This document shows positions 1 through 31,176 of a DNA stretch of 31,176 nt, piece after piece. The notes beneath the pieces were generated by a model. That model was not told the origin of the DNA. It made no database searches and saw only the letters and a list, made by a program, of their open reading frames with translations. The translations under genes were made by a program, and so were the position numbers. The stretch's first letter is position 1. Each line of letters begins with the position of its first letter. Source of the stretch: an uncultured archaeon (GTDB lineage: Archaea > Asgardarchaeota > Jordiarchaeia > Jordiarchaeales > Jordiarchaeaceae); NCBI GenBank assembly GCA_964510585.1, contig CAZECW010000181.1, positions 1 through 31,176 on the forward strand. The letters run 5' to 3'.

Positions 1-2
1 AT

Positions 3-509
3 ACTAATATTTGTGATTTTGAGAGTCATGAGCCTGTTGCCGAGGGTGAGCGTGGCGAGGTAGTTATTACTAATCTTTTTGCTGAGGCTACTCCGATGTT
101 GAGGTGGGGTTCTGAGGACACTGGGGTTCAGACTTTGGAGAAGTGTCCTTGTGGCCGAACCTATTCTAGGACGACTATTTTGGGTAGGGAGGCTTTCGCC
201 GCAAACATTAAGGGTAAGATGACTTTCCCGTCGGAAATTGAGAATGCTCTGGGTGATATTCCCGGGTTCACTGAGTACTTCACCGTTCTCAAGTATAAGA
301 AGGGTCCCATGGATACTTTGAGGATTAAGTTGGCTGTTGATGCAACCAAGATTAAGGACAGAGAAGACTTTATTAGAAAGGTTAAGGGTGCTTTGAAGGA
401 AAAGATGGGTGTGGATTCTGAGATTGAGATTGTTGAGAAGGTTTCAGATTTACCCTTCGTGGGACACAAAGTAATTAAACTCCTGGACTTGACCAAGGAA
501 AAACAATAA
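3..509 (+). CDS. Phenylacetate-CoA ligase (PaaK/AMP-binding) family protein, C-terminal part, truncated by window edge
   Basis: The frame is open from position 3 (TNICDFESHEPVAEGERGEVVITNLFAEATPMLRW...). GEVVITNL-x-EATPMLR, the CPCGRT motif and the C-terminal small domain match PaaK-like ligases. The ATG at 96 is internal. Confidence 0.8.
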   Translation, partial: TNICDFESHEPVAEGERGEVVITNLFAEATPMLRWGSEDTGVQTLEKCPCGRTYSRTTILGREAFAANIKGKMTFPSEIENALGDIPGFTEYFTVLKYKKGPMDTLRIKLAVDATKIKDREDFIRKVKGALKEKMGVDSEIEIVEKVSDLPFVGHKVIKLLDLTKEKQ

Positions 510-522
510 TTTCTTATCCACC

Positions 523-550
523 TTTATTTTATTTTTTTTAACCTATTTTT
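523..550 (+). terminator. T-rich tract after the PaaK-like gene, possible archaeal oligo-T terminator
   Basis: TTTATTTTATTTTTTTTAACCTATTTTT begins about 14 nt after the stop codon at 509. Confidence 0.4.
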
Positions 551-1191
551 CGCGGATTTGGATTTTTGTTTTGTCTATCATGTTTTCCGTGGGGGGGTGG
601 TTATGTGCCAGTGTGTGAGCTTTGTGTCTAGTTTGAACTCGGTGATGGTGTTTGTGGCAGTGGCTGTTTCTGTTTCCTTTATGTGTGGGTCTGGGGGTGT
701 CTGGGGTTTGGGCTTTTCTGTTATCGTTTAGGGGTTTTGGGGTGTTTTGGGTGTTTCTTGGTGGCTAGGTTTTCAGCTTAGGTGCTGGTGCTGTATGTGG
801 GGGTTTGGTGGTTGGTTATGGGGGCTTCAATTATGCTTTGGTGGTTTGTCTTGGGTTGGTTTGTGGGGCTTGCTTCGCAGCACCTGTCAACTTTTCTGGC
901 AATGTTTGTGCTTCTTCATTATTGGTACGGTGAGCGCCAGCTGGTTTTCACTCTTGCTTTTAACTTTTCAGCAGTTTCGTATAAATTCTAGAAAAGTAGT
1001 ACATTGAATATGAAGGTTAAATTTGCGAAGAATGGGTTTAAACTGGTTTTTCATCTTTTTGTTTGGTTGATGTTATTTTTAGGGGTTTCATTTGTTTTTT
1101 AGAGTTGGGGACTGGGTGTTTTTTTGTTTTTAGCTAAATGTTTATTTGTTTTTGCGTATATTTTGTGTCTAGTTTTGTGTGTGGGTTGTTA

Positions 1192-2319
1192 ATGTTTGGT
1201 GGTTTAAGGTTTCGGGATTTGGTTCCTTTTTATGTTTCGGTTTGGAGGTGTCGTGGTTTTGTGCCTCCGCTTGAGGTGAGTTTTAAACCTACGTTGAGGT
1301 GTAATCTTCGTTGTGTGATGTGTCCTCAACGTGCTATTTCTGATGGGGTGAAGAGGGCGTCCGTTAGGTTTGAGCTTTCTACGGGGAGATATTTTGCTTT
1401 GATTGATGAGTTGGCGAGGATGGGGGTGCGGCGTGTTCATATTGTTGGTGGTGGTGAGCCTCTTTTGAGGGGGGATATTCTTGAGCTTATGTGGAAAATT
1501 AAGTGTTGTGGGCTTGGAGGTATTCTTACCACTAATGGGGTGCTTTTAGATGAGAGTAAGATGCGGGGGCTTATTGATATGGGTTGGGATTTGGTGTCCT
1601 TTTCGGTTGATGCCCCCTATGCTGATGCTTATGATGCTATTAGAGGTGTGCCTGGATCTTTTGAGAGGGTTTTTTCGAATATGAAGAGGCTTTCTCAACT
1701 TAGATTGGAGCTAGGTCGGGTGAAGCCTGTGATTCAAATAGGGTGTGTTGTTATGAAGTCAAATTATATGTTTGTGGAGGAGATGGTTGAACTGGCTCGC
1801 AGGGTGGGTGCGGACATTGTTAATTTTAATATGTGCTGGTCTGAAGATTCCTCTCTACTTATTGGTGGGGAAGATTTACCCGAATTTTTCAGCCACTTAA
1901 ATGCAGCATTTAAAAGAGCTTTAAAGTACTCAATAAGGGTTAATGTAGGCGAAATACTTCTTTTCTGGGGCAGAAAGAATACTGATACCATTTGCTTCCG
2001 TCCCTGGCTTTCTCCAGACATCTGGCATAATGGGGATGTTACACCATGCTGTTTTAGTAGAGAAGTTATGGGCAATGTGAGAAATAGGAGTTTTAGAGAG
2101 GTTTGGGACGGGGAAAAATTCAATAATCTGCGCAAATTTTTCTTGGAGGGCAAATTTCCCGATTTCTGTAGAAACTGCAACTGGTCCGAACTTCTATCAT
2201 ACACTGTTCCTCTCGGCAGATGGCTCAGCGCCCCAAAAAAGCTCATAAGACTTCCCAAGTTTAGACAAAGAAGACCGCCTGTTTCAGAAGGCGTGGTGGG
2301 GCAGCCGATCCTTCACTAA
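1192..2319 (+). CDS. Radical SAM protein with SPASM/twitch domain
   Basis: CNLRCVMC (CxxxCxxC), GGGEPLLR and LTTNG motifs, plus C-terminal CFRPW...NGDVTPCC...MGNV...FCRNC. The start is probably ATG 1192; the ORF extends to 1138 through low-complexity GT-rich sequence. Confidence 0.9.
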   Translation: MFGGLRFRDLVPFYVSVWRCRGFVPPLEVSFKPTLRCNLRCVMCPQRAISDGVKRASVRFELSTGRYFALIDELARMGVRRVHIVGGGEPLLRGDILELMWKIKCCGLGGILTTNGVLLDESKMRGLIDMGWDLVSFSVDAPYADAYDAIRGVPGSFERVFSNMKRLSQLRLELGRVKPVIQIGCVVMKSNYMFVEEMVELARRVGADIVNFNMCWSEDSSLLIGGEDLPEFFSHLNAAFKRALKYSIRVNVGEILLFWGRKNTDTICFRPWLSPDIWHNGDVTPCCFSREVMGNVRNRSFREVWDGEKFNNLRKFFLEGKFPDFCRNCNWSELLSYTVPLGRWLSAPKKLIRLPKFRQRRPPVSEGVVGQPILH

Positions 2320-2433
2320 TAGGTTCAATTTTAGTGAAGGATGGTTAAGGGTGATAGACAGTTATTAGATCCAAAAAATGGGTATAAGGGTTAATTCAAA
2401 TGATTTAGTTTTTTTAGCTAGTTGCTGGGAATC

Positions 2434-2973
2434 TTATTGTGGTGGTGTTTCCTTATTTTTTTGGTATTGTTGTTCTTTTTTCATTTTTTTCTTTAGGGCT
2501 TCTATGGCTCCTCCTGAATTAATGATTTCCATTAGGAAGTCTGGTAGTTTTGTTCCTTGGAGTTCTTGGTTTGTTCTTGTGTTTCTGATTATTCCCTTTT
2601 CTAGTTCGATTTCTATAATGTCTCCTTCCTGGAATATTTTGTGGGCCTCTTTAACTTCTACCAGTGGTAGTCCCAGGTTTATTGCGTTCCTGTAAAATAT
2701 TCTTGCAAAAAAGTCTGCCACAATGGCAGCCACTCCCAATTTCTTTAGAACGTAGGGAGCCTCCTCTCTGCTTGAGCCGCACCCAAAGTTTTTCCCTGCC
2801 ACTATGACGTCTCCGGGTTTAACTTTTTTTGCAAAGTCTGGGTTAACCATTTCCATGGCGTGGCTTGCCATTTTGTCTTCGTCTCTTATGGTGAGATAGG
2901 GCCCAGCAATAATTATGTCAGTATCAATATTGTCTCCAAATTTCCAAACCCTTCCTCTAATTACTGTGGTCAC
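2434..2973 (-). CDS. leuD: 3-isopropylmalate dehydratase/homoaconitase small subunit (LeuD/HacB/DmdB family)
   Basis: GRVWKFGDNIDTDIII, VAGKNFGCGSSREEAP and FARIFYRNAINLGLP motifs. GTG start preceded by GAGGAGG. Confidence 0.92.
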   Translation of the reverse strand: MTTVIRGRVWKFGDNIDTDIIIAGPYLTIRDEDKMASHAMEMVNPDFAKKVKPGDVIVAGKNFGCGSSREEAPYVLKKLGVAAIVADFFARIFYRNAINLGLPLVEVKEAHKIFQEGDIIEIELEKGIIRNTRTNQELQGTKLPDFLMEIINSGGAIEALKKKMKKEQQYQKNKETPPQ

Positions 2974-3016
2974 GAAACTTCCTCCTCATTAAATCATAAT
3001 TTATCAAGTAGTATAC

Positions 3017-4306
3017 TCAGATTTTTCTTGGATCTGTTATCTCTCCTGTGACTGCTGATGCGGCGACTGTGTAGGGAGATGCCAAGTACACCTTACTTTC
3101 TTTGCTTCCCATTCTTCCAATGAAGTTTCTGTTTGATGAGGATATGCAAACCTCTCCCGGTCCAAGGACACCTGAGCTCCCGCCTATGCAGGGTCCGCAG
3201 TGTGGGTTGCAGATAACGCATCCTGCTTCTAGGAATATGTCAAACAGTCCCTCGTGCATTGCTTGGACGTATACCTCTTTGGAGGCTGGGATAACTATGC
3301 ACCTCACTTCTTTGGGAATCACTCTGCCTTTCAAAATTTTTGCCGCGGCTCTCATATCCTCCATTCTGCCATTGGTGCATGAACCTATAAATGCCTGGTC
3401 TATTTTTATTCCCTCCACCTCTGAGACTGGCACTGCGTTTCCGGGGCTTGGCGGCTTGGCCACTTGTGGCTCAAGTTTTGAAATATCCATTTTGATTACT
3501 TCCTCAAATGTGGCATCAGGATCGTTTCGTACCACTTGGAATTCCTCTTTGGTTCGGGACTTTACCCACTCAACAGTCTTTTCGTCTGGCTCAATAATTC
3601 CTGCCTTGGCTCCCGCCTCTACGGCCATGTTGCTCAAAGTGAATCTCCCATCAATACTCAATTCTCTTACTGCTTCACCAGCATACTCCATGGTTTTGTA
3701 GGTGGCTCCCTCCACCCCAATGTCGCCAATTATCTTGAGAATGATATCTTTACCCATGATGAACTTTGGAATCTTGCCCGAGATGTCAAACTTTATGGTG
3801 GCTGGAACCTTAAACCACAACTCCCCAGTAGCTAGAACCATAGCCATGTCTGTTGAGCCTATGCCTGTACTAAAAGCCCCCAGAGCGCCATAAGTTGTGG
3901 TGTGGGAATCGCTGCCCACAATGAGGTCACCGGGCTTCACGAAACCCTTCTGGGGAAAAACCGCGTGGCAGATTCCCTCACGCATTCCCAACCAGTTCTT
4001 AATATTATATTTTTCCACAAACTCTCTACACTTCTGGTGAATGATGGCCTCGTCAACTTTTCCTGCAGGAATCCAGTGATCTATAAGCGCCACTACTTTG
4101 TCCGCGTCCCACACACGATCCAAGCCTAGCTCATCATAAATCTGGGCGATACGCAGTCCGGTCAACACCATTTACTTCTAGTGTTGATTTCCGAGCATCT
4201 CGTGCACCATTACTCGGTCAATCCTAGCGTTAACTATTTCTCCCGGCTCTACTTTCTTTTTGCCGGAGTGACTAGCTAAAATCTTCTCCGAAATTGTCAT
4301 TCCCAT
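3017..4306 (-). CDS. leuC: 3-isopropylmalate dehydratase/homoaconitase large subunit (LeuC/HacA/DmdA family), split by a predicted 33-nt intron (exon 1 4306-4189, exon 2 4155-3017; 418 aa spliced)
   Basis: The typical N-terminus [36 protein letters not shown] is encoded from ATG 4306, in frame with the body ([50 protein letters not shown]). In-frame TAG and TAA lie between the two parts. The ATG at 4171 used by the ORF track falls inside the insert. Confidence 0.9.
4156..4188 (-). other. Predicted archaeal bulge-helix-bulge (BHB) intron in leuC mRNA, 33 nt
   Basis: The minus strand reads GAGAUGC-UCGG-AAA-UCAACAC-UAGAAGUAAAUG-GUGUUGA-CCGG-ACU-GCGUAUC. This gives a 7-bp inner helix, a 4-bp central helix (UCGG/CCGG), two 3-nt bulges on opposite strands (AAA, ACU) and an outer helix. 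Cutting after the second nt of each bulge removes 33 nt, including both stops, and restores the frame. Confidence 0.85.
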
Positions 4307-4406
4307 AAAACCAAGTCCTCCAAAAGGTCAGCTTAACACAATTCAAACAAATAACGAAGTATAGGGTAATGTAGTTGCGTTGGCTTTTTTAGTTTTCTAT
4401 CACCTT

Positions 4407-5543
4407 CTAGAAACTATTTGTCTCAATTTTTCTTACTATGGCGTCACCAACTTCTGAGGTTGTACTGGGGGTTAAACCAGCATATCTCCCATAGCATAAG
4501 TCTTGTGTTCTCTTCTTCCCTTCAATCAAAACCTTAGCCACAGCGTCCTCAATTATTGAAGCTGCTTTTTCACAGGATACGTCCCTATGCTTTAAAGCCA
4601 GCCATTCAAGCATCATTTTGCCCGATAGAATGGATCCTATGGGATTCGCCTTATTTTGACCCGCAATATCAGGTGCGCTGCCGTGAACCGGCTCAAACAT
4701 CCCGTATTTCTCGCCAACATTTGCGCTGGGAGCCATACCCATTCCTCCAATCAGCACCGACGAGAGATCAGATAATATGTCCCCTTGAAAGTTTGACGTC
4801 ACAACTACATCATAGTGTTCGGGTGCCCTAATCATCCATTGGGTCATAGCGTCCACATATACGTAGTCCCTTTCAACATCTCCATAGTTTTGGGCTATCT
4901 CATCGTAGATTTTTCTGAAGAGTCTGCACCCATCTAGCACGTTACTCTTATCAACACAGGTCACCCGCCTCTTACCGTCACCGGGAGCTCCATTACGTCT
5001 CATGCACAAGTCAAAAGCGTAACGAATAATGCGCTCTGCACCCTTGCGGGTAATTACCCTCACATCTACAGCCAACTCCTCTATGCCTCCCCTATTCAGC
5101 ACACCTCTGATGGGAACATAGAGTCCTTCGGTGTTCTCCCGAACCACTATGAAGTCTACATCCTTAGAACTCTTTCCCAAAATACGGGAATCTATTCCCT
5201 CATATAGTTTAGCTGGTCTCAAATTTGAGTAAAGGTCTAAACCGAACCTCATACCTAAAAGTATGTCCACGCCTGCTAGGATGCCTCCCGGTTTAACAGC
5301 GCCGGGCCACCCTATCGCTCCAAAGAGAATCGCATCTGACTTTTTACACGCATCAAAGGCCTCATCTGGCCACTCTTTACCAGTCTCCGTATAGTACTTG
5401 CCTCCACAAGGGAACTCTATAAATTCAAAGTTAAAACCATTGGCAACATCCCTAGCGGCTTGCAAAACTTTAACGGTTTCCGGAACCACTTCTCTACCGG
5501 CTCCGTCTCCAGGAAGAACTACAACTTTGTACGTTCTAGTCAA
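4407..5543 (-). CDS. Isocitrate/isopropylmalate/tartrate dehydrogenase family protein (LeuB/AksF-like)
   Basis: VVLPGDGAGREV, DAILFGAIG, NLRPAKLY, VVRENTEGLY, VDKSNVL, GDILSD and FEPVHGSAPDIAGQNKANP motifs. Likely TTG start at 5543 with GGAGG 7 nt upstream. It lies directly upstream of leuC-leuD. Confidence 0.9.
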   Translation of the reverse strand: MTRTYKVVVLPGDGAGREVVPETVKVLQAARDVANGFNFEFIEFPCGGKYYTETGKEWPDEAFDACKKSDAILFGAIGWPGAVKPGGILAGVDILLGMRFGLDLYSNLRPAKLYEGIDSRILGKSSKDVDFIVVRENTEGLYVPIRGVLNRGGIEELAVDVRVITRKGAERIIRYAFDLCMRRNGAPGDGKRRVTCVDKSNVLDGCRLFRKIYDEIAQNYGDVERDYVYVDAMTQWMIRAPEHYDVVVTSNFQGDILSDLSSVLIGGMGMAPSANVGEKYGMFEPVHGSAPDIAGQNKANPIGSILSGKMMLEWLALKHRDVSCEKAASIIEDAVAKVLIEGKKRTQDLCYGRYAGLTPSTTSEVGDAIVRKIETNSF

Positions 5544-5665
5544 AAGTGTGCCTCCGCAAAAAAGGTTGAAACACCACCATATAAATATCATGTTCAACCA
5601 GATTTAACTATAAACCAAAAAATTATATCCTAAGTCTTCACGGGAGGGGGTTGAGGCTTACACAT

Positions 5666-6580
5666 TTAGTTTGCAATTTTTGTTTTGATTAGGGAGTATC
5701 CCTCCAGTTTATTTCCCTCAATCACGTTTGCCAGACGTAGAACGTTAATTGCTCTGCGGGTTTCGAAACTGTTTATGCCCTCTATTTTTTTGCTGCATGC
5801 TTCCCAAATTTTCAGCTCGTCCATGTTACCATTTTTAGATAGAAGCTCTGTAATACATAGCATGCAGTATAACACGTTCTCGAAGGATTTTATCCTCTGA
5901 ATGACTTCGTAACCGTTTCTGGTGAGTTTGTGGTAGAAGTGAAAAATGTCGCTTGGTGAGGGTTCGGGCCCCGCATATTGAATGATGCCCAGTCTCATAA
6001 GCTCAGACATTCGCGAATAAATAGAACTCTCCTTCTGTCCTGTGGCTCGGGCAATTTCAGCTGGGGAAACAATGCTTTTACCCATAACTTTGACAATTTT
6101 TTTCAGGTAACCTGGCAACTGGTCGAAATTAAATTCTACATCGTCTTTGATTCTGTACTGGATTTTAACTCTCTTCACCAGATTCATTTCCCTAAGCTTC
6201 TCCAGCTGAGACCAGCAAGTACGCCTACTCACATTCAAAGAGCGTATAAGCTGCCTAGTGGTTTTAGGAGTTTCCAAAGCCAACAAGTAACGCAACTTAC
6301 CATACAACCTGAGACAATCAATATCTCCAAACAAATCCACAACCAGAAAACCCAGTGGAGTTAAGGAAAAATAACCATTATCATTCAAAATAAGACCCGC
6401 CCTTGTAAGGGGCTCCAAGTACCTTTTCCTAAACTTGGAGGCGAAATCCCGACCAAAACCCATCTGCTCCAACAAGGAATCAAAACTCAACCTCTTACTT
6501 TTAAAAAGCAAATTCATAAGTGCCTGCCGATTCCTACCCGCCAACAGCTCAATAGCCCTTTCAGCACTCAACAAAATCAC
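5666..6580 (-). CDS. Tandem winged-helix protein (3-4 wHTH-like repeats), probable DNA-binding regulator
   Basis: Repeated helix-turn-helix plus wing patterns: YLEPLTRAGLILNDNGYFSLTPLG, RTCWSQLEKLREMNLVKR, PAEIARATGQKESSIYSRMSELMRLGII, ETRRAINVLRLANVIEG. Confidence 0.65.
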   Translation of the reverse strand: MILLSAERAIELLAGRNRQALMNLLFKSKRLSFDSLLEQMGFGRDFASKFRKRYLEPLTRAGLILNDNGYFSLTPLGFLVVDLFGDIDCLRLYGKLRYLLALETPKTTRQLIRSLNVSRRTCWSQLEKLREMNLVKRVKIQYRIKDDVEFNFDQLPGYLKKIVKVMGKSIVSPAEIARATGQKESSIYSRMSELMRLGIIQYAGPEPSPSDIFHFYHKLTRNGYEVIQRIKSFENVLYCMLCITELLSKNGNMDELKIWEACSKKIEGINSFETRRAINVLRLANVIEGNKLEGYSLIKTKIAN

Positions 6581-6642
6581 CGCTACAGATTAAAAAGGGC
6601 ATATGAGAATAAAAATAAAGTGGAAAAAGAAGGGATGCTTTT

Positions 6643-7914
6643 TCAGTCAATCAAAGAGTCCAAAAGCTCAATGAGCTCGTAGAGTTCCAGCTTACTGCCT
6701 GTAGCCTTAATACCATCCCTAAGGTTCAGGAAGCAGAATGGACAAGAAGTTACTATGGCTTGGGCGCCTGTAGCTTCGGCTTCCTTAATTCTCTCAATCA
6801 CCGCATCCATAGCTAGTTCAGGATACTGAGTTTTGACACCGCCACCAGCACCACAGCACCAAGTGTTTTCTTTTATTCTGTACATTTCTCTGAACTCAAC
6901 GCCTGGAATCTGTTTCAGCACATATCTGGGGAGTTCGTACCACTCCTCCTTCTCCTTCTCAATAGCTCTGCTGTCCATGAACCAGTTGTTGCTCTCCTCT
7001 AAGCGCCTCTTCTCAATGTCGTCGGCGATGTGTCTCGTAAGGTGGCAGGGATCGTGCCAAGTCACAATCTTCTTGAACTCCTTCTTAATTTTAAGCTTCC
7101 CCTGCTTCATTAAGTCCGCAATGAACTCCATGGTATGCACAGCTTTGAAAGGTAATGGTTTTCCACTGTACTTTGGATAATCCACCTTAAATGTTCTGTA
7201 GCACCCTGCACAGCTAAACACTACAGTTTCGTATTTTTTGAATGTTTCAAGGTTTTGATTCATAACCCTTAATGCTTCACTTAACTGTCCTGTCCTAAAC
7301 AGTGGAGAGCCGCAGCACACCTCGTCCGTTAAAACCGCTACTGGGACTCCTATTTTTCTAAAAAGGCGCTCTGTGGCCTCAGCCACATTCTTAATCCTGT
7401 AGGAAGCGGTGCATCCCACAAAGTAAGCGGTCTTGGACTTGAGGTTCTTTTCGCCCTTTAACCAAGAGGTTCTCTCTGCGTGAGGCTCATTGTAGGGATT
7501 GTTCTTCTCTTTTACATTTTTAGATAGTGCCGCAGACTTGGCTCCCAAGGGCACGCCCTTTTCCACAAGCGCAGCTCTCAGAGCCTCTATAACATCTACT
7601 GTGGGAATCTTGTTCTCACATTGTGCGGCACAGTTTCCACAAGTACTACACTGGAAAATGATGTCTCTCATTTCCTCGCTTGGCTCAAGTTCTCCTTCAA
7701 GAACTGCTCTGGCCATCCACATCTTGCCAGAGTTATAGAAGCCTTCCCACTTGTACTTATTTCCAGCAGGGCATCCCGTAACTATACCTTCATAGAGGAC
7801 GCCTCCATGCTCACCTAGTCCTTCCTTATCAGGCTCACCGGAATAGGCAAATCTGCAGGCACCACAGTGAATACATCGATAAATCTGTTTTCTCATTTTT
7901 TGTAGTCTTTCCAT
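6643..7914 (-). CDS. Fe-S/CCG-domain oxidoreductase (GlcF/GlpC/HdrD-like)
   Basis: N-terminal CIHCGAC...C and CSTCGNC...C ferredoxin motifs and two CCG domains (EVCCGSP...SCAGC; HDPCHL...WCCGAGGG...TSCPFC). Confidence 0.88.
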   Translation of the reverse strand: MERLQKMRKQIYRCIHCGACRFAYSGEPDKEGLGEHGGVLYEGIVTGCPAGNKYKWEGFYNSGKMWMARAVLEGELEPSEEMRDIIFQCSTCGNCAAQCENKIPTVDVIEALRAALVEKGVPLGAKSAALSKNVKEKNNPYNEPHAERTSWLKGEKNLKSKTAYFVGCTASYRIKNVAEATERLFRKIGVPVAVLTDEVCCGSPLFRTGQLSEALRVMNQNLETFKKYETVVFSCAGCYRTFKVDYPKYSGKPLPFKAVHTMEFIADLMKQGKLKIKKEFKKIVTWHDPCHLTRHIADDIEKRRLEESNNWFMDSRAIEKEKEEWYELPRYVLKQIPGVEFREMYRIKENTWCCGAGGGVKTQYPELAMDAVIERIKEAEATGAQAIVTSCPFCFLNLRDGIKATGSKLELYELIELLDSLID

Positions 7915-7932
7915 TTTTCACATTAACCTCCT

Positions 7933-9411
7933 TTAAGGAATTGCAAGTCTTCCAGGATGCATGATGTAGTTTGGATCCCAAATCGCCCGAATCTTCTTCA
8001 AATACTCATGATAGGTTTTCGCCCTACTGTACATCATGGGAGCATGCACGTAAGGATCAGGCCTATACTCAACCCAACCCTTATCCAAGAAAATCTCAGT
8101 GGTCTCACGATTCAATTCCTGAACCTTGTCTACATCACCCGGCTTAGAAGCGTCGAAGCACACAATAGGCATACAGATAGCCTGCCTGCAGTGGTCAATA
8201 CTTGCAATCCACATCACAGGCGGGAAACCGTACTTCACCATCTTCTCATTGTAAATCTCCGCGAATTCGGCGCAATCCTTCCAGGGCGTATACCACGTGA
8301 TGAATAAGAATCCAGCATTCCAAAGCGAGTAGGGAATAGCAATCTTGTTTGGCTTCTTCAACCTGCTCGCAATCTGCTTCGGGTGAAGCTTCCACTGCGG
8401 TAACTTGTGACCAGTCCTAGCCTCATAACTCTTCATAATCTCATCGATGCGCTTACACACAAAGTCCAGTTCCTCTTGGCTATGCGCCCAAATCTCGAAG
8501 TTCATCCACCACTCAGAAATACCAAGCTTCTTATAGAACTCGTAATCCTTGGGAACCTTATCCTCAGGCCACCTCGTCATAACCAGAGGCCAGTTTCCTC
8601 CTTGAACCATGACGCAGTGATCAGCTATTCCCATTTCGTACTTAGAAACTTCAAGGGTGGCATCCTGCATGTCATAAGGATTATCCATTCCATACGCAAC
8701 CACTGTCTTGAAGTGCGGGTGAGGTACAATTTTTACTGCGGCTTTTGTGACCACTCCCATGGTTCCCTGTGCTCCCAGAAATAGTCCTCCAATGTCTGGT
8801 CCCAAGCCCCATTTATAGAAAGGTTTTGCTCCGGGTAAGGCCCAGCTTCCGGTGTAGAGGACATCGCCGGTTGGAACTACCACTTCTGCCCCTAAAACCA
8901 TGTCTGCCTGTGGCCCATATCTCCCTGTGACCATGCTAAATCCTCTTTCTAGGGCGTCACCCAAAACTGTTGCTGCTGGGGGGGCTCCGTCAGGCACTGG
9001 TGGTGCCCAGTCGGGATAGTGTTTTCTGAAGTATGCCCACACTGTTCCGCTTCTAACACCTGGCTCCACTACCATGTATCGACAGTCTGTGTCGACTTCT
9101 ACGATTCTGTCCATTCTTGAAAGGTCTAGTAGTATTCCGCTGGGTGATATGAGTGGTGAGGCGAATCCTCCGCTTAGTCCTCCGGCCACTGGTGTTACTG
9201 GGATTTTGTTCTCGTTGGCTAGTACTAGTATTTTTCTGACTTCTTCTACGTATCTGGGTCGTACTATAACTTCGGCGGGTATGGATTCGAGGCCCATGAT
9301 TCCTTTTGAAACATATGCGTAGCGCATTGGGACACTGTCGTTTACATACTCGTTTCCTACGATGCTTTTTAATGCGGTTATTATATCTTTTGTTACTGGG
9401 TTATAACTCAA
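7933..9411 (-). CDS. FAD-binding oxidoreductase, VAO/PCMH/GlcD family
   Basis: VIVRPRYVEEVRKILVLANENKIPVTP, ILLDLSRMDRIVEVD, VVEPGV, GLFLGAQGTMGVVTK and IWDPNYIMHPG motifs. TTG start with GGAGG. It ends 18 nt from the CCG partner gene. Confidence 0.88.
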   Translation of the reverse strand: MSYNPVTKDIITALKSIVGNEYVNDSVPMRYAYVSKGIMGLESIPAEVIVRPRYVEEVRKILVLANENKIPVTPVAGGLSGGFASPLISPSGILLDLSRMDRIVEVDTDCRYMVVEPGVRSGTVWAYFRKHYPDWAPPVPDGAPPAATVLGDALERGFSMVTGRYGPQADMVLGAEVVVPTGDVLYTGSWALPGAKPFYKWGLGPDIGGLFLGAQGTMGVVTKAAVKIVPHPHFKTVVAYGMDNPYDMQDATLEVSKYEMGIADHCVMVQGGNWPLVMTRWPEDKVPKDYEFYKKLGISEWWMNFEIWAHSQEELDFVCKRIDEIMKSYEARTGHKLPQWKLHPKQIASRLKKPNKIAIPYSLWNAGFLFITWYTPWKDCAEFAEIYNEKMVKYGFPPVMWIASIDHCRQAICMPIVCFDASKPGDVDKVQELNRETTEIFLDKGWVEYRPDPYVHAPMMYSRAKTYHEYLKKIRAIWDPNYIMHPGRLAIP

Positions 9412-9801
9412 TTATTTTTTTCCTCCACGCTTGTTTGTTGCTTTGGGGAACGGTACAACGATTTACTGATATTCTTTATTAATATTTTGCCAATTTTACC
9501 ATCTTGGTCTTCTTTGGGTTTTTGGTTCAGGGTGTTGCTTGGCTGGTTTTTGAGATTTTGGTTGTGCTGTTTTGGTGCTGGCTATCTTTTTTCATAGCTC
9601 CTTAGTGTACTTAATGACATTTTTATGTAATTTACTACATCATGCCCTAGGGAGAAGAAGCCCCCAATCAATATAAACTTTATCACAACTATGACAGCCA
9701 AAAACTTGAAACACCAAAAAATAGATGGATTCAAGAAAAAACGATACCCCTTCAAGAAGTGAGCCTATTCCCCTTTCCACCACTTCTAATATACCCATTT
9801 T

Positions 9802-10125
9802 TTAGAATACCCCTAGCCACTGTTCTTCGCCGTTTTCCCAATAGTGAACTGCGGAGACTAACCTGTTTTCCTCCGTTTGTTCCTCCACATAAAGGCTTTT
9901 TATAATTATTTTGTAGGTTGTACCACACTTATTGCATTTTATTTTATAGGTTTTAATGTTTAGCAGATTTTTTCCCTCTTTCTCTGTCACGTCCTGCCTG
10001 TCTAAGAGTTGGAGGTCGTCTTCATTCTCATTTCCGCATTTCATACATTCCCTAAGTCTGAATGCTTCCATGCCCCGTCTTCCCAGAGGTATATAAGCTT
10101 TCTCTGGCAAATCTTTTAGACCCAT
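9802..10125 (-). CDS. Small zinc-ribbon-like hypothetical protein
   Basis: Two CxxC pairs (CMKC, CNKC) followed by beta-strand-like segments. ATG start with an upstream GGTGA. Confidence 0.7.
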   Translation of the reverse strand: MGLKDLPEKAYIPLGRRGMEAFRLRECMKCGNENEDDLQLLDRQDVTEKEGKNLLNIKTYKIKCNKCGTTYKIIIKSLYVEEQTEENRLVSAVHYWENGEEQWLGVF

Positions 10126-10310
10126 AATCCTTCACCTAACATAATTTTTCCCTGAGCACGTTTTAGATTACAAGTTCTAACGGGTACTTATAACTATCGA
10201 CATATACTCTAAACCTTTTGGTAGTCAAATTTTTTGGAAGGAGTATTCTAGGAAAAATTAAAATTGGTATGGTATTTAGTTAATTAAAATGTTGAAGGTG
10301 TTTGAGCTTT

Positions 10311-12833
10311 ATGCAGGCGGTTATTTTGGCTGGAGGCAAGGGCACACGGCTTAGGCCCTTAACGGTGAACACTCCCAAACCCTTGGTTCCTGTGGGCGGT
10401 ATCCCCATAATGGAGTATACTATAAGGCTTCTGAAAAAGTATGGTGTAAAGGACATTATCATTTCTTTGGGCTACCTGAGTGAGAAGTTTGAGGATTATT
10501 TTGGGGATGGTTCAAGGCTTGGGGTTAACTTGACTTATTCTTACGAGGAGACTCCTCTGGGCACTGCGGGTGCAGTTAAGCATGCTCAAAAATTCATTTC
10601 GAATACTTTTATTGTTGCTAGCGGCGACGTTTTAACCGACATTAACTTGTCTGATTTTCTAAATATGCATCGCAGGAGCGGGGCCCCGGCCTCAATTGCT
10701 TTGACTAGATCCGTCAGTCCCACGGCGTTCGGCATTGTTTTCCAAGATGAGGATGGTTTCATAACACGCTTCCTTGAGAAACCGGGTTGGGGCGAAGTTT
10801 TTAGTGATATTATAAACGCTGGATACTACGTTATGGAGCCAGAGGTTTTGGAACTAATTCCGGAGAATAGGGAGTATGATTTCAGCAAGGACGTTTTTCC
10901 CAAAATGGTTTCTAACAGCCAAAAATTGTTTGGATATAGAATTAATAATTATTGGATGGATATAGGGACCCCCCAAAAATACCTTGAGGCTAACTATGAT
11001 GTTCTTAAGGGTTCTCTAAAAATTGACCTTCCCTACAAGAAGTCTAAGGACGGTTTATGGATGGGGGAAAACGTTAGAGTGTCTGAGGATTGCGAGATCT
11101 ATCCGCCTGCGGTGATTGGTGACTTCTGCCGTTTAAGCAAGGGAGCGGTTATTGACCGCTTTAGTGTATTGGGAGCTGGCTGCTATGTGGGTGAGGAAGC
11201 CCACATTAGTCGCTCCGTTATTTGGAATAACACCTCCATTCACAAATCAGCATCGCTTCGCTCCTGTGTGATTGGCTCAAGATGTGAAGTGGGTGAGAAG
11301 AGTAAGGTGCTCGATGGAGCTATTATTGGTGATGACTGTATTTTGGGTCCAGAGAGCATCGTGCAGGAAAACATTCTCATCTGGCCCGACAAGTTAATCC
11401 AGAAGAACAGCATCGTAAACATGAATGTTATATGGGGCGTTATGTGGAAGAAAAGCCTATTCGGGGATTACGGTATTTCCGGTCTTGCCAACTTGGAAAT
11501 CACTCCGGAGTTCGCCACAAAGCTGGGTGCAGCTTTCGGCACATATTTAGGTGAGGGTTCCAATGTAGTGGTGGGTAGGGACACTTATCTCATATCTCGG
11601 ATGATTAAGAGGGCAATGATAGCGGGGCTCCAATCTGCGGGTGTGAACGTCTTCAACCTCAGAGTTTTGCCCACGCCACTGATTGAGGAAGCTGTGAGGG
11701 CTAATAATGCGCGTGGAGGGGTTTCGATAAGCGTTCCCCGAGAAAACGAGAATGTAATAAATGTCAGACTGTTTGACTCTGAAGGCATAGATCTGAATGT
11801 GGCAGAACAGAAAAAGGTGGAGGACATATTCTTTAAAGAAGCTTTGAGGAGAAGCAAATCCGTGGATGTGGGTGATATACTTTACCCCACCCGGTTTGTG
11901 GAATCCTACTTGGAAACTTCAAGGAACTACATAGACACGAAACTGATTTCTTCAGCCAAAATGCGTATAGTGATAGACTGCGCTGATGGCAGCAGTTCCA
12001 TGATTGCGCCAACGTTTCTCAGGGATCTAGGATGCGAAGTAATTTCCATTAACGTTTCCTTTGGAGAGTCCGCTCCTAGGAGAACTCTACCTTCCGCTCC
12101 AAATTCTCTTCACACTCTTAGTAAGACTGTTAAGGCCCTCGATGCAGATTTGGGTGCCACTTTTGATAGTGATGCAGACAGGGTGTTATTTGTTGATGAG
12201 AAGGGGGAAGTGGTAAGTGGTGACACTTCAGTGGCTCTTCTCGCTCTGGCTGCTCTAACGGAATTTGGAAGGGGAAGCAAGATAGTGGTTCCCATTAGTA
12301 CCAGTCAGATAGTGGATATTTTAGTTTCTGAACATCAGGGAGAAGTGATTAGAACTAAGCTGGGACTAAGACCATTGGCAGAAGCCGTTATAAGAAACAA
12401 GGCAGTTTTTGGAGGGGACGAGACCGGAGGCTTCATCTTTCCTCAGATACACCCATTTAGGGATGGAGTAATAAGTGTCGCTAAGCTCACAGAATTCTTA
12501 GCGAGAAGAGGCCAATCCCTATCTGAAATTATAGGAGAGATTCCCAGATTTTACACGATGAAGGAATCCATACCAACTTCACTTCAACACCGAGGTGTAA
12601 TTATGAGAACAATTCTGGAGAATGCTGAGGGGGAATCCTTTGATACAATCGACGGAATAAAAATCTACCTCGATAAGGGCTGGGTTCTAATACGCCCCTC
12701 CTCAGAAGAACCCGTATTCGACATTTTTGTGGAGGCACAAACCGAGTCTAAGGCTAAAGAAATCATCAAAAACTACACCAAAGAAATACAAGAAATCCTC
12801 GTAGAAATCGAAAAAAGCACATACAAGGCATAA
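10311..12833 (+). CDS. Sugar-phosphate nucleotidyltransferase (mannose-1-phosphate guanylyltransferase-like) fused to a hexapeptide-repeat domain and a phosphomannomutase-like domain
   Basis: AVILAGGKGTRLRPLT...PKPLVP, LGTAGAVK, INAGYY and WMDIGTP motifs, left-handed beta-helix repeats, then LFGDYGISG, VVVGRD, FDSDADR and WVLIRPSSEEP. Start is probably ATG 10311 with AGGTG upstream. Confidence 0.9.
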   Translation: MQAVILAGGKGTRLRPLTVNTPKPLVPVGGIPIMEYTIRLLKKYGVKDIIISLGYLSEKFEDYFGDGSRLGVNLTYSYEETPLGTAGAVKHAQKFISNTFIVASGDVLTDINLSDFLNMHRRSGAPASIALTRSVSPTAFGIVFQDEDGFITRFLEKPGWGEVFSDIINAGYYVMEPEVLELIPENREYDFSKDVFPKMVSNSQKLFGYRINNYWMDIGTPQKYLEANYDVLKGSLKIDLPYKKSKDGLWMGENVRVSEDCEIYPPAVIGDFCRLSKGAVIDRFSVLGAGCYVGEEAHISRSVIWNNTSIHKSASLRSCVIGSRCEVGEKSKVLDGAIIGDDCILGPESIVQENILIWPDKLIQKNSIVNMNVIWGVMWKKSLFGDYGISGLANLEITPEFATKLGAAFGTYLGEGSNVVVGRDTYLISRMIKRAMIAGLQSAGVNVFNLRVLPTPLIEEAVRANNARGGVSISVPRENENVINVRLFDSEGIDLNVAEQKKVEDIFFKEALRRSKSVDVGDILYPTRFVESYLETSRNYIDTKLISSAKMRIVIDCADGSSSMIAPTFLRDLGCEVISINVSFGESAPRRTLPSAPNSLHTLSKTVKALDADLGATFDSDADRVLFVDEKGEVVSGDTSVALLALAALTEFGRGSKIVVPISTSQIVDILVSEHQGEVIRTKLGLRPLAEAVIRNKAVFGGDETGGFIFPQIHPFRDGVISVAKLTEFLARRGQSLSEIIGEIPRFYTMKESIPTSLQHRGVIMRTILENAEGESFDTIDGIKIYLDKGWVLIRPSSEEPVFDIFVEAQTESKAKEIIKNYTKEIQEILVEIEKSTYKA

Positions 12834-12979
12834 ACCAAACACTATAATATTTAGAAATTTCATAATAATTTCTACATGAATAGGGAATGGCGATTTTTGG
12901 GGAAACCTATTTTCATAAAAATCTCATAAAGGGGGAGTGTTCAAAATGCCAAAGAACTTTATAAAAATTTTACCATGTC

Positions 12980-13528
12980 TTATCCTTTGGGCTTTATTAA
13001 TGCAGCAAAAGACTCTAGCACTATTGTGGATAGTATTTCGAAATAAGCTTTTGGAGGTTCGGATACTCCTCTAACGCCCATATGTAGAAAACTCTTCTGA
13101 TTGGTTTTTTCTCTTCCCACAATTTTGATAACTTCATCTGCGATTCTAGCTAGGGTGGAGTCCTCCCAAGAGGTTATAGCGACAACTTTTCCCCGAGACT
13201 CCTTGGCAGCCTTGGCCACAGTTATAACCTCACTGGTCTCACCACTTCCTGAAATGGCTATTAGTAAGTCTCCCTCCACTATGGGCGGGATGAGATCCGT
13301 CATCTCGATGCTTATAAAGTAGACCTTGTAGCCCTTGGGTAGCAGCCGCATTGCAAACATCATGCCCGCGAAAGAAGACCTACCCTTACCCGTAATAAAT
13401 ATCCTATTTGCTTTTTGGATGTAGTCTTCAAGCTTTTTGAATTCATCAAAGTCTATCATGGTCAAGTTTTCTTGTAATTTTTTGAATGTGCTGTTTATCG
13501 CACTAGTAAGTTCCTCGCCTTTTTTCAT
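12980..13528 (-). CDS. SIS-domain sugar isomerase (6-phospho-3-hexuloisomerase-like)
   Basis: IFITGKGRS, GDLLIAISGSGETSEV and VVAITSWEDSTLARIAD motifs. GAGGAGG upstream. The C-terminus is shorter than in typical Phi enzymes, so the substrate is uncertain. Confidence 0.8.
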   Translation of the reverse strand: MKKGEELTSAINSTFKKLQENLTMIDFDEFKKLEDYIQKANRIFITGKGRSSFAGMMFAMRLLPKGYKVYFISIEMTDLIPPIVEGDLLIAISGSGETSEVITVAKAAKESRGKVVAITSWEDSTLARIADEVIKIVGREKTNQKSFLHMGVRGVSEPPKAYFEILSTIVLESFAALIKPKG

Positions 13529-13892
13529 TCATTGTTTCCTCCTCATATCTTTTTCATATAATATATCCTTACAGTATATAATTATTATGCAGTTTTTCAT
13601 TTCTTTAAAGTCACTTTAAAATTTTCTACCATATCACTTGCATTTCTTCTCTATAAAAGGAGGGGCGGAGAATATATCAACCATGCTCACAAGAGGATGC
13701 TTTTTTGAGCTCCTTCCCTGATTTAGTCCCAAAGGTAAACGTAGATGAGTAAATCTACATCGCCATACAGTGTTAAGGGTGATAATCTAGATACAAATGG
13801 CAAATTTTTATTTATCTGAGTTACTTTCAATATTTCATATTTTTCCTAAGCGCATCGAGACTAGAGAAATAGTTAGTTTTAGGGTGCAAGAA

Positions 13893-14897
13893 TTGAAGAG
13901 AGTTTTTGTGACTGGACAAATAGCTGAGGAGGCGCTTCAACTTCTCAGAAGGGACGCAGAGGTTGAAGTACATCCAAAAGAAGCCAGTCCCGAAAAGGAT
14001 GAGCTCATCAAACAGGTAAAAAGGGTTCATGGACTCGTGACTTTGCTCACCGACAGAATAGATGCTGAGATAATTAATCAGGCTGTAAATCTGGAGGTCA
14101 TCTCCAATGTTGCAGTTGGCTACGACAACATAGATGTTGAAGCTGCTACCAAAAAGGGAATCTATGTGACAAACACTCCCGGCGTTCTAGACGACGCTAC
14201 AGCCGATTTGACCTTTGCACTAATCCTAGCTATTGCCCGAAGAATACCCGAAGCGGACTCCTTTGTGAGAGCTGGACTGTGGAGGGGCTGGCACCCCAAC
14301 CTGTTTCTTGGAACGGACCTAAAAAACAAAACCCTGGGAATCATTGGTCTAGGAAGAATCGGAACCGCTGTGGCACAGAGAGCAAAATGCTTCAAAATGA
14401 ACATTCTCTACTACCAACCCACCAGAGACCCGGAGAAGGAAAAAAGCCTGGGCGCAAGATACGTCTCCTTAGAGGAACTCCTATCCCTATCCGACTTTGT
14501 TTCCCTCCATGTTCCTCTAACCAAAGAAACCCGAGGCATGATTGGCAAGAAAGAAATAAACAAAATGAAAAAAACCGCCTACCTAATAAACACTTCCCGT
14601 GGACCGGTGATAGATGAGACAGCCCTCTGCGAAGCTCTGACCGAAGGCAAAATAAAGGGAGCAGCCCTAGACGTTTTCAATGTGGAACCAATCAGCGCCA
14701 ACAATCCTCTACTAAAGTTAAAAAATGTGGTGTTAACGCCACACATAGGCTCTGCCACCCAGGAAACCAGAACAAGCATGGCAGTTTTAGCCGCCGAAAA
14801 TATGATAATTGCTCTAAGGGGCGAGGTTCCCCCCTGCCTTGTTAACCCCCAAGCCTTAAAACACAGAAAAAGAGGGACAGAACCAACAAACTTATAA
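13893..14897 (+). CDS. D-2-hydroxyacid dehydrogenase, glyoxylate reductase (GyaR)-like
   Basis: AVGYDNIDV, TNTPGVLDDATADL, LGIIGLGRIG, LINTSRGPVIDE, LDVF and LTPHIGSAT motifs. Likely TTG start at 13893 after AGGGTG; the ORF extends upstream to 13797. Confidence 0.9.
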   Translation: MKRVFVTGQIAEEALQLLRRDAEVEVHPKEASPEKDELIKQVKRVHGLVTLLTDRIDAEIINQAVNLEVISNVAVGYDNIDVEAATKKGIYVTNTPGVLDDATADLTFALILAIARRIPEADSFVRAGLWRGWHPNLFLGTDLKNKTLGIIGLGRIGTAVAQRAKCFKMNILYYQPTRDPEKEKSLGARYVSLEELLSLSDFVSLHVPLTKETRGMIGKKEINKMKKTAYLINTSRGPVIDETALCEALTEGKIKGAALDVFNVEPISANNPLLKLKNVVLTPHIGSATQETRTSMAVLAAENMIIALRGEVPPCLVNPQALKHRKRGTEPTNL

Positions 14898-15045
14898 CTA
14901 CATTTATACTCAAAAAGTAAAACTCTTTTCCCAATAAGGGAATGGCAACTTTTTTATAAATCTTAATTCTTCTGGAGTGCAAAAGTATCTTATTCACAAA
15001 AAATAGAATCTGAAAGATCTAATATGAGAAATATTTTGTTTAAAG

Positions 15046-16287
15046 GTGATGAGATTGCCCAAAGAGGGTCACATATCATTTGAAGAATTAAAGGTGGATT
15101 TCGGCTACAGCACATTTGAAGGAAGCCTTTTTCTATACACTGAGGAAGAAAACAAATTCCGGCAAGAATTTAGAAAATTTGTGAAGAGAGAAGTGGAACC
15201 AGTAGCCGACAGAATAGACCGCGAAGAAAACTTCGACCTAATACACGAAATACTCAAAAAAATGGGAAAAGCAGGATACTACAGCTTGGCTTTCCCCAAA
15301 GAAATAGGAGGCGGCGGAAAAGGACTAGTCTACAGAACCATAATGGGCGAAGAACTAACCGCCATAAGCTACGCCACCGCAGTGACCTACGGAGCCTCAG
15401 CCGCCCTTTACGCCATGCCCATCATAAAATTTGGAACAAAAGAGCAGCATGAAAAATTCCTAAAACCAATAATGCACGGAGAAAAACTGGGAGCAATAGC
15501 TATGACCGAGCCCGGAGCGGGATGCGACGTGGTGGGGGGAATGCGGTGCAGCGCCAAAAAAAGCGGAGACGGATACATAATAAATGGAGAAAAAAGATTC
15601 ATAACCAACGGTTCAAAGGCGGACTACCTTCTGCTATACGTGATAACTAACCCCAATGTTAAACCCAACGAGGGAATAAGCGCATTCATATTCCCCACAA
15701 ACACTGAGGGCTTCAAAGTTATAAAAGACTATGAACTAATGGGAAGACGGGGCTCAAAAAATTCCCACTTGGCCTTTAAGGACTGCTGGGTTCCCGACAT
15801 CTGCCTCCTAGGACAAGAAAATAAGGGCTTCAACATTCTCATGAGTGGGCTTGACGGAGAAAGAGTTTTCGCAGCCAGCCAGTACATGGGAATAGCCCGA
15901 TCAGCGTTTGAAATCGCCCTCAAATACTCTGCTGAAAGAATGCAATTCAAAAGGGCCATAAGAGAATTTGAAGGAGTAAGCTTCAAACTAGCGGAAATGT
16001 ACTCTCTGCTTGAAGCCTCAAGACTATTAGATCTTAGGGCTGCAAGAATGATTGACGCTGATCGTAGAGCCACAAAGGAGGCGGCCATAGCTAAATTCTT
16101 CGCTGCAGACGCAGCTGTGAAGATCTGCTCAGAAGCACTACAGATACTGGGAGGAATAGGCTACACCAAAGAGTACCCCATAGAAAGATACTACCGGGAC
16201 GTAAAAATAGGACAGATAAGCGCCGGAAGCTCCGAAATTATGCGCTTCCTCACCCAGAGGGAACTATTCCGAGAAATTGGCCTATAA
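15046..16287 (+). CDS. Acyl-CoA dehydrogenase
   Basis: AIAMTEPGAGCD, INGEKRFITNG, MGRRGS, RMQFKRAI and IERYYRDVKIGQISAGSSEIMR motifs. Confidence 0.93.
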   Translation: MMRLPKEGHISFEELKVDFGYSTFEGSLFLYTEEENKFRQEFRKFVKREVEPVADRIDREENFDLIHEILKKMGKAGYYSLAFPKEIGGGGKGLVYRTIMGEELTAISYATAVTYGASAALYAMPIIKFGTKEQHEKFLKPIMHGEKLGAIAMTEPGAGCDVVGGMRCSAKKSGDGYIINGEKRFITNGSKADYLLLYVITNPNVKPNEGISAFIFPTNTEGFKVIKDYELMGRRGSKNSHLAFKDCWVPDICLLGQENKGFNILMSGLDGERVFAASQYMGIARSAFEIALKYSAERMQFKRAIREFEGVSFKLAEMYSLLEASRLLDLRAARMIDADRRATKEAAIAKFFAADAAVKICSEALQILGGIGYTKEYPIERYYRDVKIGQISAGSSEIMRFLTQRELFREIGL

Positions 16288-16335
16288 ACCCAACCAACCC
16301 CTTCCCTCCCCCTATTTTCTTCCTTTAAAAGCTTT

Positions 16336-17496
16336 TTAGACCATGTATTGCCAAACTCTATAGATGGCGAATTCTCGATTTTTGAGTATCTCGGCTTTGG
16401 TTCTTTTCCCCGAGGCCACTTCCAGAATCATTTTGAAAATTCTTTCCCCAGCCTGTTTCAGAGTCTCCTTACCTTCCAAAACGCTGCTCACATCGATATC
16501 TATATTGTCACCCATCTTCTCAAATGTACGGTGGTTGCCAGTTATTTTGATTACTGGAGCTATGGGGCTTCCTGCGGGTGTACCCAAACCAGTGGTAAAA
16601 GTTATTAGCTGCGACCCCGCAGCCGCCAGGCCAGTGATTGATTCAACGTCCAGTCCCGGCTCATCCATAAGATACAACCCTTTACCAGGAGGCCTCTCCG
16701 CATAGTCCAATACACCCTGGATGGCTGAGTATCCCGCCTTGCAAATGTTTCCCAGTGATTTCTCCTCTATGGTAGTTATACCGCCAGCAATATTTCCAGG
16801 GGTTGGTTGTGAGCCCCGAGGATCAATGCCCATAGAGAGAACCTTGTTTATGTATTTGTCCACAGTGGCATAGATTTTCTTTTTAACCTCCTCATTTACT
16901 GCTCTTCTCGCCAGGAGGTGTTCGGCTCCTATCCACTCCGTGGCTTCTGGCAGAATAACTGTTCCCCCAGCTTGCACCACCATGTCTGCCGCTACCCCTA
17001 CTGCGGGGTTTGCCACTAGTCCTGAGGTGGCGTCGGATCCGCCGCACTCCAAACCCAGTATTAGTTCGCTTAGGTCACATTTTTCTCTGGTATACTCGGA
17101 AGCCTCCTCAGAGAGGGTCAACAGTATTTCTGTTCCTCTCTCGGTAGCTTTTAGGGTTCCTCCCTCGTCTTGGATGTTTATGTATTGCACTGGCTTCTTG
17201 GATTTTGCAATCTCGTCGGCGACGAGTTTAGCTGACATGTTTTCGCATCCTAACCCCACCACTAATGCGGCTGCAACATTGGGGTTTTTTCCAAAACCTA
17301 CTAGGGTGGACAGCACCCGCATGAAGTCTGCTCCTAGGTGCCCGCACCCCATGGGATGTGTGATGTAGACTGCTTCTTCTACATTGTTGGCTACGTTTAA
17401 TGCGACTTGGTTGGCGCAAACCACGGTTGAAATTACCAGGATGTTGTTTCTTGTTCCAACTGTTCCGTCGTCCCTTCTGAATCCTTGGAAACTCAT
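16336..17496 (-). CDS. UxaA/GarD/SuyB family dehydratase or sulfo-lyase, large (catalytic) subunit
   Basis: GFRRDDGTVGTRN, LVVGLGCE, LGLECGGSDATSG and NIAGGITTIEEKSLG motifs. It overlaps the SAF-domain gene by ATGA. Confidence 0.88.
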   Translation of the reverse strand: MSFQGFRRDDGTVGTRNNILVISTVVCANQVALNVANNVEEAVYITHPMGCGHLGADFMRVLSTLVGFGKNPNVAAALVVGLGCENMSAKLVADEIAKSKKPVQYINIQDEGGTLKATERGTEILLTLSEEASEYTREKCDLSELILGLECGGSDATSGLVANPAVGVAADMVVQAGGTVILPEATEWIGAEHLLARRAVNEEVKKKIYATVDKYINKVLSMGIDPRGSQPTPGNIAGGITTIEEKSLGNICKAGYSAIQGVLDYAERPPGKGLYLMDEPGLDVESITGLAAAGSQLITFTTGLGTPAGSPIAPVIKITGNHRTFEKMGDNIDIDVSSVLEGKETLKQAGERIFKMILEVASGKRTKAEILKNREFAIYRVWQYMV

Positions 17497-17801
17497 TTCT
17501 TTTCCCTCCTTTCCTGAACCAGTTCTTTGGAGTAGACACTTTCCACATTGTGGACGTGGACGTGTTCTCCCTCATTGATGGGTTGGCTGGCTAATCCTAT
17601 TACTTCACCGTATTTAATTACTTTCTCTCCCCTGGGTATCTTTATTATAGCGAACTTGTGGCCGAATGGAATTTTCTGCTTTACTTCGATATTCTTTGTT
17701 TTTCCACCTATATTTACGGGGACACTTGTTCCCTGTTCTACGTCTTCAATGACGGTTGCCACATTGTCTTTGGGCTCCATAACAATTGCTTCTTTAACCA
17801 T
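17493..17801 (-). CDS. SAF-domain small subunit (UxaA N-terminal/SuyA-like)
   Basis: DNVATV, IPFGHKFA, VIKYGEVIG and GEHVHVHNVES motifs. Confidence 0.88.
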   Translation of the reverse strand: MVKEAIVMEPKDNVATVIEDVEQGTSVPVNIGGKTKNIEVKQKIPFGHKFAIIKIPRGEKVIKYGEVIGLASQPINEGEHVHVHNVESVYSKELVQERREKK

Positions 17802-17881
17802 ACTAAACTCTCCAAAACATTAATTCCCACTTTGTAAATAAATAGGTAAACAGTTATTTGAAAATGATTAGTCTCTTTTGG

Positions 17882-19306
17882 CTATTTACTCTTTTCTAAA
17901 TATTTCTTGTATTGGTAAAGGGCGGCTATGGCTCTTGCCGCATTCTGAACAGAGCTTATTACTGGTATTCCCGATTTTTCAAAAACTTCTCTGGCTGCCT
18001 GAACCGTGTCGTAGTCTCCAAAGCTTGAGAAGATGATGGTTTTTTCCCGGTGTTTATCAATTATTCTTTTGTAAACCTTATAGAAGGGCACCAAATCTAA
18101 ACCCATGCCATTCTTTTTAACCAATATTCCGGGAGGTGAGGAAATTATTAGTAAACATCCCACGTTTTTATCCTCAAGAACTGCTTCCAGTATTTGGGAA
18201 CCAATCTGCAGCATGGCTGGACCAATATCCACAGGGTTTTTGATGGATGTCCAGTAGGGAGCGATCCTTTTCATCTTTTCAGTTGTTTGAGGCTCAAAAC
18301 TAGCCAGTTCCATATGCAATTTTTCTAGTTCGTCGCAGGTCATGGCAGCCAGTGAACCCGAATTAGTTATGATTGCGATTCCTTCACTTTTGGGAAGGGG
18401 CTGAGTGGCCAAGACTTTTGCAAAGTCAAGGAGTTCTTCAACGCTGTCCACCCTCAGTGCTCCGGTCTGTTTGAGAACCGCGTCAAATATTCGATCATCG
18501 CCAGCAAGGCTTCCCGTATGGCTCTTCACCGCTCTGGCACCTGCTTGAGTTCTTCCACTTTTGAGAACTAGAATCGGCTTACTTCTGGATACTCGTTTAA
18601 ATGTTTCAATAAATTCTCTTCCTCTCCCCTTTTTTATTCCTTCCAAGTACAAACAGATAACTCTGGTTTTATCGTCTTTTTCCAAATAGTTTAGGATGTC
18701 TACTTCGTCAACATCACACTTGTTACCCAGCGTTACGATTTTGCTCAGTCCAAACTCATTGGCGGCGGCCCAATCTATTATTACAGTTCCAAATATACCC
18801 GACTGAGCTATGAAGGCTACGCTTCCCTCCTTTAAACTATTTATATCGATTTCAGCTGTGGTAAATCTGTTTGACACGTTGGTTACACCAACACAGTTTG
18901 GACCTATGACCCGGATTCCGTTTTCCCTAGCTATTCTCACGATTTCTTCTTGTCTCTGTTTGCCAACATCATCTACCTCGGCGAAGCCAGCGGAGAGAAC
19001 TATCACATGCTTTACTCCTTTCTCAGCGCATTCACGCATGGCAGTTGGGGCGGCTTCGCTTGGAACAAGAAAAATTGCTAAATCAACGACTTCCGGAATA
19101 TCCCTCACAGATTTGTAAGCCTTAACACCCATCACCTTATCGGCACTAATGTGTACTGGATAAGCTCTCATATCGGTGCGGGCAAGAATACTCTTTGTTA
19201 CAAAGTATCCAAATCTAAGCTTTTCACTAGCACCTATTATAGCCACAGACTTGGGACTGAAGAATTCCTCAAGGCTCGAGTTTTCCCTCAAAATTCTCAC
19301 CATCAA
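17882..19306 (-). CDS. Acyl-CoA synthetase (NDP-forming), alpha subunit
   Basis: PKSVAIIGAS, VIVLSAGFAE, RVIGPNCVG, AFIAQSG, LGNKCDVDE, the phospho-His motif KSHTGSLAG and NPVD. Confidence 0.9.
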   Translation of the reverse strand: MMVRILRENSSLEEFFSPKSVAIIGASEKLRFGYFVTKSILARTDMRAYPVHISADKVMGVKAYKSVRDIPEVVDLAIFLVPSEAAPTAMRECAEKGVKHVIVLSAGFAEVDDVGKQRQEEIVRIARENGIRVIGPNCVGVTNVSNRFTTAEIDINSLKEGSVAFIAQSGIFGTVIIDWAAANEFGLSKIVTLGNKCDVDEVDILNYLEKDDKTRVICLYLEGIKKGRGREFIETFKRVSRSKPILVLKSGRTQAGARAVKSHTGSLAGDDRIFDAVLKQTGALRVDSVEELLDFAKVLATQPLPKSEGIAIITNSGSLAAMTCDELEKLHMELASFEPQTTEKMKRIAPYWTSIKNPVDIGPAMLQIGSQILEAVLEDKNVGCLLIISSPPGILVKKNGMGLDLVPFYKVYKRIIDKHREKTIIFSSFGDYDTVQAAREVFEKSGIPVISSVQNAARAIAALYQYKKYLEKSK

Positions 19307-19445
19307 CCCGTCTATCTTTTCAAAACGGTTTCTTCCTAGGATTTAACCTTTTGCACCATCCTGCGAGATAACTTATTTAGTACGTGTAGGTTTTAGTGAA
19401 TTAGGACTCGAAACTATTTAATGCGAGATAAACTTAATTTTAAGG

Positions 19446-20489
19446 ATGATGTGTACATATTTGGATGGGATTAATACGAGAGAAGCCATGTTTTATAGAA
19501 AGTTGGAAGATAACAAGGTGCAGTGCCACCTTTGCCGCCACGAATGCATCATTGCAGATGGAAAAACTGGAATCTGCGCCGTGAGAGAAAATAGGGCAGG
19601 TACCCTGTATTCGCTGGTCTACGGAAAAGTGGTTTCCATAAATGTGGACCCAGTGGAGAAGAAGCCCCTATACCATTTCCTTCCCGGAACAGATACCTAC
19701 TCTATTGCTACACCAGGTTGCAACTTTAGGTGTGAACACTGCCAAAACTACGAAATTTCTCAAATGCCCAGAGATAGACGTATGATAGTGGGAGAGAGTT
19801 TAACTCCCACAGAAATTGTCAGAGACGCCATAGCACAGGGGTGCAGGAGCATCTCCTATACTTATACTGAACCCACAATATTTTTCGAATACGCCTATGA
19901 CATCGCTAAAATCTCAAGCAAGGAAGGACTGAAAAATATTTTTGTCACCAATGGGTACATTGGTGAAGAGGCGCTTAGAACCATTGCTCCCTACTTGGAT
20001 GCTGCAAACATTGATTTGAAAAGTTTCAGCGATGAGTTCTATCGCAAAATATGCGGCGCCAGATTGGAGCCGCTGCTTGAATCAATCAAACTTTACAAAG
20101 AGTTGGGGATTTGGATAGAGATAGCCACGCTCATAATCCCCGATCTCAACGACTCCGACGATGAACTGAGACAGACTGCGCGCTTCATAAAAAGTGTGGG
20201 TGAAGATATACCTTGGCACGTTACGGCCTTCTACCCCGCCTATAAATTGACTAGGAAACCACCCACACCTCCAGAAACCCTGCGTAGGGCTAGGAGGATC
20301 GGGTTAGAGGAGGGTTTAAGATATGTTTATGAGGGCAACATTCCAGGCGAGGAAGGATCAAATACCTTCTGCTACAATTGTGGGGAAATGTTGATTCGCA
20401 GATACGGCTTCAGCATTTTAGCAAACAAAATTAAGGATTCAAAGTGCCCCAAATGCGGAGCCAAAATTGATGGCGTCGGGCTGCCATAG
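19446..20489 (+). CDS. amrS: AmmeMemoRadiSam-system radical SAM enzyme (PFL-activase family)
   Basis: N-terminal CHLCRHEC...C, DPVEKKPLYHFLPG, GCNFRCEHCQNYEISQ, ISYTYTEP, DAANIDLK, PWHVTAFYP and C-terminal CYNC/CPKC motifs. Confidence 0.9.
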   Translation: MMCTYLDGINTREAMFYRKLEDNKVQCHLCRHECIIADGKTGICAVRENRAGTLYSLVYGKVVSINVDPVEKKPLYHFLPGTDTYSIATPGCNFRCEHCQNYEISQMPRDRRMIVGESLTPTEIVRDAIAQGCRSISYTYTEPTIFFEYAYDIAKISSKEGLKNIFVTNGYIGEEALRTIAPYLDAANIDLKSFSDEFYRKICGARLEPLLESIKLYKELGIWIEIATLIIPDLNDSDDELRQTARFIKSVGEDIPWHVTAFYPAYKLTRKPPTPPETLRRARRIGLEEGLRYVYEGNIPGEEGSNTFCYNCGEMLIRRYGFSILANKIKDSKCPKCGAKIDGVGLP

Positions 20490-20567
20490 CAGACTTCCAC
20501 CCCTTTTAAAATAGAGGCTAAATTTCTGGAGGCCACTGTTTAATTATGTCCAGACGAATAAGAGATT

Positions 20568-20807
20568 TTACTTTTGGCTACTATTTTTTCCTATGGCTTC
20601 TATTCTTTTCCTTGTTTCTTCAATCTTATCCTTTAATCCGGCTTTGCTGTAGAAGCTGACTGCGCTCTCGAGGAGTTCTCTCGCTTTTTCAGGTTCATTG
20701 TCGTGGAGGTGTTGTTGGGCGAGTTCAACATAGTAGTCGCCTTTTTTCGAGAGAAATTTTATTAGTTGGTCGCTTGCTTTATCATCAGACAATTTATCAC
20801 ATCCCAA
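20568..20807 (-). CDS. Small helical hypothetical protein, TPR-like hairpin
   Basis: The GDYYVELAQQHLHDNEPEKARELLESAVSFYSKAG pattern resembles one TPR unit. Composition is protein-like. Confidence 0.6.
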   Translation of the reverse strand: MGCDKLSDDKASDQLIKFLSKKGDYYVELAQQHLHDNEPEKARELLESAVSFYSKAGLKDKIEETRKRIEAIGKNSSQK

Positions 20808-21336
20808 TCTAACTTAATACCTATTTAGTTTTCTGCACTAATTATGTTTTTGGTTTTTTTTCTCTAATTATACTCTCTAAATGCATTAAAACTATATGTA
20901 ATGTTAAATTTGCTGTGTTTGTGTTTATTTCCTCCTAACATTTTTTTCTTTCATTTTTTGATAAGATTGGTTCTTTCCGCTTTTGAAGTTGGGAAAAGAA
21001 GCAAAAACGTAAATTTAAAATTGAAGCCCATATGTTCAAGCAGGGCTCCTTATGACTGGTTTTTGTGCTGTTACAGCCCTGGCCCGTCGCATCTGCATGC
21101 CCTCCAGCCCAGTTTTTTACACATTTTTGTGCTAAAATTAGGAGCTTCCCTAAAAGAACTCAACCACAAAAAAGAGAATCCCACAAAATGGGAGTACCGC
21201 TTGAACATATGGTTGAAGCTACTTAAAATCGAAAAATTTTTACTTCCCAACTGCAATTTTTTTGGGGAACGCTTTTATCAGAAATTTTTTATATTTAAAT
21301 CCTCAAGGACACCATAAACGTGCTTCTAAGTTTTTG

Positions 21337-21990
21337 ATGGCGGCTTTCCCTATGGGTGAGGAAAAGGTTGTTAAAAGTGTTTACCATATTTGTCCCTGCC
21401 TCTTCAAATATCAAGGGGAATATTTTTGCCTCGGGAGGAGTGAACTTCACCCATTATCCCTTGTTTTGCCCGTCCATGTTGAAATAGATTTGCCTACAAA
21501 TGATGAGAATGCCTGTTATGATATTTTATATGCTGACAATTCTGGACTCATCCGTTGTGGCTCCACGGGTTTGCCGATTAGAGTGAGAGGGAAACTAGTA
21601 TTTGAGGAAATGTTTAGTGAATTGTACAGGTTGGCTACCAGTCTATTCGATCCCGAGAACATCTGTAGGGAGTGCATGTACAATTTGCTCAGCTTTGAGA
21701 AGATTCACAGAAAACTACTCTTCCTATTTTTTACATCAGGTGCCCAAAAATGTGTAGAATTTGAAAGGACGTTAAGGGAGACAGTTGAGAAAATGCAAGT
21801 TTGCGAAGGAGACTCTATTGTTAAAATGAAATTCTCTGGTAAAATAAAAGAGGTTTTCAAAAGTAGAATCAAAAAATTGCCCACCGTTTATATTCTTGAT
21901 GAGAAGAAAAAAATTGGTGAAATTGTGGGATTTCTCGATAGGAAAGAGCTGGAAAAAATTTTGAGAAAAATATTAGGCCTAGACACTTAA
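21337..21990 (+). CDS. Hypothetical protein: Cys-rich N-terminal region plus C-terminal thioredoxin-like fold lacking CxxC
   Basis: C-terminal LLFLFFTSGAQKC...VKM...IKKLPTVYILDEKKKIGEIVGFLDRKELEKIL follows the thioredoxin pattern, including the cis-Pro LPT motif. Start is probably ATG 21337 or 21352. Confidence 0.65.
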   Translation: MAAFPMGEEKVVKSVYHICPCLFKYQGEYFCLGRSELHPLSLVLPVHVEIDLPTNDENACYDILYADNSGLIRCGSTGLPIRVRGKLVFEEMFSELYRLATSLFDPENICRECMYNLLSFEKIHRKLLFLFFTSGAQKCVEFERTLRETVEKMQVCEGDSIVKMKFSGKIKEVFKSRIKKLPTVYILDEKKKIGEIVGFLDRKELEKILRKILGLDT

Positions 21991-23460
21991 TCATTTACCG
22001 TCATGAATAACTTCCTTCATGTAATCCATAAACCTCTTAAACTCTGCTTCTGCCCCAGAACCATAAAGGCTCATTATTTTCTGGTAAGCTTGATATTTTC
22101 TCCCCTTTTCTTTCATGAATTTATTCCAAGTATAGGCTCTTATCCAAGCCCTCAGAGAATTGGAGATGGGATTCAAATTTTTAAGCCAAGGAAATGTAAG
22201 TTTCACCTCCACATTGCCTTCCTCCTTTTCTATAAATTTGTAAGATCCCTCACCGAAACACTCGGCTACCGCCTTTTTCTGGTCTCCAAAAAATTCCATA
22301 CTTATTATGCCTAACTCCATTGTTGGTAAACCATCTTCGACAGCAAATTGTGGAAGGTCTTTCTCTATATTGTTCGTGTCCAGTTTAATAGATTCATACT
22401 CTTTGGTTCTATCCTCCTTATTTCTGTACTTCTTCCACAGTTCAGGCGCCAAGAGCGCCAATTCTACGCTCATCATCTGTACCTGCCAATAAAGGTTAAA
22501 CTGAGCTACATATTCTTCCAAAACCTTCTTGGCGGCTTTTTCAATGTCAAATTCTTCTCCGCCCTTCTTTAGAATCTCTTTGAATCGCTCAACCATAGTC
22601 TTTGATGGAATTTTCCTCCCCAAAGACTGAAGAAACACATAATTTATCAGTTTTTTAACCGCTGGAGTTTCATCATCCCAGAACGCCAAGTCCATGTAGG
22701 TTTCCACCAACTCGCTACCACTCTTGAAAAAGGGATCAACCTGAAACTCTTGACAAACCTCCTCCAGAATAACTTTATCCGTTTGAAAAAGCGGGTGTGG
22801 GGTTTCAAGAATCTTTTCAAATTTTTTATAATTCTTAACAATCTTTTCCATTTTTTGCTCCAGTTCCCGGAAAATTTCTAGTTTTTTGGCTAGTTGCCTT
22901 AACTGTTCCTCTAATACTGGTTTCTCGTCTTTTATGAACTCGATAATTTTCTCTATGGTTTCTCGTTCACCCTTGGCTATGTCACAGATATTCTGGTATG
23001 CGTCCTTAACTCCAATGCCTAGCATTACACTCACTGGTGGGATTAAGCTAAAATTAGCTATCGTCTCGCTGAGATTGAAATTAACCTTTTTTTGCTCCTC
23101 ATTCATAATTTTGTTCCAGACCCAGTTTTTCCTCTGCTCAACATACTTTTTTAGTTTGCCCAGAGAATCAATGGAATTTTGCTCCACATCAAGTTTCTTT
23201 TCCAGCTTTTCCAGCCTACTTTGGGTTTTTTTCGATTCCTTGGCGTCTTGGGATTTTTTGATGGAACTCAAATTCTTCATTAACTCATCATAAATACTCG
23301 TTATCTTATCCCTCAAATCCTTACAGTTCATCATGTTAATACTTTTCAATTCTCTTGTTAGAGCTTCGACTAAGTTAAAAGAGGTCCAAGCCTGATTTAT
23401 CTCGCTGATGACCTTCTGGTAATTTTTGTACAATTCAACTGCCGGCACTGGTATTTTCAA
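21991..23460 (-). CDS. Large helical/coiled-coil hypothetical protein
   Basis: 489-aa ORF rich in K, E and L with heptad-like stretches (e.g. EEQLRQLAKKLEIFRELEQKMEKIVKNYKKFEKIL). The TTG start overlaps the upstream stop (TTGA) and is preceded by GGTGATGAGG. Confidence 0.8.
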   Translation of the reverse strand: MKIPVPAVELYKNYQKVISEINQAWTSFNLVEALTRELKSINMMNCKDLRDKITSIYDELMKNLSSIKKSQDAKESKKTQSRLEKLEKKLDVEQNSIDSLGKLKKYVEQRKNWVWNKIMNEEQKKVNFNLSETIANFSLIPPVSVMLGIGVKDAYQNICDIAKGERETIEKIIEFIKDEKPVLEEQLRQLAKKLEIFRELEQKMEKIVKNYKKFEKILETPHPLFQTDKVILEEVCQEFQVDPFFKSGSELVETYMDLAFWDDETPAVKKLINYVFLQSLGRKIPSKTMVERFKEILKKGGEEFDIEKAAKKVLEEYVAQFNLYWQVQMMSVELALLAPELWKKYRNKEDRTKEYESIKLDTNNIEKDLPQFAVEDGLPTMELGIISMEFFGDQKKAVAECFGEGSYKFIEKEEGNVEVKLTFPWLKNLNPISNSLRAWIRAYTWNKFMKEKGRKYQAYQKIMSLYGSGAEAEFKRFMDYMKEVIHDGK

Positions 23461-25406
23461 ACCTCATCACCTAAAAGTATTCCTCCCAATCCCTCCCCTC
23501 GAGCCAACATTTTCTTTATAGCCTCTTGTATTATGGACTTTGCCTCTAAAGCCTTTTCCACACTACTATTTATCGCGGTTTCCCTCTCAGATACCCTTTT
23601 AATTTCGGTGCTAACATCCTCGAGAATTTTGACATCTTCGTATTCCGTATCCTTCATGATGATTTTAAAGGCCTCATCCAACTTATCCAGAACCTGTGCT
23701 TCCTTCAGAAGGTATCCCAAAGTGGGATATATCGCGTTTAGCTCTTTTCCCACAAATCCCTTAACTAGTTCTTTCACAAAATCAAGGTATACCAAAGCCT
23801 CAGGTTCCTTCGTTTCTTGCTCTAGGTGTTTTAAAGCCAGCAATATTGCTGAGGCAACATCTTCTTTTAAGCAGAAAATGGCTTTCTCATTTATAAAATC
23901 TGCGATTTTTGCCCTGAATTGTTCCAAAGGCTCTGGAAATAGTGAAAACACGATATTCCTCTGGTATAAGGCTTCCTTGAGGCTTCGGTAGAGTTTATTA
24001 GTCCAATCGTCTATCTTTTTCCTAATGGTTTCTGTTTTTCTTCTACTAAACACCTCTTTTGTGAACTTTTCTGTATCAAAAACCTCCTCCTTAATCTTCT
24101 CAAAGAGCTCTGCTATAACCTCTTGCTCCACCGCTGGGATAACCTCTTTTATGACCTCCAACATTTCACTTTTTATAACATTTTTCTTCTTAAAATCATA
24201 AGTCAGGGCCGTTAGAGGAAACTCTTCCGATAGTTTGTCCATCATGCTCAAAGAGAGAAATTCCAGAATCTCCTCCTCTCTCTCAGAAACCTCGTCGCGA
24301 GAAACTGATCCAAACTTTGAACCCACACTATCCAAAAATTTCTCTCCATACCTCATTTTAATAAGAAAATCCTTTCTTCTTGTTCCCCACTCTCTAAGCT
24401 TCTCTCTTAACACGTTCTCCCACATGCTGAAATAGCTTCTTGGATCAGCAAGAAGGAGTGGGCAGGAAGGATTAATACTGAAGAGGCCTTCCGCACCAGT
24501 AAAAATGATGTGTTTAATCCAAGAATCATAAGATTTATCAGGGCCAGTTTTAAGTGGAACCAAAGTTCTCTGAATCCTCCACTCCGCCCCGTCTAATTTA
24601 ATGTTTTGAACTGAGTACAACTCATCCAAATATTCCGATATCATTTCAGAGCATATACGCCTACTCTCAACAAATCCCTTCTTATCTACATAAAGAGCCC
24701 TCAGAATTAATCCCTGCTCTTTACTCGCCTTGGTGCAAGCTTCAGAAAAAACCTTCCAAGAATCGCCCAATTCCTCAGGACTTTTCACCAATTGGTTCAC
24801 TTCGCCCCGTTTGAAGGCGGAGATACCTGTTCCCAAAAGAGTATCTAAGTTCGCTTCTTCCCCCGCTTCTCTCTTTTTTTCAACGCAATCATTTAGATGT
24901 TTAACTATGCTCGGCAACAGGAAATCTTTGAGAAAAACGAAAAATTCCCTTTTACCTTTATTCTTCTGCTCCAGCGTATCGATATCCAAGGAGTAGGAGG
25001 CCCCTGGTATCAGTGCAGCCCCAATGTAAAACTCGCGGAGCTCTCCGGCAACCTCGAATTTTTTGACACACCAACCAATTCCGCCAGAAGGATTAATTCC
25101 CCCAAAGAACACATCTTTGGCGGAGCCAGAATGCTCTCTGATAGCCTGCTCCAGTGCAAAAACCAAGCCCGTGGACATATCAATATCATTGGTTTTCCCG
25201 CCGCCAACAGTGTAGATGGATATTCCTGTTTTACCATCGCCAACAAGAATTTCAAGTATCCCAAAATTGCCACCGCGAGGAGACTCATTTTTGGCTGATT
25301 CTTCACATTCTACGCTTTCCAAAACCGGACACCAAGAACAATTCAGTATCGCTTCCTCAAAATATAAAATTATAACCGTCTCATAAAAGCTTATTGTTAT
25401 CAACAA
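23457..25406 (-). CDS. Large hypothetical protein with N-terminal longin-like domain and helical C-terminal region
   Basis: ILEILVGDGKTGISIYT followed by DIDMSTGLVFALEQAIREHSG resembles the beta-hairpin/alpha1 signature of longin domains. The true start is uncertain and may be TTG 25322. Confidence 0.7.
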   Translation of the reverse strand: MLITISFYETVIILYFEEAILNCSWCPVLESVECEESAKNESPRGGNFGILEILVGDGKTGISIYTVGGGKTNDIDMSTGLVFALEQAIREHSGSAKDVFFGGINPSGGIGWCVKKFEVAGELREFYIGAALIPGASYSLDIDTLEQKNKGKREFFVFLKDFLLPSIVKHLNDCVEKKREAGEEANLDTLLGTGISAFKRGEVNQLVKSPEELGDSWKVFSEACTKASKEQGLILRALYVDKKGFVESRRICSEMISEYLDELYSVQNIKLDGAEWRIQRTLVPLKTGPDKSYDSWIKHIIFTGAEGLFSINPSCPLLLADPRSYFSMWENVLREKLREWGTRRKDFLIKMRYGEKFLDSVGSKFGSVSRDEVSEREEEILEFLSLSMMDKLSEEFPLTALTYDFKKKNVIKSEMLEVIKEVIPAVEQEVIAELFEKIKEEVFDTEKFTKEVFSRRKTETIRKKIDDWTNKLYRSLKEALYQRNIVFSLFPEPLEQFRAKIADFINEKAIFCLKEDVASAILLALKHLEQETKEPEALVYLDFVKELVKGFVGKELNAIYPTLGYLLKEAQVLDKLDEAFKIIMKDTEYEDVKILEDVSTEIKRVSERETAINSSVEKALEAKSIIQEAIKKMLARGEGLGGILLGDEV

Positions 25407-25562
25407 AGCCCATCAAAAAACTTAGTCACTTTCACCGAAAGGCAACAGTTTACTGGAAAGCCTGTCTCAGAACTTTTAAAAGGCGGTAACCAAAATTTTA
25501 TATACAATCCTCCACCTTCGCAGCCCAAATCTATGAGTACATTTAATATTTAGACCGCCAGT

Positions 25563-25691
25563 TCACCAATCCTCAAATACTTCATCTTCTAACTCCAAAT
25601 ATTCTTGGAGTTCCTCCGTTTCGTCCGTTTCATTTGGACGCTCCTTTACTCTTTTGGCCCTTTTTCTTCTCTTCTTGGACGGTTTAGGCAA
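25563..25691 (-). CDS. 42-aa microprotein with basic N-terminal half and acidic C-terminal half (below the ORF-track cutoff)
   Basis: Translates as MPKPSKKRRKRAKRVKERPNETDETEELQEYLELEDEVFEDW. TTG start with GGAGG (25699-25703) 7 nt upstream and a TATA-like TTTATATA at 25738-25745. Confidence 0.65.
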   Translation of the reverse strand: MPKPSKKRRKRAKRVKERPNETDETEELQEYLELEDEVFEDW

Positions 25692-25737
25692 ATAAGAACC
25701 TCCAGAGTTTAGGTGTATATATGTTATTCTCTCCTAT

Positions 25738-25745
25738 TATATAAA
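25738..25745 (-). promoter_or_regulatory. Putative archaeal TATA box for the microprotein gene
   Basis: TTTATATA on the minus strand about 47 nt upstream of the TTG start, which leaves room for a short SD-containing leader. Confidence 0.45.
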
Positions 25746-25806
25746 TTTATAATCAATCTAACAAACGGCTTCTCCATAGATGTGTACCTTTATTTAACTA
25801 GGCGTT

Positions 25807-27651
25807 CTAGATTTTCCCGCTCTTCCTCAGCTTCAGAGCTACATCCCTAAGCCCCAGCCGTGTGAGAGTTCGTTCAGTCGGTACACCTCTACTGTTCCAC
25901 CCTCTAAGCCTATAGTAGGTGTCCAGAAGATTGTCGTATTCTTCCCTCTGAAGCAATTTCCCCTTCAGTGGACCAGTGGGTACAGGTTCGCGGAAAAATC
26001 TCTCCGGGGGATAGTCATCCTCCCTCGACATTCCCTTTAGTATATTAATGGCGCGTGTCAAGTTGTAGATGGCTTCCGAGCGTTCAAGAAGCTTCTTCAA
26101 CGTGGTTTTTACTCCAGTCACCGCAGTATAGAATTCTGCGTAAATGTTTTCATCTACTGACAGCTCTATCCACTCCAACCTGCAAACTCCCAAACAGTCA
26201 AACAGAGGTCTTATGTGCTGGTGATATATCACTAGTTTCGCCCTCTCCTCCGCAGTCCACTTGTTCTGCATCTCTAAATCCTTGGAAATAACCCACGCTC
26301 TGGAGTGATGCGCCCCCACATCACAGGTGGCATAAGCAAGCGCCATTCCTGGAGAGGCCCTAGTATCATAAGCGCTCTGTTCCAGCCCCTTAGCCTGGAT
26401 GGCAAATGGTTTCATTTCCCGCCACTTTTCTGTCACCGTCCTCACCCCTTCCGCAACTATTTCGCCTATCCCCTCCCTCTTGGCAATCATTTCAAGAATT
26501 TTGAGCAGCGCCTCGCCATCTCCAAATTTTAGCTCTATTCCTCCAGTGTCCTCTTTGGTTAAGATTCCCCTCTCATAGGCCTCCATTAGCAGGCCGACCA
26601 GATTTCCAGAGGATATTGTATCTATTCCCAAGTCATCACAGAGATTATTGGCTTTAATTACTGTTTTAAGATCTTTGATTCCACAAGCTGAACCCAACAT
26701 TGCGGCGGTCTCATATTCCGGCCCTTCAACCACCACTTTAGTGTCTCCCTCCCTAATCACACAGTAATTTCCACAGGTCATGGGACACGCAAAACAAGCC
26801 CGATCAGTGGTTTTCACCTCCTCCATTTTATCTCCCCCTATCTCCTCAGCATGTTCAAACATGGTTTCTTGAAAGTTTCTCGTGGGCAAAACCCCTCTCT
26901 CATTGGCCCAAGCTATAACTTGAAGTGTGCCCTGTCTCTGCCAAATGTCCAGGAACTCATTCTCATAAATTGAATTGAACGAATCATAGGCGATTTCCAT
27001 AAACCTGTCCACATCTGCAACCGGTATATCCTTAAATCCCCTGACCACTATGGCTTTTACTCTTTTGGATCCCATAATCGCCCCCATGCCTGTTCTTCCC
27101 GCATTCCTACCATAGTCTGAAGTGATACAAGCAAACTTCACCAGTTTTTCTCCCGCGGGACCAATGGATAACACATGGATACCGTTATCCCCAATATCCT
27201 TCTTTAAACGTTCCTCCGTGGCCAGCGCCCCCATTCCCCAGTATTCCTCCGCATCCCTGATTTCCACATCGCCATCGTCAATCATGATGTACACGGGTTT
27301 TTTGGAAACTCCACTTAGTGCAATAGCATCGTAACCCGCCTGTTTAAGTTCAGCGCCAAAGGCTCCCCCTACGCTGCTATCCGCATAGATTCTTGTGGCA
27401 GGAGAAATGGAAACTATGGTCATTTTCCCAGCAGAGGGAACCAAGAGGCCGGTAAGAGGACCGGAAGCAAAGAATATCAAATTATCTGGACCAAAGGGGT
27501 CCACGTCTATACCAGACTCCCAAACCTTTCTGGCGCCCCAACCTCTTCCCCCTATGTACTTAATAGCCCAATCCTTGTTCGGCTTTTCTTCACCAATTTT
27601 TTCCTTGGACAAATCTATCCTTAAAATCCGATTCATGTATCCACCCATCAA
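25807..27651 (-). CDS. aor: Aldehyde ferredoxin oxidoreductase family protein (tungstopterin)
   Basis: YIGGRGWGA, SIGPAGEKLVKFACI, AGRTGMGAIMGSKRVKAI, CFACPMTC, EGPEYET, DDLGIDTIS and YYRLRGW motifs. Confidence 0.93.
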   Translation of the reverse strand: MMGGYMNRILRIDLSKEKIGEEKPNKDWAIKYIGGRGWGARKVWESGIDVDPFGPDNLIFFASGPLTGLLVPSAGKMTIVSISPATRIYADSSVGGAFGAELKQAGYDAIALSGVSKKPVYIMIDDGDVEIRDAEEYWGMGALATEERLKKDIGDNGIHVLSIGPAGEKLVKFACITSDYGRNAGRTGMGAIMGSKRVKAIVVRGFKDIPVADVDRFMEIAYDSFNSIYENEFLDIWQRQGTLQVIAWANERGVLPTRNFQETMFEHAEEIGGDKMEEVKTTDRACFACPMTCGNYCVIREGDTKVVVEGPEYETAAMLGSACGIKDLKTVIKANNLCDDLGIDTISSGNLVGLLMEAYERGILTKEDTGGIELKFGDGEALLKILEMIAKREGIGEIVAEGVRTVTEKWREMKPFAIQAKGLEQSAYDTRASPGMALAYATCDVGAHHSRAWVISKDLEMQNKWTAEERAKLVIYHQHIRPLFDCLGVCRLEWIELSVDENIYAEFYTAVTGVKTTLKKLLERSEAIYNLTRAINILKGMSREDDYPPERFFREPVPTGPLKGKLLQREEYDNLLDTYYRLRGWNSRGVPTERTLTRLGLRDVALKLRKSGKI

Positions 27652-27666
27652 TTTACCCTTTCCCTC

Positions 27667-28125
27667 CTAATCTTTAGACTGGTTCCTGTGGCTTCCCGAC
27701 CTATCTTCTCGGGGAACAAACACTATAGCTCCTTTTGGACATATTAGGCACTGAGGGTCTCCGTTGCACAAATCACATTTTAAAGGGTAGGGAATGTCTG
27801 GATGCGTAAAGAGGGCTCCGAAGGGACATGCTTCTAGGCATTTTTTACACCCGGTACATTTTTGGGGGTTGAGCTTAACTGTTCCCTGCTCAATGGTGAT
27901 AGCCCCCTCGGGACACGCTTCCATGCATGCTGGTTTCTTACACTGTCTACAAACCACTGGCTTATTTATTCCTGGCTCAGGGAAAAGAGTTTGTACCCTG
28001 ATTCTTGATTTCTTGGGGTTGTTTACTTTAAAATGATACAAACTGCAAACAAGCTCACATATGTGGCAGCCCGCACATTTTTCGGGTATCACCTTTAAAG
28101 TCATCTGGGAACTCTCCTGGCTCAA
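27667..28125 (-). CDS. 4Fe-4S dicluster (multi-ferredoxin) protein associated with AOR
   Basis: CAGCHICELVC, CRQCKKPACMEACP, CTGCKKCLEACP and CDLCNGDPQC motifs. It lies immediately upstream of aor. Confidence 0.92.
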   Translation of the reverse strand: MSQESSQMTLKVIPEKCAGCHICELVCSLYHFKVNNPKKSRIRVQTLFPEPGINKPVVCRQCKKPACMEACPEGAITIEQGTVKLNPQKCTGCKKCLEACPFGALFTHPDIPYPLKCDLCNGDPQCLICPKGAIVFVPREDRSGSHRNQSKD

Positions 28126-28235
28126 TCGTGAACCATCCCTTTAATTTTCATCTAGCTAAATATTTAGCGGCTATGAAAGCTTTTTGTATATGCCTAAAAT
28201 AATTTTTCTGAAATTTTGTGTAGTTATATCAGTGT

Positions 28236-29141
28236 TTATGTCTCTTTTTCCGCTTCTGTTGTTTCCCTTAATTTCTTTAGGACTTGGTCTTTGGTCTTCT
28301 GGTCTCTGAATGCTAGTTTTCCCTCGGAGGATATGTAGAGTTTAGAGGTTTCAGCTTCTACAAGCGGCCCCACTTTTCTGAAGTCAATATCCTGTCTTGC
28401 CCTTAATCCCTTTATGGCCTCAAAAACATTGTTTCCCTCTAATGTTATTTTATTTATTCCCTCCACTCCGCTAAATTGTGAGTCACATGCAAAAGCCACT
28501 TTTTTAACTGTGTCTTTTTCCGCAAATTCTTGCAAAACATATGGTGGGAAGGTGTCAGGTTGAAATTTTGTTTTTAGTGCTTTTTCTAGGGCCCTTTTGA
28601 ATTCTCCACCTTCTTTCTCAGACTCCGCGTCTATTAGCAGTTTCCTTTTCTCCATGTCTAAAATGGATCTTACGCGGGCTACTCTATTCACCACTCTATA
28701 CTTAAAACCCCATTGTTCTATTAGTACGGGCTTATCCTCATAAGAATATACTATGTAATACTCCTTATCTTTTGAAATTTCATAAACTTTGAGAAATGAT
28801 TTATCAATGTGTTTTTTCAGGATGCCGTTAAGAGAATTTTCCAAGTCTTTGACATCGATGTTCCCGATGGAATTTGAATAGCTGTAAACCGCCCACAAAC
28901 CAAATTTTAAAGCCAAATTTATATCGTAGAGAAGCAGAAGTTCTAGGAACTTTGCCACTACTAATTCTTTTCCATCTAGTATATTTATGATTTCGTCGAT
29001 ACCTGAATTTTCAAGGATTCCAAACCCCCAACCAGAAACCAGTCTCCGGATCATCTTTTTGCTCAAAGGCTTAAAGAGAATCTGCAGAACATCTTTACTC
29101 AACTTTACCCTTTTGTGTTCCGCGTAACTCAAGAAACTCAC
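28236..29141 (-). CDS. Hypothetical protein, candidate CENP-N/Chl4-like
   Basis: 301-aa clean ORF with by-eye similarity to CENP-N in several collinear blocks (see findings). The coding call is solid; the family call is tentative. Confidence 0.6.
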   Translation of the reverse strand: MSFLSYAEHKRVKLSKDVLQILFKPLSKKMIRRLVSGWGFGILENSGIDEIINILDGKELVVAKFLELLLLYDINLALKFGLWAVYSYSNSIGNIDVKDLENSLNGILKKHIDKSFLKVYEISKDKEYYIVYSYEDKPVLIEQWGFKYRVVNRVARVRSILDMEKRKLLIDAESEKEGGEFKRALEKALKTKFQPDTFPPYVLQEFAEKDTVKKVAFACDSQFSGVEGINKITLEGNNVFEAIKGLRARQDIDFRKVGPLVEAETSKLYISSEGKLAFRDQKTKDQVLKKLRETTEAEKET

Positions 29142-29364
29142 CGTGGAAACCCATTTTTAACACGAACAGGAAACAACTCTATGAAACTTAATTCTTACCC
29201 TTCTAAAATAGGTTTAATCTCTACTATTGTAAATAATCTTTTGGAGGTTTGGACTCTCACCGAAATATTTTTCCTAATAAAAACCTAAGATTTAGTTACT
29301 TAAATTTATAACTAAAAAATGAATTGATTCGCACATCTTCACGTTCCCTGTTGGGGCTGATTCA

Positions 29365-30165
29365 ATGATAATAGACGCTCATATTCACCCTTATTTTAAC
29401 AGAACTGGCACTAAGGGACTGGGTTTCGTGGGGAACTTGGAAGGCGTACTAGCCTATTACTCATTAAAGTATCTGAGGAATGAGTTTGGTGTGAAAAGAC
29501 TTGGATACTACCTTATGGAACGCATGTTCAGAAACGGTATTGGAAGAGCAATAGTGTCGCCATTTTTCCCCTACATAACACCCATTGTGAAGAGTTTGAT
29601 AGACATTTTTCCGGAAACCTTTATGGGTTTCTGTTGCGTGGATCCCCACGATTCTAAGGCGGGGCAAATTCTAGAATTCCATATAAGGCAAGGCTTCAAG
29701 GGTTTAAAGCTTCACGCCGTGCACCAAAATTTCTGGCCAAATGAAGCTATGCACATTTGGGAGAAGGCTGAAAAGCTCAATATTCCCGTCCTCGTCCACT
29801 CAGGGAAAATATGGCAGAATGATACAGACAACTCCAATCCCCTATACTACAGAGAAATTATTGATCAGTTTCCAAGATTAAAACTTATCATTGCACACTT
29901 GGGCGGAACCTTCGAGAAGGAGGCATTAGAGTTGGCAAAGAAATATGATAACGTCTACTTAGACACATCCGGCGGAACAGCTGAAAAAGTTATGATTGCC
30001 ATAAAAGCCTTGGGCAGTGAACGGATCATTTTTGGAAGCGATATGCCCTTTATTCCATACGGTGATCCACAGTACGAGGTTAACAAAATTCGAAATTTAG
30101 ATATAAGTAACGAAGAAAAGCAACTTATTCTGGGCCAAAATATTTTAAGACTAATCAAACGCTAA
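29365..30165 (+). CDS. Amidohydrolase family protein (Amidohydro_2 type)
   Basis: IIDAHIH, FKGLKLH, PVLVHSG, IIAHLGG, NVYLDTSG and RIIFGSDMP motifs. Confidence 0.9.
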   Translation: MIIDAHIHPYFNRTGTKGLGFVGNLEGVLAYYSLKYLRNEFGVKRLGYYLMERMFRNGIGRAIVSPFFPYITPIVKSLIDIFPETFMGFCCVDPHDSKAGQILEFHIRQGFKGLKLHAVHQNFWPNEAMHIWEKAEKLNIPVLVHSGKIWQNDTDNSNPLYYREIIDQFPRLKLIIAHLGGTFEKEALELAKKYDNVYLDTSGGTAEKVMIAIKALGSERIIFGSDMPFIPYGDPQYEVNKIRNLDISNEEKQLILGQNILRLIKR

Positions 30166-30239
30166 ATCACCAGTTCACAAGCTCTACCAAAACAGCGTCT
30201 CACTTTTTATTTTGAGGCAGGACAAGTTATCTCTCAGCA

Positions 30240-30689
30240 TTATGATTTGACATATTTGTAGAAGGCGCAGTGCAAATCCTTAATTATAGTGTATCTAAAA
30301 TCTATGGACGTTTTCCCTATCACTGATTCCTCTACTGCCTGCATAGCGCCCGCAAACAGCTCCTTGTTTCCCTTCTCGAAAGATTCTAAAAGTTTTTCGC
30401 TGGCCTTAAAAATTGGATTCTCCAAAAGCTCAGAAAAGCGGTCTCTCCTTCCCTTAATAAACTCTATGGCTTTTCGCGGGGGCTCAAGCAGATTTATTAA
30501 AATGGACTGCGCAACCATGTCAAAAACATATTCTGCAGCCCGCTTAAAATCACCCGACCTAAGAAGCGAACTGACAGAATCAGCAGCACTCCTCGCCGCG
30601 TCCTGCAAATCCTCTCTAACATTCTGTACCATAGCCTCAAAGGCCTCCATATCCTTGCTACTAGGCGCACTAAGATATCTCTCAGACAA
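30240..30689 (-). CDS. Helical hypothetical protein
   Basis: Open frame with protein-like composition. Likely TTG start at 30689 with GGAGG 7 nt upstream; the ORF extends to 30773. Confidence 0.65.
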   Translation of the reverse strand: MSERYLSAPSSKDMEAFEAMVQNVREDLQDAARSAADSVSSLLRSGDFKRAAEYVFDMVAQSILINLLEPPRKAIEFIKGRRDRFSELLENPIFKASEKLLESFEKGNKELFAGAMQAVEESVIGKTSIDFRYTIIKDLHCAFYKYVKS

Positions 30690-31062
30690 AATATAACCTC
30701 CAAAACATAAAACCGATGATAAAAAATAACTAACTACCTTTTTTAACATTATCGGCAAATGGGTCAACGCCAAACATAGGAAAGACTTATCCTGGGCATC
30801 CCTTAAGCGAAACCATAAGGAACAGCCCGCGTTTTTTCCCTAGTTTTGCGGAAAAACATTTGACTGGTCTATCGTCTAAAAGGCTTACCTAGAGAAAAGA
30901 AGCCCAAAAAAAGCCTTTTTTCATATCTAAAAAACCAGAAATTCCAAAAAATACATGTTTATTTCCATTTTAACAACATAGTGAAGTATTGCTTTACTTT
31001 TCTGTTTTGAGTACACGCTTGTAAAATTTATTTTTCATGTTTTGGGTTTTCCTTACCATTTA

Positions 31063-31176
31063 TTTGCCATGAAAAACTTTTTTCATACTTTGTCTAAGAC
31101 GCTTTAAGCGTATAATGGTTTGCCATGAAAAACTTTTTTCATATTTCTGTCTAAAACGCTTAAGCGTATGAATGTT
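31063..31176. repeat. Two imperfect 56-bp direct repeats, each containing two palindromes
   Basis: Copy 1 (31063-31118) and copy 2 (31119-window end) share TTTGCCATGAAAAACTTTTTTCATA...TGTCTAA.ACGCTT(T)AAGCGTAT. Confidence 0.85.

What the first reader, a model, noticed from the sequence alone, without database searches (positions are those of the whole stretch)
4148..4201. Canonical bulge-helix-bulge intron interrupting a metabolic protein-coding gene (leuC/hacA)
Seen in sequence: the LeuC N-terminus (ATG 4306) is in frame with the gene body but blocked by TAG and TAA. The minus strand folds as outer helix GAGAUGC/GCGUAUC (6 of 7 positions paired), central 4-bp helix UCGG/CCGG, 3-nt bulges AAA (4190-4188) and ACU (4157-4155), and inner hairpin UCAACAC/GUGUUGA. 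Established knowledge: archaeal tRNA-splicing endonuclease (EndA) cuts BHB motifs after the second bulge nucleotide. mRNA introns of this kind are known to me mainly from crenarchaeal cbf5. Applying that rule removes exactly 4156-4188 (33 nt), deletes both stops and gives ...[25 protein letters not shown].... This matches, without a gap, the spacing I recall for archaeal LeuC/HacA ([22 protein letters not shown]) and yields a 418-aa protein. Inference: this organism splices a biosynthetic mRNA with its tRNA-splicing machinery, which could gate leucine/lysine-pathway expression after transcription and release a small circular RNA. Gene callers would mis-start this gene inside the intron, so similar cases may be hidden genome-wide.
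Basis: partly seen in the sequence, partly recalled or inferred. Interest (0 to 1): 0.95.

Follow-up and report, generated by a model that had tools for sequence, protein, structure and literature searches.

The report
Spliced tRNA-type intron in Asgard leuC
The leuC-type gene of this hot-spring Asgard archaeon (Jordarchaeales) is not broken: it carries a 33-base intron of the kind normally cut out of archaeal tRNAs. The intron is conserved in 15 related sequences, and a public data set labelled as a metatranscriptome holds the exactly spliced form.

Summary
[quoted passage not shown] Cutting after the second nucleotide of each bulge removes 4188-4156 (33 nt) with both in-frame stops. The result is a 418-aa LeuC/HacA-family large subunit that aligns with solved homologues without the 11-residue gap.

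Main evidence:
- The insert sits at the same codon in 15 distinct Jordarchaeales sequences from two families. Lengths are 29, 30, 33, 35 and 41 nt, so most shift the frame.
- The central helix pairs in all 14 sequences scored. Five of 7 inner-helix pairs changed on both sides.
- Exon 1 is under purifying selection (pN/pS 0.09-0.17).
- About 100 other Asgard LeuC/HacA matches are not interrupted at this site.
- Two Logan contigs from sibling runs are 100% identical over 2,952 nt. One carries a 35-nt intron. Whether that contig comes from RNA is not formally proven.

The genome encodes a two-subunit EndA and RtcB. The rtcB and cbf5 genes carry similar inserts. This scan had already flagged such introns in other genes of this genome (tyrS, ahcY, selD and others). 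In the literature searched, only crenarchaeal cbf5 is documented. The suggested pathway-specific regulation is unsupported.

The parts
4189..4306 (-). Exon 1 of the leuC/hacA-family large-subunit gene: 39 codons plus the first base (A) of codon 40. Start codon is ATG 4306-4304.
   Evidence: Protein sequence is 82-95% conserved in 15 relatives. pN/pS is 0.17 between families and 0.09 within the genus-like group.
4316..4321 (-). GGAGGA Shine-Dalgarno-like motif, 9 nt upstream of the exon-1 ATG.
   Evidence: Read directly. The same motif is present upstream of the ATG in relatives.
4156..4188 (-). 33-nt BHB intron (phase 1), containing in-frame TAG 4180-4178, in-frame TAA 4174-4172 and the ATG 4171 that gene callers use as a false start.
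   Evidence: 11-residue gap in the alignment to PDB 4nqy. Joint 4155|4189 'skips 33' in run X13. It is the only indel longer than 8 nt between the window and the joined contig L058 over 5.2 kb.
3017..4155 (-). Exon 2: UG of codon 40 (Met), then 378 codons and the stop codon (3019-3017).
   Evidence: NF001614 603 bits, TIGR01343 595 bits. Nearest solved structure is M. jannaschii isopropylmalate/citramalate isomerase LeuC.
4195..4201 (-). Outer helix, 5' strand (GAGAUGC; exon 1, codons Glu-Met-Leu).
   Evidence: The three pairs next to the bulge (C-G, G-C, U-G) are invariant in all 14 sequences. The other positions pair only in part of them.
4191..4194 (-). Central 4-bp helix H, 5' strand (UCGG; exon 1).
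   Evidence: 100% of cells paired in 14 sequences. Changes seen: U-G to U-A, G-C to G-U, and one C-G to U-A double change.
4188..4190 (-). 5' bulge AAA. The cut falls between 4189 and 4188.
   Evidence: The junction is observed in L058.
4162..4187 (-). Intron hairpin (inner helix h'): UCAACAC / GUGUUGA with a 12-nt loop.
   Evidence: Five of 7 pairs changed on both sides between lineages (for example UCAAC/GUUGA against CGCCG/CUGCG).
4158..4161 (-). Central helix H, 3' strand (CCGG; intron).
4155..4157 (-). 3' bulge ACU. The cut falls between 4156 and 4155.
4148..4154 (-). Outer helix, 3' strand (GCGUAUC; exon 2, codons Met-Arg-Ile).
2434..2973 (-). Downstream leuD/hacB-type small-subunit gene (context; same operon-like row).
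   Evidence: TIGR02087 214 bits.
4407..5597 (-). Upstream isopropylmalate/homoisocitrate dehydrogenase-family gene (context). Database proteins are 378 aa, so the true start is probably near 5543.

Best explanation
The 33 nt at 4188-4156 are an archaeal bulge-helix-bulge intron inside the coding region of a LeuC/HacA-family dehydratase large-subunit gene of a Jordarchaeales (Asgard) archaeon.

In the pre-mRNA, the last 13 nt of exon 1 and the first 8 nt of exon 2 pair with each other and with the intron. This forms helix - 3-nt bulge - 4-bp helix - 3-nt bulge - hairpin.

The inferred mechanism is as follows. The organism's two-subunit splicing endonuclease (EndA) cuts after the second nucleotide of each bulge. 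RtcB then joins the exons as ...CUCGGAA|UGCGUAUC..., which creates codon 40 (A|UG, Met) and an open 418-codon frame. The intron was gained in the stem of Jordarchaeales and has been kept since.

Shown here: the structure, its conservation with compensation, the need for excision to keep the frame, selection on both exons, the presence of the enzymes, and the existence of the exactly joined sequence in a library labelled metatranscriptomic.

Inferred: that EndA and RtcB are the enzymes acting, and that the joined contig derives from RNA.
For: 1. Anatomy. The MFE fold is the BHB. Excision restores gap-free alignment to PDB 4nqy/4kp1 and to family profiles.

2. Conservation. There are 15 distinct sequences: 9 genomes of two families plus 6 metagenome or Logan contigs. 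All carry an insert at the same phase-1 site, with lengths of 33, 33, 33, 30, 33, 41, 29, 41 and 35 nt in the genus-like group and 29 nt in family f2. Eleven of the 15 lengths are not multiples of 3. The four 33-nt and one 30-nt introns carry in-frame stops.

3. Covariation.
- 89.9% of cells are paired, against 21-38% when the partner is slid by 1-3 columns.
- Helix H is 100% paired, with one double change. That change is a synonymous CTC to CTT in exon 1 matched by G to A in the intron.
- Five of 7 inner-helix pairs changed on both sides.
- No shuffle of 500 reached the observed covariation score.

4. Exon 1 is translated. pS is 0.70 and pN 0.12 between families, giving pN/pS 0.17. Within the genus-like group pN/pS is 0.09, the same as for exon 2.

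5. Joined form.
- L058 (SRR28530378, 5,199 nt) and L059 (SRR28530379) are 100% identical over 2,952 nt upstream of the junction. The 44 nt downstream, to the common contig end, read the same.
- L059 has a 35-nt BHB intron where L058 reads GAGATGCTCGGAA|TGCGTATC.
- L058 has the length and the upstream 30-mer of the contig that gave the joint 4155|4189 in run X13. That run's library source is METATRANSCRIPTOMIC, and the contig depth is 128.
- Against the window, this is the only indel longer than 8 nt in 5.2 kb.

6. Specificity. About 100 LeuC/HacA matches in 81 of 151 Asgard genomes, including paralogues in the same genomes, run through this site. Only the 9 Jordarchaeales orthologues are broken.

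7. Machinery. There are two EndA-family genes, one catalytic-type and one structural-type, and RtcB.

8. Setting. This lineage has the heaviest known tRNA-intron load (PMC11291895; bioRxiv 10.64898/2026.10.13.758758). Jordarchaeales are transcriptionally active in Tengchong hot-spring metatranscriptomes (PMC11094006).
Against: - No run on record as RNA holds the stretch. The tool rates X13 as 'RNA? (probably DNA)', and its longest contig is 85 kb, so DNA is present in that library. The joined contig could in principle be an intron-less DNA allele of the same strain.
- The joined contig also bridges a divergent promoter region, which pure mRNA would not normally do.
- The outer helix is only 3 invariant base pairs in most relatives.
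- In one 171-nt folding context the BHB is out-competed.
- EndA cleavage and RtcB ligation were not tested.
- RtcB's own gene is interrupted in this genus.
Confidence: 0.9

Rival explanations
1. The intron-like insert is real, but the joined contig is DNA. Under this reading, a strain-level allele has lost the insert precisely (for example by recombination with reverse-transcribed spliced mRNA). Splicing would then remain inferred only from comparative data.
For: X13 contains contigs up to 85 kb and is rated 'probably DNA'. L058 spans a divergent gene pair. Gain and loss of the cbf5 intron among close relatives is documented (PMC2738675).
Against: The flanks are 100% identical over 2,952 nt. 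None of 15 independent DNA sequences, none of the GTDB species representatives and none of the JGI contigs holds an intron-less leuC with this junction. The library source is declared metatranscriptomic. Even if this reading were true, a precise loss at the BHB cut sites is itself the footprint of splicing.
Confidence: 0.07
2. The ribosome bypasses the insert by translational hopping, as in phage T4 gene 60, from the take-off codon GGA (4192-4190) to the matching GGA (4159-4157). The insert would then stay in the mRNA.
For: In the window a GGA codon precedes the insert, an identical GGA lies 33 nt downstream, a stop follows the take-off codon, and a hairpin lies between them.
Against: The landing GGA is missing in 5 of 14 relatives, where H3 is CCGA, CUGA or CUAA. 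What covaries is the helix pairing, not a codon match. A sequence lacking the insert exists.
Confidence: 0.01
3. The gene is split or decayed. Either a 42-aa exon-1 peptide and a 384-aa N-terminally truncated protein are made separately, or the gene is a pseudogene.
For: Gene callers produce exactly these two products. A TTG lies 10 nt upstream of exon 2 in the genus-like group.
Against: Two family-f2 sequences have no ATG, GTG or TTG from which exon 2 could start. That TTG is part of the inner helix. Both exons are under purifying selection across two families. The insert keeps a compensated RNA structure. The N-terminal 39 residues align with structured residues of solved LeuC.
Confidence: 0.02

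Closest known systems
cbf5 pre-mRNA intron of Crenarchaeota (Desulfurococcales, Sulfolobales; Watanabe 2002, Yoshinari 2006, Yokobori 2009 = PMC2738675)
   Same: Both are short BHB introns inside a protein-coding region. Removal is attributed to the tRNA-splicing endonuclease and ligase. Both occur in lineages with a hetero-oligomeric EndA and many non-canonical tRNA introns. Presence varies by lineage.
   Different: The gene is different (a leucine/lysine-pathway dehydratase, not an RNA-modification enzyme). The phylum is different (Asgardarchaeota). Here the intron is one of several in the same genome, and cbf5 itself carries a 31-nt BHB intron in this genome. Whether that site matches the crenarchaeal one was not determined.
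Non-canonical tRNA introns of Jordiarchaeia/Freyarchaeia and Atabeyarchaeia (PMC11291895; bioRxiv 10.64898/2026.10.13.758758)
   Same: Same organisms, same BHB geometry, similar size range, and the same presumed enzymes.
   Different: The host RNA is an mRNA, so half of the motif must be built from codons. Synonymous sites of GAG-AUG-CUC-GGA are nearly frozen, and one change there is compensated in the intron. Neither paper mentions introns in protein-coding genes.
HAC1/XBP1 unconventional mRNA splicing (IRE1 cleavage; ligation by RtcB in metazoa)
   Same: Spliceosome-independent excision of a short intron from an mRNA. A protein endonuclease recognises a local stem-loop structure, exons are ligated by an RtcB-type enzyme, and excision changes the reading frame.
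   Different: The nuclease (IRE1) and its recognition motif are unrelated. That system is regulated by stress. No regulation is shown here. This is an analogy only, stated from general knowledge and PMC13149111.
Phage T4 gene 60 translational bypass
   Same: A short insert containing a stop, with a hairpin, between matching GGA codons in the window sequence.
   Different: The matching landing codon is not conserved, and a joined nucleic acid exists. Rejected.
Other mini-introns flagged by this scan in the same genome (tyrS, ahcY, radical-SAM gene, selD, queE, ppsA; AI notes)
   Same: Inserts of 24-31 nt with BHB-like folds and in-frame stops or frameshifts in conserved genes of the same assembly.
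   Different: They lie in other genes on other contigs, and I did not re-test them. I checked rtcB and cbf5 independently myself. The leuC case adds a recovered joined sequence.

Membership tests
Archaeal BHB (EndA-type) intron | [quoted passage not shown] | tested here: met
   The geometry is kept in all 15 sequences, and helix H is paired in 100% of cells in the 14 scored.
Archaeal BHB (EndA-type) intron | Flanking helices h (exon-exon) and h' (intron hairpin). | tested here: met
   h' is 90.8% paired, with 5 of 7 pairs compensated. h has 3 invariant base pairs plus variable extra pairs, so it is relaxed rather than strict in most relatives.
Archaeal BHB (EndA-type) intron | Cutting after the second bulge nucleotide on each side yields a functional, colinear product. 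| tested here: met
   The product is a 418-aa open frame without the 11-residue gap against PDB 4nqy. The same Gly-Met-Arg junction is found in all relatives.
Archaeal BHB (EndA-type) intron | The intron is absent from the mature RNA. | tested here: inconclusive
   An exactly joined contig comes from a library labelled METATRANSCRIPTOMIC. It is 100% identical in its flanks to an intron-bearing contig of a sibling run. The RNA origin of that contig is not proven.
Archaeal BHB (EndA-type) intron | The organism encodes the splicing endonuclease and an RNA ligase. | tested here: met
   Two EndA-family genes at 108 and 80 bits. RtcB at 578 bits, though its gene is itself interrupted.
Archaeal BHB (EndA-type) intron | Cleavage by EndA in vitro; ends with 2',3'-cyclic phosphate and 5'-OH; circular intron. 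| not testable with these tools
   Needs biochemistry or circRNA sequencing.
Hetero-oligomeric, broad-specificity EndA, as in lineages with the cbf5 intron | Separate catalytic and structural subunits. | tested here: met
   The protein from C157:27006-27584 has the Tyr/His/Lys catalytic residues and aligns to the C-terminal unit of two-unit EndA. The protein from C126:19612-20208 aligns to the N-terminal unit and to beta-subunit models, and lacks the His. The quaternary structure is inferred.
LeuC/HacA (aconitase-family dehydratase large subunit) | Full-length match to the family profiles, with adjacent small-subunit and dehydrogenase genes. | tested here: met
   NF001614 603 bits (cut-off 385). 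TIGR01343 595 bits (cut-off 386). The LEU2 equivalog scores 546, below its cut-off of 610, so the choice between LeuC and HacA is left open. The leuD-type and leuB-type genes flank it.
T4 gene-60-type translational bypass | Matched take-off and landing codons conserved. | tested here: not met
   The landing GGA is absent in 5 of 14 relatives.

The most novel reading that the evidence does not exclude
Jordarchaeales may splice a whole set of messenger RNAs with the tRNA machinery. leuC, rtcB and cbf5 (checked here) and tyrS, ahcY, selD, queE, ppsA and a radical-SAM gene (earlier notes) would all be EndA/RtcB-spliced. That would make this Asgard lineage the first prokaryote with routine, multi-gene, protein-enzyme-dependent mRNA splicing. 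The RNA ligase would have to splice its own message, giving a built-in feedback loop on splicing capacity.
Probability: 0.6. Interest if true: 0.92.

Novelty: new member of a known kind. Interest (0 to 1): 0.8.

Why it matters
Since 2002, the literature I could search documents only one archaeal protein-coding gene family, cbf5 in some Crenarchaeota, as carrying a BHB intron. A 2025 review of EndA still cites only that case.

Here a metabolic gene in an Asgard archaeon carries one. It is conserved across an order, and a sequence matching the spliced product was recovered from an environmental library.

Practical consequence: every database entry for this gene in the clade is mis-annotated, as a truncated protein of 378-390 aa plus a 'hypothetical' 42-67-aa peptide. 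Gene callers and metabolic reconstructions for these genomes therefore under-call intact genes.

Biological consequences:
- It shows how codons can be recruited to build half of a splicing motif, with synonymous sites frozen or compensated.
- Together with the rtcB and cbf5 cases, it suggests mRNA splicing may be routine in this relative of eukaryotes.
- In a cell with coupled transcription and translation, that raises directly testable questions about how unspliced messages are kept from the ribosome.

Tried and rejected
- RNA runs: no RNA holder is listed for the stretch. Only two runs labelled METATRANSCRIPTOMIC/WGS held a small share of it.
- X14 showed no joined contig, only an intron-bearing contig of another strain and a 41-nt high-depth unitig.
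- Rfam and ARAGORN found nothing in the window.
- Genome-wide BHB scan. A pattern scan of G000 combined with an ORF-merging filter gave no excess over a mirror-image decoy (55,522 against 54,739 raw hits; 3,583 against 3,468 after the filter). Stricter cut-offs did not help. The motif alone cannot find such introns, and it missed the relaxed rtcB case. Within the window, two other hits (+500 and +30250) look non-coding.
- Scans for the spliced junction (CAYGARATGCTNGGNATGCGNAT) in JGI metagenome contigs and GTDB genomes returned only chance matches outside leuC.
- A protein search with exon 1 found only ORFs that read into the intron, and no spliced N-terminus.
- I tried to tie SRR28530378 and SRR28530379 to the Tengchong metatranscriptomes of PMC11094006. 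The paper gives no run accessions, so the link is only plausible.
- Rejected readings: stop-codon recoding or readthrough (frames differ in 11 of 15 sequences), intein and group I/II intron (far too short), translational hop (landing codon not conserved), assembly error (independent runs and 15 sequences).
Full report
**What is in the sequence**

On the minus strand, an ORF starts at ATG 4306, preceded by GGAGGA at 4321-4316. It runs 42 codons to TAG 4180-4178, and a second in-frame stop (TAA) lies at 4174-4172. The long ORF that gene finders take starts at ATG 4171 and ends at 3017 (384 aa).

Read through with X at the stops, the 429-residue product matches the aconitase/IPM-dehydratase large-subunit profiles end to end (NF001614 603 bits, TIGR01343 595 bits). 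It also matches M. jannaschii LeuC (PDB 4nqy, E 1e-142), with a single 11-residue gap exactly at the insert. The neighbouring genes are of the leuB type (4407-5597) and leuD type (2434-2973).

- outer helix GAGAUGC/GCGUAUC
- 4-bp helix UCGG/CCGG
- bulges AAA and ACU
- hairpin UCAACAC/GUGUUGA

The fold has -23 kcal/mol and z = -2.9. The strand topology, with each bulge 3' of its strand of the 4-bp helix, is that of tRNA introns at position 37/38. The motif holds in 257-nt and 351-nt contexts (pair probabilities 0.63-0.96) but not in one 171-nt context.

Cutting after the second bulge nucleotide removes 4188-4156. The result is a 418-aa frame reading ...[22 protein letters not shown].

**Organism**

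Near-identical proteins are labelled Candidatus Jordarchaeaceae/Jordarchaeales, and more distant ones Freyrarchaeum. The window is contig C181 of a 3.78-Mb, 217-contig assembly. DNA holders of the stretch are hot-spring metagenomes.

**Comparative evidence**

All relatives down to 72% identity are annotated at 360-390 aa. Relatives at 63% identity or less, from other lineages, are 415-424 aa, apart from one 386-aa entry.

In the 11 genomes of the order, 9 hold the orthologue, and all 9 are interrupted at the same point. Six more distinct sequences came from metagenome and Logan contigs.

Insert lengths are 33, 33, 33, 30, 33, 41, 29, 41 and 35 nt in the genus-like group, and 29 nt in the second family. 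In 11 of 15 sequences the two exons are therefore in different frames. Only excision at the BHB cuts gives the common Gly-Met-Arg junction.

On a 14-sequence alignment:
- The central helix is paired in every sequence. It shows U-G/U-A and G-C/G-U alternation and one full C-G to U-A switch. In that switch the exon side is a synonymous CTC to CTT change.
- Five of the 7 inner-helix pairs changed on both sides.
- 89.9% of cells pair, against 21-38% when partners are slid by 1-3 columns.
- No shuffle of 500 reaches the observed covariation score.
- The outer helix keeps three invariant pairs. Its other positions pair only in some lineages, so the motif is relaxed on the exon side.

Exon 1 evolves like a coding sequence (pN/pS 0.17 between families and 0.09 within; exon 2 gives 0.21 and 0.08).

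Two family-f2 sequences have no possible start codon from which exon 2 could be translated on its own.

In a sample of 151 Asgard genomes, about 100 LeuC/HacA matches, including paralogues within Jordarchaeales genomes, run through this site uninterrupted. Only the Jordarchaeales orthologues are broken. The intron was therefore most simply gained once, in the stem of the order, in one paralogue.

**Transcript-level evidence**

No run on record as RNA holds the stretch. I laid two runs whose library source is METATRANSCRIPTOMIC, together with two DNA runs.
- The DNA runs carry the insert unchanged.
- Run X13 holds one 5,199-nt contig (depth 128) with a joint from 4189 to 4155 that 'skips 33' with no positional ambiguity.

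I recovered that contig through its leuB protein, as L058 (SRR28530378).

A second contig, L059 (SRR28530379), encodes the identical LeuB. It is 100% identical to L058 over 2,952 nt up to ...GAGATGCTCGGAA. The last 44 nt of both contigs, TGCGTATCGCC... to a common end, also read the same. Between these two stretches L059 has a 35-nt BHB intron (UCGG AAA ...hairpin... CUGG ACU), and L058 has nothing.

Against the window, the only indel longer than 8 nt in 5.2 kb is 4188-4156.

The simplest reading is that L058 is assembled mainly from spliced mRNA, and L059 from DNA or unspliced RNA of the same strain.

Caveats:
- X13 also holds contigs up to 85 kb.
- L058 bridges a divergent promoter, so DNA is present in the library.
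- An intron-less DNA allele of the same strain cannot be excluded formally.

Against that alternative, none of 15 DNA sequences lacks the insert. No intron-less leuC with this junction exists in the JGI contigs or the GTDB representatives.

Jordarchaeales are reported as transcriptionally active in Tengchong hot-spring metatranscriptomes (PMC11094006). I could not tie these runs to that study.

**Machinery and setting**

The genome has two EndA-family genes.
- One has the catalytic Tyr/His/Lys and aligns to the C-terminal unit of two-unit enzymes.
- The other aligns to the N-terminal or beta unit and lacks the His.

This is the hetero-oligomeric, broad-specificity arrangement that accompanies the cbf5 intron in Crenarchaeota (Yoshinari 2006, as cited in PMC12397907).

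RtcB is present. The lineage is already known for an extreme load of non-canonical tRNA introns (PMC11291895; bioRxiv 10.64898/2026.10.13.758758). Neither paper mentions protein-coding introns.

**Rivals**

- Translational hopping. A T4 gene-60-like hop between the two GGA codons that flank the insert fits the window. It fails in 5 of 14 relatives, which lack the landing codon.
- Readthrough or recoding fails because the frames differ.
- Pseudogene or split gene fails on selection, on the compensated structure and on the lack of conserved restart codons.
- Assembly error is excluded by independent runs.

**Beyond the finding**

rtcB in this genome has a 30-nt insert with an in-frame TGA between Asp and Ala of LPD|AHQGYGFPIGG.
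- It has a 4-bp helix CCCG/CGGG and bulges ACA/AAG placed so that the standard cuts restore the motif.
- The insert is present in all six genomes of the genus and absent from four genomes of the sister family.

cbf5 carries a clean 31-nt BHB intron inside GTL|DPKVTG.

Earlier notes of this scan, which are unchecked AI notes, had already flagged the same kind of insert in tyrS, ahcY, a radical-SAM gene, selD, queE and ppsA of this genome. So the scan found this phenomenon before on other DNA. The leuC case is a further member, and it adds a recovered joined sequence.

A motif-only genome scan is uninformative, because the decoy scores as high as the real motif.

**Comparison and verdict**

The mechanism is the known one for the crenarchaeal cbf5 intron. 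The gene, the phylum and the multi-gene setting are new. I found no paper in the searchable library that describes BHB introns in Asgard protein-coding genes. I file it as a new member of a known kind.

There is no evidence for the suggested pathway-specific regulation, and the fate of the excised intron was not tested.

My confidence that this is a real, spliced BHB intron is 0.9.

Noticed in passing
G000:C58:3762-3791 (= L037:1561-1590), plus strand: rtcB, the RNA ligase expected to join the exons, itself carries a 30-nt insert with an in-frame TGA between D and A of the conserved LPD|AHQGYGFPIGG motif. It has a 4-bp helix CCCG/CGGG and bulges ACA/AAG, and the flanking helices are weak. The insert (29-30 nt) is present in all 6 genomes of the genus and absent from 4 genomes of the sister family.
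   Followed up: partly
G000:C18:27688-27718, minus strand (L060/L061): cbf5, the one gene known to carry a BHB intron in Crenarchaeota, has a canonical 31-nt BHB intron here, inside GTL|DPKVTG. It has helix CACU/AGUG, bulges AGA/AAA and a 7-bp hairpin GCUUCCU/AGGAGGC. Whether the site equals the crenarchaeal one was not determined.
   Followed up: partly
G000:C157:27006-27584 (-) and G000:C126:19612-20208 (+): The splicing endonuclease is encoded as two separate genes. One is a catalytic-type unit and the other a unit that lacks the catalytic His. This suggests a heterotetrameric, broad-specificity EndA.
   Followed up: partly
L058 (SRR28530378 contig, 5199 nt) and L059 (SRR28530379 contig, 3031 nt): The two sibling-run contigs come from a strain about 76% identical in DNA to the window. 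They differ only by the presence or absence of the leuC intron. The same pair of runs could be mined for spliced and unspliced forms of every other intron of that organism.
   Followed up: partly
G128:C85:9017-10267 (Asgard genome of another family): A LeuC-like orthologue (57% identity) has one in-frame TAA with no change in length. Close relatives have none. This could be a sequencing error, a pseudogene or recoding.
   Followed up: no
P0132 (68 aa, ENA, 982-nt contig): A LeuC-like N-terminus from a more distant lineage diverges abruptly after ...QQLGVD. This may be another interruption at a different site, or a frameshift.
   Followed up: no
window 4162-4171 and equivalents in relatives: In the genus-like group, the TTG that annotators use as the start of the 382-aa 'protein' is part of the 3' strand of the intron hairpin (GUUGA). 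It is preceded by the G-rich helix strand, which mimics a ribosome-binding site. This explains the uniform mis-annotation.
   Followed up: yes
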